Translations under genes and position numbers: made by a program
In this document: one piece after another, positions 1 to 64,000 of the stretch
Layout: every line of letters begins with the position of its first letter
Position numbering within the stretch: position 1 is the stretch's first letter
DNA from: Candidatus Aenigmatarchaeota archaeon
Lineage (GTDB): Archaea; Aenigmatarchaeota; Aenigmatarchaeia; GW2011-AR5
Direction of reading: 5' to 3'
Assembly (NCBI GenBank): GCA_016187335.1
Contig: JACPJW010000001.1
Location: 1-64,000 of the forward strand
Length of the DNA stretch: 64,000 nucleotides
Notes under the pieces: model-generated
The model's database searches: none
The model's input: the letters and a program-made list of their open reading frames with translations, nothing else
Told to the model about the DNA's origin: nothing

Positions 1-86
1 AAACAGCGAATCTTATCTTTGCCTGATTCAAAACAGCTTGCATAGCGATCGGAAACCTAGTTTATTTTTTATTTAGTTTATTTAAA

Positions 87-3000
87 TCAGCCGAAGTATT
101 GGTTGTAGCCTATCTCTATCATGTAATTGGAGCTTGTATTCCTGCCGACCGGGCCTCTCCCCACGGTTGTTTCTGTGTTGTAGTTTGCGCTCGAGTTTTT
201 CGACGAGCCGTGGCCGATGCCGATTTTCTTCCTCGGCACTATGTAATTCGCGGATATCTCCCTCCACGTTCCGCTGTCGCATTTTTCATTTTTATTGTCG
301 TCGTTCACGTCGCCTACAAAGCTGTCAGGGTAGCATGTTTTCCCGTAAACGCAGCTTTCGTTCCTTGAGCAGCACGCGGAGCCGATTTCATCGCCGGCGG
401 AGCACGAGCCGCCCGTGCAGTATACGTAGCCTATCGGGAATTCGTTCGCGTCGTCCCCGCAGCACGTTGTCACGGATGTTTCGCCGCCTATGCCCCACTT
501 CTTGCCTGCGCATGACGTGCAGGCTGTTTGGCTCTGGTCGGGCTCGTAAGTCTGCGAACAGTACGTGCATGTGTTTGTGTTTGTCTGGACGTAATAATCG
601 CGCTGCTCAAGGTTGCTTAAGGAACATATGTTCGTGTCCTGCGAATCGCAGTCCTTCGTGTCCGTTGCCTCGTAGGCAGCCGCGCCTGCGGATGTGCAGT
701 AGTAATCCCTGTACTGCGACGGAGGGTCGTCCAGAACCCCGCAGCCCGCGTCGCCGCCGCCGTACCATCCGTCGTCCGCCGGCTTCGAGGAGCAGCAGCG
801 CTTCGCATTGCTCGCGGAGCCGTGGCAATAGCTTGTCGTGCATTCGCCGTTTGCATTGCACAATTCGCCCGGCGATTTCTTCGGAGGAAGGTCATCGACG
901 GGATTCACCGTTACCCTGAAGGTGTCGCTGCTGGTTCCCCCGTCGGTGTCGCTCGTTCTCACCGTGACGTCGGAATATCCGTATTGGTCCTGCGCCGGGG
1001 TTCCGCAGTCAACATACCTGTTTGAAACGATGGAACAGTCAATCAATGCCGCATTTGTTTCAGAAATTATCGTATACGTCATGGAAGAATCCCCGTCCTC
1101 TGCATCACTGGCATAATTGTGCAGGTCTATCCAGTTGTCCGGAGGCGTCGTATCCTCGTCCGTGCTTTTGTCGGGTATCCCGGATATCGAGGGATTGTTG
1201 TTTGAAACCGTTATGGCATCGTTCTGCGTGGTCCAGGAAGATTCCCCTGCGTCGGTATCCGTAAACATGCCCCTTATATCCCACGTTCCCAGCTGGGAAT
1301 CGGCCGTGGTGGTTGTGACCGTGCAATACCACCTGTGGTTCGCCGCGTCCCAGGATTCTGCGCAGTCGTTCCATCCGGTGTTTCCCGGCAGCTGGTACTG
1401 GATTCTCTGCGTTAAAGAGGACTCCGAGTCTTCCGTATCGGAGCCGTGCATGTATATCATGAAACCCTGGATTCTGTACAGGGACGCTGCTGACTTGTCC
1501 AGGCTGGCGACCGCAGGATTGTTGTTCAGGACCGTCACCGTGTTGAAATCATAAGTCCATCCGGATTCTTCCATGCCGTCGCCGGCTTTTGCCCGGAAGC
1601 TCCACGTCCCGAGCTGGTTGTCGCTGGCTGTTGTCGTGATATCGCAGTACCACCTGTGGTTGCCGGAATCCCAGAGCTCGGTGCAGCCGTTCCACACAGT
1701 GTTAGCAGGCATCTGGTATTCTATCGTGGACGTCAGGCTGCCTTCAGGTGTTTCAACATCGCTGTAGTGGGCGTAGACCCTGAACGTCAACGTCCTGTAG
1801 ATGACCGTCGGCGTCTGGTCCAGGCTCGTGACGGTTGGGGCGTTGTTATTGTCGATTCCGTGGTCCCAGAAAATGGAGTTCATTTCCTTCCTATATCCGT
1901 AGTTATGCCCGGCGTCAAACCAGCCGTTCCAGAAAGCATGAATATCGCCAGGCCTGTGGTCCCGCATGACATTCCAAAGTTTGACATACTGTTTGGGAAC
2001 TCCGTCGTCATCCGAGCCTGGTGCACTGTCTTCAGAGGATGTGTCATCAGTTATATCCCATAAAGTAGCTGCTACAGCGCCTTCCACTATATCCCCATCC
2101 ATGTTACCATAACTCACCCAATCCTCAAAAGAGTCAGACTCTAGATCATATACATCCCGATAAGATGCGCTGTTTTGAACCGCAGAAGGTATAAACTCCG
2201 CCCAGCCTTCTATCAAAGCAAATCCGCCATCACTTTCCGTGCCGATATTATGTTTACCGAAATAATTTGTTGGGGGAGTGTTATTCCTGTACAATTTCCA
2301 CATTACAGCATGCCCGTATTCATGCTGAACCGCATCCTCATCCCATTCATCGTCATTTGAAATATTTATGTAGTAATTACCATAAAAGGCTGTACCATTA
2401 TTAGGCCAGAAAATATCTATCTTAGGCTGGTTCCATCGGTCGTTTGTCGTTCCATCTCCATCAAGGTCATTAGCGTTGTCGTAAACATTGCTTTCAAGAA
2501 AATTATACGCTTGCACAATCGAATTAAATATGTTATAAGCTCCTTGTTTGCCATTGGCAACTGTATCGCTAACTGGAAGAGGACCGTTTTTTACGTCCCA
2601 CTGAGGGGTTGTAGAGTAAGTATAAACGGTATCAGAAAAAATGCCTGGTTCTTTAACGCTTGAAACAGAAGCGTTTTCCGCATAAACTTTTACGTAAATA
2701 TCAAGAGTTCCAAACTCGCCAAAACGTGTTTCCTGATTATTTACAGGAGGGAAACTGTAAAGTCCATTCCCGTCTGTATAAGTTTCGCCTAAATAGTCAT
2801 CAGCAAAAATATTTTTATTGTAAAACTCAACTTTTGCGTGTCTTATAGGTTGCTGACCGCCGCTATCATTTCTGTAATGCAGATAACCACTAACCGTCAC
2901 AGTTCCGACAATGCCTGAAAACGATTCGGACCTTTCATTGTTGCCTTCGTTAGATTCAGTGATAGCGGAATCCGTATCCACAACAACTTTAACTATATGC

Positions 3001-3920
3001 TGGTTTGTATCCGAGGGCCATGTCATAGGCCAATAATACGCTGCAGTAGAACCTACTGCCAAGCCGCTCGTGTCAGCATATGCTTTATAAACACCATCGA
3101 AATAAAATTTGGTCCTGAATGTCCCTGCTGCATTGCCGGAACCTTGGTTCTTGATCCTCCAAGTTATATTGCTTGATTTCCCAAAAAGCGGCGGACTTGG
3201 ATCAACCCATATGTCTTCTACTATCAGATCTGGTTGCAACGGCGTAAAACGATAATTTACAGATGGCCAGCTTGAAGTTGTGCCATCGTTTTTAGGGCCC
3301 CCAACGCCGGCGGTGCCGTCGGAATTTTCAATGCCAATTGTCGCTGTGGGAATATAATCAAGGTAGCTGCCGTCATAGTATCGAAATTCGATAACATTTG
3401 TCGTTTCATAGAGTTTTACCTGAAAATACAGCCAAGTTCCTTTGTTGTCATAATATCCGGAAACCGAGTAATATTCTACGGTAAAGACCCTGCTGCCTGC
3501 GCTTCCCGAGGTTTTATACTGGACTTTATCCGGAACTGCCCCCTGATTTCGCACTATAATGTCATCCCACCAGGGAGCCAGATAATTATCCGGATCAGCG
3601 GTACTCGGAATAGGGTCGTTTGATGCATCTGTTCCAGCAGCAGAACCCGGGCTTTGGCTTGTATCGTATAAAGTTATGTAGCCGTTGGTAGAAACCCTGA
3701 CTGTATTGTAGTTTTTTCCGTAATAATTAAAGGTAAAACCAATGGAAACATCCGTGTAAGTATCGTCATAAGTGCCGGCTGCGCCGTTCCAGATAACAGT
3801 AGGGCTGCTTAACTCAACATATGTTGAAGAAAAAGTGGTTTTCGTATATGATTGTGCATTGGCTGCGGATGGAAAAATAAGCAGCGTTAAAAAAACAGCG
3901 AAAAGTGTCTTTGGGAACAT
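87..3920 (-). CDS. Large secreted multidomain surface protein with putative Zn-metalloprotease, CARDB, Ig/cadherin-like repeats and a Cys-rich region
   Basis: Signal peptide from MFPKT (ATG 3920 preferred over 3968); CARDB-like PDLIVEDI...ESNEGNN; HEYGH plus downstream EGWAEF; two ~105-aa tandem repeats ending NNNP; Cys-rich C-terminal third. Confidence 0.8.
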   Translation of the reverse strand: MFPKTLFAVFLTLLIFPSAANAQSYTKTTFSSTYVELSSPTVIWNGAAGTYDDTYTDVSIGFTFNYYGKNYNTVRVSTNGYITLYDTSQSPGSAAGTDASNDPIPSTADPDNYLAPWWDDIIVRNQGAVPDKVQYKTSGSAGSRVFTVEYYSVSGYYDNKGTWLYFQVKLYETTNVIEFRYYDGSYLDYIPTATIGIENSDGTAGVGGPKNDGTTSSWPSVNYRFTPLQPDLIVEDIWVDPSPPLFGKSSNITWRIKNQGSGNAAGTFRTKFYFDGVYKAYADTSGLAVGSTAAYYWPMTWPSDTNQHIVKVVVDTDSAITESNEGNNERSESFSGIVGTVTVSGYLHYRNDSGGQQPIRHAKVEFYNKNIFADDYLGETYTDGNGLYSFPPVNNQETRFGEFGTLDIYVKVYAENASVSSVKEPGIFSDTVYTYSTTPQWDVKNGPLPVSDTVANGKQGAYNIFNSIVQAYNFLESNVYDNANDLDGDGTTNDRWNQPKIDIFWPNNGTAFYGNYYINISNDDEWDEDAVQHEYGHAVMWKLYRNNTPPTNYFGKHNIGTESDGGFALIEGWAEFIPSAVQNSASYRDVYDLESDSFEDWVSYGNMDGDIVEGAVAATLWDITDDTSSEDSAPGSDDDGVPKQYVKLWNVMRDHRPGDIHAFWNGWFDAGHNYGYRKEMNSIFWDHGIDNNNAPTVTSLDQTPTVIYRTLTFRVYAHYSDVETPEGSLTSTIEYQMPANTVWNGCTELWDSGNHRWYCDITTTASDNQLGTWSFRAKAGDGMEESGWTYDFNTVTVLNNNPAVASLDKSAASLYRIQGFMIYMHGSDTEDSESSLTQRIQYQLPGNTGWNDCAESWDAANHRWYCTVTTTTADSQLGTWDIRGMFTDTDAGESSWTTQNDAITVSNNNPSISGIPDKSTDEDTTPPDNWIDLHNYASDAEDGDSSMTYTIISETNAALIDCSIVSNRYVDCGTPAQDQYGYSDVTVRTSDTDGGTSSDTFRVTVNPVDDLPPKKSPGELCNANGECTTSYCHGSASNAKRCCSSKPADDGWYGGGDAGCGVLDDPPSQYRDYYCTSAGAAAYEATDTKDCDSQDTNICSLSNLEQRDYYVQTNTNTCTYCSQTYEPDQSQTACTSCAGKKWGIGGETSVTTCCGDDANEFPIGYVYCTGGSCSAGDEIGSACCSRNESCVYGKTCYPDSFVGDVNDDNKNEKCDSGTWREISANYIVPRKKIGIGHGSSKNSSANYNTETTVGRGPVGRNTSSNYMIEIGYNQYFG

Positions 3921-3988
3921 TGATTTTTCAGTTATATTTCTTTGAGAATCTATGCACAATGACCTCACCCAAAAAATACCGACAACAG

Positions 3989-4999
3989 TTATTCAGGAAC
4001 CTTTAGTGCCTCTCCAGGCACCGCTGGGGAAAGCGGAAGCGGCTTCTCGCTCACCAGCGCTGTATCGTTGAATACCCTAATGTATAGAATGCCCCCCTTG
4101 CCGTAACGTTTGAATGCATTCTCACCTTTTGGTATCGCATCCATCCATCCCCACTCAGCACCGTATGTTTCAGGCCGTTCTTTAAGCGGCAGCATTATGA
4201 TGTCCCAGTCGCCGATTTTAACCGCTTTTATCTTTGCCTTCATCTGGACCTGTTTGGTTGCCGAAAGGTCGCCGTCCCAGACAAGGTCTCCTTCAACCAG
4301 CTCGAAGCCGTCCGGCAGGAAAATTGTTATCGTCGTATTTTTAGGATTAAAGTGCAAGGCAATTGGATCATATTCATTTACATACGAAACTACTGTGGCA
4401 TTAAGTTCCACTGTATTATTTAAGAAAGGTGTTCCGGAAAGCGCCAGATTCAGGTCAAGTGGCCGGTATGCTTCTTTTGGCGGTTCTTGTGCCTGTGGTG
4501 CTAGAGTGAAAGGGTCTGTTGTGACTGTCGCGGAATTTTCCCCAACAGTAACGTACAAATACAAATTTTCCTGAGCATGACCCCCATAAGGACCGAAAAT
4601 TTTAGCAACAGCTTCGATAGTCCAATCTCCGGTTTTAACTGCCTTGATAGTCGCATTCAGTGTTATAACCTCGCCCCTTTCCATTTCACCACTCCATGAC
4701 AAATTCCCTGCAACAAGTTCGAATCCTTCGGGCAGCAGAATCTTTACAGTCCCATTTACTGGTCTTTTAGGTGCTATTTCAGCTTGAACTGTAAAGGAGA
4801 TTCCGACTGGTTTATTTAGAGAAGGCGACTCAAACAATACCAATTCTTTTTGAAAAATTTGCTCTATGCCTGCGGGTGTTGACGCCACGTATGGGCCGGA
4901 CCCACCTTTCCCTGCACACCCCAGCACCAAAACGACAAGAAGCAGCAAGCTGAATATGAGAAATCCAATTCTGTATTTTTTCAATTTATGATTATTCAT
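3989..4999 (-). CDS. Putative lipoprotein with two copies of a ~110-aa beta-rich domain
   Basis: Lipobox-like VLVLGC; repeated LPEGFELVxGxLxWxG...IKAVKxGDW motif. Confidence 0.75.
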   Translation of the reverse strand: MNNHKLKKYRIGFLIFSLLLLVVLVLGCAGKGGSGPYVASTPAGIEQIFQKELVLFESPSLNKPVGISFTVQAEIAPKRPVNGTVKILLPEGFELVAGNLSWSGEMERGEVITLNATIKAVKTGDWTIEAVAKIFGPYGGHAQENLYLYVTVGENSATVTTDPFTLAPQAQEPPKEAYRPLDLNLALSGTPFLNNTVELNATVVSYVNEYDPIALHFNPKNTTITIFLPDGFELVEGDLVWDGDLSATKQVQMKAKIKAVKIGDWDIIMLPLKERPETYGAEWGWMDAIPKGENAFKRYGKGGILYIRVFNDTALVSEKPLPLSPAVPGEALKVPE

Positions 5000-5142
5000 T
5001 TCCTTTCCTCTGTAATAATTATTTAGCCCAACAACCTTTTAAGTGCTGTTTTGTGCCTTCTCGGATTCGGCATCCTTTCAGCCTCTTTCTGGGGAAAATC
5101 AAAAAATGTATAGTCAGTTTCGCTGCGTTCTAAGGTATTAGG

Positions 5143-6135
5143 TTAGGCAGGAAACGGGATTTCGCTCACCGAAGCGGTGTCGCTGGAAACCCTGACATGC
5201 AAGCAGCCGCCTACAGTGTAGCCGTCCCGTGAACCGTTTTCCGTCATTCTGACAGTTGTGTCAAGACCGGGGCAGGTTACATCAAACGGGGGCTCATTTA
5301 TCGGCAGCGCTACAATCTTCCACTCCCCGGTTTTCACGGCCTTTATTTTAATTTTGAATTCTGCCTGCTTGTCTTTCGGCAGGCGCTCGAATAGCACGAC
5401 ATCCATCGGGCTTCTTCCTTTGGATATAACTTCTCTGGATAATGTCTCGTCGTCTGCTCGGATGAGTTCCCTCGGAACTGCCGGAAGATTTCCAGTCCAT
5501 GACGTATTCCCTTCAACCAACTTGAACCCTTCCGGCAGGAAAATATTCATATTGGCATCCGGTTGCTCTACAAGGGACGCTACACTTGCTGTTAGCTCCA
5601 CTGTATTGTTCAGGTAAGGGGTTCCTGAAATGGCAAGCTTGATGACATAAGGACGGGACGGGACTTCAGGCTTTCGTGCTTTTGGGAAGGGATTCTTGCT
5701 CATCTGCGTGCCGCTCTCTGAAATTAAAAGGACAATCTGGTCGCTGTAGCCTCCGGCAGGCCTTCCGTATACAAACCATTCGCCTGTTTTCACGGCTTTG
5801 ACTAAAGCCTTGAACTGCACTGTCTGGTTCGGCAGAAGGTCGCCTTCCCATGAGAGGTTTCCGCTCACGTATTCCAGCCCTTCAGGAAGGACTATTTCTC
5901 CAGAGAAGTTCGAGAAAGTGTATCTATATAGCGAGGTCATGGTGAACGTTAACTCTGCTGTCTCGCCGAGGGCAGGAGCCCTGGAGATGTCAAGGCCGAC
6001 TGAGATTGGCACTCTTGGAGCCCCTCCGCCTGTCGGTTTTTGCACGCACCCGGAGGCAAAAATTGAAATCAGTATTAAAACAGCAATCAAAATAGAAAAT
6101 CCGGTTTTCCGGTTTTTCAACGTATTTTTCTTCAT
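5143..6135 (-). CDS. Putative lipoprotein, paralog of 3989-4999 (two domain copies)
   Basis: IFASGC lipobox-like; LPEGxxxVxGNxSWxG...KAVKTGEW twice. Confidence 0.75.
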   Translation of the reverse strand: MKKNTLKNRKTGFSILIAVLILISIFASGCVQKPTGGGAPRVPISVGLDISRAPALGETAELTFTMTSLYRYTFSNFSGEIVLPEGLEYVSGNLSWEGDLLPNQTVQFKALVKAVKTGEWFVYGRPAGGYSDQIVLLISESGTQMSKNPFPKARKPEVPSRPYVIKLAISGTPYLNNTVELTASVASLVEQPDANMNIFLPEGFKLVEGNTSWTGNLPAVPRELIRADDETLSREVISKGRSPMDVVLFERLPKDKQAEFKIKIKAVKTGEWKIVALPINEPPFDVTCPGLDTTVRMTENGSRDGYTVGGCLHVRVSSDTASVSEIPFPA

Positions 6136-6136
6136 A

Positions 6137-6700
6137 TCATTGACCTAATTCGTATGTTAAGTTCGAATCCGGAGGAAGTTCCCCAACCATCGTTCTATTG
6201 CTGCGGGAATAATCCTGCAGTGGTGATTTGCTCACAGTTGCCGTTGTTTCCGATACATTTATGAAAAGCATGCTTCGTTTTCCAAAACCGAATCTCATAC
6301 TTTTTGCATATGCTTCAATAGCCCAATACCCCGCCTCAACTGCTTTCACCGTGCTTCTGATCTGAATCGTTTCATTCTTTGCAATATCTCCGTTCCAAGA
6401 CAGATTTCCGCTTATTAATGAAAATCCTTCAGGCAACATAACCTGAATAAGGGTGTTTGGAGCGTCGGTAAGTGGTGTTACAGTAAAAGTGAGCTCAACA
6501 GGCTGATTTAATGAAGGCGTTCCTGTTAGAGACAAATTTACATACATTGGAGCGGAGGGTTTCACTCCAAGTTGTGCTTCGAGTTCTTCACTTTCCTGGA
6601 GCTGTGTCTTCTCTAACCATCCCAACACCAAAACGACAAGAAGCAGCAAGCTGAATATCAAAATTATGCTCTTGCGATTCCACATTTTATGATTATTCAT
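6137..6700 (-). CDS. Membrane-anchored single-domain paralog of the same family
   Basis: LPEGFSLISGNLSWNG...VKAVEAGYW; N-terminus nearly identical to 3989-4999 but Trp in place of the lipobox Cys. Confidence 0.7.
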   Translation of the reverse strand: MNNHKMWNRKSIILIFSLLLLVVLVLGWLEKTQLQESEELEAQLGVKPSAPMYVNLSLTGTPSLNQPVELTFTVTPLTDAPNTLIQVMLPEGFSLISGNLSWNGDIAKNETIQIRSTVKAVEAGYWAIEAYAKSMRFGFGKRSMLFINVSETTATVSKSPLQDYSRSNRTMVGELPPDSNLTYELGQ

Positions 6701-6877
6701 TTCCTTCGTGCAAACTTATCCGGCAAATAACTAACCTGAAGGGTGCGGGCTGCCTGCAGAATTAACATAGACATAAGCGTTGGCTGAAACGCCAATATCA
6801 TTCTTTTATCTCCTGTTTGGAAGTTTTCTTTAGTCAGGTTCAAACAAGAAGCTCCTCTTGGCTGTTCAGGATGCCGG

Positions 6878-8107
6878 TCAGCCGCATGTGCATGTTCCGT
6901 CCGATGCGACCCCGGAGGAGCATGTCCCGAAATTGCCGCCCGATTTGACGCATATTACCTTCCCGGTTCCGTCTCCCGAGACGCCGTCCGCTCTGATTTC
7001 GCCTGCAACGTCAAGCATGGCGTCGGGCGTCGTGTCGCCGATACCTACATTACCGTTCTTGTCTATCCGCACGGCACTCACAGATCCAGCTCCGCCAGTA
7101 GTTCCATTATGCACGTTGATCTGGAGCTCGCCTTCATCCCCATCCGAACCCGGTTGGATTGCCAGTAATGAGACCGAGCGGAACAGAGTCGCGGCATCGC
7201 TATTCAGGTTGTTAAAAACGAGAAAGCCGAATGGATCTCCAGCCCCGCCCGGAGTTCCAGCAACGTTGAAGCTCGCCCTTGAAGAGCCGCCGTGCATCAC
7301 GAAGACGTTCTTGTCATTGGTAATGGCTGTGGGGTCATTCGTCCCGACAGCCAGTATGGAGTTGGCGTCGTCCCAATAGAACTTCGTGATGTTCTGCCTA
7401 AAAATCCCGTTTGCTCCTGAAAAAATGACTGAACCTGACGTGAATGTGGGATTCTGGATTGTTGATGCATTTAGGAATGTCGTAGCGTTGATACCCCCGC
7501 CGTGCACTATCACATTCGCGTTCTGGAAATCCACGTAAGTCCCGCTGCTCGCGTCCCCTATCCTGTTCACCTCGCCGCCCGTGCTGCGGAATTTCGTGGG
7601 GCCGCTTACAAGCTCGCTGTTAACGTAAATGCACATCCAGTAGTCGCGGTTGAAGTCCAGCCACAGTGTATCGCCTTCGCCAAGCGTGAGCGAGAACGTG
7701 CCGGAAGATATCGAGCTGCTGAACGTCTCGTCGTAGATGACGCCGGCGGTGCACGATGTCGCGTTGCTGACCTTGATCCTGACGGACCCGCTCGACAGCG
7801 CAGTGCCGTCCGTCTTGTTCGTCGCCTTGCCCTGCACGGACATAGTTGTCGGCTGGGAGTGATGCTCAAGCAGGTCTCCTTGCAGGGCAGAAGATATTCC
7901 CAACTGGGAGTTTTGAAGAGACTGGGCAAACCCGGCGTTTATCCGGCCTGGTGCAGAAGAATCCTTCGCCTCTGTCTGCAGCTGGTATTTAGTATCTTCA
8001 TGTTCGGCATTGTCGTATTGCGAATCACTGAGAACGAGAGCAGCGGTAAAAACATAGACCGTAAGCATAAATACGGTTTTCAGAATAATTGAGCGCCCTT
8101 TGTTCAT
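6878..8107 (-). CDS. Secreted fibre-like surface protein
   Basis: N-terminal hydrophobic segment from MNKGRS (ATG 8107); GNVGIGDTTPDAMLDVAG motif typical of beta-fibre/tail-fibre-like proteins; C-terminal Cys knot CVKSGGNFGTC...CTCG. Confidence 0.6.
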   Translation of the reverse strand: MNKGRSIILKTVFMLTVYVFTAALVLSDSQYDNAEHEDTKYQLQTEAKDSSAPGRINAGFAQSLQNSQLGISSALQGDLLEHHSQPTTMSVQGKATNKTDGTALSSGSVRIKVSNATSCTAGVIYDETFSSSISSGTFSLTLGEGDTLWLDFNRDYWMCIYVNSELVSGPTKFRSTGGEVNRIGDASSGTYVDFQNANVIVHGGGINATTFLNASTIQNPTFTSGSVIFSGANGIFRQNITKFYWDDANSILAVGTNDPTAITNDKNVFVMHGGSSRASFNVAGTPGGAGDPFGFLVFNNLNSDAATLFRSVSLLAIQPGSDGDEGELQINVHNGTTGGAGSVSAVRIDKNGNVGIGDTTPDAMLDVAGEIRADGVSGDGTGKVICVKSGGNFGTCSSGVASDGTCTCG

Positions 8108-8231
8108 GCTTGCGCGCCCGGCCTTACGTCGCAGTCCCATTAGTTTTAACAGACGCTAATAAACTTCTTAAAGTAATTCATCTGGAAAATTTCTACTTTC
8201 ATGTAGTCAAACGGGGCAGAGGAAGGTAAAC

Positions 8232-8428
8232 CAAAACCGTTTTGATGCTCAGAAAGCAAAGCTTTCCTTTCTGGCATTGCCAAAATCCCTTGGATTTTGC
8301 GCAATGAAACTTTTCTGATTCCGTTTCCTTGAAGAACGAAGTTCTTCGAGGTCCCAAAGAATCTTCGATTCTTTGAGATGATGAAACTTTTCTGATTCCG
8401 TTTTGATGAAACTTTTCTGAAAAGTTTC
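8232..8428. repeat. Cluster of six short palindromes with 3-nt loops, including copy A of the dispersed element
   Basis: Stems at 8232-8244, 8252-8266, 8281-8299, 8331-8347, 8355-8375, 8408-8428; 23-nt direct repeat ATGAAACTTTTCTGATTCCGTTT at 8304-8326 and 8381-8403. Confidence 0.9.
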
Positions 8429-11082
8429 TACCACGCCATCATCCTGTAGAAATGGTGCGAATAGTACTTCTTTATCTCAACAACCACAAAAATCAGAGTC
8501 ATGACAAATAAAATCTCCAGCCAGTTCTGCGCATCCAGCGGCACCGTGTCAAATATCGCGTTGAAGAAAGGCACGTAGACTATCATTAAATGCAGCAGCA
8601 CGGATGACGCTATTGCCAGGAGCATTTTCTTGTTGCCGAACGGGTTTATTTTAAGCAGGCTTTTTTCCGTGCGCAGGTTGAGCGCCACGGCCATCTCGGC
8701 CATCACCAGCGTTGTGAATGCGACTGTGCGCGCCTTTGCTTCGCCGTTTCTGCCTAATTCAATGTAGAACATTGCTAAAGTGCCCAGAGCCATTATGAGC
8801 CCTACCGCTATGATGACAAACATGACTCTTTTGTTCAGCACCTTGTCTTTGGGATTTCTCGGCGGCCGGTTCATTACGTCAGCTTCCGGCGGCTCGAATC
8901 CCAGCGCAAGCGCGGGAAGGCCGTCAGTGACGAGGTTCAGCCACAAAAGCTGTATCGGGAAAAGCGGCAGCGGAAGATTGATGAGAATTGACGTGAATAT
9001 CACGATGACTTCGCCGATGTTGCAGCTAAGCAGGTATAAAACAAACTTGCGGATGTTGTCGTAAATCGTGCGCCCTTCTTCTATGGCTGTGACTATGGTC
9101 GCAAAATTGTCGTCGGTGAGGACCATGTCCGAAGCTTCCTTTGTTACGTCGGTTCCTGTTATGCCCATGGCTATTCCGATATCAGAGCGCTTCAGCGCAG
9201 GCGCGTCGTTGACGCCGTCGCCGGTCATCGCCACAACATGGCCCTTCTTTTTCAGCGCATCAGTGATGCGGACTTTATGTTCCGGCGACACGCGGGCATA
9301 GACAGTTACCTCTTCAACAATATCCTCGAATTTTTTGTCGTCCAGGTCGTCCAGCTCTTCTCCCGTGAGCGCCAGCGAGCCGCTGCCGAGCATTCCCAGT
9401 TCTTTGGCAATGGCCACGGCCGTTTCCCTGTGGTCGCCTGTTATCATGACAACCTTCATTCCTGCGCGCTTGCATTTGTCTATGGCATCAGCCACCTCCG
9501 GCCTTGGCGGGTCTATCATTGCCTGCAGCCCTATGAAAATCAGCTTGCTTTCTTCTGGTTTTTCTCCCGGCTTCAGCTTCTTTGTCGCAAAGCCGAGGAC
9601 GCGCAGCGCGTTTTTCGCAAAAGAAGAGTTTGCAAGGAGTATTTCCTTCCTGTCCTTTTCCGTAAGCCTGTCAATCTTTCCGTCGCGCATTATCGCAACG
9701 CATTTTTTCAGGACTTCTTCGGGCGCGCCCTTTGTGTACATTGTCCTGCCGCTGATGTCGTAAACAACGCTCATCATCTTCCTTTCGGATTCAAAGGGTA
9801 TTTCCCCGGTCCGCCTGTATTTGTCACGCAGGTCGTGCACGCCGGCCTTGGATGCCGATACGAGCAGCGCAGCTTCCGTAGGGTCGCCGATGACCCTGTC
9901 GCCGATGACAGCGTCGTTGCAGAGCTTTCCTGTTTCCAGAAGCATCCTTGCCGTTTCGCTTATTTTTATTTCCTTTCCGCTTCGCATGAACGCTCCTTTC
10001 GTGTCGTAGCCTTCGCCCGTAACGTCAATGACCTCGCCGTCAGCATAGAGCTTTTTCACGGTCATCTGGCTCATCGTGAGCGTTCCAGTTTTGTCGCTGC
10101 ATACAACTGTCGTTGATCCCAGCGTTTCCGCGGAAGGCAGTTTGCGGATTATTGCGTTCTTTTTCGCCATTTTCGTCAGCCCGATAGCCAGCGTTATCGT
10201 CACGATGGCCGGGAGCCCTTCCGGTATCGCTGCTACAGCCAGGGAAACGGCGATAAGGAACATTTCCAGGGCGTCCCTTCCCTGAAGGAACCCGGCAAAG
10301 AAAACAACGGCGCATATTGCAAGTATGATTATTCCCAGGCCCTTCCCTAATTCTTCCAGCTTCTGCTGCAGCGGGGTTTTTATTTCCTGCTCCTGCTGCA
10401 GCAGCGAGGCAATCTTTCCGAATTCCGTTCTCATGCCTGTTTCAACAACGAGAGCCTTGCAGCTGCCGTAAACTATGGTTGTACCTGAGAAAAGCATGTT
10501 CTTCCTGTCGGCTACGCTCTTGCCGTCTTTCATCGCGCTGGTGTTTTTTGGAACAGGGAGCGATTCTCCCGTCAGGACGGCCTCATCCGCCTTCAGGTTC
10601 AGTGCTTCCGTAATCCTGCAGTCCGCCGGAACCTTGTCGCCGACTTTAAGGATGATCAGATCGCCGGGAACAAGCTCCCTTGAGTTTATCTCTGAAACCT
10701 TTCCGTCGCGTATGACCTCGCTTTTCGGCGCGGCCATGCGCTTCAATGCCTCCAGGGCCTTCTCGGCGCGCCTTTCCTGGATGAAGCCCAGGATTGCATT
10801 AAGAAAAACGATGGCCATGATAACCGAAGCGTCCAGAAGCTCGCCGAGATAAGCGGAAACCGCTGATGCTGCTATCAGGATAAGGACAAGGACGTTGTTG
10901 AACTGCCGCAAAAACTGGATCCACGAGGGCGTTCTTTTCTTCTCGCGTATCTCGTTATGCCCGTACCTTACGAGCCTTTTCGCAACTTCTTCATCGCTCA
11001 AGCCCTTTGGCGAGGATTCCAGGGCGCCGAAAGCTTCGTCTGCAGCAATCTTATGCCATTCTTTCGTCATCATCGCAAGCAC
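8428..11082 (-). CDS. Cation-translocating P-type ATPase (type II, Ca2+-like)
   Basis: TGES, IPEGL, DKTGT, GDGVNDAP motifs; multiple TM helices. Confidence 0.95.
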   Translation of the reverse strand: MLAMMTKEWHKIAADEAFGALESSPKGLSDEEVAKRLVRYGHNEIREKKRTPSWIQFLRQFNNVLVLILIAASAVSAYLGELLDASVIMAIVFLNAILGFIQERRAEKALEALKRMAAPKSEVIRDGKVSEINSRELVPGDLIILKVGDKVPADCRITEALNLKADEAVLTGESLPVPKNTSAMKDGKSVADRKNMLFSGTTIVYGSCKALVVETGMRTEFGKIASLLQQEQEIKTPLQQKLEELGKGLGIIILAICAVVFFAGFLQGRDALEMFLIAVSLAVAAIPEGLPAIVTITLAIGLTKMAKKNAIIRKLPSAETLGSTTVVCSDKTGTLTMSQMTVKKLYADGEVIDVTGEGYDTKGAFMRSGKEIKISETARMLLETGKLCNDAVIGDRVIGDPTEAALLVSASKAGVHDLRDKYRRTGEIPFESERKMMSVVYDISGRTMYTKGAPEEVLKKCVAIMRDGKIDRLTEKDRKEILLANSSFAKNALRVLGFATKKLKPGEKPEESKLIFIGLQAMIDPPRPEVADAIDKCKRAGMKVVMITGDHRETAVAIAKELGMLGSGSLALTGEELDDLDDKKFEDIVEEVTVYARVSPEHKVRITDALKKKGHVVAMTGDGVNDAPALKRSDIGIAMGITGTDVTKEASDMVLTDDNFATIVTAIEEGRTIYDNIRKFVLYLLSCNIGEVIVIFTSILINLPLPLFPIQLLWLNLVTDGLPALALGFEPPEADVMNRPPRNPKDKVLNKRVMFVIIAVGLIMALGTLAMFYIELGRNGEAKARTVAFTTLVMAEMAVALNLRTEKSLLKINPFGNKKMLLAIASSVLLHLMIVYVPFFNAIFDTVPLDAQNWLEILFVMTLIFVVVEIKKYYSHHFYRMMAW

Positions 11083-11112
11083 ATCACTGACGGCTTAGTT
11101 TCCATCAACGGT

Positions 11113-11142
11113 CGTTTTGATTAAACTTTTATGAAAAGTTTA
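11113..11142 (-). repeat. Dispersed palindromic element copy B
   Basis: CGTTTTGATTAAACTTTTATGAAAAGTTTA; 27/30 identical to 8399-8428 with a compensatory G-C to T-A outer pair. Confidence 0.85.
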
Positions 11143-11343
11143 CTAGAAACAATTGTCGCTTCTGTTTTTAAAGAATTGCCGGCAGAAAAAGAAAATAGAG
11201 TTTAAATTCGCCATGCAAAGAGTGAATGGAAAATTTCCTCTCCGCAATTCTCTTCACCACGAACCTCTTTTGAGCAATTAAACTTTGCAAAATAAAGTAA
11301 TATTTTCTTTTCCGCAGACGCTTTTCTTTCCAAAGAAAAGGGC

Positions 11344-12267
11344 CTACTTCACCACAATCCTCATGAGGTCATCGGCGATGCGCACGTTGCGGAAATCACT
11401 TATCTTGTCCTTGAGCAGCTGCTCGTTCTGGTAGCGCCGCGATATGTGCGTGAGCACCAGCTGCTTCACGCGTGCCTGCTTTGCCAGGCCTATCGCATCC
11501 TCAAAGCCGGCGTGCCTGTAGTTCTTCTCCTCTTCTTCTTCCTCGCCGAAAAATGTTGAGTCGTGTATGAGCATGTCCGCATTTTCCGCAAGGCGCAGCA
11601 TGTTCTTGTTCACGGTCGTGTCGCCGGAATAGACGACTTTTTTGCCTTTTTCCATGAAAGAAATGTCCTCGAACGTTATCTCCTTTCCCTGGAAAACGGC
11701 GGAGCCCTTCTCCTTTATGTCGCGGTAAATCTTGTGCTTCTCGGGCAGCCCTAGTTTTTTCGCTTTCTCCCTGTCTATCTTGACGCGGTCTTTTTCCTCA
11801 AAGGCGTAAGCAACAGCCGGAATTGAATGCTTCATGGGCATGGCGGTGATTCTGAACTCGGCTTCGTCAAGCAGCGTTTGTTTCTCAATGCCTTCGTGCC
11901 AGACGTCCTTCGGGACAACATCAAAATCCTTTGTTGAATAGCCCATGCTCAGCAAAATGTCCACGAATTTTTCCGCCTCAGGGGCGTAGATGTTCAATGC
12001 TTCTTTTCTGCCCTCGAGGTTCATGGTTTCCATGAGGCCCAGCAGGCCCGCGAAATGGTCCGCGTGCCAGTGCGTGATGAATATGTCGCTTATCCGCATG
12101 AAGTTGACGCCCGCGAAGAGCATCTGCCTCTGCGTGCCCTCGCCGCAGTCAAACAGGCAGTGATATTCCTGCTCGCTCTGGTATTTCAGAAAGACGGAAG
12201 CGTGATTCCGCTTCTTTGTCGGGACGCCCGCTGTCGTGCCCAAGAACACTACTTCTATCTGGGTCAT
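11344..12267 (-). CDS. rnz: Ribonuclease Z
   Basis: FLGT...P, FDCGEGTQRQ, THWHADH metallo-beta-lactamase motif, YSGDT, LTHISRRY. Confidence 0.95.
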   Translation of the reverse strand: MTQIEVVFLGTTAGVPTKKRNHASVFLKYQSEQEYHCLFDCGEGTQRQMLFAGVNFMRISDIFITHWHADHFAGLLGLMETMNLEGRKEALNIYAPEAEKFVDILLSMGYSTKDFDVVPKDVWHEGIEKQTLLDEAEFRITAMPMKHSIPAVAYAFEEKDRVKIDREKAKKLGLPEKHKIYRDIKEKGSAVFQGKEITFEDISFMEKGKKVVYSGDTTVNKNMLRLAENADMLIHDSTFFGEEEEEEKNYRHAGFEDAIGLAKQARVKQLVLTHISRRYQNEQLLKDKISDFRNVRIADDLMRIVVK

Positions 12268-12382
12268 AGTTTTACCTTGTTGCGATAATGATTAAAAATT
12301 AAGAAAAAGCAATCTCCGTTCCGGTTTGATTCCCGTAATTGGCATGTAAAGGTTTATAAACCGCCGCGGAGAATAAGTAAAC

Positions 12383-12610
12383 ATGGCCAGGAAGCAAAGG
12401 AAGCCGCTGCACAGGCACATATACGACAGGGTCGTGCAGCATGACATCACCCTGGACAGGCATGACGAGGAAAAAGTGCTTCTGTTCGCCACGGGCATCC
12501 TGTTCGGCATAGGCATTTCCCTGTACTTCATGCGCGTCCTGTGGTTCACGGGCCTGTCGCTGCTCATCTTCGCGCTGATTCTCCTGTTCATCGAATCGAG
12601 GCAGAAATGA
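12383..12610 (+). CDS. Small two-TM membrane protein, hypothetical
   Basis: 75-aa ORF with two hydrophobic helices and GC-rich codon pattern like neighbouring core genes. Confidence 0.65.
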   Translation: MARKQRKPLHRHIYDRVVQHDITLDRHDEEKVLLFATGILFGIGISLYFMRVLWFTGLSLLIFALILLFIESRQK

Positions 12611-12620
12611 AGGAACCCTT

Positions 12621-13430
12621 CTAAGATTTTTTTAGGGAGTTCAGAAATGCTGCCGCAGCAATCCCTAATGAAATTCCAACGGGAGGAGTGAAAAGTAGAG
12701 AAAAAATGGAACTTAGAACTAAGGCCAGTATTATATACATTGGTCTTGGGTCTTTTTGCACACTACTTATTATTTTTTCTTTAAGAGTTTTTTCTCTCAG
12801 TTCCAAATCTGTAAATTTCTTTTCTCGAACTTTAATTTGATTTATACTTTCTAGACTTCCAAGTGTGTTACGGTCAATGTATTTGTTGTTTAGAATTTCG
12901 ATTGCAGTATCCTTTAAATTCGAAATTAGTGATTTATATATGATTAAAGAATCTTCTTTTAAAGCAATTTCAATTCTTTTCAAAAGTAATTCTATATTTC
13001 TTAGCGAATATAATATTGTAATGCTATTTTCATCCAATGTTTTTTCCATATCGATTTCATCAAAATAATCCTCCATAGTTTTTCTGAGTTGTCTAATGAT
13101 ATTCTCAATAGATTTTCGATTATTTTTACGAAGTTCTGATGATAAACTGTAAAGATTGTAACTAATTTTTTTATATAAAGCAATTTTTTCTTGTGGAAAT
13201 AATGAGTAAAGAAGTGCTCCGGTGAGTATAATGAAAAATATAAATGTAGAGGCAAAATTATTTTCGAATGTAGGGTTTGCAGTGTAAATAATCCTGTAAG
13301 GTGAAATAAAAGTTACTATCAAAGCAATTATAATTGTAAAAATAAGTATATTTCTTTTACGCTTTATGTTTTTGTCAATACGCTCTTTAATTTCATCTAT
13401 TTTATCCTTTATTTCAGTTTCGTTTTCCAT
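12621..13430 (-). CDS. Hypothetical AT-rich membrane protein
   Basis: 269-aa ORF with N- and C-terminal TM pairs; ATG directly follows the aspS stop. Confidence 0.6.
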   Translation of the reverse strand: MENETEIKDKIDEIKERIDKNIKRKRNILIFTIIIALIVTFISPYRIIYTANPTFENNFASTFIFFIILTGALLYSLFPQEKIALYKKISYNLYSLSSELRKNNRKSIENIIRQLRKTMEDYFDEIDMEKTLDENSITILYSLRNIELLLKRIEIALKEDSLIIYKSLISNLKDTAIEILNNKYIDRNTLGSLESINQIKVREKKFTDLELREKTLKEKIISSVQKDPRPMYIILALVLSSIFSLLFTPPVGISLGIAAAAFLNSLKKS

Positions 13431-14732
13431 TCAAGGCACCAGCCTGTTTACATCTCTTGGGAATAAGACAGCTTCTCTCACGTTCTTCAGGCCGAGCAGC
13501 TGCATTGTCAGTCGTTCAATTCCCAGGGCAAATCCTCCGTGGGGCGGGACGCCGTACTTGAAGAAGTCTGCGAACCACTTCACGCTCTCCGGCTTCATGC
13601 CTTTTTCTTTTGCTTGACCCATTATCTTCTCGTACCGATGCTCGCGCTGCCCTCCGCTGCTGAGCTCGACCCCGCGGTAAACCAAATCAGTGCTCCGCGC
13701 CCACGTCGGGTCGTCGTCGACGCGCATGACGTAGAACGGCTTTTCAGCAAAAGGAAACCTGTTGACAAAGAAGAAATCCGAGTTGTATTTTTTCTTCACC
13801 CACTCGCCCAAGAGCCTTTCACCTTCCGTGCCATAACTGCTTTTTCCCTTTTCATACTTCTCGCCCAGTTCATCAAGGATATCGTACAGCTTGGGAAATT
13901 CCAGCACCGGGAACTTGTCGGGAATGTCAATAGAAACATTCAATAATTTCAGTTCGTCCCTTGCGTCTTTCACGAGCTTTTTCAGGGCGTATATTACCAT
14001 TTCCTCTTCAAGCTTGATGATGTCGTGCTCGTCATCAATGAAAGCCATCTCCGCCGCGCACACGCGGTGCTCCGTCAGGTGCCTTGTGGTGTGGCTCAGC
14101 TCGGCGCGCCATGCAGGGCCGATGTCGTAGATTTTTTCAAAGCCTCCGGCAATGGTAAGCTGGCGGTGCAGCTGCGGGTCCTGCCGTAGGAACGCTTCCT
14201 TGTCAAAGTAAACAACGGAAAAAACCTCCGAGCCCCCTTCTGAAGGCACTCCCAGAAGGCACGGCGTGAATATCTGCAGAAAGCCTTTTTCCTTGAGAAA
14301 TAGTTGTATTTCCTGCATCAGTAATGACTGTATTTTGAATACCGCCTGGTTCTCGGGCCTGCGCAAATCAACGCTCCTGAAGTCCAGCCGCTTGTCGAGG
14401 TTCGTCTTTATCTGCGGCGACATGTCTATAGGCAGTTCCTCCGCTTCCGCAATTATTTTCATGTCCGCAGGAAGCACTTCTATGCCGCCGGGCGCGTTTT
14501 TATTGCTCACTGCTTCCCCTTCAACAGCAATTACCGTCTCTTTTTTCAGCCCTTCGAACAAGGAGAACATTGCCGCATCCGTCCTGTCTTTCTTCGCAGT
14601 GACCTGGATAAGCCCCGTATGGTCGCGCAGAACAAGAAATAAAATGCTGCCGAGCGCGCGCTTTTCAGAGACCCATCCGGCTATCTTGACTGGACCAGGT
14701 TTCAAGTCCTTCGAAAAATGCGTGCGCATCAT
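13431..14732 (-). CDS. aspS: Aspartyl-tRNA synthetase, archaeal, probably non-discriminating
   Basis: OB-fold N-terminus, RLDFRSVDLRR, QDPQL, GGQREHR, GVPPHGGFALGIERL, LFPRD; APGG loop Pro typical of ND-AspRS. Confidence 0.95.
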   Translation of the reverse strand: MMRTHFSKDLKPGPVKIAGWVSEKRALGSILFLVLRDHTGLIQVTAKKDRTDAAMFSLFEGLKKETVIAVEGEAVSNKNAPGGIEVLPADMKIIAEAEELPIDMSPQIKTNLDKRLDFRSVDLRRPENQAVFKIQSLLMQEIQLFLKEKGFLQIFTPCLLGVPSEGGSEVFSVVYFDKEAFLRQDPQLHRQLTIAGGFEKIYDIGPAWRAELSHTTRHLTEHRVCAAEMAFIDDEHDIIKLEEEMVIYALKKLVKDARDELKLLNVSIDIPDKFPVLEFPKLYDILDELGEKYEKGKSSYGTEGERLLGEWVKKKYNSDFFFVNRFPFAEKPFYVMRVDDDPTWARSTDLVYRGVELSSGGQREHRYEKIMGQAKEKGMKPESVKWFADFFKYGVPPHGGFALGIERLTMQLLGLKNVREAVLFPRDVNRLVP

Positions 14733-14862
14733 GATGTAACACCGATATTTCTTTACTGCTTTCTTTTGACGAATAAATTTTAAATCTTCAAAAATTGCTC
14801 AGAATGAATTTTCTGGCTTGTCAATCGGGATGAAAAGGAATTCTTCTTTCCGCGCTGGCAGT

Positions 14863-16041
14863 TCATTTCCTGATTCTCGCAACGCCTGTTTCAGCAGCGG
14901 TTTTGGAAATATTCGCCGCTATTTTCCTGTGCACGTCCATGTCCGTCGTTTTCGGCAGAATGTAGTCTTCGGAAAGGTTTTTCTCCGCGATGCCGGCGAG
15001 CGTCAGCGCGGCGCCCAGCATCATCTTCTCGTTTATTTTTTTCGCCCTCACGTCAAGGACTCCGCGAAGCACCCCGGGGAAAACCAGGCTGTTGTTTATC
15101 TGGTTATGAAAATCTGACCTGCCGGTTGCGATTATCCTTGCGCCGCCTTTCTTCGCCTCTTCCGGACTTATCTCCGGGTCGGGATTGCTCAATGCGAACA
15201 CGACAGCGTCCCTGCTCATTTTCCTTACCATTCCGCCTGTCAGTATATTGCTGCGACCGCTCACGCCGATGAAAACGTCCGCTCCGTTTATAGCTTCCTC
15301 GATGCCGCCTTTCATCTTTTCTTTGTTGGTTCTCCTTGCGAGTTCTTCCTTGTATTTATCCAGGCCGCTCCTGCCCTCGTATACAATGCCCTTGGAATCA
15401 AGAAGAAGCAGGTTTGTTGCGCCGAAGCTTAGCAGCATCTTGGCTGTGCCTATCCCGGCCGAGCCTGCGCCCATTATGACTATCCTCGCTTTCCTGATGT
15501 CCTTCTTCACGACCTTCATGGAATTTATCAGCGCTGCAAGGACGACAATGCCCGTTCCCTGCTGGTCGTCGTGGAAAACCGGTATGTCCAGTTCTTCATT
15601 CAGTCTGTCAACTATCCCGAAGCATTTCGGGGAATCAATGTCCTCTATGTTTATGGCGCCGAAGGTGGGCGAGATGTTTTTCACGATGTTTACTATTTCT
15701 TCAGCGTCCTTCGTTCCCAGGCATATCGGGAAAGAATCAACGTTGCCGAACAATTTGAAAATGACCGACTTTCCTTCCATCACGGGCATCGCGGCCTCCG
15801 GCCCGATGTCGCCGAGCCCGAGGACCCTTGTGCCGTCGGTCACGATGGCTACGGAGTTCTGCTTTGACGTGTACTCGTAGACCTTTTCCCTGTCGTTGAA
15901 AATTTCCCTGGAGACTTCCGCCACGCCCGGCGTGTAAAGCAGGCTCAGGATCTTCATGTCCTTCACGGGCGTTTTGCTGTTGACCTCTAGCTTTCCCTTG
16001 AGTTTTCTGTGTATATCCAGGGCATCCTCTTTGAGTCCCAT
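14863..16041 (-). CDS. NAD(P)-dependent malic enzyme
   Basis: YTPGVA, VTDGTRVLGLG, MEGK, INIEDI, FHDDQQGT, GAGSAG, ALSNPDPEI, QINN. Confidence 0.93.
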   Translation of the reverse strand: MGLKEDALDIHRKLKGKLEVNSKTPVKDMKILSLLYTPGVAEVSREIFNDREKVYEYTSKQNSVAIVTDGTRVLGLGDIGPEAAMPVMEGKSVIFKLFGNVDSFPICLGTKDAEEIVNIVKNISPTFGAINIEDIDSPKCFGIVDRLNEELDIPVFHDDQQGTGIVVLAALINSMKVVKKDIRKARIVIMGAGSAGIGTAKMLLSFGATNLLLLDSKGIVYEGRSGLDKYKEELARRTNKEKMKGGIEEAINGADVFIGVSGRSNILTGGMVRKMSRDAVVFALSNPDPEISPEEAKKGGARIIATGRSDFHNQINNSLVFPGVLRGVLDVRAKKINEKMMLGAALTLAGIAEKNLSEDYILPKTTDMDVHRKIAANISKTAAETGVARIRK

Positions 16042-16044
16042 AGT

Positions 16045-16308
16045 TTACCTCAGCGCGATGTTGTAGAAAAGAGTCCACGTGATGAGCCACGAAAGCAGCA
16101 GAACGAAAGCGGAGCCGTACCATTTGCCTGCTTCCATCTTGAGATAATGCACCGAAAATGCGTAGCCCGCGCCCCCGGCGATCAAAGCAAAAAGCAGCCC
16201 CATGGTTGTGGTGTTGAGCACGAACGAAGCGTAGCCGGCTATGGTCCCCAGAATCATGTGGACAGCGGTCGCCTTCAGCTCGTCGTCAAAATATTCGTCG
16301 AATTTCAC
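16045..16308 (-). CDS. Small three-TM archaeal membrane protein (possibly DUF5379/EMC6-like)
   Basis: GTG start at 16308; three hydrophobic helices, C-terminal WLITWTLFYN; lies next to rnhB. Confidence 0.55.
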   Translation of the reverse strand: MKFDEYFDDELKATAVHMILGTIAGYASFVLNTTTMGLLFALIAGGAGYAFSVHYLKMEAGKWYGSAFVLLLSWLITWTLFYNIALR

Positions 16309-16453
16309 AATAATTACCTTTATCAAGGCGGATGAAAAGTTATAGTGAAGGACATAATATTTTGGACATATCATATGTCTTTCACATATAGTAAGGGCGT
16401 CATAATACGTTCAATTATTTACGTCCATTACTATAAAGTCAGGTGTTTTCCGC

Positions 16454-17134
16454 TTAATCTTCTGCTAACATTTCATCCCTGACGAATTTCCCGATTTTCG
16501 TCTGCTCCTTTTCTTCCATGATGAGCTGCGCGGTTATCCAGCTTTTTCGGACGAAGTCAGGAAATTCTTTATTTTCTTTAATCCAATTCTTTAAAAACCC
16601 GATTGTTGCTGAATCGGAAGGATAGCCCGAGCCGAAATAGCCGTATTTTTTGTGCAGGGTTTCTATCTCCCTGTCCCTGCTCACCTTGGCTATCACGGAA
16701 GCGGCTGCGACCTCAATGTAATTCTTGTCGGCGAAGTTTTCCGCGGCAATCACTGACTTTGCTTTCAATCCGGAAGAAATTTTCTTTTTGAAATTGGCTA
16801 CGTTGGCCTCGGGCGCGTCTATGATTACCTTGTCCGGCTCCAGCAGCTCTATCATCTGCCTCATCCTTTCTATTTCCAGCTTGTTTAAATTGCTGACCGT
16901 GCGCAGCCTGTCTATCTCGGCGGCAGGGATGTGGAAAACTATCATGTCGTCCGCGAGCTTTTTCACGTGACTGAACAAAAACTCCCTTTGCTTTTTGCTG
17001 AGCAGCTTTGAATCCGTAACGCCCAGTTTTTTCAGCTTTGTGACGCTCTTTTCCCTGATAAGATAGCCGCACATGACCATCGGGCCGATGACCGGCCCGC
17101 GCCCGGCTTCGTCGATGCCCAGGATTAATGACAA
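16454..17134 (-). CDS. rnhB: Ribonuclease HII
   Basis: LGIDEAGRGPVIGP, DSK, IDA, ENFAD...VAAASVIAKV, GSGYPSD. Confidence 0.95.
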   Translation of the reverse strand: MSLILGIDEAGRGPVIGPMVMCGYLIREKSVTKLKKLGVTDSKLLSKKQREFLFSHVKKLADDMIVFHIPAAEIDRLRTVSNLNKLEIERMRQMIELLEPDKVIIDAPEANVANFKKKISSGLKAKSVIAAENFADKNYIEVAAASVIAKVSRDREIETLHKKYGYFGSGYPSDSATIGFLKNWIKENKEFPDFVRKSWITAQLIMEEKEQTKIGKFVRDEMLAED

Positions 17135-17182
17135 TTATGACACCTCTAATTCATTTTTCAAATAGAATTAGGATTCAAGCAC

Positions 17183-17908
17183 TTAAATGGGGTGCAAACC
17201 TATCTGGAACGGGACAAAATGATCTGCAAAATCTGTAAAGTACTCCGGAGGAATCCTATTCCTTCCTCGCTTTATTTTTATTTTGCGTTTTCTTGCTAGG
17301 TCTGACATTCTAATCATGTATCCCATTCTGTCTGCCTCGTTTACTGGATAGAAATTCTCGTCGGCCTCGACCTCCATTCTAAGACTTTCAGCAGGAATGT
17401 TGAGCATAAATAATTCTTGCATTAAGGTTGCCATCCATGACTTTACATTATCAGGATTGGAAAATGCATCCATAATTATGTCTGCGTCTTCGCGCCCCAA
17501 GGCCTTTACGACATTACATACACCGATTATCCACGTAACGTCGTAGGGATTTGCATTAGCAAGAGAGTCTTGTTGGCTCGTTTGTTGTCTTTCGTACAGC
17601 CATTTCTGAACGCTTTGTAAATGTTGTGGTGTGACTACGGTATACCTGAAATTCAGGTGTGTTATGTAAATTCCGTTTGGATGCTGCCTTTCGTCTTGTT
17701 TGAAAAGTGTTGATCTTAGTTTGGGAAGGGGAGGTTGTGATCCGTTAAGCTCCGAATCAGCTTCGCAGCCGACTATATATGACTTTTCCTTAAGGAAGCA
17801 TCCTGATTCATCGATACCGTATTTAGGTCGTAATATCGTTGAACCAGAAGAAGACTGGTATAGAACTGTGGATTGGGATACCCCGTCTAGCTGACAATTC
17901 TGCCCCAT
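17183..17908 (-). CDS. Hypothetical protein
   Basis: 241-aa open frame, AT-richer than flanks; no motif recognised. Confidence 0.5.
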   Translation of the reverse strand: MGQNCQLDGVSQSTVLYQSSSGSTILRPKYGIDESGCFLKEKSYIVGCEADSELNGSQPPLPKLRSTLFKQDERQHPNGIYITHLNFRYTVVTPQHLQSVQKWLYERQQTSQQDSLANANPYDVTWIIGVCNVVKALGREDADIIMDAFSNPDNVKSWMATLMQELFMLNIPAESLRMEVEADENFYPVNEADRMGYMIRMSDLARKRKIKIKRGRNRIPPEYFTDFADHFVPFQIGLHPI

Positions 17909-18042
17909 TAAGCATTACTATATGGTTCGTACCTATATTTATCTTTTCGGAAATTTTCCGGCCGTCTGAATGTAATTTCCTCGTAATGCGCATGCATGCT
18001 GTCTTATTATTTAAGCATTTGCCGATAACTTGTTAGCGTCAT

Positions 18043-18165
18043 AGCGGAGTGGAGCAGCCTGGAGTGCTCGTCGAGCAACTGGCACGAATGGCCCATAGGC
18101 ATGCTCTAGGATACCCGAAAGCAATTATGCCGGGAAGGTCGGCAGTTCAAATCTGCCCTCCGCTA
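18043..18165 (+). tRNA. Initiator tRNA-Met (CAT) with three introns at 29/30 (18074-18089), 37/38 (18098-18112) and 44/45 (18120-18136)
   Basis: Acceptor AGCGGAG/CTCCGCT (A1-U72), T arm GGCAG-TTCAAAT-CTGCC, three G-C pairs at the base of the anticodon stem; removing 16+15+17 nt gives a 75-nt cloverleaf; each intron fits a strict or relaxed BHB. Confidence 0.9.
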
Positions 18166-18370
18166 TATTTTTTCATTAAGACGAAAAGATGAAATGCCCT
18201 ATGCAACCATTTTGCAGGCAGCATGAAAATGCTTCGCATCTTCGGTTTGCTTTCTGCAAGTTGAGCATTTCTTTTGCAATCGCTTCGTTTATCGGAAAGC
18301 GGTTTTCGCGATGGCAAAATGAATCAGTTTTTGTTTCTTCTTTTTAAGCGCTTTCTTTCAAGGTATAATC

Positions 18371-19612
18371 ATGAACCTTGTAGACAAGGCGCAGAAAATC
18401 TTGCAGCAGCCTGTATGCGACCACTGCCTGGGCAGGCAGTTCGGCCAGCTGCTGAGCGGCTTCGGGAACGAGCAGCGCGGCTCGATCATGAGAACGCTCG
18501 CGGCGATGGCAGTTGACAAGGAAGACTACAAGGGCGATATTGATTTTTCCAATTTCGCCGGCTATTCGTTTCATAATTTGGAACTGAAACAAACTTTTCC
18601 GAAAAGTTTGACCAAAAGGGAAACCGAAAAATGCTCCGTGTGCTTCGGCTTGTTTGAGAAGCTGCCGCAGTGGCTGAAGAAAATAGAAGCGAAGGCGAAG
18701 AATCAGGAGTTCAGGACATTCCTCATAGGCACCAAGCTGTCTTCAGCGCTTATCGGCGCAGAGGAGGATCTGTGGGAAAGGGTGGGGATAGATTACTGCG
18801 AGCCCCTCAAGGCTGAGATAAACAGGGAAATAGGAAAAACTGTGGAAAGGAAGTTCGGGGTCCGCTTTAACCCGAAAAATCCCGACGTGAATTTCATTCT
18901 AGACTTTGATTCCGGCAGCGTTAGCATAGAAGTAAATCCGTTGTTCATCTACGGCGAATACCAGAAGCTCATACGAGGGATTCCCCAGACGAGATGGCCT
19001 TCGAGGAAGTACAGGACGAGCGTCGAGCAGATTATAGCAAAGCCTTTCATGAAAGCGACGCACGGCGCTGCGCATGCTTTCCACGGCATGGGCAGGGAAG
19101 ACATAGACGCCCGCTGCCTGGCATGGCGCCCTTTTGTTTTGGAAATATCAAGGCCGCGCATAAGGTCGGTTGATTTGAAAAAACTCCCAAGGCAGATCCC
19201 GAAAAAAGTAAGGGTCAGGAATCTGAAGTTTTCAGGCATAAACGAAGTCCGTGCAATCAAGGAAGCCAAGGCGGATAAGACATACCGCGCCGTCGTGGAG
19301 TGCAGCGATAAAATAAATAAGAACGACTTGAAAAGACTTTCCGCCCTTGTTGCAACAATATACCAGAAAACCCCCCGGCGCGTTTTGCACCGCAGGGCGG
19401 ACAAGGGGCGGAAGCGGGCTGTGCGCTCGATAAAAGCAAAATACCTCGGCCCCAAGAAGTTCCTGTTTGTTGTCAGGGGCGAGGGGGGGCTCTATATTAA
19501 AGAGCTTGTGAGCGGCGACGAAGGCAGGACAAGACCGAGCGTAGCAGAGCTGTTGGGAACAGCGTGCAGCTGCAGGGACCTGGACGTGATCAAGATACAT
19601 GTCAAGAAGTAG
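18371..19612 (+). CDS. pus10: tRNA pseudouridine(54/55) synthase Pus10
   Basis: CDHCLGR Zn motif, THUMP region, FHGMGREDIDAR catalytic motif, GGLYIKELVSGD. Confidence 0.95.
   Translation: MNLVDKAQKILQQPVCDHCLGRQFGQLLSGFGNEQRGSIMRTLAAMAVDKEDYKGDIDFSNFAGYSFHNLELKQTFPKSLTKRETEKCSVCFGLFEKLPQWLKKIEAKAKNQEFRTFLIGTKLSSALIGAEEDLWERVGIDYCEPLKAEINREIGKTVERKFGVRFNPKNPDVNFILDFDSGSVSIEVNPLFIYGEYQKLIRGIPQTRWPSRKYRTSVEQIIAKPFMKATHGAAHAFHGMGREDIDARCLAWRPFVLEISRPRIRSVDLKKLPRQIPKKVRVRNLKFSGINEVRAIKEAKADKTYRAVVECSDKINKNDLKRLSALVATIYQKTPRRVLHRRADKGRKRAVRSIKAKYLGPKKFLFVVRGEGGLYIKELVSGDEGRTRPSVAELLGTACSCRDLDVIKIHVKK
18590..18630 (+). repeat. Dispersed palindromic element copy C, in-frame inside pus10
   Basis: CAAACTTTTCCGAAAAGTTTGACCAAAAGGGAAACCGAAAA; 34/41 identical to the reverse complement of 8388-8428. 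Confidence 0.8.
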
Positions 19613-20162
19613 CCGGCACAAATATTTCTCTTTTCCTTTCAAATCTTCTTCTGAGATCCGCCTGTATTGCCTTCATGTCTTCAGGCGTATTGTTCTGGTA
19701 AATTATTACCTCGCATCCCAATTCTTCCGAGCAATCCGGGCTGATACGCTCCCATTGTGACAGCTGTTCGGATAAAAGCTCTAAGGATTTTCCTTCATCG
19801 CGCACTCTTCTTTCCAGAATACCTCTGTCTACATTTATCACCAGGAGGTATTTCTCATCAGAAAATCCTGTGATCAAGGCATTTGCGCGATCCTGCTGCC
19901 GGCGGTACGCTCCTTCCATTGCCAAATCGCGGCCGCCTATGAGCCTGATATTTCTTAAAATGTAGCTTGCTTTTCTGACCGCTGGGAATATTTCTTCATA
20001 GTCAGGCCATAAACGGAATTTTGCATAAGGAACTCCATATGCCTGCTCGATCATTTCATCATGGGATACACCGGCAAATGCCAATTCCTCCTGCAGAAAT
20101 CTTCGCACAGTAGTCTTCCCTGAGCCGATAACACCTGTAACGAGCACGAGCCTGGGGTACAT
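19602..20162 (-). CDS. P-loop nucleotide-kinase-like protein
   Basis: Walker A VTGVIGSGKTT near the start (ATG 20162); the longer ORF-track N-terminus runs into the rpl21e upstream region. Confidence 0.7.
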   Translation of the reverse strand: MYPRLVLVTGVIGSGKTTVRRFLQEELAFAGVSHDEMIEQAYGVPYAKFRLWPDYEEIFPAVRKASYILRNIRLIGGRDLAMEGAYRRQQDRANALITGFSDEKYLLVINVDRGILERRVRDEGKSLELLSEQLSQWERISPDCSEELGCEVIIYQNNTPEDMKAIQADLRRRFERKREIFVPATS

Positions 20163-20341
20163 AATTTCTAACCTGCGAATTACAAATTTCAACGCTTTTA
20201 AGGTTTTGTTTCGGATTAGTAAGTTGAATGGTGGTTCTCGGAGGTATCGGAACTGCCTATCTTGACATAATAATTTGGGGTTCTGATTATCTTCAAAAAC
20301 CAAAAGTTTTTGAGATGTCAAAATCATAGGAGATTTTGAAC

Positions 20342-20620
20342 ATGGTCCGGAAATCATACGGGAAGATGCGCGGCACAAGAAAGAAGCTGCGGATGCGCAG
20401 GAAGCCCACTTTGACAGGCTATCTGCGCGGATTTGATGAGGGGCAGAAAGTCCATATTAAGATTGTTTCCTCGGGCAGTTTTCCTCAGCCGAAATTCCAC
20501 GGAATGACGGGAATGGTCGTTGAAAGGCGGGGAAAATCTTATGCAATCCAGGTCCGCGACGGCAACAAATCAAAAACAGTTTACCTTAGGCCCGAGCATC
20601 TGGAGCCTGTGAAAAAGTAA
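20342..20620 (+). CDS. rpl21e: 50S ribosomal protein eL21
   Basis: SYGKMRGTRKKL...KVHI...FHGMTG...GKSY...RPEHL; synteny with rpoF. Confidence 0.93.
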   Translation: MVRKSYGKMRGTRKKLRMRRKPTLTGYLRGFDEGQKVHIKIVSSGSFPQPKFHGMTGMVVERRGKSYAIQVRDGNKSKTVYLRPEHLEPVKK

Positions 20621-20696
20621 GTGAAACGGAAAGGAAATGGCAAGTTTGTAAGAATCTGGAAATTGCACTAATAAATCATTTCCATCTTGACAAAAG

Positions 20697-21035
20697 GTGA
20701 ATGTTATCGAAATCCTCAGCGAAGAAGACGTGAACATTGTTGAAGCAAAGAGAATTCTGGAAGAGCGCAAAAAAGAAAGGGATCTGGTTTACGAGCAGAA
20801 AATCTGCCTGGAGTACCTGGAAAGGATACCCAAGCTCACGCAGAGGCAGGCCGAGGACCTGGCGCAAGAGCTGGCAAAGATACCGGTCATGAAGCCCAGG
20901 TACATAAACATCGTAATCAGCGTGCTGCCGGAAACGGAGGAAGAAGTGGATGCCTTGTTCAGCAAAGAAAGGACCAACCTCAAGAAAGAGGAAATAAAGC
21001 AGATTGCGGAAATCGTCAGCAAGGCGAGAAGGTAA
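20697..21035 (+). CDS. rpoF: RNA polymerase subunit F (Rpo4)
   Basis: EAKRIL...YEQKICLEY...VLPETEEEV; follows rpl21e as in the conserved archaeal cluster. Confidence 0.88.
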   Translation: MNVIEILSEEDVNIVEAKRILEERKKERDLVYEQKICLEYLERIPKLTQRQAEDLAQELAKIPVMKPRYINIVISVLPETEEEVDALFSKERTNLKKEEIKQIAEIVSKARR

Positions 21036-21164
21036 TTAACGGAATGGGGCGGCTTCGTTAATAATTCATGTTCATTCTCAGAATGACAGAATCAAGTCAA
21101 ACTGAAACTTGGATCGTTAAGAAATCATATCATGCTTGATCAATTTCTTTGCCTTTTCCTGGAT

Positions 21165-23840
21165 TTACGGGCAGTATTGCCCCCATTCGTCCTCGGTAGG
21201 CTCCGCTCCCGAGCAGCAGGCCTGTCCTTCGCTTATTGAATAATATTGATCCACACAGCTTACTTGAGTGAATTTGTCTTCGCCGCCGGTTCCGCTACCT
21301 CCGCCTGATGAGGGGCAGTAATAATATCCGTAATAATCCTGGACAGGCTGCTCGCCGGAACAGCACTGCTGCGTATACGGGTCAACATCCATGTAGTCTT
21401 CAACGCAGCCCGCAGGAACAAAGTCGTCCCAATAACCACCGCCTCCTGACGACGAGCTGCTTGTTTGCGCCAGGAGGTTGCTGGTCGCATCGTCCGCCCA
21501 CACCCAGCATTGCGTTTCCGCGTCTTCGCCTTCAAATGTCTCGTAGCTCCCTATGCAATCGCCAGTGCTTTCTGAATCCACGCACCAGTAAGAGTATCCC
21601 GTATCACTGCCAACATCCGTAACAGCGCAACCGTAGAATGCATTTTCGCCTGCTGTCGCTCCGGCTGGTTCAAATCCCGGACCTGCTGCGAGCGTGTCGG
21701 AAGGGAGTTCCCTTTCTATCTCTGCTATAGTCCTGGTTCGTGTCGCTGCTGGTGTGCATGTTTCAAGGGTTCTGCTGCATCCCAATCCTCTGTAAACATA
21801 CGCATCAGCGCCCATATCGTATTCGCATGAACATGCTCCGGCTGTTGTTCCTGTTTTGCTCTGCGCTGCTGCAACCGTGCACTCTCTGTCAGCATATAAA
21901 GTGGAAAGACAGTCGCTTCTTGCTCCGCTGGGATAGCACTGGTATCTTCCGGAATTATCTTTGCATAACTGGCTCGTTTCCTGCGCGGAAGTGGTTTTCT
22001 GCGCCGCTGGTGTTCCTTCCTCTACAACGCAATAGCTGTTCTTTGAAACAAGCTTCTTTCCTGCATCATTTGCATCACAGCATTTCGCACCTGAATCAAG
22101 GAACCCTCTTTCCTTCACGCAAGCCTGCCGGCCGTAAGGGAAGGAAGTAACGGACTCCGCTGTCTTGGGTTCTTCTGGTTTTGCTGACGTTCCTTTGTCT
22201 CCCAGCGATTCGCGTTTCGCTCCCCATGTCAGGCAGCACGTGTCGCCTTCGCCGGCTGTAGTGCATGACTGGGATTCCCTTGAAGACGAGGAGCTTCGCA
22301 GCCATCCCTTGCTTATTACGCAGTTCTTGTATGCTTCGCTGCTGCTGCTTATGCATTCGCCCTTGAGCTGGGCGCAGTATGTCCTCTTTGCTGCCGCCGT
22401 CGTTGCCGCGCCGCTTTTCTTGGCTTCGCATTCTTCTTTTGTTGAATAAGATGACAAAGTCCTGCTGGGGTCGCATTCTGTAACGCACACTTCTGCGTAT
22501 TCTCCCGAATCCGGCTCGTCAAGGGCGCAAAGCTTGTATTTCTGTTCTGCTGCGGCCTCGCCGTATTTGACAATAACAGCAAACCTGTCGTAAGTCTTGC
22601 CGTCAGCAACAAGCTGGACAGTACCGGTGTCAATGCTTGCTATCGGCCTGCTTCTCGCTGATGCCCTTGTCCTTTCCCGCAGGACTTCTTCCGTTGGCAC
22701 GCTTCCCAGCACGTCGCCCGGTTTCAATGTATCTTTATACTTATTCAAAGCCGCCTGGCATTGAGAAAGCGCTGTGGAGCCTGCATAGCCTTCTGCTTTC
22801 AACACATCAAAGCCTGTATCGTACGGCAGTTCGCCGGAGCTGTCCCCGCATTTCTGCCTGCAGTATATCTTTTCCGTCAATGATGCTTCGTCGTACGCGG
22901 AGCACGCAAAAACGTTCTGCGACACTGCTACGGGTTTCGTTACTGTGGTGACAGGTCGCGCTGGCGCTTTTGTTGCTGGGGGTTTTGCAGTAGTTATCGT
23001 GGGTTTTTTAGCAGCTGCCTCGCTCTCACGTTGTTTTGTCCTTGCCTCGGCTTCCGCTTTCTGGCGGGCGTTAAGAACTGACGGTTCCGCAGGCTCTTTC
23101 TTTCCGCCTATGTTTATGCAGCATTCCTCTTCAAGTTTGCACTCCGAGACAGTTCCCTGAAACACTGTCCCGCCCAACTGGTCGCACCCGCTGGCTCCAA
23201 GTACAGTGTTCTTTATTCTTGTGCATCTCCCGTTAAGAGGCTGGCCGCTGCATTTTGGCGCAGAGCCTACGCGAATACAGCTTTCCCACCATGAACATCC
23301 CTCGCGGTCCAATCCTTCTCTTCCAAAGCCTAAGAATCTGCATTCGCCTTTCCTTCCGTACTGGTCTGTATCCGTGCACTTCAGTTTTTGAGAAGTCGGC
23401 GCGGCGGCGGGCGGCGGAGCAGGAGATGACGCCTTTGAAGCATCGGTCTTTGCCTTTTCACATTCAGCTTTTGCATAAGGTCCGCCTTTCGCGTACTGGG
23501 ATTCGTCATTACAGCTTTCAAGGCAGTCAAATCTTTTGCTGTCCCTTACATATCCGCACAGGTAAAATTTCCCTGCAGTCTGCATCCCCGTTATCGGAAT
23601 AGCCGCCTCTTCCTGCAGCGCCGCTTTTTCCTCCTGCGGCTGCAGCGCAAAGTATGTTCCTTTGTCCGTGTCTACCTTCACAACAGAATACGAAGCGAAG
23701 CCCGTCGCAGCAGAAAGATTTATCTGGGAATAAAAAATTGCCATCGCAACCAGCAGGGAAGCTGCAAGAATGTAGCGCGACGAGGGCACATTATGGCTCT
23801 TTTCGCCTTTGGAATGCTTTCTGTATTTCCGTGGCATCAA
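21165..23840 (-). CDS. Large Cys-rich secreted or anchored protein
   Basis: 891 aa; N-terminal TM/signal segment; many short Cys modules shared with 23965-26178. Confidence 0.8.
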   Translation of the reverse strand: MMPRKYRKHSKGEKSHNVPSSRYILAASLLVAMAIFYSQINLSAATGFASYSVVKVDTDKGTYFALQPQEEKAALQEEAAIPITGMQTAGKFYLCGYVRDSKRFDCLESCNDESQYAKGGPYAKAECEKAKTDASKASSPAPPPAAAPTSQKLKCTDTDQYGRKGECRFLGFGREGLDREGCSWWESCIRVGSAPKCSGQPLNGRCTRIKNTVLGASGCDQLGGTVFQGTVSECKLEEECCINIGGKKEPAEPSVLNARQKAEAEARTKQRESEAAAKKPTITTAKPPATKAPARPVTTVTKPVAVSQNVFACSAYDEASLTEKIYCRQKCGDSSGELPYDTGFDVLKAEGYAGSTALSQCQAALNKYKDTLKPGDVLGSVPTEEVLRERTRASARSRPIASIDTGTVQLVADGKTYDRFAVIVKYGEAAAEQKYKLCALDEPDSGEYAEVCVTECDPSRTLSSYSTKEECEAKKSGAATTAAAKRTYCAQLKGECISSSSEAYKNCVISKGWLRSSSSSRESQSCTTAGEGDTCCLTWGAKRESLGDKGTSAKPEEPKTAESVTSFPYGRQACVKERGFLDSGAKCCDANDAGKKLVSKNSYCVVEEGTPAAQKTTSAQETSQLCKDNSGRYQCYPSGARSDCLSTLYADRECTVAAAQSKTGTTAGACSCEYDMGADAYVYRGLGCSRTLETCTPAATRTRTIAEIERELPSDTLAAGPGFEPAGATAGENAFYGCAVTDVGSDTGYSYWCVDSESTGDCIGSYETFEGEDAETQCWVWADDATSNLLAQTSSSSSGGGGYWDDFVPAGCVEDYMDVDPYTQQCCSGEQPVQDYYGYYYCPSSGGGSGTGGEDKFTQVSCVDQYYSISEGQACCSGAEPTEDEWGQYCP

Positions 23841-23964
23841 ATATCAATTGTTATTTGTGATAAGTGAAATAAATAGATTTTCGCCAAGACGGGAAGATGA
23901 AATACTGCAGCTTCGTTCCATGAATTTCCGTTTGACAATATCATAAGGAATAGAATTATGCCCT

Positions 23965-26178
23965 CTACGCGCCGCAGTAAAAGCTGTCCCACCCTTCGCC
24001 GCATCCCTGATAGACGGAGTAGTCGAGGTCATAATCGTAAACGCATTCGCATGTATCCGTCTGGTCAGACGTCGGCACGAATTCGTCTCCGCCTTCAAAT
24101 CCGCCGCCTTCGGCCGGAGTTCCCTGCCATTCTGCAGCAGGCGCCTTCAGTTCCCTGCCTGTTTTTTGCTCGCATTCTTCTTTAGGCATGTCTGATTCAA
24201 CAACAGTATCCCAGCCGCAATCAGATGCTTCAGAGCAGTATTTAACATTATAGACATCGCCGTAGTAATCCGTCTCCTCGTATGAGCACAGCACCCTCGG
24301 CTCAAACTTCAGGCAGCACGTGTCGCCCTTGCCTGCTGTAACGCACGACTGCGAAGCTGATGAATATGAAGGGCTTGTCAGTTCCAATCCTGTATAACAT
24401 GAATCAACGCTTGAATCCACGCACCTGCCTATGAGGTCCTCGCAATAAGTCCTTTCTGCAGCAGGCTTCGCAGGCTCGGCCGGTTTCGCGGGCTCTGCAG
24501 GTTCAGCAGCTTCGGCAAATCTGATGATTACTGCTGTCCTGTCGTAAGTATTTCCTTCAACAGTCAGCGTCTGGTAGCCCAGGTCAACGCTTTTTATCAA
24601 GTCGCCGTGAAACAGCGACCCAGGACTCAATTCATCTTTGTATTTCTTCAAAGCGACCTGGCAGTCAGAAAGGTAATCAAATCCATTTGACCTCATGATG
24701 CCTGTATCGTAAGGGTCGTTGAATATTCCTTCCAGGGCGTCCCCTCCGTTCTCCGGCCCGCACTTCTGCCTGCAGTATATTTTCTGCAGCAGCTTATCAG
24801 GTAGCAGACTCCCCGGCGGTTCCCCTTCATATCTAGTGCACCCGTAAAACGTCGTGGCGCGCAGGACTTCGGACGTGGTCGTCGTTGCGCCGCGCGTAGG
24901 GGTTGGCGCGGGCGCTGAAGGTTTTGTAGCCGCTCTTGAAGGCACTGACGATTCAGTACATAAAACATTTCCCTGTTCATCATTAACAGGATTGAGTCCT
25001 CCGCAGCATGACTCCCCTGCTTTTGTTATGTAATCACCTTTCTTCACGCAGGAAGGTCCTGGTGCTTCAGGCACGCCCGTTTCTCTTTCCAGCCTTTTCT
25101 TGACAACTTCGCATTGAGCAAGGGTGCTGAATCCGCTCTCAAATCCTTTCACACTTACTTGGTAATCCGTAGCTGTCTTGTCACACTCAAAACCGCAGTA
25201 ATACGGAACGTTTGTCACTAAAAACGTGGTTCTGCATAATTTATAATAGCGGGAAACAGAAGGCGCCGCAGGCACTGCAGAAGATTTTACGCACTGCCTG
25301 TTTTTGGAAACCAATCCTTCGCAACAGCTGTCTCCAGACCTTTCAATAAACTGTCCTTCCTTGACACAAAACGTTCTTGCAGCAGGCTGCGCTGCTGCAG
25401 GCTTCACGCATTGTTTATTTTTGGAAACAAGACCTTCGCAGCATGCATCCTTGGCTCTTTCAATATATTGTCCTTCCTTGACGCAGAATTGTGCCGGTGG
25501 CTGCGCTGATGGTGTGGTAACTTTGTAGCATGCACTCCAGAAATCACATCCCTCGCGATCTTTTAGTTGTTCCCTGCCAAAGAAGCCTTGCCAAGTACAT
25601 TCTCCTACAACACCTTTGGAATCCTCTTGCCAGCATTTGAGTTTAGCAGAAACCGAAGACTGTGCAGCTGCTGACGGCTGTGCTTGTGATAGCCCCGCGG
25701 ATGCTGCAGCTCCCTGGGTGCTCTCGCTCTGCCTTGTTCTCGCCTCGGCTTCTGCCCTTTGGCGGGCGTTAAGTCCCGATGCTGCGGATGGAGTTGATGG
25801 CTGCACTGATGGAAGCGCTCCTCTAAGACAGCATGCACCTGTATATCCGCATGAGCCAGCTACCTCGCTGTCAGGACATGGCGAACCAAGAAGAAAGTAG
25901 GGTTTTCCTTTGCACTCAGCGCTGATTCTTGGATTATTCGCGCATGTTTTTTGCTGAGGCCGTGTTCCGGCTTCTTCCGTCGCAAATCCCGTCACCGGCA
26001 CCGCAGCCTTTTCTTCCTGCACGTCAACGTAAAAAGAGCCCTGGGCAAGCTCGGGGTGCGCTTCGGTAAAATCTGTCACAAGCCCCGTCACGGAGCCTTT
26101 CACGTCTAAAGCCGAATAGGCAAACGCGAGGGAAACAAATAAGAAAAGCACCCCTAACTCTTTCAGAATGCGGGACAT
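23965..26178 (-). CDS. Large Cys-rich secreted protein, paralog of 21165-23840
   Basis: 737 aa; signal peptide; tandem CVKEGQxIER...CCEGLVSKNxQCVK repeats; AEPAKP repeats. Confidence 0.8.
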   Translation of the reverse strand: MSRILKELGVLFLFVSLAFAYSALDVKGSVTGLVTDFTEAHPELAQGSFYVDVQEEKAAVPVTGFATEEAGTRPQQKTCANNPRISAECKGKPYFLLGSPCPDSEVAGSCGYTGACCLRGALPSVQPSTPSAASGLNARQRAEAEARTRQSESTQGAAASAGLSQAQPSAAAQSSVSAKLKCWQEDSKGVVGECTWQGFFGREQLKDREGCDFWSACYKVTTPSAQPPAQFCVKEGQYIERAKDACCEGLVSKNKQCVKPAAAQPAARTFCVKEGQFIERSGDSCCEGLVSKNRQCVKSSAVPAAPSVSRYYKLCRTTFLVTNVPYYCGFECDKTATDYQVSVKGFESGFSTLAQCEVVKKRLERETGVPEAPGPSCVKKGDYITKAGESCCGGLNPVNDEQGNVLCTESSVPSRAATKPSAPAPTPTRGATTTTSEVLRATTFYGCTRYEGEPPGSLLPDKLLQKIYCRQKCGPENGGDALEGIFNDPYDTGIMRSNGFDYLSDCQVALKKYKDELSPGSLFHGDLIKSVDLGYQTLTVEGNTYDRTAVIIRFAEAAEPAEPAKPAEPAKPAAERTYCEDLIGRCVDSSVDSCYTGLELTSPSYSSASQSCVTAGKGDTCCLKFEPRVLCSYEETDYYGDVYNVKYCSEASDCGWDTVVESDMPKEECEQKTGRELKAPAAEWQGTPAEGGGFEGGDEFVPTSDQTDTCECVYDYDLDYSVYQGCGEGWDSFYCGA

Positions 26179-26405
26179 CAGATATCAGATGTTATTTGTG
26201 AGACCCAGAACTTAAAGTTTTTTTGCAGAATTGCCGGAATCTCTTCGCATCTAGGACAGGATTTAGACCTCAAGCAGCTTGAAGCACAAAGTGCTTCGGT
26301 TTGTTTGCCTTGATTAACAACCTTTTAAAAAGACTATTATCTAATAACATGAAAACGGTAAAATCACAAAAATGATAGACATGAAAAAGAGGGCGATGGT
26401 TTGCT

Positions 26406-26960
26406 ATGAAAGAGGAGCATTGCGTAATCCTGGATTTCCTGCCGAACGGATACCCGGATCGGCGTCACGCAGAACCGGTAGCCCAGGCTTTAGGCACCTC
26501 GTTCTTTTCCTTGCTTGAGCTTGTCCCGAGGGAAGGCATCAATTTATCGCAGGAGGAAGAAGTCTACATCGGCGAAGGCAAGCGCGACAAGATAAGGTTC
26601 ATCAAGGGGCAGCTGCAATACAACGAACTGACAAACATGGCGCAGAACACGCTGGAAGACGTCATGAACAAGATAGTGAGCGGCAGCGAGGCCCAGTTCG
26701 TGGATTTTTTCAACAAGGCGAAAATGATCACCCCAAGGATGCACCAGCTGCAGTTATTGCCGGGCGTTGGAAAAAAGCACCTCAGCGACTTGCTGGACGA
26801 GCGGAGGAAAAAACCTTTCGAGAGCTTTGCTGACATAAACCAGCGCGTCAAGTTCTTCCCCGACCCGAAAAAAACAATCATAGCGCGGGTATTAGAGGAA
26901 TTGCGCAACGACGAGAAGTACTGCTTATTTGTCAACAAGCCGAAGAAGAGGGAGTACTGA
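26406..26960 (+). CDS. DUF655 family putative RNA-binding protein
   Basis: ILDFLPNG...QALG...FSLLE, F.N.A..ITPRMHQLQLLPGVGKK HhH motif; usual neighbour of rpoF. Confidence 0.9.
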   Translation: MKEEHCVILDFLPNGYPDRRHAEPVAQALGTSFFSLLELVPREGINLSQEEEVYIGEGKRDKIRFIKGQLQYNELTNMAQNTLEDVMNKIVSGSEAQFVDFFNKAKMITPRMHQLQLLPGVGKKHLSDLLDERRKKPFESFADINQRVKFFPDPKKTIIARVLEELRNDEKYCLFVNKPKKREY

Positions 26961-26961
26961 A

Positions 26962-27191
26962 TCACAAAGATTCGTTAAATTCTTCAACTGTCAATCCTGC
27001 TTCCTTTATAATAGCATAAAGTGTCCCTTTCTTCATGTCCTTGTTATGCATAGGAACAACAATTCTTTTCATTTTGTTTCTTTATGGCGCATAATAACAT
27101 GACTGCCGCTCTGATGATGGATAAAGAATCCATGTTTTGCAAGAATTCTTATAACTTCTTTCGGCTTAACAGAAGGTAGTTTAGAAGTCAT
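26962..27191 (-). pseudogene. hicA: HicA-family toxin, frameshifted
   Basis: Manual translation MTSKLPSVKPKEVIRILAKHGFFIHHQSGSHVIMRHKETK* (TGA 27069-27071) continues in the -1 frame as MKRIVVPMHNKDMKKGTLYAIIKEAGLTVEEFNESL*. Confidence 0.8.
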
Positions 27192-27192
27192 C

Positions 27193-27432
27193 TCAATCTT
27201 CTATAGCGAATCTTATTTTTTCTCTTATGGGTATTTTCCTTATATCCGTTGGAAGTTCTTCCCCGTCTTTTACAAGGCTCTCGCAATAAAGCCTTATGGC
27301 TTCCCTTACGTTTTTCTTTGCTTCAGCCAGCGTGTCGCCTTCCGTTATGCAACCCGGCAGAGAAGGAACCAAAACAGTATAGCCGCCTTCCGGTTGAGGC
27401 TCAAATATAACAGTGTATTCCAGATACTTCAT
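27193..27432 (-). CDS. hicB: HicB-family antitoxin
   Basis: YTVIFEPQPEGGYTVLVPSLPGCITEGDTLAEAKKNVREAI; directly upstream of hicA. Confidence 0.9.
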   Translation of the reverse strand: MKYLEYTVIFEPQPEGGYTVLVPSLPGCITEGDTLAEAKKNVREAIRLYCESLVKDGEELPTDIRKIPIREKIRFAIED

Positions 27433-27497
27433 TTTTTTCTTTCCCACAATTTCACCTGTAACTACATGCAGTCAGAAACTTATAAGCATATTTTCCT

Positions 27498-27767
27498 TCA
27501 CGCGCAGCTGCACGCGCAGTAGTACACCGTATCGTTTGCTCCGGTCACGTTCGCATTGTAGAAGGTGAGGTTGTTCCCGGTGCATGTGGTGTTGCACCAG
27601 CTGCTGCACATCTTGTTGGGAGTGAACGTGTCGTCTATGAGGGCAGCGGCGTAGAAGTCGCTTTTCAATAATTCAAGAGAGAATTCGCGCAAATTTGCAG
27701 ATGATACGCACCCGGAAACAAGGAGAACCGCAGCAAGCGCGATTAAATATTTCACAAAGACTTTCAT
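27498..27767 (-). CDS. Small Cys-rich putative lipoprotein
   Basis: Start MKVFVKY (27767), lipobox-like LVSGC, CxxxCxxxC...CxCxC, four N-x-T sequons. Confidence 0.65.
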   Translation of the reverse strand: MKVFVKYLIALAAVLLVSGCVSSANLREFSLELLKSDFYAAALIDDTFTPNKMCSSWCNTTCTGNNLTFYNANVTGANDTVYYCACSCA

Positions 27768-27802
27768 AAAGACTATCTTAAGGTGCAAAAATTTTAAAGA
27801 CT

Positions 27803-28609
27803 TTAGAAACCGCTCTCCATCAGAATTTTCTCCGGGTTTTCCAAGAACATTTTTTTCCAGATAACTTTTCCTTTCCTCCTGGTGTAATTTTTTACAATAT
27901 AATATCCTATAGAATAGCCTGTCCACATTGGATATCTTACGCTGCCGTAAAGCACTTCCTGACGAAGATTGGGATTCTTGGAATTCAGCTTGTTTTTCAT
28001 TCTTCTGAAAAAAGTTCTTGCTTCCTTTTCAGTAAGTGCTTTCGACCAAGGGCTTGGCTTTCCGCTTAGAACAGATTCGCAAAAATCCTCTGCGATACCT
28101 TCATCTATCATCGCTTCTAATAGCGTTTTATTTTTGTGATAACCAGACGTTGCGGCATGCGCATATTCGTGGCATATAGTGTTTGCAAGGGATTTTTGCC
28201 ATTTGGATTTCGGATGGACAAAAATTGTAATTACATTTTTCCACACGCAGAATCCGGAAGAACCTGACAAATTTTCCTTTACAAATCTGCTGTTCGTCGG
28301 AAAAATGAAAATCTTAATGTCAGAAAGCGGAACAGCTTTCTGGCATTTTTTCAGCGCAGCAGTGATTATCCTTACTATTCTTTTTTCATCATTTTTTCCG
28401 AATGGTGGAATTCTGCCTCTGCCAATGCCCCACAAAAGATGCTTTCTCAACGCGGATTTTTGCCTGAACCCTGCATAGCCGGTATCAGAAAAGAAAAGAA
28501 TTTCTTTTAGAACATCTTCAATAAAATCTTCTGTTCCGTCTTCATGACTATTGATGAAAGTATATAGATGACTGTCGTAGATTCCTGCATTTATTTTGTA
28601 GTGCTTCAT
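27803..28609 (-). CDS. DUF2268-type putative Zn-dependent protease
   Basis: ICHEYAH, EGIAEDF, YPMWTGYSIGY. Confidence 0.8.
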   Translation of the reverse strand: MKHYKINAGIYDSHLYTFINSHEDGTEDFIEDVLKEILFFSDTGYAGFRQKSALRKHLLWGIGRGRIPPFGKNDEKRIVRIITAALKKCQKAVPLSDIKIFIFPTNSRFVKENLSGSSGFCVWKNVITIFVHPKSKWQKSLANTICHEYAHAATSGYHKNKTLLEAMIDEGIAEDFCESVLSGKPSPWSKALTEKEARTFFRRMKNKLNSKNPNLRQEVLYGSVRYPMWTGYSIGYYIVKNYTRRKGKVIWKKMFLENPEKILMESGF

Positions 28610-28619
28610 GAAATTATGT

Positions 28620-31010
28620 TTATTTCTTCCTTCTTATTTTTATTTTCCTTTTTCCGCCGGCTGTTTTCTTCTGCATGTAGAGCCAGTAGCCGAACGCCGC
28701 GATAAACAGCAGGCCGATCAGCTGCACAGAGCTGAATTCCGCAAGCCCTTCTGCGAATATGAGAACGGACCCCACAGCCTCGTACTTCTTCCCGCTGCTC
28801 CTGCTCGTCGCCGTGTATTTTATTCCGTACGAGCCGGAGCGGGCGGCCGTATCCATAAAAACTGAAACGCCCTTGCTGCCCAGTGCCGGAACATCAAGCA
28901 CGGCTGCGTCGTTGTTGCCCTGGACAATTGAGCAGCCAGAAGGATTAGGGCATTCCGCGTGCATCCACTGCAGCGGCGTCACGGGGTCGTCCGACGGCTT
29001 TGAAGCTAAATCGAACGTTGCAGCTTCCAGGGGATTCCACACAGTGACGTCGTAAGCCTTCTTATCCAGCTCGCCCGCGCTGAACCGCTTCTCAACAGGC
29101 ACAACAGTGACGCGCGGCGTGCACGTGACAAAAAAGCGGAACTGGTTCACGGCGCTTAATCCCTTGTCAGGGTCCCTTGTCTTGTTCGAAAGTATGTACA
29201 AAGTATGGTAAGCGTCGCAGCTTAACGCTGCTGTAGGCGGGCTTCCGACAAATGCGTTGTCAAAATCATTCCAGCTCAGCTTTTTCCACTCAAACCTGTC
29301 TATGTCGTAAGACGCCTCGCAGTCGGCATCGTTGCATTCCTTCAGCGATGACGGATTCCCCAGAATGCCCTGCGTGACGCGCGCCAGAAAGTTGACGTTG
29401 GTGCCTCTGGTCAGGTTCGGCTCGCCTGTTGGCGTATAAGGAAACAATTGGTTGACAACGTCAGGATATTCAACTGTGGTGCGCAAATAGCGGTTTGTCA
29501 CATTCAGGTTCTTGCATCCAGGCGGAACGCACGGTGATGGCTGACCCGGCGGTATGGGTCCCGGAGGCTTCGGCTCGTTGGCAGCTGAGTATGTCACGCC
29601 GAATGTTCCGGGCTTCGTGGAGTTCCACGCCCCGGTATTGTCAACAGCAACTACGTAGGCGGTGTAGCTGCCTACGGCGAGCGATGATGTATCATAATAA
29701 GTGCACCTGTAGATGTTCCCGGAAAACAGCAGCATTTCACAGAACTTCGCCTCGCATCCGGTCGCCGTCACGTTGTTGCACGCCTTAACAGCGGAAACGG
29801 CAACATCGTCTGTCACGTCCGCGGAAAATATCACCTCGTTGCCTTGCATCACCATGCCGGGCACTATCGTGAAATTGCTTATCTGCGGCAGCAGGTTCAC
29901 GCCGAAGGTGTCAGAGCCGCACCCCTCCAGCCCCTCGCTCTCAACGCATCCTGTTATTTCAGATTTGTACCTGCTCGTGTCAATCTCAACAACCCATCTC
30001 TTGTTGCTGTCGTCATAATTGCTGTTCTGGTTCCAGTTTTCCGCAAGCAGATAGTTCCTTTCCTTCGGCGTGCCTTTGTCTATGGTTATGCTTCTTATCG
30101 TAGTATCTGTCCTCGTGCAGTCCCTGCGGGCGCCCTGCGCATCGACAAGGTAGCACGATATGTACGCGTAGACCTTCTCGCCCTCGCGCGGGTATTTGTT
30201 GGAAACAGCTGTTGTCACGTAGAGCCGCGCGGTTCCCTGCTCGAAGCGCTGCACAGTGAAGGTCGCTGTCTTTGTCGGCGAGAGCAGCGTCCCGTCGAAG
30301 GCCCTGCAATATACCGTCTTCGCCCCGGCTGAATTGCCCCACGGGTTCGTGTCAAACGTGCACGAAGGGTTCTGCGGCACGTAGCTGCTCGTGCACGCGT
30401 TGTTGCTTCCTTCAGCCGTTCCGCACTCCAGCCGGATGTTCTGGCCGTCCGGATCCGAGGCGCTGCTCGATATCGTTCCCCTTTCGTTATTGTCGGCGTT
30501 GATGACCGAAGGCGACACGCTTATCCAGTCAAGTGCCGGCGCCCTGTTCGGCTGCGATATGCACTGGCCATTTACGCACTGGTATTCGCACGCCTGGCAG
30601 TTCGATGACTGCGCTCTTGTTTGTGTCACGCTGTAGGTGCACTGGCCCTGGGTCGAGCTGCATGAATAATCCCTGTATTCCTGGTTCTGGAAAGTGCACT
30701 TCTGGTTGCCGGAGCATCCCTGGTAAGTTCCGCCGGTGTCGAACCATCCGTTCTCGCGGCATTGCCACGTAACAATTAACGTGCACGAGCCGCAGTCGGC
30801 AGCGCATCTGCCGCAGTCTTCGTTGAACGTGAACCACATGCCGCTTTCGCATATGCCGTTGCCGCATAGAGGGTCCTCCGTGCCGCCGCGTCCCCCGTCA
30901 TGGTCGGCGTAAACGATGCTTACTGAAAACATGACGGCAACAAAAATGATTATTGTTGCTAAAAAAGCTGGCTTAGGGACCGCAATAACTTCATCCTTTT
31001 CGCGTGTCAT
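28620..31010 (-). CDS. Cys-rich surface protein with Ig-like domains and a C-terminal membrane anchor
   Basis: Signal peptide, CGNGICE-type Cys module, beta-rich domains, C-terminal AEF-TM-basic tail. Confidence 0.8.
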   Translation of the reverse strand: MTREKDEVIAVPKPAFLATIIIFVAVMFSVSIVYADHDGGRGGTEDPLCGNGICESGMWFTFNEDCGRCAADCGSCTLIVTWQCRENGWFDTGGTYQGCSGNQKCTFQNQEYRDYSCSSTQGQCTYSVTQTRAQSSNCQACEYQCVNGQCISQPNRAPALDWISVSPSVINADNNERGTISSSASDPDGQNIRLECGTAEGSNNACTSSYVPQNPSCTFDTNPWGNSAGAKTVYCRAFDGTLLSPTKTATFTVQRFEQGTARLYVTTAVSNKYPREGEKVYAYISCYLVDAQGARRDCTRTDTTIRSITIDKGTPKERNYLLAENWNQNSNYDDSNKRWVVEIDTSRYKSEITGCVESEGLEGCGSDTFGVNLLPQISNFTIVPGMVMQGNEVIFSADVTDDVAVSAVKACNNVTATGCEAKFCEMLLFSGNIYRCTYYDTSSLAVGSYTAYVVAVDNTGAWNSTKPGTFGVTYSAANEPKPPGPIPPGQPSPCVPPGCKNLNVTNRYLRTTVEYPDVVNQLFPYTPTGEPNLTRGTNVNFLARVTQGILGNPSSLKECNDADCEASYDIDRFEWKKLSWNDFDNAFVGSPPTAALSCDAYHTLYILSNKTRDPDKGLSAVNQFRFFVTCTPRVTVVPVEKRFSAGELDKKAYDVTVWNPLEAATFDLASKPSDDPVTPLQWMHAECPNPSGCSIVQGNNDAAVLDVPALGSKGVSVFMDTAARSGSYGIKYTATSRSSGKKYEAVGSVLIFAEGLAEFSSVQLIGLLFIAAFGYWLYMQKKTAGGKRKIKIRRKK

Positions 31011-31594
31011 AGCACTTCCCCCTCGAACCTCAGCACTTCCGTATCGGGCCCTATCTTGTCGAGGAAATCATCAACTGACCTGTAAACTCCGTCAGGAAAG
31101 ATGTGCACGGCCATGAAAAGGTATCTTCCCTTTTCCTTTGGCGCAAAGCCCGCCACGTTGGCCGTGTGGAAGTCCTCGCCAAGCAGGGATTCAGTGCCGC
31201 ATGAAATCCTGTTCACTAAATAAGTTCCCTCGAAATGCTCGTGCTGCGCAAATCTCTGCGGATAATTCACTTTCTCGACAGGCCCCCTGACAACGCAGAC
31301 GTAATAAGTGTCATAATTAGCAAGGCGCTTCAGGTTCGCCTGAACCGAAAACAGCTCGCCCGGCTTGAAGCTGCTGCCCTTAAGCTGAACGAAATTGCCG
31401 TCCAGACCGCAAACAACGTAATCGCGGCCGCTGGTCAGCAGTTCGCTGGTGCACTGGTCGATGAAGGCGAGGATTTTCGCTTCCGTCAGCGGCGCTGCAG
31501 CAACAGGAGCGGATGCAGCGGGCTGTTTGATAGAAAATACAGCCACGGCGGCAACGGCGGCGAGCACAAGAACCAATGCAGCGCCTTGTTTCAT
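31007..31594 (-). CDS. Hypothetical secreted protein
   Basis: Signal peptide; stop overlaps the start of 28620-31010. Confidence 0.7.
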   Translation of the reverse strand: MKQGAALVLVLAAVAAVAVFSIKQPAASAPVAAAPLTEAKILAFIDQCTSELLTSGRDYVVCGLDGNFVQLKGSSFKPGELFSVQANLKRLANYDTYYVCVVRGPVEKVNYPQRFAQHEHFEGTYLVNRISCGTESLLGEDFHTANVAGFAPKEKGRYLFMAVHIFPDGVYRSVDDFLDKIGPDTEVLRFEGEVL

Positions 31595-31813
31595 AAAACA
31601 ACAAACCTCTTTTAATCAAACTTTGAAAATCGAATGACGCATAAAGTGCGTCTGTCTGCCTCAAAGTTTGGTTTCATGCTTTATTATTACACAGGGCGGT
31701 ATAAAAATTTGTTTTGCGCTGCCTGACAGCGAAGAAAGTGCGTAATTCCCCTGTAAAGCGCTGCCAAAAACAGAAAATGCAACTTATTTTAATCCCGTTC
31801 GGGAATAGTTAAT

Positions 31814-32473
31814 ATGCCCTACGAAGTCGAAGGCATGAGCGAGCATCCTACCAAAAGGGCGATAGAATTTGTGCTTTTCCTGATAATCGTTTCCGCCGCG
31901 CTGACGCTCTGGTTCAACGCCGAGGCGCAGAAGCAGGAAAACGCGCCGGTATTTCCTGCCACAGGCAACGATGAGATAAACAGGATCCTGGCCACGAAGA
32001 ACAACAACCTCGGCAAGAACATGAACGAGATATGGATGAGCAACTGCCGCGTTCCGAAAGAGCGCTCGCTCGTCAACCTTGTGCACATCAGCAAAAAAAG
32101 CGGCGGTTATGAAATCAGCTGCGAGTTCGGGCCTTCCTATGATTACGTGTCGTACAATGTCGGCGGTTCGACCCCTTCCGTTTACGCCGGCTGGATCGCG
32201 GACAGGAAATGCGACGGGGAAATCGCGGCGGAAATCGACAAGGCCGTGAGGGAAGTGAACAGCTGCCCCGTGCTGCTGAGGGAAAAAATACCCGACGACC
32301 TGGCGGATTACTACGTGGTCTCGCTTTACTGCAGGAGCAATTTCAAGAAGGAATACGTGATATCCACCCGGGATATTCCAAAATGCGTGGAGCCGCTTTT
32401 GTCAGGTAATGTCGTGATACCGATTTCATACGACAGCGTCGTTGACGTCAGGACGGGGAGGGCTTGGATTTAG
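31814..32473 (+). CDS. Hypothetical membrane-anchored protein with paired Cys
   Basis: N-terminal TM; six Cys; C-terminus VVDVRTGRAWI repeated at 33124-33330. Confidence 0.7.
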   Translation: MPYEVEGMSEHPTKRAIEFVLFLIIVSAALTLWFNAEAQKQENAPVFPATGNDEINRILATKNNNLGKNMNEIWMSNCRVPKERSLVNLVHISKKSGGYEISCEFGPSYDYVSYNVGGSTPSVYAGWIADRKCDGEIAAEIDKAVREVNSCPVLLREKIPDDLADYYVVSLYCRSNFKKEYVISTRDIPKCVEPLLSGNVVIPISYDSVVDVRTGRAWI

Positions 32474-32511
32474 AGATTAAAGCATATAATACTGGAAATT
32501 GAAATAAAATT

Positions 32512-32964
32512 ATGCCAGTTTCAGGACAATTTCCAAAACACCATATAGACACATCTGTAATTATAGAGCCTGAAAATACCGAAGACGGAAGGTTCTGTAA
32601 ACGTTATCTACAAAAACTCAATTATAATTATACCGGTATTTTATCATTTCCAGTATTAAGCGAGATTTTTGTTATTCTCAATTCTTTGGAGGATTTCAAT
32701 GAAAGATACGATTTTATAGAACCTCTGCTGGCTATGGTTAAATCAAGAAATATAGAGTTCTACGCTCCGAAAGATATAGGAAATCTTCTTAACAGCATTA
32801 AATCAACTGAGAAAAGAATTGGTTTTGTAGACAGCGAAATAGTTGCCTGCGCAGCTGAAGATAAAGCTGATGCCTTGATAACCCTTGATAGAGATTTGAT
32901 AAACAACAAGAACCTGGAAAAGTTATTGAGAATAAGGATACTTCATCCTAAAGATTTGCTGTAA
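32512..32964 (+). CDS. PIN-domain (VapC-like) protein
   Basis: IDTSVII, PVLSEI, GFVDSEI, LITLDRDL acidic PIN pattern; AT-rich. Confidence 0.8.
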   Translation: MPVSGQFPKHHIDTSVIIEPENTEDGRFCKRYLQKLNYNYTGILSFPVLSEIFVILNSLEDFNERYDFIEPLLAMVKSRNIEFYAPKDIGNLLNSIKSTEKRIGFVDSEIVACAAEDKADALITLDRDLINNKNLEKLLRIRILHPKDLL

Positions 32965-32965
32965 T

Positions 32966-33094
32966 TTATTTGTTATACTTTTTGTGCAATGACTTGTGTA
33001 TGGCTTTGGCTTTTTCAAATACGCCCTTCGCTTCCGCCTTTCTGCGCAACATTTCGGCTCTCTTTTCTTCGTCTGTCATAATAGCACTAACCAT
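32966..33094 (-). CDS. Possible 42-aa charged small protein
   Basis: Manual translation MVSAIMTDEEKRAEMLRRKAEAKGVFEKAKAIHKSLHKKYNK; converges on the PIN stop. Confidence 0.35.
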   Translation of the reverse strand: MVSAIMTDEEKRAEMLRRKAEAKGVFEKAKAIHKSLHKKYNK

Positions 33095-33123
33095 ATATCA
33101 GGCCAGAGAATATTTAAGGCTTC

Positions 33124-33330
33124 TTGCAAAAACATCAGAACCCTCCGCCCGCATCCAGCGAGCGGTCGGACTACCAAGTTTTCACGCTTTACTGCAGAGA
33201 TTTCAAGAAAGAGTACTTGTCCTTGCGCAGCGACATACCTCAGTGCGTCTCGAAGATATTTGACAACGTCATTGTGGATGTGACAGTTACGGACGTCGTT
33301 GACGTCAGGACGGGAAGGTTCTGGGTGTAG
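33124..33330 (+). pseudogene. Truncated paralog of the C-terminus of 31814-32473
   Basis: LYCRDFKKEY...DIPQCV...VVDVRTGRFWV versus LYCRSNFKKEY...DIPKCV...VVDVRTGRAWI; only a TTG start. Confidence 0.6.
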
Positions 33331-33339
33331 ATAAAGACA

Positions 33340-34452
33340 CTAAGCCGCTCTGTAAAGATTAATGTATTTTCCTTCTTCGATTCCGGTGACAACAATGCTT
33401 CTTTCTGGAACAAGCAAGCCGTCGCTTCTTTCCGAAAAGCCAAAAAGCTGCTCTAAAAATCTTCCTGCCTCTTCTAGAAATTCTCTTCGGCCCTCCTGCC
33501 TGTACAAGTCGGGCCTGCAAGGGTTTTTGAAAGGCGGAAAATATCTTGGCTCTGCTCTGAATGTTTTCTGTTCAAGGAAATTCTTTAAATCTCGTTTTTT
33601 CGGATCTAAATCTATTTTTCCTTTTTTACCAGACAGATAGGCATGAGCCCATTCTACTGCCCTGACTACTCGCGGCGTATATACAGATTCAGAATCAAAG
33701 TCTTCTCCTTTCTTGAATGAGGGATCCGTTCCCAATTCAAGTTCATTAACTCTTTCTTCCGTTTCTTTCGCAACATTCTCAAAATCTACGTTAGGATTAC
33801 TGCCATCATAGATAACAATGTTCCCTTTATCATCCCTAACAAAAAGCAGGAAGGGATTTACAGTCCTGACGACGTTGTATCTTTTGTTAGGATAACCTTT
33901 GTCTGTCCATTTTTGGTATCTTCCTCCCCGAAACCACGTTGGTACGATACAGCCGAAATGAAGAACGTAATCTCCTTTTCTTGTACCTGTATTGCCGCCT
34001 TCACCTAGTTGAGTTGTTGGGGAAACATTTTGACCTAAAAATACGTTCCATGAATTCAAGTGCTGGTAATCTGTAAGATGTCCTAAACCGTGGCCAACTG
34101 TTACACTTTTGATTGAACCAAAACGGGTTTTGTAAGATGGTGGATCATCTCCCCGATAAACCACAATCCCATTTCCTGCCGCCATAACTGGCGTGTAAGG
34201 CGGGCGCTCCCTTACTTTAAAATCTACTCCTCCCGGATCTATACCTAAATGGTTTTCATAACCCCCGCCTTCTATTATTACCGGTTGTCCTGGAACACAT
34301 GCAGCAGGAGAAGAATAAGCGGATGGATTTCCAATAGCCTTTATATCGGCATAAGACGGTCTAACCCCAAGTAAAGTTATACCATCGCCGATACTGCCTG
34401 CGACCAAGATTTTGACAACTTCTCTGCGCGTATACGAAGGACCTGAACTCAT
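33340..34452 (-). CDS. M23 family metallopeptidase-like protein
   Basis: HLGID (HxxxD), TPVMAAGNGIV, YQHL, GEGGNTG, LHF; Tat-like TRREVV signal. Confidence 0.8.
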   Translation of the reverse strand: MSSGPSYTRREVVKILVAGSIGDGITLLGVRPSYADIKAIGNPSAYSSPAACVPGQPVIIEGGGYENHLGIDPGGVDFKVRERPPYTPVMAAGNGIVVYRGDDPPSYKTRFGSIKSVTVGHGLGHLTDYQHLNSWNVFLGQNVSPTTQLGEGGNTGTRKGDYVLHFGCIVPTWFRGGRYQKWTDKGYPNKRYNVVRTVNPFLLFVRDDKGNIVIYDGSNPNVDFENVAKETEERVNELELGTDPSFKKGEDFDSESVYTPRVVRAVEWAHAYLSGKKGKIDLDPKKRDLKNFLEQKTFRAEPRYFPPFKNPCRPDLYRQEGRREFLEEAGRFLEQLFGFSERSDGLLVPERSIVVTGIEEGKYINLYRAA

Positions 34453-34522
34453 AGATAATATTTATTTTTCATTACATTTAAAGGTTTCGTTTTTAATTAC
34501 TTAAAAGAAGTAACGTTTTAAA

Positions 34523-35173
34523 TTATGGTTCACCACCACTGGTAAGTTGCTCACCTGTGCCACCGCCGGTTCCGCCAGAATTAGTGCCCTTTCCTCCTCC
34601 GCCAGCTGGCCCGCTCCCGGTCTGTATTTGAGGATCTACATTCCCTCCTCCGCTTGGCCCCCCTTGCTCGCTCCCGCCCCCCGGGCACCCCGTAAACGTC
34701 ACCGTGCATGACCTGCCGCGCTGCACCACTGGGCCTGTGTCCGTGCAGCCGGTGGAGTAGCCCCTAATGTCGGCTTCAGAACCTGATCTTACTAGCTGAG
34801 CACCCCACCCATTGTCCGTCTCGAATGCTTGGCAGTCGCCGCTGCCGCATTGCTGCATAGCATAAGCAGCGCTTGCGCACGTTCCTGCCCTGTCGCAGCC
34901 GCCTTGGTCTTTGAACGATTCATATCCTGTTTCTGTTATTTGTGAACCTCCACCAAACGAGCTGACAACAGCATTAGCAACCGCGCTTATTGCATCAACA
35001 ATAGCATCAAAAAAATCTCTTACTGCGTCCCAAAACCCGAATTTAACAAATTTTTTCCCGGATAGGTCTTCCGTATTTGTATTAAAAAGGAAAGATGAAA
35101 CTGCACCTATTGCGTATATGAAAGAAGTCATGACAAGCAATGCCACGAGAGAGGCAAGAAACTCGTTTCTCAT
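34523..35173 (-). CDS. Secreted Gly-rich hypothetical protein with a small Cys domain
   Basis: Signal/TM segment, amphipathic WDAVRDFFDAIVDAIS helix, six Cys, Gly-rich tail. Confidence 0.6.
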   Translation of the reverse strand: MRNEFLASLVALLVMTSFIYAIGAVSSFLFNTNTEDLSGKKFVKFGFWDAVRDFFDAIVDAISAVANAVVSSFGGGSQITETGYESFKDQGGCDRAGTCASAAYAMQQCGSGDCQAFETDNGWGAQLVRSGSEADIRGYSTGCTDTGPVVQRGRSCTVTFTGCPGGGSEQGGPSGGGNVDPQIQTGSGPAGGGGKGTNSGGTGGGTGEQLTSGGEP

Positions 35174-35236
35174 GGTAATAGTATGAATAAAGCCGCAATA
35201 AATAGTTTTTGAACTAACCTTTGAAAACTTTGGATT

Positions 35237-36388
35237 TTAATTTCTTCTGAAATCACTTTCATAAATTTGGTAATATTTACCTCTTTCAAGGGCATCCATA
35301 ATTTCCCATATTGTTTTACCTAACCTTTCTGTTCTAAGCGACTCAATAAAATTCCTGCCTGCTGGTGTATGAGCTTTACGACCTTGTGGCGGTATTCCTT
35401 TCCTTTCGGGTGCAAGAAAATACCATATGCTAAGATCGTAATTATTACGGGTCCTAGGACTTAACCATATGTCTGTAGCATATCCAGCCACATCGTATCT
35501 TATTCCTTCTATTGTCACCCTCCATCTTCCTTTAGGTGGTGGATCAAATTTTATAATTTGTAAATTAGCTCTGTTTTCATCTATTGGCAGTCTAACTCCT
35601 TCTAATCCCTTGATTCTACTCACATCAATTGTAGCGTAAATATTCAAATTTGGTGGATCGGCAGGGTCGTATTTGTTTTTAATCACTCTTATCAATAATT
35701 CGCCTTGGCCTATTGCCCTCAAAGAAAGCGGTTTCAGTTTCCCTGAACCTGGAAAATAAACATCGTATCCTTTGCATGTGGCTGCAATTTCGCCCTTTCT
35801 TACGCCTTCTAAATAAGGTTCAGCAAAACCAGAAAATTTCAATGCTTGCGGGTTTCTGCGCAAAAGTTCACTAAGTTTAGAAAAGTCCCATCTTTCCGGT
35901 GTTGTTGAGCAAGGGAAAATAGGTGCCTCTTCCTGCGGTGTCGGTTGAGTCGTTACAGGCTGCTGCCCGTCTGCCGGCTGCTGGTCCTGTGCCGCTCCGG
36001 GCGGCGCTGGAGGAGGCGCATCCGTGCTCTGGCTTGCGCTAATATTCGGTGCGTAAGAAAGCGCTCCAAGCAATGCGATCGCTGTAAGTTCTGTTGCAAG
36101 CCGGGTTCTTTGGTTATATCCTCTTTTCATTACGCTTGCTTCCACATTTTCCGGGTCCACAACATTCTGCTGCACATACCTTAAAGCGACATCACGCTGC
36201 TTTAACAGGTATTGTCCTGTCGCACTGGCACGATTCATTGCGGCACTAAATTGGTCTCGTGCATAGCCTCGTGCGGCATTCCAGTAGCTTGCCAATGAAC
36301 GACTTCCAGAAGTAACCCTGCCCATTATTTCTGTCCTTTGCTGCTGCTCCGTCGGCCTTAATACTATTCCCATCTTTTCAATGTTCAT
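35237..36388 (-). CDS. Hypothetical membrane-anchored protein with Pro/Gln linker
   Basis: Internal TM, PPPAPPGAAQDQQPADGQQP linker; paralog of 36409-37533. Confidence 0.75.
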   Translation of the reverse strand: MNIEKMGIVLRPTEQQQRTEIMGRVTSGSRSLASYWNAARGYARDQFSAAMNRASATGQYLLKQRDVALRYVQQNVVDPENVEASVMKRGYNQRTRLATELTAIALLGALSYAPNISASQSTDAPPPAPPGAAQDQQPADGQQPVTTQPTPQEEAPIFPCSTTPERWDFSKLSELLRRNPQALKFSGFAEPYLEGVRKGEIAATCKGYDVYFPGSGKLKPLSLRAIGQGELLIRVIKNKYDPADPPNLNIYATIDVSRIKGLEGVRLPIDENRANLQIIKFDPPPKGRWRVTIEGIRYDVAGYATDIWLSPRTRNNYDLSIWYFLAPERKGIPPQGRKAHTPAGRNFIESLRTERLGKTIWEIMDALERGKYYQIYESDFRRN

Positions 36389-36408
36389 CTTATTTAGTTT
36401 TTTGTTAA

Positions 36409-37533
36409 TTAATGTTTAAATTCGTCAGAATGACGACCATAGTAATTGCCTTTATTCATTTTATCTATAACTTCCCACATAATATCTCCAAATATTCTTG
36501 ATTTATCAATATTTTTAAAATTCCTGCCAGCCGGTGTGTAGCCCTTGAACCCTTGCACGGGTGGTATCATTCCGGATTTAAAATACAATATACCAAAATC
36601 AAATTTGTTGGATGTTTTGGGGTTGAGCCACACATCTATTCCAAATTCGGTTATATCGTATCTTATTCCTCCGAATGTTATTGGCCACCTTCCTTGAACA
36701 GATGGATCATATTTGTATACTCTTAAGTTAGGTCTATTTTCATTTATTGGAAAGTTTATTTGCTCTAAGCCTCTAATTCCTTTTACAGTTATTACGAAAT
36801 CAGTATTCAAATTCGTAGGGGCATCTGGGTAGTACTTATTTCCAATGACATTCATCAACAATTCCCCATCGGGCCCAATAGCTCTGAGTGGGAAAGGCTT
36901 TTGCCCTCTTCTCAGGAAAGAAATATCATAACCTATGCACGTTGCTGTAGTTTCTCCTGATTCAACAGCTTTTACATAAGGCGCGGCATGACTGGAAAAT
37001 TTCAGTACTCTCTGTCTTCTTGGACCTAAAAATAATTCTTTGAATTTAGGGTTGCTCGCATTCCATGTTTCTCCTGATTTGGCGCAAGGGAAAATAGTTC
37101 CTTCTTCCTGCGGTGCCGGTTGAGTCGTTACAGGCTGCTGCCCGTCTGCCGGAGGCTGGTCCTGCCCCGCTCCCGGTGGTGCAGGCGGCGGCGCATCCGT
37201 GCCCTGGCTTGCGCTAATATTCGGTGCGTAAAGCATTAGACCGGCTAAACCTGTGGCAAGCGCTCCGGCGCGTCTTTTTTGTGATGGTCTGTTCCGCAGT
37301 ACGTCTCCTTCAACTTGAGCTGCCAGCTTCAATCCCGATAAATAATCAGAAACAGCTTTGCTTTGCCTTCCGGCGTATTTTGAAAAAGTGTCCGCTTTAT
37401 CTAAGGCATAAGTTCCAGCAGTTCTGGCTTGGCTTGACAAGTAACCTCTCACTGCGCCTAAGTAACCTCTTGGATTTCCGCTGACGATTTCTGCCCTGAC
37501 CTGCTCTTCTGGCATTCGTATACTTATTCCCAT
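36409..37533 (-). CDS. Hypothetical membrane-anchored protein, tandem paralog
   Basis: Same architecture and linker as 35237-36388. Confidence 0.75.
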   Translation of the reverse strand: MGISIRMPEEQVRAEIVSGNPRGYLGAVRGYLSSQARTAGTYALDKADTFSKYAGRQSKAVSDYLSGLKLAAQVEGDVLRNRPSQKRRAGALATGLAGLMLYAPNISASQGTDAPPPAPPGAGQDQPPADGQQPVTTQPAPQEEGTIFPCAKSGETWNASNPKFKELFLGPRRQRVLKFSSHAAPYVKAVESGETTATCIGYDISFLRRGQKPFPLRAIGPDGELLMNVIGNKYYPDAPTNLNTDFVITVKGIRGLEQINFPINENRPNLRVYKYDPSVQGRWPITFGGIRYDITEFGIDVWLNPKTSNKFDFGILYFKSGMIPPVQGFKGYTPAGRNFKNIDKSRIFGDIMWEVIDKMNKGNYYGRHSDEFKH

Positions 37534-37643
37534 CTCTACCCTCTCTTAACCACTCTTAAGTGACAAGTATAAATATATCCGCGGCGGTATATAAAGTTTC
37601 CGCCTGGACCCTGTTTATATAGGGCTTGAAAGGATTAAAGGGT

Positions 37644-38015
37644 TTAGACCTTCAGCGGAATTACTGGGATGCCCAGTTTCCCGTATTTCCTGTCAGAGCT
37701 TATTATGGGCTGGCCTTCTGCCAGGACGGCGTTGAAGGCGTCAAAAACGCCCAGATTGTTATTCTTTATGTGATTTACAATTTCCATGCCCTGCTTTATC
37801 GTCATTCCTTTTATGTCAGCTATCTGGAAAATGGAAGCGACGATATTTTCCATGTCCAAATTCTCCCTTTTCGCGACAAGTAGGAGTCCGGCCAGCGTAA
37901 GGACAGAAGTTTCTATACTGCCTTTGTATTCCTCGTAAATCTTCTTGGCGCCCGTCTTCAGCCAGTCTTCCTTTTTTATCATGGCGAGAAAAAAATCCGT
38001 GTCCGCGTAAACCAT
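37644..38015 (-). CDS. vapC: VapC/PIN toxin
   Basis: YADTDFF, TSVLTL, FDAFNA, IISSD; 1 nt downstream of the AbrB-type gene. Confidence 0.85.
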   Translation of the reverse strand: MVYADTDFFLAMIKKEDWLKTGAKKIYEEYKGSIETSVLTLAGLLLVAKRENLDMENIVASIFQIADIKGMTIKQGMEIVNHIKNNNLGVFDAFNAVLAEGQPIISSDRKYGKLGIPVIPLKV

Positions 38016-38016
38016 G

Positions 38017-38265
38017 CTATCTTCCTGCCTCTTTCAGCGCTTCCTCGTACGCCTCCTTTCGGAGCTGCTTTATCGTCTTGCCCTTTAGCTTTTCCCCTTC
38101 CTTCTGCAGTGTTTTTACCGGGTCCTTTGGCAGCGGCTTCAGCAGTATCCCTTCTTTTTTGATTGGGATTACAACAAATTCGTCGGTTCCGAATTCTTCA
38201 ACAACATCCCTGCTTAATGTAATTCTCCTTCTTTCGTCCATTCTTGTTTTTGTCATGCTTTTCAC
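38017..38265 (-). CDS. vapB: AbrB/MazE-type antitoxin (VapB)
   Basis: TRMDERRRITL...GILLKP swapped-hairpin pattern; operonic with the PIN gene. Confidence 0.8.
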   Translation of the reverse strand: MKSMTKTRMDERRRITLSRDVVEEFGTDEFVVIPIKKEGILLKPLPKDPVKTLQKEGEKLKGKTIKQLRKEAYEEALKEAGR

Positions 38266-38327
38266 CCACGTATATTCAATATGTGGGTAAATATTTAAAT
38301 TTATGGGTAATTTAAACTATAACCCAT
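38264..38327. promoter_or_regulatory. Putative vapBC operator and promoter
   Basis: ACCCAC-N13-GTGGGT (38264-38288) and ATGGGT-N13-ACCCAT (38303-38327) flank TTTAAA boxes. Confidence 0.5.
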
Positions 38328-38415
38328 TATTGAACTTTTCTCAGAAATCACATCACAATCACACAAGCTCACGCTTATATACCGCCCACGACAAAAATTT
38401 ATCTGAGGTGGATAC

Positions 38416-38700
38416 ATGCCGTTATTGAGCGTACATAACATGGATTTGCTCCTTGTGCTGTTCGCGGTCCTCTATTTGGGAAGGGCAGCGCTGTTCAGGG
38501 ATAAGGTGCCGAACGGGTTCAAGTGGCTCGCGGCCGGAGGCCTGGTTATACTCGTGCCTGTGGGCCTGTCAGCTGTGAACTGGACACTGCTGGGAATGCT
38601 CGAGGTGTTCCGCACGGTCGACACGTGGCTGAGCCTGCTTGGAGGACTTCTTATCCTGGCCGGTTCCGTCAAGACCCTGATGGAGCTCTTCAGCAAGTGA
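38416..38700 (+). CDS. Small membrane protein
   Basis: GAGGTG SD; three hydrophobic helices. Confidence 0.65.
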   Translation: MPLLSVHNMDLLLVLFAVLYLGRAALFRDKVPNGFKWLAAGGLVILVPVGLSAVNWTLLGMLEVFRTVDTWLSLLGGLLILAGSVKTLMELFSK

Positions 38701-38862
38701 CCCTTTTCACGAGTAAACGCGAAAAAGCGTCAACGGAAAAGTATATGGCCCGGACAGAATTGAGAACGCTGACAGTTTTTTGCTTTTCTTTTTTCAATAA
38801 ATATCTGCGGGCTAAAGCCCGAATGAGACAGGAAGCTGAGCATTCGCTTCCGCTTGTAGATA

Positions 38863-39504
38863 ATGATTTTTATGCCTAAAAGAAAACCGAAGCGGGCAGT
38901 GAAAAAGAAAAGCCCCCTTTACGTTATCCTTGTTCTAGGCGTCATCGCGCTGTTCGCTGTTGTGTATTCGTACCGCGGCGCTGCGCTGGTGAATGCCAGC
39001 GCGGACGACGATCCTTCGCTGGGCAGTGAAAACGCCCCTGTCACGATGATAATGTTCAGCAATTACGCCTGTTCGTTCAGCAGGGACTTCTGGCAGGACA
39101 CCTTCCCGCTTCTGAAGCAGCAGTATATAGACACGGGCAAAATCAGGTTCGTTTTCAGGGATTTCCCCGTTCAGACGCCAGGCGTCATTGATTCCTCGCT
39201 CGCTGCGGAGTGCGCCGACGACCAGGGGAAATTCTGGGAATACAACAATGCGCTTGTCAATTCCGTCCGCATCGACAAGGACAGCCTGAAAGAATACGCT
39301 TCTGATCTTGGCCTGGATACGGAACAATTCAACAGCTGCCTCGATTCGCAGCAGCGTCTGGCAGAAGTCAGGAAGGACTTCAGCAACGGCGTTTCCTACG
39401 GCGTCCGCGGCACGCCCACGTTCTTCATCAACGGCCTGCGCGTCGAGGGCGGCGAGAGCTTTTCGTTCTTCGCGCAGCTGATTGAGAAGGAATTGGCGAA
39501 GTAA
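38863..39504 (+). CDS. DsbA-like thioredoxin-fold protein
   Basis: N-terminal TM, APVTMIMFSNYACSFS (single-Cys CxxS variant), FRDFP, GVRGTPTFFING. Confidence 0.85.
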   Translation: MIFMPKRKPKRAVKKKSPLYVILVLGVIALFAVVYSYRGAALVNASADDDPSLGSENAPVTMIMFSNYACSFSRDFWQDTFPLLKQQYIDTGKIRFVFRDFPVQTPGVIDSSLAAECADDQGKFWEYNNALVNSVRIDKDSLKEYASDLGLDTEQFNSCLDSQQRLAEVRKDFSNGVSYGVRGTPTFFINGLRVEGGESFSFFAQLIEKELAK

Positions 39505-39544
39505 ATGGCTGATTTTCTCTAGACGGCCCTCATCGTTAATGCAG

Positions 39545-40171
39545 TTACCTGATTTCTCTCAGTATTTTTTCCTTGAGCATCTTTATTTTCCTGGCGTCTT
39601 CTATTCCCAGGTAGCTGAACTCGCTTCTTGCGCCCCGGACTATTTCTTTCAGCCTTCTGGGATAATTTTCCATGCCGTATTTTTCCGCGGTGGCAATATA
39701 ATTTTTCAGGCTTATTCCGGAATTCAGCAGCAGGTTAAGTATATCAACCCTGTCCTTCTGCCCTTTTATGGAGTCTTTTCTTGCAAGCTCGGCCTGCTGT
39801 TTCAGGATCAGCAGTATTTCAGGCTTCGGCACCTTGAATCCTTCTATTCTTATTGTATTCTTTTTCACCGCTTCTGCGGGAATAATAAACTTCGAATAAA
39901 ACGGCACGTATATGTCCACGGATATTTCGTTTATTTTCGTTTCGTATTTTTTCAGGAAATCCGTTTTCTTAATCCCGTGCGCCAGCTTAAGCTTTTCCAA
40001 TCCTTCAAAGTCGACTATTATGTCGATGTCCTTGGACTTTATTGCCTTTGTGTGCAGGTAAACTGCCCAGCCTCCTATCAGGATGAAATCTATCTCCTTT
40101 GCCAGCGATATCAGAACGTCCCAGCTCCTGTCAACTATAAGGTCATCCCAGAACTCGCTTGATGTGCTCAT
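39545..40171 (-). CDS. Nucleotidyltransferase (AbiEii-like/type IV toxin candidate)
   Basis: LIGGWAV...SKDIDIIVD Pol-beta NTase motif; KDRVD; overlaps the upstream wHTH gene. Confidence 0.75.
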   Translation of the reverse strand: MSTSSEFWDDLIVDRSWDVLISLAKEIDFILIGGWAVYLHTKAIKSKDIDIIVDFEGLEKLKLAHGIKKTDFLKKYETKINEISVDIYVPFYSKFIIPAEAVKKNTIRIEGFKVPKPEILLILKQQAELARKDSIKGQKDRVDILNLLLNSGISLKNYIATAEKYGMENYPRRLKEIVRGARSEFSYLGIEDARKIKMLKEKILREIR

Positions 40172-40730
40172 CTATCTTCGCCTCCAATGCCTTCAGGAAT
40201 TCCTGCGCGTACCATGTGTTTATGTTCCAGAGATCAGCGAAAAGCTGGGCCATCGGCACGGATTTGAATTTCCTCAGGTGCTCATCCATTCTAAGGACGA
40301 TGACATTCGGCTTCCCTTTTTTCAACGGGAACCTTTCAGCAATGTGCTCGTCGCCGTAGACGTAAACCTCGCCGTAATCAGACGGCACTGAACGGAAAAG
40401 CATCTTGTAGCCGGAATACGCTGTAAATACCACCTCAGGCATGCTTTTCTCTATCTCTTCAACAGGCGCATCAGAATGCGTTTGGTAAACAACATCCCTT
40501 TGCAGCTTCCTGACCGAGGCCCAGTAAAGCAGCATCTTCTTTGCATCCAGTACCCTGAAGCCCATGTGCTTTTTTTCTATGGCGCCCATGCTTTCCAGCG
40601 GCTTCAGTGCGTGGTTAACGCTGCCTATTGATATGCCGCATTCCTCAGCAAGCTTTTTCTGGCTGAAGAAATTCTTCTTCTTTTCCAGCAACTGGAATAA
40701 AATCTCGCGATAAACCCGCTCAATTTTCAT
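40143..40730 (-). CDS. Winged-HTH protein (AbiEi-like antitoxin candidate)
   Basis: SQKKLAEECGISIGSVNHAL HTH; C-terminal QLFADLWN; paired with the NTase. Confidence 0.75.
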   Translation of the reverse strand: MKIERVYREILFQLLEKKKNFFSQKKLAEECGISIGSVNHALKPLESMGAIEKKHMGFRVLDAKKMLLYWASVRKLQRDVVYQTHSDAPVEEIEKSMPEVVFTAYSGYKMLFRSVPSDYGEVYVYGDEHIAERFPLKKGKPNVIVLRMDEHLRKFKSVPMAQLFADLWNINTWYAQEFLKALEAKIDEHIKRVLG

Positions 40731-40767
40731 TTATTTCACTATTTCATTTTTATAATAGATAATTATT

Positions 40768-40797
40768 TAAAGGTTTCAAATTTTATTGAAACCTTTA
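40768..40797. promoter_or_regulatory. Perfect 12-bp inverted repeat, putative autoregulatory operator
   Basis: TAAAGGTTTCAA-N6-TTGAAACCTTTA, 38 nt upstream of the wHTH start. Confidence 0.6.
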
Positions 40798-40895
40798 TAT
40801 TTTAATCAAAAAACAAATTGAAAGCAACAACCGATGCCATGCCATAAAGTTACTAATACAAATATTTCAATCTAGCTAAATTGTATTAGTAACTT

Positions 40896-42152
40896 CTACC
40901 CGCCCACAATCGCCGGCCCTATGAAGTTGAAAATAAGCAGGAAAACCATGAACATAGTTACTAACTTTACAATGAAAGCGTTGTTCTTTGTCAGGGCGCC
41001 GGTGAGCTCCTCGAAAAGCAGGCCTCCGTCCAGGGGTTTTATGGGAAGCAGGTTCACGATGCCGATGGCCACGCTGAACAGGAACGCCCAGAAGAGGATC
41101 AGGTAGAGCCATAAAGGCCCGGTAAAGCTGCCGGCAGGCACGGGGTTGGCAATCCCGAGCATCGCCTTGCCCTCCTGCTGCGGATGCTCTGCCAGCGTTA
41201 TTGTATAGATTTTTTCTTTGTCGCCCTGGACAACAAACCCTCCGCCGCCGAAAACGCTGCTTAAGCTGGGGCTGAGTTTTGCCGCAGGCGCGAAATCCTT
41301 GTTGCTGAGCGTTTTCACAGAAATGACATCGCCCGGCTTCTTTTCGCCGAGCAGTCCGGCTATGTCCTCGTGCGTTACAATCTTTTTGCCGTCTATTTCA
41401 ACTATATTGCCGCTCATGTTCGCATTGTAAGCAGGCGTATTGTTCAGGACGAAAAATGCGACGCCGTTCTGCGTGAACGCGAAAGACAGCCATGCGCTGA
41501 GCAGCACCAGAATGATAAAGCCTACAACGAAATTTGCAAATGAGCCCGCGGCGTACACCTTCAGCTTTGTGCTTCGCTTCGCCCGCTGCAGCTGCTTCTC
41601 GTCCGGCTCAACAAAAGCGCCCGGCAGGAACAAAAGGAACAGCCAGCCGACGGATTTTATCCTTATCTTATCAAGCCTGCACACGATGCCATGGGCTGTC
41701 TCGTGCGGAAACATGACAACAGCGACGCCGATAACCCATATCCACCACGGGATGATGAACAAACCCGGCAGCGTGACAGGTGTAGAAGCGGGCCCGGGCA
41801 GAAGCAGTCCTACGCCGGGTGTTTTTGTCGCGCCCGTGTATATCCTGAACGCCTGCTCCATAAGCATTAACGAGCCCAGGATCATCGCGGCTGTTGCGAC
41901 AAAAACGCCAAGCAAAGCAAGCCTGTTCCAGAATCTAGGGTGCTTCCTTGCTATGCCGTCAATAACGCCGATGCCTTTTCTTGTCCTGTGTATGATCACA
42001 ATGCCTTCCCTTTTCACGGAGCCGCGCTTCATGTAGATGAACAAGGCTATGCTGATCAGGAAGAGGAAGAATAATAGTATGTCCATTGAAATGAAACCAA
42101 GAAAGTTCGCTCCCAGCAGCGCAGCAACGACAAGCGCAAAAACGTAGAACAT
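40896..42152 (-). CDS. Site-2 protease (M50) with PDZ-like insert
   Basis: PHETAH, GAFVEPD, AAGSFAN, NLLPIKPLDGG. Confidence 0.93.
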   Translation of the reverse strand: MFYVFALVVAALLGANFLGFISMDILLFFLFLISIALFIYMKRGSVKREGIVIIHRTRKGIGVIDGIARKHPRFWNRLALLGVFVATAAMILGSLMLMEQAFRIYTGATKTPGVGLLLPGPASTPVTLPGLFIIPWWIWVIGVAVVMFPHETAHGIVCRLDKIRIKSVGWLFLLFLPGAFVEPDEKQLQRAKRSTKLKVYAAGSFANFVVGFIILVLLSAWLSFAFTQNGVAFFVLNNTPAYNANMSGNIVEIDGKKIVTHEDIAGLLGEKKPGDVISVKTLSNKDFAPAAKLSPSLSSVFGGGGFVVQGDKEKIYTITLAEHPQQEGKAMLGIANPVPAGSFTGPLWLYLILFWAFLFSVAIGIVNLLPIKPLDGGLLFEELTGALTKNNAFIVKLVTMFMVFLLIFNFIGPAIVGG

Positions 42153-42205
42153 GACTTTAACATAGAGGCAGAATGCTAATAAAGATATAAAATAAGTTCG
42201 GTAAA

Positions 42206-43099
42206 TTGATAGCTATGAGCTGGTTTTTGTTCGTGCTTCTTGCCGTCAATTTGTGGTCATTTTCCAATATAATTGACAAGCACGTCGTGAGCAATCACGT
42301 AAAGAATCCCATGATACCTATAAGTGTGCAGGCTCTCGGCATAGCGGTTTATATTGTCTTTATAGCGCTCATATGGGGAATTTCTGTTCCATCACCACTG
42401 TACATAGTACTGTCTCTTTTCAGCGGATTTCTACTGTTTTCCGGAATTGTTCTATACTTCGAGGCTCTGAAGCATGATGAAGTTTCAAGGGTAATGCCTC
42501 TTTTTGCCACTGCCCCGATATTTACGCTGATATTTGCAACATTCTTCCTCGGAGAACTCTTTACGGCAGACAAATATATAGGAATAGCCTTGCTGGTTCT
42601 GGGCTCCGTTATTATCTCATACAGACGCAATCAACAATACAAATTCAGCAAAGGGGTTATTTTCATGCTTGCCTCCTCTCTCATTTTCAGCATTAGCTAC
42701 ATTATAACCAAATATCTTAGCGGTTCAATGGACGTTCTCAATATATTTCTTCTGACGGAACTAGGCCTTGCTTTTTTTGGCGGTATCGTTTTCCTGAAGT
42801 ATAGGTCCGAGATCTCGAGTATTTATAGAAAAAATAGCAAGGTCATCTACTTTATAATTCTGTCTGGAGCGTTCGGTTTCTTTGGCTTCCTGCTATATTT
42901 CAGCGCCATTTCCCAGGGGTCTGTATCTCTTGTAGTCGCTCTGGACAACACCCAATGGGTCTTTGTCCTATTTTATGCAACGCTGATAAGCATCTTCCTG
43001 CCCGGTGTGCTTAAGGAAGATCTGAAAGGCTCTGTTGTGGCTTTAAAATTGCTCGCGATAGCAATCATATTTGCCGGAGCGTATTTGGTATCGGTGTAA
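42206..43099 (+). CDS. EamA/DMT family transporter
   Basis: Ten TM helices in two repeats; EVSRVMPL, FLGE motifs. Confidence 0.85.
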   Translation: MIAMSWFLFVLLAVNLWSFSNIIDKHVVSNHVKNPMIPISVQALGIAVYIVFIALIWGISVPSPLYIVLSLFSGFLLFSGIVLYFEALKHDEVSRVMPLFATAPIFTLIFATFFLGELFTADKYIGIALLVLGSVIISYRRNQQYKFSKGVIFMLASSLIFSISYIITKYLSGSMDVLNIFLLTELGLAFFGGIVFLKYRSEISSIYRKNSKVIYFIILSGAFGFFGFLLYFSAISQGSVSLVVALDNTQWVFVLFYATLISIFLPGVLKEDLKGSVVALKLLAIAIIFAGAYLVSV

Positions 43100-43102
43100 T
43101 TT

Positions 43103-44710
43103 ATGGCTGTTGAACATTTCACATGGGCTGACAAGATCGCTGGCGAACTGCTGAAAAGAGGCAGGAAGCATATAGTTCACGGCATGTGGACGCCTTCCGG
43201 CTACTTTCACATAGGCAACGCGCGCGGCGAGCTGCTTGTTCCTGCGATGGTGGCGCGCGCGGTGAAGGATGCAGGAGGCTCCGCAAGGCAGAATTTCCTG
43301 GCTGACGACTTCGACGACATGGACAAGGTCCCGGCCGGGATTGCTGTAAACGCAGAGAAATACAATGAGTTTTTAGGAAAGCCGCTGAGAGAATGTCCTT
43401 CGCCCGTGAAAGGCTACGACAACTGGGCTTCCTATTTCACGGAACTCGCGCTGGAAGACATGGAAAAGTTTACAGAGAAGCCGAAGTTCCATTCCGTTTA
43501 CGACGAATACAGGAAAGGGAAATACGACAAGGTGATAAGGATTGTTCTGGATAATGCCGGCAAGGTCCGCGACCTGTGGGAAATAATCGCAGGGACGCAC
43601 AAGCCGGAAAACTGGCTGCCCGTGATGGTTGTGTGCGAAAACTGCGGCAGAAGCGCCACGACAAAAGCGGTGTCATGGGACGGAAAAAAACTGGGCTATG
43701 TTTGCAGCGAGGCCCGCGAATACGCAAAGCCATGCCGTCATGAAGGAGAAATTATACCGCGCAAAGGCAACGTCAAACTGCCTTGGCGCGTCCACTGGCC
43801 TGCCACGTGGTTTGTTTTCGGAACCACGTTTGAATCGGCGGGAAAGGACCACTTCACGAAAGGCGGCTCTGTTGATACGGGCCACGCTTTCATGCGCGAA
43901 GTGTTCGGCAAGGAGCCGCCGTATCAGGTCGGCACGGAATTCATCCAGTTAGCCGGCCAGAAAATCTCCGGGTCGCGCGGCAACGTAATCACGCTTAAGG
44001 ACTGGCTGGAAGTGGCTGAGCCTGAGCTTCTCCGCTTCATGATGATTTCCTACCAGCCTTCGACAGCTATAGATTTCGACATGCATTCCGGAAAATTATT
44101 CCTGCTCGAGCAGAGGCACCACGAATCCGAGGCGGTTTATTACGGCCAGAAGTCGCTGGGCGAGAAAAGGGACAGTCAGCTGAAAAGGGAATACATGCTT
44201 TCGCAGGTAAAGAAGCCCGCAAAACAGATGCCTGTCCAGCTGGATTATTCCCTGCTCACGATGGTCGTCCAGATGTATCCGCACAAGAGCATGGGAAAAA
44301 TCATTGAGCTGCTGCATTCCCTGAAAGCCCTGAAGAAAGACAAACTGGCAAAAGGTGATGAGCAGAGAATTTCTGTCATGATAAATCGCGCGCGGGTCTG
44401 GGTGGAAAAATACGCGCCTGATGACTTGAAATTGAAGCTGAACGAAACAGCCCCGCTGCTCAACCTGACTGAAGACGAGATTGACGCCGTGTTCACTTTG
44501 AGCAAAGAGCTGAGCAAGGACTGGACCGAGCAGGACTTGCAGTCAAGGATTTACGAGATAGCGCGCGAGGAAGACGTGGAGCCGAGGAGGTTCTTCCAGA
44601 TTTTGTATAAAATTCTTCTCAACCGCGAATCCGGCCCGCGCCTTGGTCCGTTCATCATCGTGGTCGGGAAAGAAAAAATCAGGGAAATCCTTGATACCCT
44701 GAAGAAGTAA
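43103..44710 (+). CDS. lysS: Class I lysyl-tRNA synthetase
   Basis: TPSGYFHIGN, DDFDDMDKVP, KLPWRVHWP, FESAGKDH, KISGSRG, GPRLGPF. Confidence 0.95.
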   Translation: MAVEHFTWADKIAGELLKRGRKHIVHGMWTPSGYFHIGNARGELLVPAMVARAVKDAGGSARQNFLADDFDDMDKVPAGIAVNAEKYNEFLGKPLRECPSPVKGYDNWASYFTELALEDMEKFTEKPKFHSVYDEYRKGKYDKVIRIVLDNAGKVRDLWEIIAGTHKPENWLPVMVVCENCGRSATTKAVSWDGKKLGYVCSEAREYAKPCRHEGEIIPRKGNVKLPWRVHWPATWFVFGTTFESAGKDHFTKGGSVDTGHAFMREVFGKEPPYQVGTEFIQLAGQKISGSRGNVITLKDWLEVAEPELLRFMMISYQPSTAIDFDMHSGKLFLLEQRHHESEAVYYGQKSLGEKRDSQLKREYMLSQVKKPAKQMPVQLDYSLLTMVVQMYPHKSMGKIIELLHSLKALKKDKLAKGDEQRISVMINRARVWVEKYAPDDLKLKLNETAPLLNLTEDEIDAVFTLSKELSKDWTEQDLQSRIYEIAREEDVEPRRFFQILYKILLNRESGPRLGPFIIVVGKEKIREILDTLKK

Positions 44711-44831
44711 ATTATTCAGCTGATGCAATTCTTTTTATAATTTTTGGTTCTTTCTATAAATAATCTTGGTCCATCTCGCAACGGTTTATTTCTGCTGCAA
44801 AAATTTTGACTTAGCGGGCGCGGTGATCGAT

Positions 44832-44897
44832 ATGAGCAGGGACATTATGGAATTTGATGACGACGACTATCCTGAAGGGTTCGACGACGACGAATAA
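44832..44897 (+). CDS. Putative 21-aa acidic peptide
   Basis: MSRDIMEFDDDDYPEGFDDDE with GGTGA SD 5 nt upstream. Confidence 0.45.
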   Translation: MSRDIMEFDDDDYPEGFDDDE

Positions 44898-44947
44898 ATA
44901 TCTGCGGGATAAAGCTCTGGCAAAAAGTATACTGGATGGTGGTACGG

Positions 44948-45139
44948 ATGCCTAGGTACGGCAAACTGGCGCAGAAATACGTTAAGAGCGCGTTAAAGCG
45001 CATGAAAAAAGGCACCCTGAAAAGCGGCAGGAGCGGGAAAATTGTAAGGAGCAGGAAGCAGGCAATAGCCATAGGGCTTTCGGAAGCGAGGGAAAAAGGC
45101 GGGAAAGTACCTAGACCGCCAAAAAGGAAAGGGAGATAG
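44948..45139 (+). CDS. DUF6496-like small basic protein
   Basis: KKGTLKSGRSGKIVRSRKQAIAIGLSEAREKGGKVP. Confidence 0.8.
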   Translation: MPRYGKLAQKYVKSALKRMKKGTLKSGRSGKIVRSRKQAIAIGLSEAREKGGKVPRPPKRKGR

Positions 45140-45174
45140 AGGACTGTTTCTATTGCGAAAAGATATGACCGTAA

Positions 45175-45342
45175 TTACTTCGGCTGGTACTCGGCGTGCT
45201 TGCTCAGTGCTTCCTTCACCGGCACAGGCGGCCTGTCGCCGGCGTAAATGAAATATCCCATTGAGCAGAGAACAGGATAAGCTCTTTCATCAGGTTTTCT
45301 GTCTGAATTCGCTTCGTTCAGCCTGATGTCCGTCTGAAGCAT
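45175..45342 (-). CDS. Hypothetical small protein
   Basis: 55-aa ORF from an internal ATG; no motif. Confidence 0.3.
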   Translation of the reverse strand: MLQTDIRLNEANSDRKPDERAYPVLCSMGYFIYAGDRPPVPVKEALSKHAEYQPK

Positions 45343-45377
45343 TGTATCATCTTTGATGCAAATCTTAAGAAACAATC

Positions 45378-45557
45378 TTATGGATCCGAGACCCTCAATG
45401 CAAATGCCTCTAATTCTTTTTGGAACAGCGTATAAGCAGCTCTTTCAAAAATGCGCCTGTGAGTTGCATCGTCGGACTTCGCCGCGGCTCTCGCAAAGAA
45501 ATCCGAAGCCTCGTAAAAAACTGCCGCTCCGTCGTCTTCATCTATACGGCCTTCCAT
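45378..45557 (-). CDS. Hypothetical small helical protein
   Basis: Manual translation MEGRIDEDDGAAVFYEASDFFARAAAK...RVSDP (59 aa, below the ORF-track cutoff). Confidence 0.35.
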   Translation of the reverse strand: MEGRIDEDDGAAVFYEASDFFARAAAKSDDATHRRIFERAAYTLFQKELEAFALRVSDP

Positions 45558-45689
45558 TAATGTACGATATAATTTTCATTTTTATCTTCTCAATATAGCA
45601 TGCGCAGATTTCCGGCGGCACATTTCCTGTTACTGTTTCTATCATTAGAGATGGTAAAATAACAAAGCTTAAATGTGCATCGTAATAGT

Positions 45690-46745
45690 CTATTGAACAA
45701 ATTCGTTTAGTCGTCTTAATGCCCTCGTTTTGTCAACGTTGCCGAGCTTCGCTTCTTCCACCGCGGACTTCAGCATGCTTATCGTATTGTCGTAAGTTTT
45801 TTTGTCAACAGGCATCGGGATTCCGTCCTTCCCGCCGTGGCTGAAGGAAAACTTCGCCGGGTCCTGCCATGACAATTCCGTGCCGTAAACCAGATTCGCC
45901 GTCAAAGCAAGAGCCCGCACTGCAGCAGGCCCCAAGCCGCGTATCGCTATTAATTCCTCATAGTTCGCGGGATTTATTTCCCTCGCCTGGTTGAGCGCTT
46001 TCACAACCTGCTTGCTTAATTCAATGTGATGGTGTTCAGGCATGCTCAGCGTCTTCATTTCCTCTTTTCTTTTCAGCTTCGCATAGTCGCCTTCGTTCAA
46101 TGCATCTACTGACGCAAAGCGCGCGACAGTACTCTGCTTCGCCGTCATGTCAAGAGCATGCGCGGAGCGCGCGTCACAGCATATCGCGGCATGCGGCTCG
46201 TCAACAAAGCTCCTTGCAATCCTTGAAGACCAGTGATACCTGCGCGCGTATTTGTTTTCATCATTCATGCCCTGCTGCACCACCGTCCAGTCGTCTTTTG
46301 AAAAGAAAAACGAATGTTGGTAAAGCGAATAACCGTCCTGGACGCAGGCGTTGTCAACCTTAGCCGAAAGCTTGCTTGCCCTGACAAGCGAGGCGCTGTT
46401 GCTAAAACCGAGCCTGTCGCTCAATTCTATAATCTGCTCCGGAGCTTGCAGTGATTTTTTTCCCTTCCCTCCAGCAACGCCTATTCCTATTTCTTCCAGC
46501 CCGCATTCTTTCAGCGCGCCGCACACGGTTGTTGTGACGCCCGACGAGTGCCAGTCAAACCCGAGGACACAGCCGAATGCCTGGAACCAGTATGGGTCAG
46601 CAAGCCGGCGCAAAAATTCCTCTTCGCTGTATTCATTTACAACAGCTTCTGCTACGGGCCTTGCCAGCTGCTTCATCTTGCTGAAAAGCCAAGGCGGGCA
46701 GTGGCCTGAATGCAGCGGAAGATTTGCTGTCCCAGTGCGGCGCAT
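45690..46745 (-). CDS. DUF763 family protein
   Basis: TGTANLPLHSGHCPPWLF, GFDWHSSGVTT, AKLSAKVD, HGGKDG; HhH-like IRGLGP. Confidence 0.9.
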   Translation of the reverse strand: MRRTGTANLPLHSGHCPPWLFSKMKQLARPVAEAVVNEYSEEEFLRRLADPYWFQAFGCVLGFDWHSSGVTTTVCGALKECGLEEIGIGVAGGKGKKSLQAPEQIIELSDRLGFSNSASLVRASKLSAKVDNACVQDGYSLYQHSFFFSKDDWTVVQQGMNDENKYARRYHWSSRIARSFVDEPHAAICCDARSAHALDMTAKQSTVARFASVDALNEGDYAKLKRKEEMKTLSMPEHHHIELSKQVVKALNQAREINPANYEELIAIRGLGPAAVRALALTANLVYGTELSWQDPAKFSFSHGGKDGIPMPVDKKTYDNTISMLKSAVEEAKLGNVDKTRALRRLNEFVQ

Positions 46746-46794
46746 GGTTAACTAAGAACAAAAGGGGAATATATTTTTTTCGGTCAGGAAACGG

Positions 46795-47016
46795 CTATTT
46801 CTTCGCCTTCACGAGAAAATAATACAGAATCGCCCCGATGACGTTAAGGAAAAGCAGGACAAGGACCCATATCAGGCGCTCGTTGCCGCCCTTGTTCGGG
46901 AAATTCCTGTCTTTTCTTGTCAGGCAGTCAACAAGCATCCACAGCCAGAAAACTACGGCTAAAACTATCAGGATCATGAATACCGCCATCGCGCCGAACA
47001 TCCAGGCAAAGACCAT
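46795..47016 (-). CDS. PLDc N-terminal domain-like small membrane protein
   Basis: FWLWMLVDC...LIWVLVLLFLNVIGAILYYFL. Confidence 0.8.
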   Translation of the reverse strand: MVFAWMFGAMAVFMILIVLAVVFWLWMLVDCLTRKDRNFPNKGGNERLIWVLVLLFLNVIGAILYYFLVKAKK

Positions 47017-47147
47017 TCAAATCTAAACTCATTTGATGCAGCAGGAATATAAAAAGATTCGAACAGGCGAAACTGATAGAAAAAATCAACAAAAAATGTC
47101 ATTATAGATTATTGGTTCCTCAAATGACAGAATTTTTAAAATAGACA

Positions 47148-48551
47148 CTAAATGAATATTGAATATGTCGTCAAAGCTACATTATCATTTCCGTTTTTTG
47201 CCCAAAGTACAACAGTATAGACTCCACTCCCCTTAGAAAGAAGCGGTTGAATATTCGCTGTAATTGCAAAGCTTCCTCCGTTTACGTGCCATCTTGATGC
47301 CTCAACGTATTTGTAATTCATACTTGAAGTGTCATAATAAGAGCCTAGAGGTGGTGGTGCCAAAATATATCCTGCTTCATCTCCAAGACTATAAGCACCT
47401 CTATAAAAATAACTTAGCAAATCGCTCTGAGTAAGCCGCACAGGAGTCAGGTCATAATAGAGTGCAACATTCTGTATTGTTCCTAAAGACGATGTGCCTT
47501 CCATACTAAGAATTCCAGAACTGTAACTTATTGGTTCTGACCACAAAATGTAATCATCCTCGAAATCCTGCACATATGCAAGATGCGTGCTGTCATAAGC
47601 GATTCCTATGTTGACTTTATTATGATTTTTATCAAGAATGTTATCTCTATGTCCCCAATTTGAGTCCGCATCATCATTTACCATTTGATATTCATGAGTT
47701 TCGATACTTTCTTTCGGATCTATTGTTACGGCATTAGGTTCATAATAAAAGAAACCAGAAAACGCAGCATTTTCGGCTATAGACCCTTTGCCTCCTGCCT
47801 TTGTATATCGCATATATGGTTTAGACCCGTCGCTCCCCCAATGAGAAAGAAATCGGTTTTCAATCATATCTTCTGCATGTTGTTGGGCTGCGTTATTATT
47901 GCCTAATGCTACGGGCTTAAGCCCATTTTGTGTTCTATCCTCGTTAATCAATTGTAATGCATAATTGCGCAATTCCTGAAGTGTATACTGCTTTGGTTGT
48001 GCAAACCTTGTTTCTACCGTCGGTCTATAAACTTGTCTACTAAAATTAAGTGTTATTTTGTTAGTGTCGTTAAAAGAAATGTTGGGCAAATAACTCGATA
48101 CTTTGCTCCAATTAGTGTAAATCAGAAACCCAGCTACTATCAGAACGATAATAAAAACCACAGTTCTTGACACTTTTATTTCGTCTTTTTTTGCACGTTC
48201 ATATGGTATCGGAATACCATCTTTGAAAACAACAGACGGCTCTTCGTGATGCTTGATTGGCTTCGACTTTACAAACTTATCTAAGGCCTCTTTATATTGT
48301 TGCAGTTTTCGTTTGTTTTCTTCTTCCCAATGCTCCAAATAAGGTGGACAAGGATGTCCTCCAGGCTTATGCCATTCTTCCATAAAAAGTCTGTCTTTCT
48401 GAGTAGAACCTTCAAATCTAGGAAGGCCAGCCGGCTTTGGCCTGATATGCACATTGCAGAAATACTTTTGGCAATACCGACATTTTTTGAAGAATTTGTT
48501 ACCCATGTCGCATAAATGGTAATTGCATTCTATCCTCCGATTTTTAACCAT
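47148..48551 (-). CDS. CAP (SCP-like) domain membrane protein with N-terminal AN1-like Zn finger
   Basis: CxxxxC...CRYCQKYFCNVH...HPC; one TM; INEDR...AQQHAEDM...FLSH...ENAA...WGHRDNIL...IGI. Confidence 0.85.
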   Translation of the reverse strand: MVKNRRIECNYHLCDMGNKFFKKCRYCQKYFCNVHIRPKPAGLPRFEGSTQKDRLFMEEWHKPGGHPCPPYLEHWEEENKRKLQQYKEALDKFVKSKPIKHHEEPSVVFKDGIPIPYERAKKDEIKVSRTVVFIIVLIVAGFLIYTNWSKVSSYLPNISFNDTNKITLNFSRQVYRPTVETRFAQPKQYTLQELRNYALQLINEDRTQNGLKPVALGNNNAAQQHAEDMIENRFLSHWGSDGSKPYMRYTKAGGKGSIAENAAFSGFFYYEPNAVTIDPKESIETHEYQMVNDDADSNWGHRDNILDKNHNKVNIGIAYDSTHLAYVQDFEDDYILWSEPISYSSGILSMEGTSSLGTIQNVALYYDLTPVRLTQSDLLSYFYRGAYSLGDEAGYILAPPPLGSYYDTSSMNYKYVEASRWHVNGGSFAITANIQPLLSKGSGVYTVVLWAKNGNDNVALTTYSIFI

Positions 48552-48609
48552 CTAGTCACTAAAAAACTTTAGTTTGGTTCTTTAAAAAATCTCCTTTTTT
48601 ATATAATTT

Positions 48610-48843
48610 ATGAAAAAGAACGGACTAAGGAATAGACACAAAATTAAAATAAAGTCAAAAGTTAGAAAAACAAAACCTAAATTTAGCTACGATATTCTTG
48701 TCGATAAGTTCATTTATTCTGATTTTAACAGTAGTGAAATGCCGCTTGAGTTGGAAATTATGAAATTTATGGAAGTGAATAGAATTCCAGAGAAACATTT
48801 TGAGATATTATTTTCAAAGGTAAATAGAAAATTTTATGGATGA
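48610..48843 (+). CDS. Hypothetical protein
   Basis: 77-aa AT-rich ORF divergent from the CAP gene. Confidence 0.45.
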   Translation: MKKNGLRNRHKIKIKSKVRKTKPKFSYDILVDKFIYSDFNSSEMPLELEIMKFMEVNRIPEKHFEILFSKVNRKFYG

Positions 48844-48891
48844 CAGTTTATTGTAATAAAAAATAGTCTTTATTCCTTTAAAGATAATTAA

Positions 48892-49128
48892 TTACTCATA
48901 CGGTTCTCCGGATGGTGTTACCCAAGTTTTTAGTTTTCCACATCTTCGACATCTTGAATGGTGATCAACAACATGGGAAGCACCGTGAAAAATTGATGTT
49001 GATGGTCCATAATCATGAAGTCCTAATTTACATTTTAAGGATCTTCCAAAATCAATTTTATAATATCCACGTATTAAAGCATAGGGGAAAGTAATAATTC
49101 TAAGTATCCATTTTATTATCCGATTCAT
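48892..49128 (-). CDS. Small hypothetical protein with a putative Zn-binding motif
   Basis: CKLGLHDY...CRRCGK, a pattern reminiscent of small prophage (DUF1660-like) proteins. Confidence 0.5.
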   Translation of the reverse strand: MNRIIKWILRIITFPYALIRGYYKIDFGRSLKCKLGLHDYGPSTSIFHGASHVVDHHSRCRRCGKLKTWVTPSGEPYE

Positions 49129-49181
49129 TTGATCATCTTAATATTCTCAGATTTCAAGTGTTTGCACCTACCCTTTTTATA

Positions 49182-49336
49182 TGCGAGGGGCCGGATTCGA
49201 ACCGACGAAGGCACTAAGCCACTAGGTATCTCACATGAGACCAGATGGCTCCATGGCCTGAACATAGCCTCAGGACCTAAGCTTGGCTTACAGCTGTTAC
49301 CTGATCTAGCCCCTTTGTCCACTCGGGAACCCTCGC
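49182..49336 (-). tRNA. tRNA-Leu (CAG) with introns at 30/31 (49305-49264, 42 nt) and 37/38 (49256-49228, 29 nt); an alternative TAG reading is possible
   Basis: Acceptor GCGAGGG/CCCTCGC-A, type II variable arm GGC-TTAGT-GCC, T arm GTCGG-TTCGAAT-CCGGC; 84-nt mature product; BHB folds for both introns. Confidence 0.85.
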
Positions 49337-49960
49337 TTAAGGCTTTTGAATTATTGCAACAATATCCATCGGGAACAATTTAAACGCTTTATGGCTGCTG
49401 TCAAAGACTCTTAGAACTTTAAAGCCGCTTTCTTCCAGAAGCTTTCTTAGCTCCTTTCTTGAGAAGAAGTAATAGTAACGATGATACTCATTATCTCCTA
49501 TTTTCCACCGCACGAAATCCTCCTTCCTTTTGAAATTAAGCCTTGGCTGGTTCTTGTTCCAGACGCTTATTATTGCTGACGATCCGGGCTTCATTACCCT
49601 CCACATTTCCATTACGGATTTCTTTCTTGGTTCTTCTCCCTCAATCTGGTGGATAACATTTGCCGCGACAACAGCGTCGAAAACATTATCCTTGAACGGC
49701 ATCGCATCTGCACGCGCGACGGCAAAAAAGGCTTTTATTTTTTCCTTAGAGGCTTTTTCCTTAGCAAGTTTGATCATTTTCTCTGCAAAATCAAAACCCA
49801 CATATTTTTTCCCTTTGATCATGTGTCTGCCAGATCCACATCCTAAATCAAGAATCAAGCCTTCTGAATTAGAGATGAAATCCACTATATCTTTATGGGG
49901 CTTTGTCCTCAAGCGATGCCATTCCGGAGCAATAGAATTCCATACTTCCCTTTGTTTCAT
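49337..49960 (-). CDS. Class I SAM-dependent methyltransferase
   Basis: ILDLGCGSGR, GFDFAEKMI, MPFKDNVFDAV; stop codon abuts tRNA-Leu G1. Confidence 0.9.
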   Translation of the reverse strand: MKQREVWNSIAPEWHRLRTKPHKDIVDFISNSEGLILDLGCGSGRHMIKGKKYVGFDFAEKMIKLAKEKASKEKIKAFFAVARADAMPFKDNVFDAVVAANVIHQIEGEEPRKKSVMEMWRVMKPGSSAIISVWNKNQPRLNFKRKEDFVRWKIGDNEYHRYYYFFSRKELRKLLEESGFKVLRVFDSSHKAFKLFPMDIVAIIQKP

Positions 49961-50022
49961 GGTAATAATCAGAAAAAAGCCCTTTTAAAATATAGTTTGT
50001 AATTTGTTACAGTCTTCAAATT

Positions 50023-50269
50023 GCTCCCGTAGTCTAGCCCGGCAAAGGAGAAACTGCGTTTCTCCCTTTACCCTCTTCCTTTCTGAAAAAGAAGGGAATG
50101 AGGTTACAAGGAGAGAACCGTAGGTTCTTCTCCTGTTAGGATATCGGCCTCTCAGCACCCTTTCTTTTGAAAAAGAAAGTGTGCACGGAAAGAAAACTTC
50201 AGAAAAGCGTGAACGGAAAGAATGGGTGGAAGTTCGCCGAAGACGCGGGTTCAAATCCCGCCGGGAGCA
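50023..50269 (+). tRNA. tRNA-Glu (CTC) with a ~93-nt D-loop intron (about 50045-50137) and an 80-nt intron at 37/38 (50155-50234)
   Basis: Acceptor GCTCCCG/CGGGAGC-A, anticodon arm TCGGC-CT-CTC-AC-GCCGA, T arm GCGGG-TTCAAAT-CCCGC; 74-nt mature product; exact D-loop junction uncertain by 1-2 nt. Confidence 0.88.
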
Positions 50270-50337
50270 TAGAATTATCGGGATATATATAGCAACGGAA
50301 AAATTGAACGCTGACGTATATCCTGAAGAATATAGAA

Positions 50338-51798
50338 TTATGGTGACTGACAGTCAAATGTAATATTCATAAAAACTTGTGAGTTTATAGGCATAGACAA
50401 TTGTGTAAAGGTGAATCCATTGTTGTCGTTATTTGAAAATGAGTTCCTCGTAGAAGCCCAGAATATTCTCCTACTTGTTTCTATATCACAATAATTTGAA
50501 TTTGTGCAAGTTGAAAGTCTAACATCTTCAATAATCGTTGCGTTACTAAATTTACCAGTCACATTAGTAATTGAGCATAACCTTCCTATGTTCTGGAAAG
50601 CTTGAAGAAAGACTTCTTGAATTACAAGATCTTTTGGAAGGTTGTTTGTAATATTAACTTCAAAATAAGATACGTTGTAGATTTTTCTAACGTCTGTTTT
50701 TGGGATTTTGATTTTATCAATATTTCCTTGATCCAATACAAATCCAGTGAGATTTATCGACCTAAAAGAGAAGTTTGACCCAGTCAAAACAATTACGTTA
50801 GAATTATTGTAGTATATTACTTCCTTAAGTCCAATCTTATTGAATTCGTCATACTTTTGTTTTAAAGAAATTGGGTATGTTCTATATGTTTCATTAACAT
50901 TCAATATTACTCCAAAATAATTTTGATATGCATAATTGAAATCCAGATCATTAACAGTATAGTTTCCAATTTCAAACGGTACCCATCCATAAAACCCTTC
51001 ATTTTCTATTTCAAATTGTTGAGATTTGTGTTTGTAAAGAACTGCATTATTGAAACTTTCAAAACTACTAACAGAAGTACCATTACCGTCCAAGTAATAG
51101 AAATCAGTACTTTCTGAAATGAAATGTGTCTGTGGCATAGAGGAATAACTTATTAAAGTAAAAATTATCAAAGACGCGATAAGAAAACTAATCAAAAATT
51201 TCCTTTCGAATGGCTTTAGAGTTACAACGGGTAGTTCATATTTGATCTTATTGTTCTTATACAAAGTCAAACATACCAACGATAAAATTACTAATGAAAA
51301 TGATGTTTGAAGAAGAATAATAGAAAATATTCCATATGCCGAAAATATTGCTGTTGCGCTATTCAGAAGAATTACGCAGGACAAAATGAAGAAAGCAATA
51401 ATACCCATTTCTAAAGCTAGAAATGAATTTTCACGCTCTTTTTTTGAAAATACTCCACCCCATACAAAAACAATACTTAGAAGTAAGATAAAACTTATTA
51501 TGTAATTCAAACTATCAATAATATTTTTATTATATAGGAAAATATTGTTCGAATAAACTAAAAATCCACCTATAACAATGTAAAGTGTAATGTATACAAT
51601 TAGCCCAAGTCCTCCTGAAAGAATTAACTTATCAACATCGCTCAATCCAAATCTAAATTTTTTTGATTTGAAATCGTAAGTTGATGCAAAAATTAACGAA
51701 TATCCAAGAAATAAGACCAATACTTTAACGAGCGTATTAGCACCGAAATAATCAAAGGCTGCATTTACAGCGTCTGCAATTCCAAGTGGGTCTGCCAT
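50338..51798 (-). CDS. Hypothetical AT-rich polytopic membrane protein with a large extracellular domain
   Basis: About 7 N-terminal TM helices, then an Asn-rich domain with many N-x-S/T sequons. Confidence 0.7.
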   Translation of the reverse strand: MADPLGIADAVNAAFDYFGANTLVKVLVLFLGYSLIFASTYDFKSKKFRFGLSDVDKLILSGGLGLIVYITLYIVIGGFLVYSNNIFLYNKNIIDSLNYIISFILLLSIVFVWGGVFSKKERENSFLALEMGIIAFFILSCVILLNSATAIFSAYGIFSIILLQTSFSLVILSLVCLTLYKNNKIKYELPVVTLKPFERKFLISFLIASLIIFTLISYSSMPQTHFISESTDFYYLDGNGTSVSSFESFNNAVLYKHKSQQFEIENEGFYGWVPFEIGNYTVNDLDFNYAYQNYFGVILNVNETYRTYPISLKQKYDEFNKIGLKEVIYYNNSNVIVLTGSNFSFRSINLTGFVLDQGNIDKIKIPKTDVRKIYNVSYFEVNITNNLPKDLVIQEVFLQAFQNIGRLCSITNVTGKFSNATIIEDVRLSTCTNSNYCDIETSRRIFWASTRNSFSNNDNNGFTFTQLSMPINSQVFMNITFDCQSP

Positions 51799-51941
51799 AA
51801 TTCACATACTTCAGTGAATTATTAAACAGTCTAATTACGGACTTTTTCGGACCCTTCAACTTCTCCACTTTTCCCTGCCTTTCGCGGGAGCATTTTTCAC
51901 GCCCTTCTGAACGCTATTAATTCGTTCCTGTCCTATTCTTC

Positions 51942-52538
51942 ATGATGAGGGAGTTCATAATGCGCGCGAGGAAGGCGCACACGAAGCCTGACGTGAACCT
52001 TAACGAGCTGCCGCAGCAGGGGAAGATGGACTCGGTCTGCGCGGCGATAGCAGGCGCGCTGTGGATATCAGGCGACGTGAGGAGGGACACGGCCATCCAT
52101 GTCGTGCTGGAGGGTCCCGGCAACGCGCCGAAGACCATAAGCTTCTACGGCTCCGAGATAAGGGGCCTGCGCCACGATGAAAGATCTATGGCTTCGTACA
52201 TTGCCGACGCGCTGAAGAAGGGCGCGTGGCTGGAACTGAACGAAGAGGCAAAGGTCAGGACGGGGATAAGGGTCGCCAAGAAAAGTTTTGAAAGGCTGGT
52301 TTGGGAAAAGAAAGGAAAGAAGATGTTCGTCCTCGACAAGGACGGCAGGGACATAAGGGACGCCGAGATTCCCGCGGATTGCGTCATAATCTTCGGCTCC
52401 GCGGAGGGCCTGCCGGCAAAAACAGAAAAGCTCTTTCGCGACCTCAGGGCGGAAAAAATAAGCCTCGGGCCGACGATGCTCTTTGCCGCCCACTGCCCGG
52501 TGATCGTTAACAACGAGATGGACAGGAGAAAGCCCTGA
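51942..52538 (+). CDS. trmY: tRNA pseudouridine(54)-N1-methyltransferase (SPOUT)
   Basis: MREFI...GKMDSVC...ALWISGDVRRDT...DERS...ISLGP.MLFAAHC. Confidence 0.88.
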   Translation: MMREFIMRARKAHTKPDVNLNELPQQGKMDSVCAAIAGALWISGDVRRDTAIHVVLEGPGNAPKTISFYGSEIRGLRHDERSMASYIADALKKGAWLELNEEAKVRTGIRVAKKSFERLVWEKKGKKMFVLDKDGRDIRDAEIPADCVIIFGSAEGLPAKTEKLFRDLRAEKISLGPTMLFAAHCPVIVNNEMDRRKP

Positions 52539-52637
52539 AAGCGAGCCAAAAAGTCCGCTTGCCGTGCATAATCAGTCCTAACTCAGAAGAATTATTTTTA
52601 GTAAAAAGTTTTAATAAAAAAGGAAAAAAATTGAGAA

Positions 52638-52757
52638 CTAAGTTTTCATTATGTGCTTGCCGGCGCGCCTGTATTTTACCCTTCCTCTTCCGCCAGGCCT
52701 CTTGGCCGCCCTTTTAATTGCCATTTTCATCCTTATTCCTCTTGTTTTCTTGGCCAT
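52638..52757 (-). CDS. Putative 39-aa highly basic protein
   Basis: MAKKTRGIRMKMAIKRAAKRPGGRGRVKYRRAGKHIMKT; GGGGTGG SD; 16 K/R and no D/E. Confidence 0.6.
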   Translation of the reverse strand: MAKKTRGIRMKMAIKRAAKRPGGRGRVKYRRAGKHIMKT

Positions 52758-52845
52758 TCTTATCCACCCCATTGAATGAAGGTGCAGGCAATAGAAATTT
52801 ATACAGGTAAATCATCTCAACGGGCGCCTGTTTTCATTCTGTGAG

Positions 52846-53592
52846 TCACTCGATGAAAACAAGCAGGTACATCGTGGCTATGCCGAGGGTTATCGACAAG
52901 AATTGTATTATGGAATTTCTTATATCGTTTTTCTTGTGCAGCTCCGGTATGAGGTCTGCCCCTGCTATGTAAACGAAGCCGCCGGCGGCAAAGGCTACCA
53001 TGACCGGGAGCGAGCTTTCTATGTAAGTGCTGATGAATATTGACACGACTGCGCCGAAGACTGCAAAGAGCGCCGAGATAAAATTCCAGAACAGCGCCTT
53101 CTTTCTGGAAAAGCCTCCGTGCAGCAGGACCCCGAAATCGCCTATTTCCTGGGGTATTTCATGGAAAACAACGGCAATAGTGGTTGCTATGCCTATGGGC
53201 ACGCTGACCAGATAGGAAGCTGCCACGACAGCGCCGTCGATGAAATTATGGATGGCGTCGCCGAACAGGTTCATGTAGGCGAAAGGCTGCGGGCGCGAAG
53301 CGGGAGCCAGTGTATGCTTGTGCTTCCAGTGCACGATCTTCTCGACGATGAACGAAACCACGATGCCCAGCAGTATGTACAGTGATATGGAAGCGCTGAA
53401 TCCGCCTTCAGCTGCCTCCGGGATCAGGTGTATGAACGCGTCCCCCAGGAGCGCGCCCGCCGAGAATCCCACGAGCAGGGGCAGTATGTTCCGTATCATT
53501 CTGTCGTTGACTACAAGCGTAATCACGCCTATGAAAGACACGAGGCTGACGACGGCCACGCTGGCCAGCGACATCAGGACCGGATCGACCAT
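52846..53592 (-). CDS. ZIP family metal transporter
   Basis: FSAGALLGDAFIHLIPE, His-rich loop HWKHKH, GDAIHNFIDG, HEIPQEIGDF. Confidence 0.93.
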   Translation of the reverse strand: MVDPVLMSLASVAVVSLVSFIGVITLVVNDRMIRNILPLLVGFSAGALLGDAFIHLIPEAAEGGFSASISLYILLGIVVSFIVEKIVHWKHKHTLAPASRPQPFAYMNLFGDAIHNFIDGAVVAASYLVSVPIGIATTIAVVFHEIPQEIGDFGVLLHGGFSRKKALFWNFISALFAVFGAVVSIFISTYIESSLPVMVAFAAGGFVYIAGADLIPELHKKNDIRNSIIQFLSITLGIATMYLLVFIE

Positions 53593-53604
53593 GAAAATAT
53601 CTAT

Positions 53605-53637
53605 TGTTATTAAATTTAAGCTTTGTTGTTAATAACA
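53605..53637. promoter_or_regulatory. Putative operator for the NikR-like regulator
   Basis: TGTTATTAA-N15-TTAATAACA between the divergent ZIP and regulator genes. Confidence 0.6.
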
Positions 53638-53676
53638 TACATGGGCTCTAGGATGAAAATTTAATAAGGCGGTTTC

Positions 53677-54063
53677 ATGGCGAAGATAATCAGCGTGTCT
53701 TTGGGCGAAGAGCTGCTCAGTGAAATAGACAGCGTGCAGAAAGACGTGGGGTTTTCAGGCCGCTCTGAAGCCATAAGGTCCGGAATGAAGCTTCTGCTTG
53801 ACGACCTGAAGGAAAAGGAAAAACTGAAGGGCCACGCCGAGTGCGTTCTTGTCCTTGCTCACGACAGGAAGTTCGAAGACGCGTTCACGCAGGCGAAGCA
53901 CGACCATGAGGACATCATAAGCACCCAGATTCACAGCAATTTCTGCAATAACAAGTGCCTCGAGGTGTTCGTGCTGCACGGCTCTGCTGACAAGATAAGG
54001 GATTTCTTTTCGGAAATAAGGAAAAACAAGCGCTCGGAATACGTGAAGCTGATAGTGCCTTGA
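53677..54063 (+). CDS. CopG/NikR-family ribbon-helix-helix regulator with ACT-like metal domain
   Basis: IISVSL...RSEAIR RHH; HDHEDIISTQIHSNFCNNKCLEVFVLHG. Confidence 0.88.
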   Translation: MAKIISVSLGEELLSEIDSVQKDVGFSGRSEAIRSGMKLLLDDLKEKEKLKGHAECVLVLAHDRKFEDAFTQAKHDHEDIISTQIHSNFCNNKCLEVFVLHGSADKIRDFFSEIRKNKRSEYVKLIVP

Positions 54064-54100
54064 TTCGGGTTTTTATAATTATCCCTTCCCCACTTTATTT

Positions 54101-54247
54101 ATGGCGCTATTGGAACTGGTATTCAGCATAATTGTCCTAGCCGCGGCGTTCTACCTGGGCATCAAGATAATCGGGAACATCATTTACACTGTCCTGCTGA
54201 TCGCAGCCCTGTTCCTGCTCCTGTGGTTCGCCGGATTCCTGGCATGA
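54101..54247 (+). CDS. 48-aa membrane protein
   Basis: Manual translation MALLELVFSIIVLAAAFYLGIKIIGNIIYTVLLIAALFLLLWFAGFLA. Confidence 0.55.
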   Translation: MALLELVFSIIVLAAAFYLGIKIIGNIIYTVLLIAALFLLLWFAGFLA

Positions 54248-62480: not shown

Positions 62481-63881
62481 TTACTCCTTGTAGCCCATGA
62501 ATCTCTGCTCCGCTTCTCTTCCCCAGTCAATGCTGCCCGCGGCGCGCTGCACGACCTCTGACGCCGCAGGATGTATATGCACGGTGCCGGCAAGCTGGTC
62601 TGCCGTCAGGCCGCATTTCATCGCGATGATTGCTTCATGTATCAGCGTGGGGGCTTCAGGACCCATAATGTGGCAGCCGAGGATTTTCCTGCTGCGCCTG
62701 TCGGCAAGGATTTTCGCAAATCCGTTTTCCTCCGCTATTGCCAGACCCATTCCCGTGTCCTTGTAATGGTAAACCCCTTTTGCGTAATCCTTTTTCATCT
62801 CCTGCAATTCCTGCTCTGTATAGCCGGCAGCAGCAATCTGGGGCGAAGTGAATATGGCGTGCCCCATGGGCCAGTAATCAACGGGGTGCTTGTGCTTTGT
62901 AAAGGCATTGTGCCAGACGTATTCCGCCTCGAGGTTCGCGCTGTGCTTCAATAAGTATTTCCCTACAATGTCGCCGAGCGCCCACGTGCCCGGCGCTGTC
63001 GTTTCCAAGAATTTGTTGACCTTGACAAAGCCCTTCTCATTCACAGCGATGCCGCCTTTTTTAACGTCAAGCAGGTCCGTGTTCGGCACGCGCCCTGTCG
63101 CGACAAGCAGCGATTCCGCGCTGAGCTTTATCTGCCTTTTCTTCTGGTTTTCTGCAATAATGTAAATGCCGCCGGATTTTTTCTTCGCTTCCTTTGGCGT
63201 GTAGCCTAAAACTACTTTATGCTTTTTTGAAAACGCGTGCGTGAATGCTTCAGCAATCTCCCTGTCCTCCTCGCGCAGCATCACGCTTCTCTGCAATATT
63301 GTAACCTTTGTTCCGAGAGCGCCGAAGAAGTGTCCCAGCTCAGCGGCGATGTACCCGCCGCCGAGAATTATCATTGATTTTGGCTGCTTCGTGATGCGCA
63401 TTGCATTGTCGCTTGTCAGGTACTCTATGTCCTGCAGTCCTTCGATTAGCGGCACCGAAGGCCTTGTGCCCGCGGCCACGACGACTTTCCTGCCGCGTAT
63501 TTTCTTGCTGCCCACGGCGATCGTCCTTTCGCCGACGAAGCGCCCCCGCTTCTTGAAAAGCTCCATATTCTTGGCATGCCGGATGCTCTCCTCGATTTCC
63601 CTTGCTTCTTTATCAACAGCAGCGGACGCGCGCCTTGTTACTCTGGCAAAATCTATTTTCTGTATTTTAGAAATCACGCCGAACAGATGCGAAGTGCTTA
63701 TGGTCTCCGCCACGTCCGCGGAATGTATTATCATCTTGCTTGGTATGCACCCGCGGTTCAGGCACGTCCCGCCCATGGGACCTTCCTCGACTATTGCAAC
63801 CGAGAGCCCTTGCTCCGCAGCGGCCGAGGAAATATGCAGCCCCGAGCCCGCGCCGATGACGATGACGTCGAATTCCTTCAT
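62481..63881 (-). CDS. Flavoprotein disulfide reductase (dihydrolipoamide dehydrogenase/mycothione reductase-like)
   Basis: VIGAGSG, GGTCLNRGCIPSK, GGGYIAAE, ATGRVPN, WALGD, HPAASE. Confidence 0.92.
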   Translation of the reverse strand: MKEFDVIVIGAGSGLHISSAAAEQGLSVAIVEEGPMGGTCLNRGCIPSKMIIHSADVAETISTSHLFGVISKIQKIDFARVTRRASAAVDKEAREIEESIRHAKNMELFKKRGRFVGERTIAVGSKKIRGRKVVVAAGTRPSVPLIEGLQDIEYLTSDNAMRITKQPKSMIILGGGYIAAELGHFFGALGTKVTILQRSVMLREEDREIAEAFTHAFSKKHKVVLGYTPKEAKKKSGGIYIIAENQKKRQIKLSAESLLVATGRVPNTDLLDVKKGGIAVNEKGFVKVNKFLETTAPGTWALGDIVGKYLLKHSANLEAEYVWHNAFTKHKHPVDYWPMGHAIFTSPQIAAAGYTEQELQEMKKDYAKGVYHYKDTGMGLAIAEENGFAKILADRRSRKILGCHIMGPEAPTLIHEAIIAMKCGLTADQLAGTVHIHPAASEVVQRAAGSIDWGREAEQRFMGYKE

Positions 63882-63925
63882 TAGAAATAATTATGCAGAA
63901 CTGCAAATAAAAGCGATGTTTAACA

Positions 63926-63967
63926 CAAGCTTTTCCGTTTTGATAAATTTTTGATGCAAATTTTTCC
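63926..63967 (-). repeat. Degenerate partial copy of the dispersed element
   Basis: Minus strand reads AAAAATTTGCATCAAAAATTTATCAAAACGGAAAAGCTTG: two ATCAAAA tails plus a third-arm-like sequence. Confidence 0.45.
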
Positions 63968-64000
63968 GTCACAAGCAGAACACCGTTCTGCTGTGCAACA

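Follow-up and report, generated by a model that had tools for sequence, protein, structure and literature searches.

Structure of the tRNA-Leu locus

The window is a 64,000-nt stretch of DNA at the start of contig 2 (C2) of the Candidatus Aenigmatarchaeota genome G000, which comprises 1.01 Mb in 2 contigs and is 90.8% complete by markers. A tRNA-Leu precursor of 155 nt is encoded on the minus strand at 49336-49182. In the order of the gene, a common 5' exon is followed by two 7-nt anticodon exons, G-CT-TAG-G and G-TT-CAG-G, and then by a common 3' exon, and all exons are co-linear in one transcript unit (Table 1). This gene is called the dual gene below.

Table 1. Positions of the dual tRNA-Leu gene, its parts and the other genes described in the text (window positions unless C2 is given)
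Feature	Position	Strand	Remarks
Common 5' exon, tRNA positions 1-30	49306..49336	-	From sequence; contains H1 and the sole 30/31 5' splice site
Central-helix strand H1, GGCT	49311-49308	-	In the 5' exon
Intron a, 23 nt, position 30/31	49283..49305	-	From sequence
TCAGG, 5' arm of intron a	49304-49300	-	Used by both folds
TAG-selecting 3' splice site, AGCC + AA bulge	49288-49285	-	Within intron a
Anticodon exon A, GCTTAGG (G31-C32-U33-UAG-G37), Leu	49276..49282	-	Reads CUA, and CUG by wobble
Linker, 12 nt	49264..49275	-	From sequence
CCTGA, outer-helix arm in linker	49274-49270	-	From sequence
CAG-selecting 3' splice site, GGCT + AT bulge	49269-49266	-	In the linker
Anticodon exon B, GTTCAGG (G31-U32-U33-CAG-G37), Leu	49257..49263	-	Reads CUG
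Last intron, 29 nt, position 37/38	49228..49256	-	From sequence
3' splice site common to both paths, TGAG + AT	49233-49230	-	Within the last intron
Common 3' exon, A38 to discriminator A73	49182..49227	-	Long variable arm; CCA not encoded
SAM-dependent methyltransferase gene	49337..49960	-	ORF; PDB 5cm2; upstream, stop codon abuts tRNA G1
Glu(CTC), interrupted	50023-50270	+	Missed by default ARAGORN and Rfam
Arg(TCG), D-loop and 41/42 introns	56883-56732	-	Missed by default ARAGORN and Rfam
Initiator-type Met(CAT), interrupted	18043-18166	+	Missed by default ARAGORN and Rfam
Leu(GAG), G000	C2:254400	-	
Leu(TAA), G000	C2:161412	+	
Leu(CAA), G000	about C2:464460	+	

Two splice paths can be followed through the gene. 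Path 1 removes 42 nt (49305-49264) and then 29 nt (49256-49228) and leaves the CAG anticodon, and path 2 removes 23 nt (49305-49283) and then 48 nt (49275-49228) and leaves the TAG anticodon. On path 1, the 42-nt intron has a central helix GGCT/GGCT with two G-U pairs and a 5-bp outer helix TCAGG/CCTGA, and the 29-nt intron has a central helix TTCA/TGAG and an outer helix that is also 5 bp long. On path 2, the central helix of the 23-nt intron is GGCT/AGCC with four Watson-Crick pairs and a weak outer helix, and that of the 48-nt intron is CTTA/TGAG. The BHB arrangement of a 4-bp central helix with 3-nt bulges is present, with 4 of 4 positions paired, at all four junction pairs. By strict count, the outer helix in the window strain is 5 bp in both introns of the CAG path and 1 bp in both introns of the TAG path, so the cuts of the TAG path are relaxed motifs.

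These intron lengths and helices are, base for base, those given in the first-pass annotation of this locus, which had also held that either path yields an 84-nt product with a Leu anticodon. The ARAGORN calls agree: the two products spliced in silico were identified as tRNA-Leu(cag) and tRNA-Leu(tag), each with a canonical cloverleaf. The unspliced gene was not matched by ARAGORN or Rfam at default thresholds. When the ARAGORN threshold was lowered and introns were allowed, about 790 mostly spurious calls were returned and the gene was mis-called as Met, and this output was discarded. As a chance control, the 25-nt interior of the 42-nt intron was shuffled 200,000 times. In 0.06% of the shuffles an alternative Leu path arose with all four central-helix positions paired, and in 0.46% an alternative path with any anticodon arose.

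The methyltransferase gene next to the dual gene is syntenic with Leu(TAG) or the dual gene in many relatives. Its product matched a tRNA methyltransferase, PDB 5cm2 (E=2e-11, residues 20-185), besides many generic methyltransferases. It is possibly Trm9-like, judging from its sequence, and could modify U34 of the UAG product. This gene is context and is unnecessary for the splicing mechanism considered here.

Leucine tRNA complement of the genome

Most tRNA genes of this genome have one to four introns. Exactly four Leu loci were identified both with an RNA model built on the Leu 3' half and with a Leu profile that tolerates introns, namely the GAG, TAA and CAA genes in Table 1 and the dual gene, and the next match of the profile was Ser(GCT). 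In this genome, 90.8% complete by markers, neither method found a Leu(TAG) or Leu(CAG) gene apart from the dual gene. The usual archaeal set has five Leu anticodons, and the dual gene most likely provides the two that are missing from this set. A rough ORF count gave 7,753 CUG and 770 CUA codons among 21,199 Leu codons. Decoding of CUA needs UAG, and path 2 is thus required unless a TAG gene lies unassembled. The TAG product is not a side product, since it is the sole CUA reader found.

Distribution in Aenigmatarchaeota

Pattern searches were run on 371 genomes of the phylum and identified the tandem TAG and CAG layout in about 105 of them, from 22 families; the regions were fetched for part of the 371, and some of the 105 were seen as a match in tRNA context without the full 5' exon. 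Controls with a reversed pattern gave zero matches for the two tRNA-anchored patterns. A strict pattern applied to 185,579 species gave 30 hits, all of them in archaea and, wherever the phylum was named, in Aenigmatarchaeota. Matches of loose patterns outside a tRNA context were discarded (e.g. G103, G137, G152, G225, G228, G039 and G280). Three mis-anchored parses (L207, L241 and L088), an odd gene with A32 in G010 and a truncated gene in G025 were also left out of the counts.

Several layouts were present among the 77 distinct dual genes that were parsed in full. The TAG exon is contiguous with exon 1 and the CAG exon is reached through a 30/31 intron in 33 genes, and 32 resemble the window gene in having a further 30/31 intron in front. 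In another ten the CAG exon is preceded by a duplicated D-arm segment, and several of these use a 21/22 intron whose helices are GGCC/GGCC or GGTC/GACC. The order is reversed, CAG and then TAG, in two genes (G104 and G107), which have a perfect CGCA/TGCG site before the TAG exon. A TAG exon contiguous with exon 1 and followed by a canonical 37/38 intron was found in 42/77 genes. The TAG exon reads GCTTAGG in 73 genes and GTTTAGG in 4, and the CAG exon is present in all 77.

U33 is nearly invariant in tRNAs, and about ten relatives have C33 instead in the CAG exon, which may be tolerated, edited or decaying. These exons occur in several families (L003, L134, L145, L166 and L174, from G007, G050, G044, G037 and G362, and G356-G358). 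The A37 found in the CAG exon is not a defect, since stand-alone CAG genes carry A37 too. The gene of G010 that was left out of the counts (L009:1426-1554) is a Leu(TAG) gene in which the D-arm and anticodon arm are repeated within the intron, with a CAG loop that is atypical in having A32, and it is possibly a recent or decaying dual gene.

A stand-alone CAG gene was found by pattern search in 36 genomes and a stand-alone TAG gene in 47, and the overlap with the 105 dual genomes was zero; since the relatives are not independent, these counts are descriptive and overstate significance. The stand-alone TAG search covered 274 genomes that are at least 80% complete. The census patterns are insensitive to variable-arm or other introns and the genomes are incomplete. 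Because such patterns miss many interrupted genes, stand-alone TAG and CAG genes are described as not found in dual genomes, rather than absent from them.

Covariation of the splice-site helices

Sixty-seven genes are of the 30/31 type. Between exon 1 and the helix strand that precedes the second exon, 96% of positions in these genes are paired, and the pairing is 4/4 in 56 of the 67. When partners were shuffled among these genes, 76% of positions were paired on average and 84% at most, and none of 5000 shuffles reached the observed value, a comparison that is likewise descriptive and overstates significance because the relatives are not independent. The commonest helix pairs are CGCA/TGCG (23), CGCT/GGCG (11), GGCT/GGCC (10), CGCA/GGCG (7, with one mismatch) and GGCT/AGCC (4), with changes on both sides. 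For example, one pair switches from C-G (45) to G-C (14), and another appears as T-G, A-T, T-A and C-G. The spacers between the exons, 4 to 33 nt long, are otherwise unconserved. At the common 37/38 3' site, pairing with the TAG exon is 4/4 in 67/77 genes and pairing with the CAG exon is at least 3/4 in 75/77, with one mismatch to the CAG exon in 43/77. The same pairing logic thus recurs across different layouts.

Folding, strain comparison and splicing enzymes

Unconstrained folding of the precursor did not give a cloverleaf, and constrained folds were therefore used. With the tRNA frame imposed, rough energies of -53.3 kcal/mol for the CAG-selecting 30/31 fold and -54.5 kcal/mol for the TAG-selecting fold were calculated (a gap of 1.2). 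In the same rough calculation with intron a gone, the 37/38 fold at the TAG exon was at -51.2 kcal/mol, versus -44.8 for a second 30/31 cut toward CAG (a difference of about 6). The CAG exon sits inside the intron hairpin in this constrained TAG fold. Since the TAG fold is favoured in the model after removal of intron a, the choice of path is likely fixed at the first cut.

The assembly is backed by contig 10 of X5, from an independent study, which is identical over 49176-49489. Near-identical strains from a third study differ within the gene only in the intron a loop and within the last intron, and the block 49257-49289 is unchanged. The intron a loop has six substitutions in X7 and a 27-nt insertion in X8, both of which are single low-depth contigs (X7 depth 3.5). 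With the X7 changes, an outer helix of 6 bp in intron a directly adjoins GGCT/AGCC, which makes a strict motif for the TAG path. Small-share runs X9-X11 did not enter the analysis.

One EndA gene was identified in G000 at C2:410508-411113, encoding 202 aa with a lysine-rich C-terminal loop insertion of the N. equitans type (L3-type). No separate EndA beta subunit was found in this genome, and an RtcB gene is present. The L3 loop of EndA has been linked to heavy tRNA disruption in DPANN archaea, including those with alpha4-type enzymes (PMC5829648).

Proposed mechanism and alternative explanations

It is highly probable, judging from the sequences, that the locus encodes one pre-tRNA-Leu with two mutually exclusive 7-nt anticodon exons, which undergoes alternative splicing in cis through competing BHB folds. 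The broader reading, that Aenigmatarchaeota make two isoacceptors from one gene, in a widespread system with at least three layouts and a UAG:CAG ratio set by folding, is considered likely, with slightly less assurance. The census and the covariation suggest two products from one precursor, and we infer that both tRNAs are produced and charged. The first-pass annotation had proposed alternative splicing as a source of two isoacceptors from one gene, and had suggested looking for a separate tRNA-Leu(TAG) and for conservation of GCTTAGG in relatives. Its proposal gains support on both sides, from a Leu census of G000 that returned only dual, GAG, TAA and CAA genes and from a segment that is kept across the phylum. 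It had also taken path 1 as the default on account of its better flanking helices. The helices are indeed better (5 bp against 1 bp), but calling path 1 the default undersells the TAG path, whose exon directly adjoins the 5' exon in roughly half of the relatives and provides the only CUA decoder found, and which has a strict helix in X7.

In the proposed mechanism, splicing in cis would be carried out by the ordinary archaeal endonuclease EndA and the ligase RtcB. The GGCT at 30/31, together with the intron arm TCAGG, would serve as a docking site for two selectors. Pairing of GGCT with AGCC would release 23 nt and join the TAG exon, after which the 37/38 cut would release 48 nt that include the CAG exon. 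If it paired instead with the GGCT further downstream, with TCAGG/CCTGA as support, 42 nt that include the TAG exon would be released, after which the 37/38 cut would release 29 nt. Both routes would end at the TGAG-AT 3' site, and the ratio of TAG to CAG would be set by the competing RNA folds. If the cuts came in the wrong order, a product keeping both loops could result and would have to be rescued or degraded. Through wobble, UAG can read CUG, which could make CAG dispensable, and given the C33 exons it may be weak or lost in some lineages.

This last point bears on an alternative in which tRNA-Leu(UAG) is the only product made in useful quantity and also reads CUG through wobble; the CAG exon would then be left over from a fused neighbour gene or yield a minor product with no function. 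Such an outcome would fit the C33 variants, the C-A mismatches of the CAG exon in the 37/38 helix, the genomes that show TAG only (e.g. G017) and the established wobble rule that makes CAG dispensable. It is nevertheless unlikely, since in 22 families the CAG exon has been retained together with its bulge and helix strand, and these covary with exon 1 across spacers of very different length. In addition, it is the CAG exon that is directly joined to exon 1 in G104 and G107, stand-alone CAG genes share its A37, and the stricter motifs in the window are on the CAG path.

A very improbable converse is that only tRNA-Leu(CAG) is made from a gene with two introns, GCTTAGG being intron sequence and the TAG gene lying in an unassembled part of the genome. 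A separate TAG gene was not found in any dual genome searched, and the contiguity of TAG with exon 1 before a canonical 37/38 intron in 42/77 genes argues against an intron origin. GCTTA can pair with TAAGC in an intron hairpin, yet X7 does not have the TAAGC arm and still keeps GCTTAGG and AGCC. The strict 5-bp outer helices of path 1 and the incompleteness of the genome by markers are what this explanation has in its favour. It is scarcely credible that the internal segment is an intron-encoded box C/D guide and not an exon, even with a CTGA after the TAG segment in the window and guide-like elements in the Leu(CAA) and Leu(TAA) introns of the lineage. CTGA lies within 8 nt of the first exon in only 4/77 dual genes and a box-C-like motif was found in 0/77, and this absence of boxes largely refutes the guide. 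Also, the segment is a sense copy of the anticodon loop, not its complement, and has splice-site motifs on its flanks.

In G014, G019 and G027, separate TAG and CAG genes are adjacent, beside the same methyltransferase gene as the dual gene, and offer a route to studying a fusion origin. To judge from the sequences, tandem TAG and CAG genes probably collapsed through their introns to give the dual layout. A deletion would have fused the 37/38 intron of the first gene to the 30/31 or 21/22 intron of the second. Such a deletion would give exactly the layouts observed, in either order.

Comparison with known systems

The dual gene belongs to the BHB intron-containing tRNA genes. The multi-intron tRNA genes of Thermoproteales, ARMAN-2 and DPANN archaea with an L3-loop EndA, which have BHB introns at non-canonical sites, are alike in that cis-spliced introns lie at 30/31, 21/22 and 37/38, that both strict and relaxed motifs occur, and that the enzymes are the same; however, each of those genes is described as giving one tRNA, whereas the dual gene has shared, competing sites and two anticodon exons (PMC3239211, PMC5829648). 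The split tRNA-Glu(CUC/UUC) of Nanoarchaeum equitans is trans-spliced from a shared piece and interchangeable anticodon pieces at BHB motifs (PMC4090602), and the tri-split tRNAs of Caldivirga maquilingensis are isoacceptors trans-spliced from shared and alternative anticodon pieces (PMC4033280). The dual gene appears similar to these in its sequence design, in which shared and alternative anticodon pieces would lead to isoacceptors. However, the pieces of split tRNAs come from separate transcripts, and the dual gene has one 155-nt transcript with a choice between folds of one molecule. The pieces of split tRNAs are encoded at separate loci and joined in trans through a complementary leader and trailer; the exons here are co-linear within 155 nt, which places the gene outside that class.

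In Dscam, a docking strand pairs with either of the selectors and thereby keeps one mutually exclusive exon in spliceosomal splicing. The dual gene resembles it in the competing pairing, but the chemistry and machinery differ and the likeness is an analogy only. Archaeal pre-tRNA-Trp has a box C/D guide nested in its intron (PMC4090602), and is thus alike in having an intron that carries functional information; the dual gene has no conserved C/D boxes, and its nested piece is an alternative exon.

Isoacceptor sharing in archaea has so far been described for trans-spliced split genes. No report of a cis-spliced tRNA gene giving two anticodons was found in the literature searched, which included a minority of the subscription papers. 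Claims of composite archaeal tRNA genes, reportedly made in silico from single genomes in the mid-2000s, are said to have had no comparative or experimental support. If both products are made, an archaeon would here be using a protein endonuclease for alternative splicing, with competing folds deciding the outcome. The apparently missing Leu tRNAs across a DPANN phylum would then be explained, and the annotation of one tRNA per gene would fail there. The dual gene is also a small, natural and directly testable substrate for splice-site choice by EndA.

Other tRNA genes and minor observations

In the Leu(TAA) and Leu(CAA) introns of G000 (Table 1) and of L021, L023, L030, L065, L073, L074 and L095, the gene's own anticodon loop recurs as its reverse complement, CTTAAGT or CTTGAGT. 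This is followed after one base by a box-D-like TTGA, ATGA or TCGA, with a box-C-like ATGA later, and the fifth-nucleotide rule points to position 34. These introns look like they encode C/D guides for Um34 and Cm34, as in pre-tRNA-Trp. A similar guide-like element is present in Ser(TGA) of G015 and G031 (L105 and L106). An apparent second TAA loop in the Leu(TAA) gene of G000 was considered as a dual exon and rejected, since the palindromic CTTAAG is consistent with an antisense C/D guide.

A generic dual-anticodon pattern applied to other tRNA families was too loose and gave noise, and its one Gln lead was not clearly dual. In an incomplete census of class I genes in G000, the readable Glu, Gln, Lys, Val, Gly, Thr and Pro genes were separate. 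A tRNA-Pro(AGG) gene with A34 and an intron near 40/41 (C2:580467-580364, minus strand) adjoins Pro(TGG), and no Pro(GGG) was found in this incomplete census. Pro(AGG) has been reported for ARMAN-4 and -5 (PMC3239211). A sigma-70 promoter scan was disregarded as inapplicable to archaea. The window ORF at 43103-44710 (plus strand), recognised by eye, is presumably a class I lysyl-tRNA synthetase.

A duplicated 5' part lies upstream of a Met(CAT) gene (C2:739041, minus strand), and Thr(CGT) has a partial copy of a Thr 3' half in its vicinity (C2:490953-490892, minus strand). A few families of intron hairpins, CCCTTT..AAAAGCG..GGAAA and AACTTTT..AAAAGTT..ATCAAAA, are found repeatedly in G000, in tRNA genes that are unrelated and at different positions (e.g. 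the Glu(CTC) gene of the window, and C2:254400, 463654 and 723338), and this recurrence suggests intron transposition within this genome.

Follow-up and report, generated by a model that had tools for sequence, protein, structure and literature searches.

In the metagenome-assembled genome of a groundwater archaeon, a Candidatus Aenigmatarchaeota (DPANN), one contiguous tRNA-Leu gene has splice motifs for two full and mutually exclusive splice paths, each of which leads, in silico, to a valid tRNA with its own Leu anticodon. We think that this is probably a dual-product gene, in which competing RNA pairings choose between two mutually exclusive anticodon mini-exons and thereby yield two Leu isoacceptors, tRNA-Leu(UAG) and tRNA-Leu(CAG). 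The basis of this reading is comparative and structural evidence, from which we infer that both folds form, that they are cleaved and ligated in vivo, and what the ratio of the products would be.

Anatomy and splice paths of the gene

The gene occupies positions 49336-49182 on the minus strand of the window, by which we mean the whole 64,000-nt stretch of DNA that was analyzed. It is 155 nt long and its sequence is that of a class II tRNA-Leu gene, with a cloverleaf, a 7-bp acceptor stem, a long variable arm, A73, and a Leu anticodon, and with 78 extra bases between the anticodon-stem strands CTAG(G) and CCTAG. All of its pieces lie inside these 155 contiguous bases, from one acceptor 5′ strand to its 3′ partner, so it is not a split or tri-split tRNA. 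The parts of the gene are listed in Table 1. The 5′ exon is defined by the sequence, by the cloverleaf of both spliced products, and by orthologous 5′ exons in relatives, and it ends at a 5′ splice site common to both products, after 49306. Its docking tetrad makes a 4-bp central BHB helix with either of two selectors, the 5′ bulge being A49307 and G49306, followed across the cut by A49305. The common 3′ splice site lies before A49227, and the 3′ exon that follows consists of A38, CCTAG, the variable arm GGC-TTAGT-GCC, the T-arm GTCGG-TTCGAAT-CCGGC, the acceptor strand CCCTCGC, and the discriminator A73. This exon scores 76 bits with covariance model R1 of the Leu 3′ half, which is the top match in the genome, and it is 100% identical to that of the Leu(UAG) gene of one relative (G002). 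The methyltransferase ORF that ends at the start of the tRNA is context only and helps, by synteny, to recognize orthologues of the tRNA locus; in several relatives, the Leu(UAG) gene directly follows a similar 3′ end of this ORF. Default ARAGORN and Rfam at the gathering threshold report zero tRNAs within the whole 64-kb window. With introns allowed (ARAGORN -i), a Met(cat) tRNA with one 73-nt intron is called, and this is a miscall of the tRNA-Leu gene.

Table 1. Parts of the tRNA-Leu gene and its upstream neighbor (window coordinates), and the other Leu genes of the genome (C2 coordinates)
Feature	Coordinates	Strand	Description	Basis
5′ exon	49306..49336	minus	tRNA nt 1-30: acceptor GCGAGGG, D-arm, nt 27-30 CTAG	
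Docking tetrad GGCT	49308..49311	minus	tRNA nt 25-28	BHB scan
Intron segment 1	49283..49305	minus	23 nt	BHB scan
TCAGG	49300-49304	minus	inner-helix strand of CAG path, in intron segment 1	
Filler loop	49290-49299	minus	variable, in intron segment 1	
Selector 1, AGCC	49285-49288	minus	in intron segment 1	
Bulge AA	49283-49284	minus	in intron segment 1	
Mini-exon 1, GCTTAGG	49276..49282	minus	tRNA nt 31-37, anticodon UAG	sequence, orthologues, tRNA-Leu(tag) call
Spacer	49264..49275	minus	12 nt, between mini-exons	BHB scan and relatives' pairing
CCTGA	49270-49274	minus	pairs with TCAGG, in spacer	
Selector 2, GGCT	49266-49269	minus	in spacer	
Bulge AT	49264-49265	minus	in spacer	
Mini-exon 2, GTTCAGG	49257..49263	minus	tRNA nt 31-37, anticodon CAG	sequence, relatives, tRNA-Leu(cag) call
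Intron segment 3	49228..49256	minus	29 nt, inner helix CATGG/CATG	BHB scan and relatives' pairing
Anti-anticodon tetrad TGAG	49230-49233	minus	shared; pairs nt 32-35 of either mini-exon; in intron segment 3	
Bulge AT	49228-49229	minus	in intron segment 3	
3′ exon	49182..49227	minus	tRNA nt 38-73	covariance model R1, identity to G002
SAM-dependent methyltransferase ORF	49337..49960	minus	upstream, ends at tRNA start	Pfam Methyltransf_11/25
tRNA-Leu(GAG)	C2:254230-254400			
tRNA-Leu(UAA)	C2:161413-161685		introns 30/31 and 37/38 around single 7-nt mini-exon	
tRNA-Leu(CAA)	C2:464462-464733		introns 30/31 and 37/38 around single 7-nt mini-exon	

The original prediction had described CAG and TAG splice paths for a tRNA-Leu gene at 49182-49336, and its coordinates, intron lengths, and loops are exact. 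In the CAG path (path 1), 49305-49264 (42 nt) and 49256-49228 (29 nt) are removed to give the anticodon loop TTCAGGA, and in the TAG path (path 2), 49305-49283 (23 nt) and 49275-49228 (48 nt) are removed to give CTTAGGA. We used a BHB script that takes a 4-bp central helix and two 3-nt bulges, with the cut after the second bulge base. It reproduced every helix named in that prediction for both paths, and all four intron definitions, two per path, have a 4/4 central helix and 3-nt bulges. The first intron of path 1 has the central helix GGCT/GGCT, 4/4 with two G-U pairs, and the 5-bp inner helix TCAGG/CCTGA; the second has TTCA/TGAG (4/4), an inner helix of 5 bp, and, after removal of the first intron, an outer helix of 6 bp. 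The first intron of path 2 has the Watson-Crick central helix GGCT/AGCC (4/4), an AA bulge, and an inner helix of just 1 bp; the second has CTTA/TGAG (4/4) and again an inner helix of 1 bp. Both in-silico products are, as expected from the prediction, 84-nt tRNA-Leu molecules that ARAGORN calls as (cag) and (tag).

In constrained folds, the two BHBs of the CAG path have energies of -59.4 and -54.4 kcal/mol and those of the UAG path -57.9 and -50.9 kcal/mol. The CAG fold is thus 1.5-5 kcal/mol more stable in the present genome, and because of this the CAG product is predicted to dominate there. Such an advantage fits the roughly 10:1 usage of CUG over CUA. The same energies, together with the 1-bp inner helices of path 2 and a genome that is only 90.8% complete, would also suit a gene that makes tRNA-Leu(CAG) alone in the present genome, with GCTTAGG as a relic of the ancestral loop and with a Leu(UAG) gene in the unassembled ~9%. 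We regard this as distinctly unlikely, since the UAG mini-exon is a perfect loop (C32 U33 UAG G37) that retains a perfect Watson-Crick selector, AGCC, and the AA bulge before it; codon use and the relatives, considered below, argue against it as well.

The arrangement was noticed by eye in a single gene, and short helices with G-U pairs are easily found, so the second heptamer and its helices might be a coincidence or an assembly artefact. This is extremely improbable. The analytic chance that the present intron would contain a further Leu anticodon heptamer whose two helices are both 4/4 is ~6e-4, and a strict scan for two cassettes with all helices 4/4, over ~2 Mb on both strands, gave only 4 cassette pairs, of which the sole tRNA one is the present gene. 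A Val-like match in that scan, at C2:496583, is coding sequence, and a loose genome-wide dual-cassette scan, with ~1500 chance matches, was uninformative. The identical locus sequence is found in contigs of four runs of one study. A contig from a second study (run X7), which as a single low-depth contig gives weak support, differs within the gene only in the filler loop and leaves the cassettes, selectors, and anti-anticodon unchanged. That a near-identical strain from another study retains all elements and varies only in filler also speaks against a decaying UAG cassette in a CAG-only gene. Finally, 62 genomes share the arrangement, as compared with a single control match (see below), and these comparative data effectively refute chance or artefact.

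Leucine tRNA genes, codon use, and splicing enzymes of the genome

The first 64 kb of a 918-kb contig make up the window, and the assembly as a whole has 1.01 Mb and 47% GC. DNA of the locus is present in groundwater metagenomes, and the Candidatus Aenigmatarchaeota records of relatives are mostly from groundwater. To find the Leu genes, we used, independently of each other, a regex on acceptor, D-arm, and T-loop, a covariance model trained on the Leu 3′ halves of 15 relatives, and a pattern that requires an uninterrupted UAG arm together with a variable arm. The 90.8%-complete genome has four Leu genes, namely the dual gene and the genes for GAG, UAA, and CAA. The original prediction had proposed a check for a separate tRNA-Leu(TAG) gene, and with the regex, the covariance model, and the pattern neither a separate Leu(UAG) gene nor a separate Leu(CAG) gene was found in this genome.

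Several other candidates were rejected. ARAGORN calls a Leu(tag) at C2:580364-580467, but this has a Pro-type body, lies beside Pro(TGG), and has no long variable arm, and so is not a Leu tRNA. A Leu-like D-arm match at C2:795106 is inside an ORF and has no acceptor partner. A 17-nt exact match of AGCCAAGCTTAGGTCCT at C2:296367 is antisense within an ORF and is not a tRNA; from its translation, we take this ORF to resemble a tyrosyl-tRNA synthetase.

CTA and CTG are used at 3.2 and 32.9 per 1000 codons, respectively, and the genome therefore needs a UAG reader. If the gene made no UAG product, the 629 CTA codons in 442 long ORFs would lack a reader, which argues against a CAG-only gene. A CAG reader would serve the commonest Leu codon. 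It is not strictly required, because tRNA-Leu(UAG) can decode CUG by wobble. This wobble decoding is one of the points in favor of a gene that makes only tRNA-Leu(UAG), in which the CAG cassette would be a remnant (e.g., of a tandem UAG-CAG fusion or a partial duplication) or would serve intron structure only. We consider this unlikely. The CAG path is the one that folds better in the present genome, and further evidence for and against a UAG-only gene comes from the relatives.

The genome encodes both enzymes needed for the splicing of BHB introns. The only splicing endonuclease is EndA, from one gene (C2:410532-410810) for an alpha-type protein of ~200 aa with PF02778 and PF01974. It is closest to the Methanocaldococcus jannaschii and Nanoarchaeum equitans enzymes and matches the ARMAN-2 structure 4fz2 with only 90 bits, which speaks against ARMAN-2 as the source, an identity that the size, GC content, and many tRNA introns of the genome might suggest. 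The ligase is of the RtcB type (528 bits). We assume that the single alpha-type EndA tolerates relaxed motifs, by analogy with what has been reported for other DPANN enzymes (PMC5829648). The same report describes that alpha4-type EndAs with an extra loop go along with heavy disruption of tRNA genes in DPANN and that DPANN tRNA sets are often incompletely predicted (PMC5829648), and both points fit the present case. Many other tRNA genes of the genome have more than one intron, among them members of a repeat family that recurs in introns and between genes.

Cassettes and selectors in relatives

We retrieved the Leu genes of 40 relatives by BLAST and covariance model and examined ~100 loci. The orthologues of the present gene are tRNA-Leu(UAG) genes, which have its 3′ exon in common, at identities of up to 100%, and often follow the methyltransferase gene as well. 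The original prediction had also pointed to conservation of the internal GCTTAGG as a check, and this heptamer is identical in all orthologues, with the splice-site pairings kept. The UAG loop is contiguous with exon 1 in most relatives, where the CAG loop forms a nested cassette. Path 1 had been predicted to be the default; this stands for the present genome, where its folds are better, but CAG is not the general default, because the orthologues are Leu(UAG) genes and the UAG loop is contiguous and canonical in most relatives.

In the set of 22 Leu(UAG) orthologues retrieved solely through homology of the 3′ exon, 17 have the CAG cassette, a second anticodon-loop-like heptamer, usually GCTCAGA, between the UAG loop and A38. 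A long 37/38 intron is missing from the remaining five, of which three lack introns altogether, one has an intron of 13 nt, and one is interrupted at 30/31 only. The cassette was located by a loose G-[CTA]-[TC]-CAG-R match, so that the CAG core and G31 are fixed by the match itself. The canonical loop G-Y-T-CAG-R is found in 15 of these 17. The cassette has C at position 33 in one relative (G007) and A32 in another (G010), which counts against the dual-product reading. If the cassette were a remnant in a UAG-only gene, decay would be expected, and while the C33 in G007 would be in line with that, 15 of 17 cassettes retain the loop (with the CAG core part of the match) and the sequence just downstream is random. 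Conservation is 0-0.7 bits a few bases downstream of the cassette, as compared with 1.5-2 bits at the selector positions. Cassettes and selectors thus appear to be under purifying selection, with statistics that are limited by the relatedness of the genomes.

Next to the cassette, we compared the pairings in 37 dual genes. In 24 of the 37 genes, all four bases of exon nt 25-28 pair (4/4) with the tetrad located 2 nt upstream of the CAG cassette, and in 9 genes three of them do (3/4), the combinations of exon tetrad and selector being CGCA:TGCG (11 genes), CGCA:GGCG (9), CGCT:GGCG (7), GGCT:GGCC (3), GGCT:GGCT (2), and GGCT:AGCC (1). The other 4 of the 37 belong to one genus, in which the D-arm and anticodon-stem strand are directly repeated over 22 nt, and this repeat creates a GGCC/GGCC BHB in that register. 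The outer pair 25:(n-2) is G:C or G:T in the GGCT lineages and C:G in the CGCA and CGCT lineages, and this swap is a compensatory change. The selector could come in part from a duplicated near-palindromic exon segment (GGCT/GGCC, GCGC) instead of from selection on pairing. TGCG and GGCG, however, are complements of the exon tetrad and not copies of it, and the continued pairing with exon nt 25-28 through CGCA:TGCG and CGCT:GGCG is not what would be expected if the CAG cassette of a UAG-only gene were a relic of duplication.

On the other side of the cassettes, the distal tetrad before A38 pairs with the UAG loop at 4/4 in 33 of 37 genes. With the CAG loop it pairs at 4/4 in 10, at 3/4 in 24 (a C34:A mismatch), and at just 2/4 in 3. 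The canonical 37/38 BHB, with its 6-bp outer helix, is therefore the strongest motif in most relatives, and this, together with the contiguity of the UAG loop with exon 1 and the 3/4 pairing of the CAG loop, speaks for a UAG-only gene. In genes of the contiguous type, the inner helix of the 30/31 BHB is formed by the UAG loop CUUAG with a proximal CUAAG or UGAG over 3-7 bp, so by its sequence the UAG loop has two alternative anti-anticodon partners. Of the 37 dual genes, 17, the present one among them, have the UAG loop behind a 30/31 intron as well, so that both cassettes are mini-exons. Because the UAG cassette of these 17 genes has the same type of selector, the enzyme would meet two near-identical acceptor sites. 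The 16 other genomes of this kind showed no second UAG gene, which is a further argument against reading the UAG cassette as a relic in a gene that makes CAG only.

We searched more widely with a strict dual pattern (GCTTAGG, gap, G-Y-T-CAG-R, gap, ACCTWGT) and with a stand-alone pattern for a contiguous Leu(CAG) arm plus variable arm. The dual pattern is found in 33 of 70 genomes of the order, or 38 of 70 with five known variants beyond the gap limits, and in 62 of 371 genomes of the phylum, from at least 16 families, with 1 match in the control. The stand-alone Leu(CAG) pattern is found in 4 of 70 genomes of the order and 59 of 371 of the phylum, with 0 control matches. The number of genomes with both is 0, as compared with 9.9 expected among the 371, and the hypergeometric P for zero overlap is ~7e-6, a value inflated by shared ancestry because relatives are not independent. 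Neither strict pattern is present in 250 of the 371 genomes, which may have variants, intron-containing genes, or incomplete assemblies. Neither cassette nor CAG gene was seen in a few relatives (G017, G029, and G035), which appear to have UAG only.

The dual and stand-alone states switch within four families and one genus; in this genus, G299 and G301 have the dual gene and G300 an intron-less CAG gene. In G036 and G102, the stand-alone CAG gene combines the body of the dual genes of its family with the loop CUCAGAA, which is exactly what splicing to the CAG product is predicted to yield. A UAG gene and a CAG gene form a tandem in three genomes (G014, G019, and G051), as might be expected if the CAG cassette of a UAG-only gene arose by fusion. 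A remnant would not be expected, on the other hand, to be maintained in at least 16 families and to be absent wherever a stand-alone CAG gene exists. The proposal that one gene could supply two Leu isoacceptors is thus supported by the absence of separate UAG and CAG genes in the present genome, by conservation across the phylum, and by mutual exclusion with a separate CAG gene across the 371 genomes.

Proposed splicing scheme and known systems

In the dual-product reading that we prefer, the 155-nt precursor would have one 5′ splice site after nt 30 and two alternative 3′ acceptors, at each of which a selector, AGCC or GGCU, would pair with exon nt 25-28 (GGCU) and be followed by a 2-nt bulge and then by its mini-exon, GCUUAGG or GUUCAGG. 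There would be two alternative 5′ donors, one after nt 37 of each mini-exon, and a common 3′ site before A38, with the upstream UGAG pairing with nt 32-35 of either mini-exon. The single alpha-type EndA would cut whichever BHB pair folds, and RtcB would join the ends, giving either tRNA-Leu(UAG), which would read CUA and CUG, or tRNA-Leu(CAG), which would read CUG. In most relatives, pairing of CUUAG with the distal anti-anticodon would form the canonical 37/38 BHB and lead to the UAG product, while pairing of CUUAG with the proximal CUAAG or UGAG would form the 30/31 BHB, so that the UAG loop is thrown out and the CAG loop is brought in.

The closest known case is the trans-spliced tri-split tRNA. 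Alternative anticodon pieces are known both for tri-split tRNA-Gly in Caldivirga and for split tRNA-Glu in Nanoarchaeum (PMC4390854, PMC4090602). The tri-split tRNA-Gly of Caldivirga maquilingensis is trans-spliced (Fujishima et al. 2009, as summarized in PMC4390854), and one 3′ half is common to both forms of the split tRNA-Glu(UUC/CUC) of Nanoarchaeum equitans. Like these, the dual gene would make synonymous isoacceptors from constant 5′ and 3′ pieces and alternative anticodon-loop pieces, with BHB joining by EndA and ligase at split points near 30/31 and 37/38. The split and tri-split tRNAs, however, come from separate genes whose transcripts are joined in trans, and the choice lies in which transcript pairs, whereas the dual gene is 155 contiguous bases with one precursor, competing cis folds, and mutually exclusive exons. 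Archaeal tRNA genes with multiple non-canonical BHB introns have been described in Thermoproteales and in ARMAN-2 and other DPANN (PMC3239211, PMC5829648). The present gene shares with them BHB introns at 30/31 and 37/38, a 7-nt anticodon mini-exon, and the need for a broad-specificity EndA. The UAA and CAA Leu genes of the present genome are built in this ordinary way as well. An ordinary multi-intron gene, with its single set of splice sites, gives a single product, while the dual gene has acceptors and donors in duplicate and could take either of two anticodons.

We found no description of cis alternative tRNA splicing, or of a dual-anticodon arrangement on one precursor, in the open-access literature searched. 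We are inclined, somewhat less firmly than for the dual-product gene as such, to see here true cis alternative tRNA splicing, which would be the first known for any tRNA or for BHB introns and in which RNA folding would set, and might regulate, the UAG:CAG ratio. If both products are made, this would be a new mode of tRNA gene expression that uses competing pairings and the protein-only BHB machinery, and it would explain apparently missing isoacceptors in DPANN genomes. It would also give archaeal tRNA introns a concrete function, a long-standing question, and would provide reduced genomes with a route to keep two isoacceptors in one gene. The dual gene would then be a cis intermediate between ordinary intron-containing tRNAs and trans-spliced tri-split tRNAs, and those stand-alone CAG genes that match the spliced product exactly would have arisen from it as retro-copies. 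A gene with both products would suggest in addition that the isoacceptor ratio can be tuned to codon usage through helix strength.

Mutually exclusive exons in eukaryotic pre-mRNAs are controlled by docking-site and selector-sequence pairing, as in the Dscam exon 6 cluster. There, as would be the case here with exon nt 25-28, a constant docking sequence pairs with one of several selectors, each placed immediately before its alternative exon, and this pairing determines the exon that is joined. The resemblance is limited to the logic; the present system is protein-only BHB and not spliceosomal, is in another domain of life, and would determine a tRNA anticodon and not a protein isoform.

Other forms of the dual gene

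The dual gene, a tRNA-Leu(UAG) gene that carries a second anticodon loop (the CAG cassette) inside its intron, has a second architecture at loci L006/L007 (relatives' genomes G023 and G009) and in G263, G292, G299, G301, G307, and G353. Here the intron contains a 16–22-nt direct repeat before the CAG loop, made up of the 3′ strand of the D-arm and the 5′ strand of the anticodon stem, and the first bulge-helix-bulge (BHB) splice motif lies in D-loop register (GGCC/GGCC) and not at 30/31. The dual design takes a third form at locus L008 (G010): the Leu(UAG) intron encloses a full second anticodon arm, CTAGG-AT-CAG-G-A-CCTAG, whose position 32 is A, and after this arm the opening bases of the 3′ exon are repeated.

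Three relatives carry stand-alone Leu(CAG) genes, L102 (G036), L197 (G102), and L195 (G300), whose loop and body are those of the CAG product predicted to result from splicing of dual genes from the same family or genus. From sequence comparison, this identity is compatible with intron loss through copying of spliced RNA, and it is also compatible with the opposite direction, in which dual genes would derive from stand-alone genes such as these.

A short match to the UAG mini-exon region

A blastn-short search matched window 49272-49288 exactly to C2:296367-296383, elsewhere in the same genome (G000), over 17 nt (AGCCAAGCTTAGGTCCT, E 0.002). On the window side, the match comprises selector 1 (AGCC), the UAG mini-exon (GCTTAGG), and the following 4 nt; on the other, it falls on the antisense strand of an ORF outside the window that, judged from its translation, looks like a tyrosyl-tRNA synthetase. 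The match does not extend beyond these 17 nt and may be due to chance.

Intron-rich tRNA genes and a dispersed repeat

Besides tRNA-Leu, the window holds three further tRNA genes, all heavy with introns, and none of the three was detected by default ARAGORN or Rfam. Elsewhere in G000, a Pro-type tRNA gene was wrongly labeled Leu(tag) by ARAGORN. Its anticodon loop is TTAGGGA and an intron of ~29 nt lies in the 3′ strand of its anticodon stem; read from the sequence, the anticodon would be AGG, with an A at position 34 that is unusual in Archaea.

The repeat CCCTTT...AAAGCG-N5-CGGAAA occurs in 48 copies in G000, some as introns in tRNA D-loops and T-loops, others within the rRNA region or between genes, and is often adjoined by a hairpin, AACTTTT..GAAAAGTT..ATCAAAA. 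It resembles a mobile BHB intron or a MITE-like element.

Positions of tRNA genes and repeat copies in G000
Feature	Position	Strand	Detail
tRNA gene	window 50023-50269	+	acceptor GCTCCCG; introns ~175 nt
Arg(TCG)-like tRNA gene	window 56732-56883	-	introns in D-loop and anticodon arm
Intron-laden tRNA gene	window 18043-18165	+	
Pro-type tRNA gene	C2:580364-580467	-	adjoins Pro(TGG) at C2:580252-580324
Repeat, window copies	11324, 38724, 50204		
Repeat, copies beyond window	e.g., C2:161443, 161627, 464492, 464687, 239945-242365		~45 copies

Follow-up and report, generated by a model that had tools for sequence, protein, structure and literature searches.

A tRNA-Leu gene with two anticodon cassettes in a Candidatus Aenigmatarchaeota archaeon: a predicted source of two isoacceptors by alternative splicing

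Can a single archaeal tRNA gene supply two isoacceptors through alternative splicing of its precursor? The question is raised by a class II tRNA gene of 155 nt (49336..49182, minus strand) in the window, by which we mean the whole stretch of 64,000 nt that was analysed (contig JACPJW010000001.1 of assembly GCA_016187335.1). A sequence-only reading of this stretch had described two possible splice paths for the gene, one ending in a CAG and the other in a TAG anticodon, and had proposed that both tRNAs could come from it. The host genome has a size of 1.01 Mb in two contigs, a G+C content of 47% and a completeness score of 90.8%, and its DNA occurs in groundwater metagenomes; a search of sequencing runs for this organism returned DNA runs and no RNA run. 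Nearly all of its tRNA genes are interrupted, many of them by several introns.

The gene has a 7-bp acceptor stem (GCGAGGG/CCCTCGC), a D arm with the sequence GCGAGGGUUCCCGAGUGGAC..., a 15-nt variable arm, an intact T arm and the discriminator A73, while an insert of 78 nt separates tRNA positions 30 and 38. Its parts, named according to the predicted splicing, are the following:

49182..49336, minus strand: whole tRNA-Leu gene, predicted dual-anticodon precursor
49306..49336, minus strand: 5' exon, positions 1-30 (acceptor 5' strand, D arm, first four nucleotides of the anticodon stem)
49308..49311, minus strand: GGCT, positions 25-28, the 5' strand of the central BHB helix, with AGCC (TAG path) or a downstream GGCT (CAG path) as partner
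49283..49305, minus strand: intron segment of 23 nt, removed in both paths; it ends in AGCC (49288-49285) and an AA bulge, the 3' splice site before the TAG cassette
49276..49282, minus strand: TAG cassette GCTTAGG, positions 31-37, a 7-nt micro-exon in path 2 and part of an intron in path 1
49264..49275, minus strand: spacer of 12 nt, whose CCTGA (49274-49270) pairs with TCAGG (49304-49300) and closes the path 1 motif; its GGCT (49269-49266) and an AT bulge form the 3' splice site before the CAG cassette
49257..49263, minus strand: CAG cassette GTTCAGG, positions 31-37, a 7-nt micro-exon in path 1 and part of an intron in path 2
49228..49256, minus strand: canonical 37/38 intron segment of 29 nt, removed in both paths, with the inner helix CATG/CATG; its TGAG (49233-49230) serves both paths as 3' strand of the central helix and, by G-U wobble, pairs with both TTCA and CTTA
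49182..49227, minus strand: 3' exon, positions 38-73 (A38, anticodon stem 3' strand, long variable arm, T arm, acceptor 3' strand, A73)
49378..49390, minus strand: putative promoter with the BRE/TATA-like sequence AAAGCG TTTAAAT, some 45 nt ahead of the mature 5' end, assigned by the archaeal promoter consensus

The BRE/TATA-like box is followed by TTCCCNATGGATATTNTTGC (window 49337-49390, minus strand), and this upstream stretch is kept before the Leu orthologues L031, L041, L032, L033 and L038, which belong to several genera; it may represent a promoter with a conserved 5' leader.

All candidate introns of the gene were enumerated by hand and with scripts, applying the BHB geometry, in which a 4-bp central helix lies between two 3-nt bulges, one on each strand, and each bulge is cut after its second nucleotide. 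The same register reproduces the ordinary single-intron Leu genes of relatives. Two paths were obtained:

Path 1, intron 1 (CAG): 49305-49264, 42 nt; central helix GGCT/GGCT with two G-U pairs; outer helix 2 bp, inner helix 5 bp (TCAGG/CCTGA)
Path 1, intron 2 (CAG): 49256-49228, 29 nt; central helix TTCA/TGAG; outer helix 6 bp, inner helix 5 bp (CATG/CATG)
Path 2, intron 1 (TAG): 49305-49283, 23 nt; central helix GGCT/AGCC, all Watson-Crick, AA in the 3' bulge; outer helix 3 bp, inner helix 1 bp
Path 2, intron 2 (TAG): 49275-49228, 48 nt; central helix CTTA/TGAG; outer helix 6 bp, inner helix 1 bp

The central helix is paired 4/4 and in the correct register in all four candidate introns, and the coordinates and helices that the sequence-only reading had assigned to both paths proved correct throughout. 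The path 1 motifs have the strict hBHBh' form; those of path 2, with inner helices of 1 bp, have the relaxed hBH form and rely on the central and outer helices only. As had been predicted, either path leads to an 84-nt product with a G31-C39 pair, and ARAGORN called the two spliced sequences tRNA-Leu(cag) and tRNA-Leu(tag), each of 84 nt. Both combine the cloverleaf, the long variable arm, A73 and a Leu anticodon of a class II tRNA-Leu, and between positions 23 and 66 the TAG product looks, by eye, the same as the plain Leu(TAG) gene of a relative (G019). Relatives that live in the same water have a Leu(UAG) anticodon arm identical to that of the TAG product.

Standard annotation overlooks or misnames the locus. 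Default ARAGORN and the Rfam gathering search reported no tRNA gene in the window, and the Rfam tRNA model, run over the whole genome, missed the dual gene. When introns were allowed, ARAGORN found the right bounds but called a Met tRNA with one intron. The tRNA sets of DPANN lineages are often predicted incompletely, and single-unit EndAs with an extra loop accompany heavy tRNA gene disruption in this group (PMC5829648). The host has one gene for an EndA of 202 aa, located at about C2:410505-411113 on the minus strand, with both PF02778 and PF01974 present and with the homotetrameric enzyme of M. jannaschii (1a79) as the nearest solved structure, and it also encodes RtcB (528 bits).

For the Leu tRNA genes of the host, pattern searches and BLAST were run, with 20 Leu genes of related genomes as the source of the 5' and 3' exon pieces. 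They revealed four Leu loci, namely the dual gene, Leu(GAG) at C2:254230-254400, Leu(TAA) at C2:161412-161673 (by homology to relatives) and Leu(CAA) at C2:464461-464732 (four introns). Neither BLAST nor patterns detected a second TAG or CAG Leu gene in the two-contig, 90.8%-complete genome, a result whose scope is that of these targeted searches, the BHB-based solver having resolved only about one third of the candidate tRNA genes. A genome scan for a TAG loop upstream of a T arm gave no other class II candidate, BLAST with the 5' and 3' pieces found no separate Leu halves in the host genome, and a host scan for loop pairs differing only at position 34 returned the dual Leu gene and chance pairs only. 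All pieces of the gene lie within 155 nt, not at separate loci with complementary leaders as in split and tri-split tRNAs. In a genome of the same genus (G001, 56% complete), the orthologue of the dual gene is absent from the assembly, and the only extra match was the Leu(GAG) orthologue.

Codon use was taken from 328 long ORFs, where the Leu codons occur at 32.9 (CUG), 21.7 (CUU), 11.7 (CUC), 10.5 (UUG), 6.9 (UUA) and 3.1 (CUA) per 1000. CUG is thus the commonest Leu codon (5413 occurrences) and CUA the rarest (505). The decoding of CUA requires a tRNA with U34, and since CUA is used, a UAG isoacceptor must be encoded somewhere; the sole UAG candidate found in the host genome is the internal cassette of the dual gene. 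The genome had been named as the place to look for a separate tRNA-Leu(TAG), and the searches above detected none among its four Leu loci, with CUA codons in use.

Several other tRNA genes of the host have unusual structures of their own. Leu(TAA) and Leu(CAA) have about four introns each, among them near-identical 52-nt introns at 59/60 in the T loop as well as similar D-loop introns, a resemblance that suggests intron transposition or gene conversion between tRNA genes. Heavily interrupted tRNA genes lie at window positions 18043-18165 and 50023-50269, both on the plus strand, where ARAGORN calls are unreliable, and at 56732-56883 on the minus strand, where the gene is a tRNA-Arg(TCG) with two introns. 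A Pro-like tRNA at C2:580364-580467 adjoins tRNA-Pro(TGG) and has an apparent loop TTAGGGA (A34?) and a 30-nt insert with CTTGGGT; the GCTTAGG at C2:580435 sits in this Pro-like class I tRNA and was rejected as another Leu. Two families of short hairpin repeats, with the rough forms AACTTTT..AAAAGTTNNATCAAAA and CCCTTTT..AAAAGCGNNNACGGAAA, occur both inside tRNA introns and between genes; in the window they lie near 8401, 11115, 11309, 18602, 38724, 50204 and 56836, and the genome has more than 150 such sites. They look like small mobile or structural elements and may seed tRNA introns, but with >150 copies, some of them intergenic, they were rejected as markers of tRNA genes.

In relatives, the two cassettes are kept together. 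A pattern consisting of the TAG cassette, then the CAG cassette and then the 3' stem was searched in 371 genomes of the phylum and matched exactly once per genome in 63 of them, spread over 41 of 170 genera, which is a lower bound, as the strict pattern misses several dual genes already seen; the reversed control pattern had no match in the same 371 genomes. A contig scan of named genomes gave 55 matches, about 50 of them in Candidatus Aenigmatarchaeota or in archaeal metagenome-assembled genomes. In addition, a BLAST search of 40 related genomes with the dual gene picked up orthologues by their conserved 3' half alone, which leaves this sample unbiased with respect to the insert: GCTTAGG and G-YTCAG-R stand in one gene in 12 of the orthologues, and 5 are plain Leu(TAG) genes. 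The conservation of GCTTAGG in relatives, suggested earlier as a check on the proposal, thus holds across 41 genera, where the segment is kept together with the CAG cassette. Related genomes are non-independent samples.

These architectures differ in how the two cassettes are placed. In architecture A, the stem runs on without a break into the TAG loop, and the CAG cassette lies within the 37/38 intron. Architecture B, the form of the host, has both cassettes behind a 30/31 intron piece and was also found in G012, G015 and eleven named metagenome-assembled genomes. In architecture C, the D-arm 3' strand, the anticodon-stem 5' strand and the loop are duplicated in tandem as a direct repeat of 31 nt, with copies that differ at position 34. 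A mirror form occurs in 2 genomes (L146 in G075 and L147 in G078), where the CAG loop joins the stem directly and TAG is the embedded cassette, preceded by TGCG and a bulge; judged from the gene sequences, this shows that either isoacceptor can be the embedded one. One further gene (L030 in G007) has the embedded cassette GCCCAGA, with C33 in place of the near-universal U33, and this cassette may be decaying.

The 4 nt located 6 to 3 nt upstream of the CAG cassette, which the pattern search leaves unconstrained, were compared with tRNA positions 25-28. The helices proposed for the splice sites covary in this in silico check: before the embedded CAG cassette, 27 of 34 distinct genes show four pairs out of four between this strand and positions 25-28, and this holds across four different sequences at these positions:

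Positions 25-28 GGCT: partner AGCC, GGCC or GGCT
Positions 25-28 CGCA: partner TGCG
Positions 25-28 CGCT: partner GGCG
Positions 25-28 GGCC: partner GGCC (before the TAG cassette)

The mean number of pairs was 3.56 in register and fell to 0.8-2.2 when the tested 4 nt were moved by 1-4 nt. Permutation of partners among genes gave on average 9.5 genes at 4/4, and the value of 27 was never reached in 20,000 trials. In genes of architecture B, the strand before the TAG cassette has 4/4 pairs in 7 of 13 genes and 3/4 in 5 of 13. In the embedded-CAG path, the second intron has a central helix that contains a C-A mismatch in many relatives (CTCA vs. TAAG). The covariation argues that the splice site before the embedded cassette is under selection, which is sensible only if this cassette is used.

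The dual gene and the separate genes show a complementary distribution. In G014 and G019, Leu(TAG) and Leu(CAG) are two separate genes that lie in tandem at a distance of 35-240 nt, and a dual gene is absent. Among genomes at least 85% complete, none of the 23 with an intronless stand-alone CAG arm has the dual pattern, and in the 28 dual-pattern genomes of this completeness the CAG arm is found at the dual locus and nowhere else. At a completeness of 90% or more, plain TAG arms occur in G019, G083, G166, G170, G254 and G258, together with a separate CAG arm at another locus in G166, G170, G254 and G258, and no dual-pattern genome has a TAG arm away from the dual locus. In five high-quality dual genomes, the other Leu genes found by BLAST are TAA, CAA and GAG only. 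Within the sensitivity of patterns and BLAST on incomplete metagenome-assembled genomes, those with a dual gene hence have no separate gene for either isoacceptor, and conversely. This complementary distribution is seen again across many families and across different architectures, in relatives that are not independent samples. In G017, which has a plain TAG gene, no CAG gene was detected, and the CAG gene seems to be dispensable in at least this one lineage.

We consider it probable, at roughly 0.75, that both isoacceptors, CAG and UAG, are functionally produced from this single tRNA-Leu gene, a reading built on comparison of gene sequences. The locus has some of the features by which we propose to define a class of dual-anticodon genes, namely two cassettes that are kept in different species and are each preceded by an in-register splice-site strand. 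The earlier suggestion of two isoacceptors from one gene by alternative splicing is in this way supported by comparative genomics, through conservation, covariation and the absence of a separate Leu(TAG) among the four Leu loci found.

Mechanistically, one transcript would carry a shared 5' exon (1-30), a shared 3' exon (38-73) and the mutually exclusive cassettes GCUUAGG and GUUCAGG for positions 31-37. Each cassette would stand behind its own 3' splice site, consisting of a 4-nt strand complementary to positions 25-28 and a 2-nt bulge, and each would pair through positions 32-35 with the one UGAG strand that ends the last intron. With UCAGG/CCUGA closed, positions 25-28 would pair with the second GGCU, and EndA and RtcB would join the CAG cassette; with UCAGG/CCUGA open, the same positions would pair with AGCC (49288-49285), and the UAG cassette would be joined. 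UCAGG/CCUGA is topologically incompatible with the AGCC pairing, so the two folds are mutually exclusive. Once the first intron is out, the anticodon stem could form, and the chosen cassette would build the canonical 37/38 motif together with UGAG, whose G facing position 34 could accept either C34 or U34. By analogy with a known multi-motif precursor, the 37/38 motif is probably cut last; both the order of cuts and the product ratio in the dual precursor are what we infer from these pairings. Archaeal LeuRS reads A73 and the long variable arm and not the anticodon, so both products would be charged with Leu.

Energies were obtained as constrained folds of the precursor:

First motif only: CAG path -59.4 kcal/mol, UAG path -57.7 kcal/mol
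Both motifs: CAG path -50.1 kcal/mol, UAG path -49.5 kcal/mol

Conformers that carry both motifs are thus nearly equal in energy. The choice of the CAG path as the default call, made in the sequence-only reading, appears reasonable given its better inner helices, a first motif lower by 1.7 kcal/mol and CUG as the commonest codon. Of the two products, CAG is probably the more abundant and UAG the lesser, and the modest energy bias to CAG matches the CUG-rich, CUA-poor codon use, as a matter of consistency and not as a test. More speculatively, the competing folds might act as a tunable CAG:UAG switch, in which temperature, ions, modification or a protein that stabilises or melts UCAGG/CCUGA would set the ratio of products, and cassette duplication with a change at position 34 might be a general route to new isoacceptors; we regard this as a tentative idea that leans towards the doubtful. 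If such a switch were real, the cell would regulate its decoding capacity through tRNA splicing.

As a rival reading, only tRNA-Leu(CAG) might be made, with GCTTAGG as a duplication relic or loop filler of the 42-nt intron and with the UAG gene in unassembled DNA, and this would agree with the stronger inner helices of path 1 (5 bp vs. 1 bp), with its lower first motif (-59.4 vs. -57.7 kcal/mol), with a genome scored at 90.8% and with the tandem-duplicate architectures, which show that cassettes arise by duplication. A relic, however, would lose G31, Y32, U33, the Leu anticodon, R37, the 4-nt strand and the 2-nt bulge, all of which are kept in register in 41 genera and several architectures, and the mirror genes of G075 and G078 embed a TAG cassette once more, again behind a perfect TGCG strand. 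Moreover, no dual-gene genome that is at least 90% complete has a separate TAG arm, and shuffled introns yield such a cassette in under 0.5% of trials. We therefore consider the production of tRNA-Leu(CAG) only to be unlikely.

Much less probable still is that both cut patterns occur and that the second product is splicing noise, degraded without a role in decoding. Endonucleases of broad specificity do cut relaxed motifs, but noise would neither maintain the covariation of the splice-site strands nor replace a separate gene in a complementary pattern, and the CUA codons need a U34 tRNA. The notion that the cassette is a chance resemblance draws on the post hoc nature of a search among many intron-rich tRNA genes. 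Against it stand the shuffles of the 42-nt intron, which gave an equally good internal Leu cassette in 174 of 200,000 mononucleotide trials (0.09%) and in 247 of 50,000 dinucleotide trials (0.5%), and it is effectively refuted by phylum-wide conservation with 0 control matches and by the covariation of the splice sites. An assembly artefact is rejected likewise: an independent groundwater study of 2017 has a 314-nt contig that spans 49176-49420 with zero differences, and the identical gene in contigs of two independent studies rules this out.

The cassette pair may have arisen by duplication. GGCT can pair with itself through two G-U pairs, so that a duplicate would at once provide a second splice site ready for use. 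One C/T exchange at position 34 would then suffice for the second isoacceptor, and the separate gene would become redundant. The second cassette of the host gene, GGCT-AT-G-TTCAGG, looks like a decayed copy of the GGCT-AG-G-TTCAGG seen in L074 and L110. Internal duplication of a cassette followed by one change at position 34 might be a general route for the birth of isoacceptors and for the loss of separate genes in reduced archaeal genomes, and tandem genes, internal duplicates and compact cassettes offer a visible evolutionary series.

The production of both tRNAs would break the rule of one gene for one tRNA and add a layer to tRNA biogenesis, would extend alternative splicing to the protein-catalysed BHB system of archaea, acting in cis, and would explain "missing" tRNAs in DPANN annotations. 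The gene also offers a compact substrate of 155 nt for the choice of EndA between competing motifs. The full-text literature that we searched, which excludes most subscription journals, contains no description of alternative tRNA splicing in cis or of archaeal dual-anticodon genes.

Several known systems come close. Archaeal tRNA genes with multiple introns and non-canonical BHB introns are known from Thermoproteales, ARMAN and other DPANN (PMC4033280, PMC4090602, PMC5829648). Relaxed motifs are tolerated in such genes. The dual gene resembles them in its predicted BHB introns at 30/31 and 37/38 and in their expected removal by EndA and RtcB, but where each of the described genes leads to one tRNA, this one has two alternative 3' sites for its first intron and two 5' sites for its second. 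In Nanoarchaeum equitans, one 3' half of tRNA-Glu is common to two 5' halves, and the pieces of the tri-split tRNA-Gly of Caldivirga maquilingensis are swapped "like a jigsaw puzzle" (PMC4033280). There too, an anticodon-bearing piece is exchanged on a common body by BHB joining, giving synonymous isoacceptors, but there each piece has a gene of its own, is transcribed apart and is joined to the others in trans by way of complementary leaders, whereas the dual Leu gene would use alternative folds of one 155-nt gene with one promoter-like element. Pre-tRNAs of Cyanidioschyzon merolae contain several BHB motifs, of which the 37/38 motif is processed last (PMC3978253). This order fits the one proposed here, although each C. 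merolae precursor gives a single product and has no competing motifs. In eukaryotic pre-mRNAs with mutually exclusive cassette exons, one of two tandem cassettes is kept, and competing RNA pairings can make the choice. The likeness to the dual gene is one of analogy only, as those exons are spliceosomal and protein-coding, with no homology to the present system. The chemistry and the motifs are thus already known, and what we did not find described in the literature searched is the choice in cis, in which competing motifs in one transcript of one gene would select one of two micro-exons.
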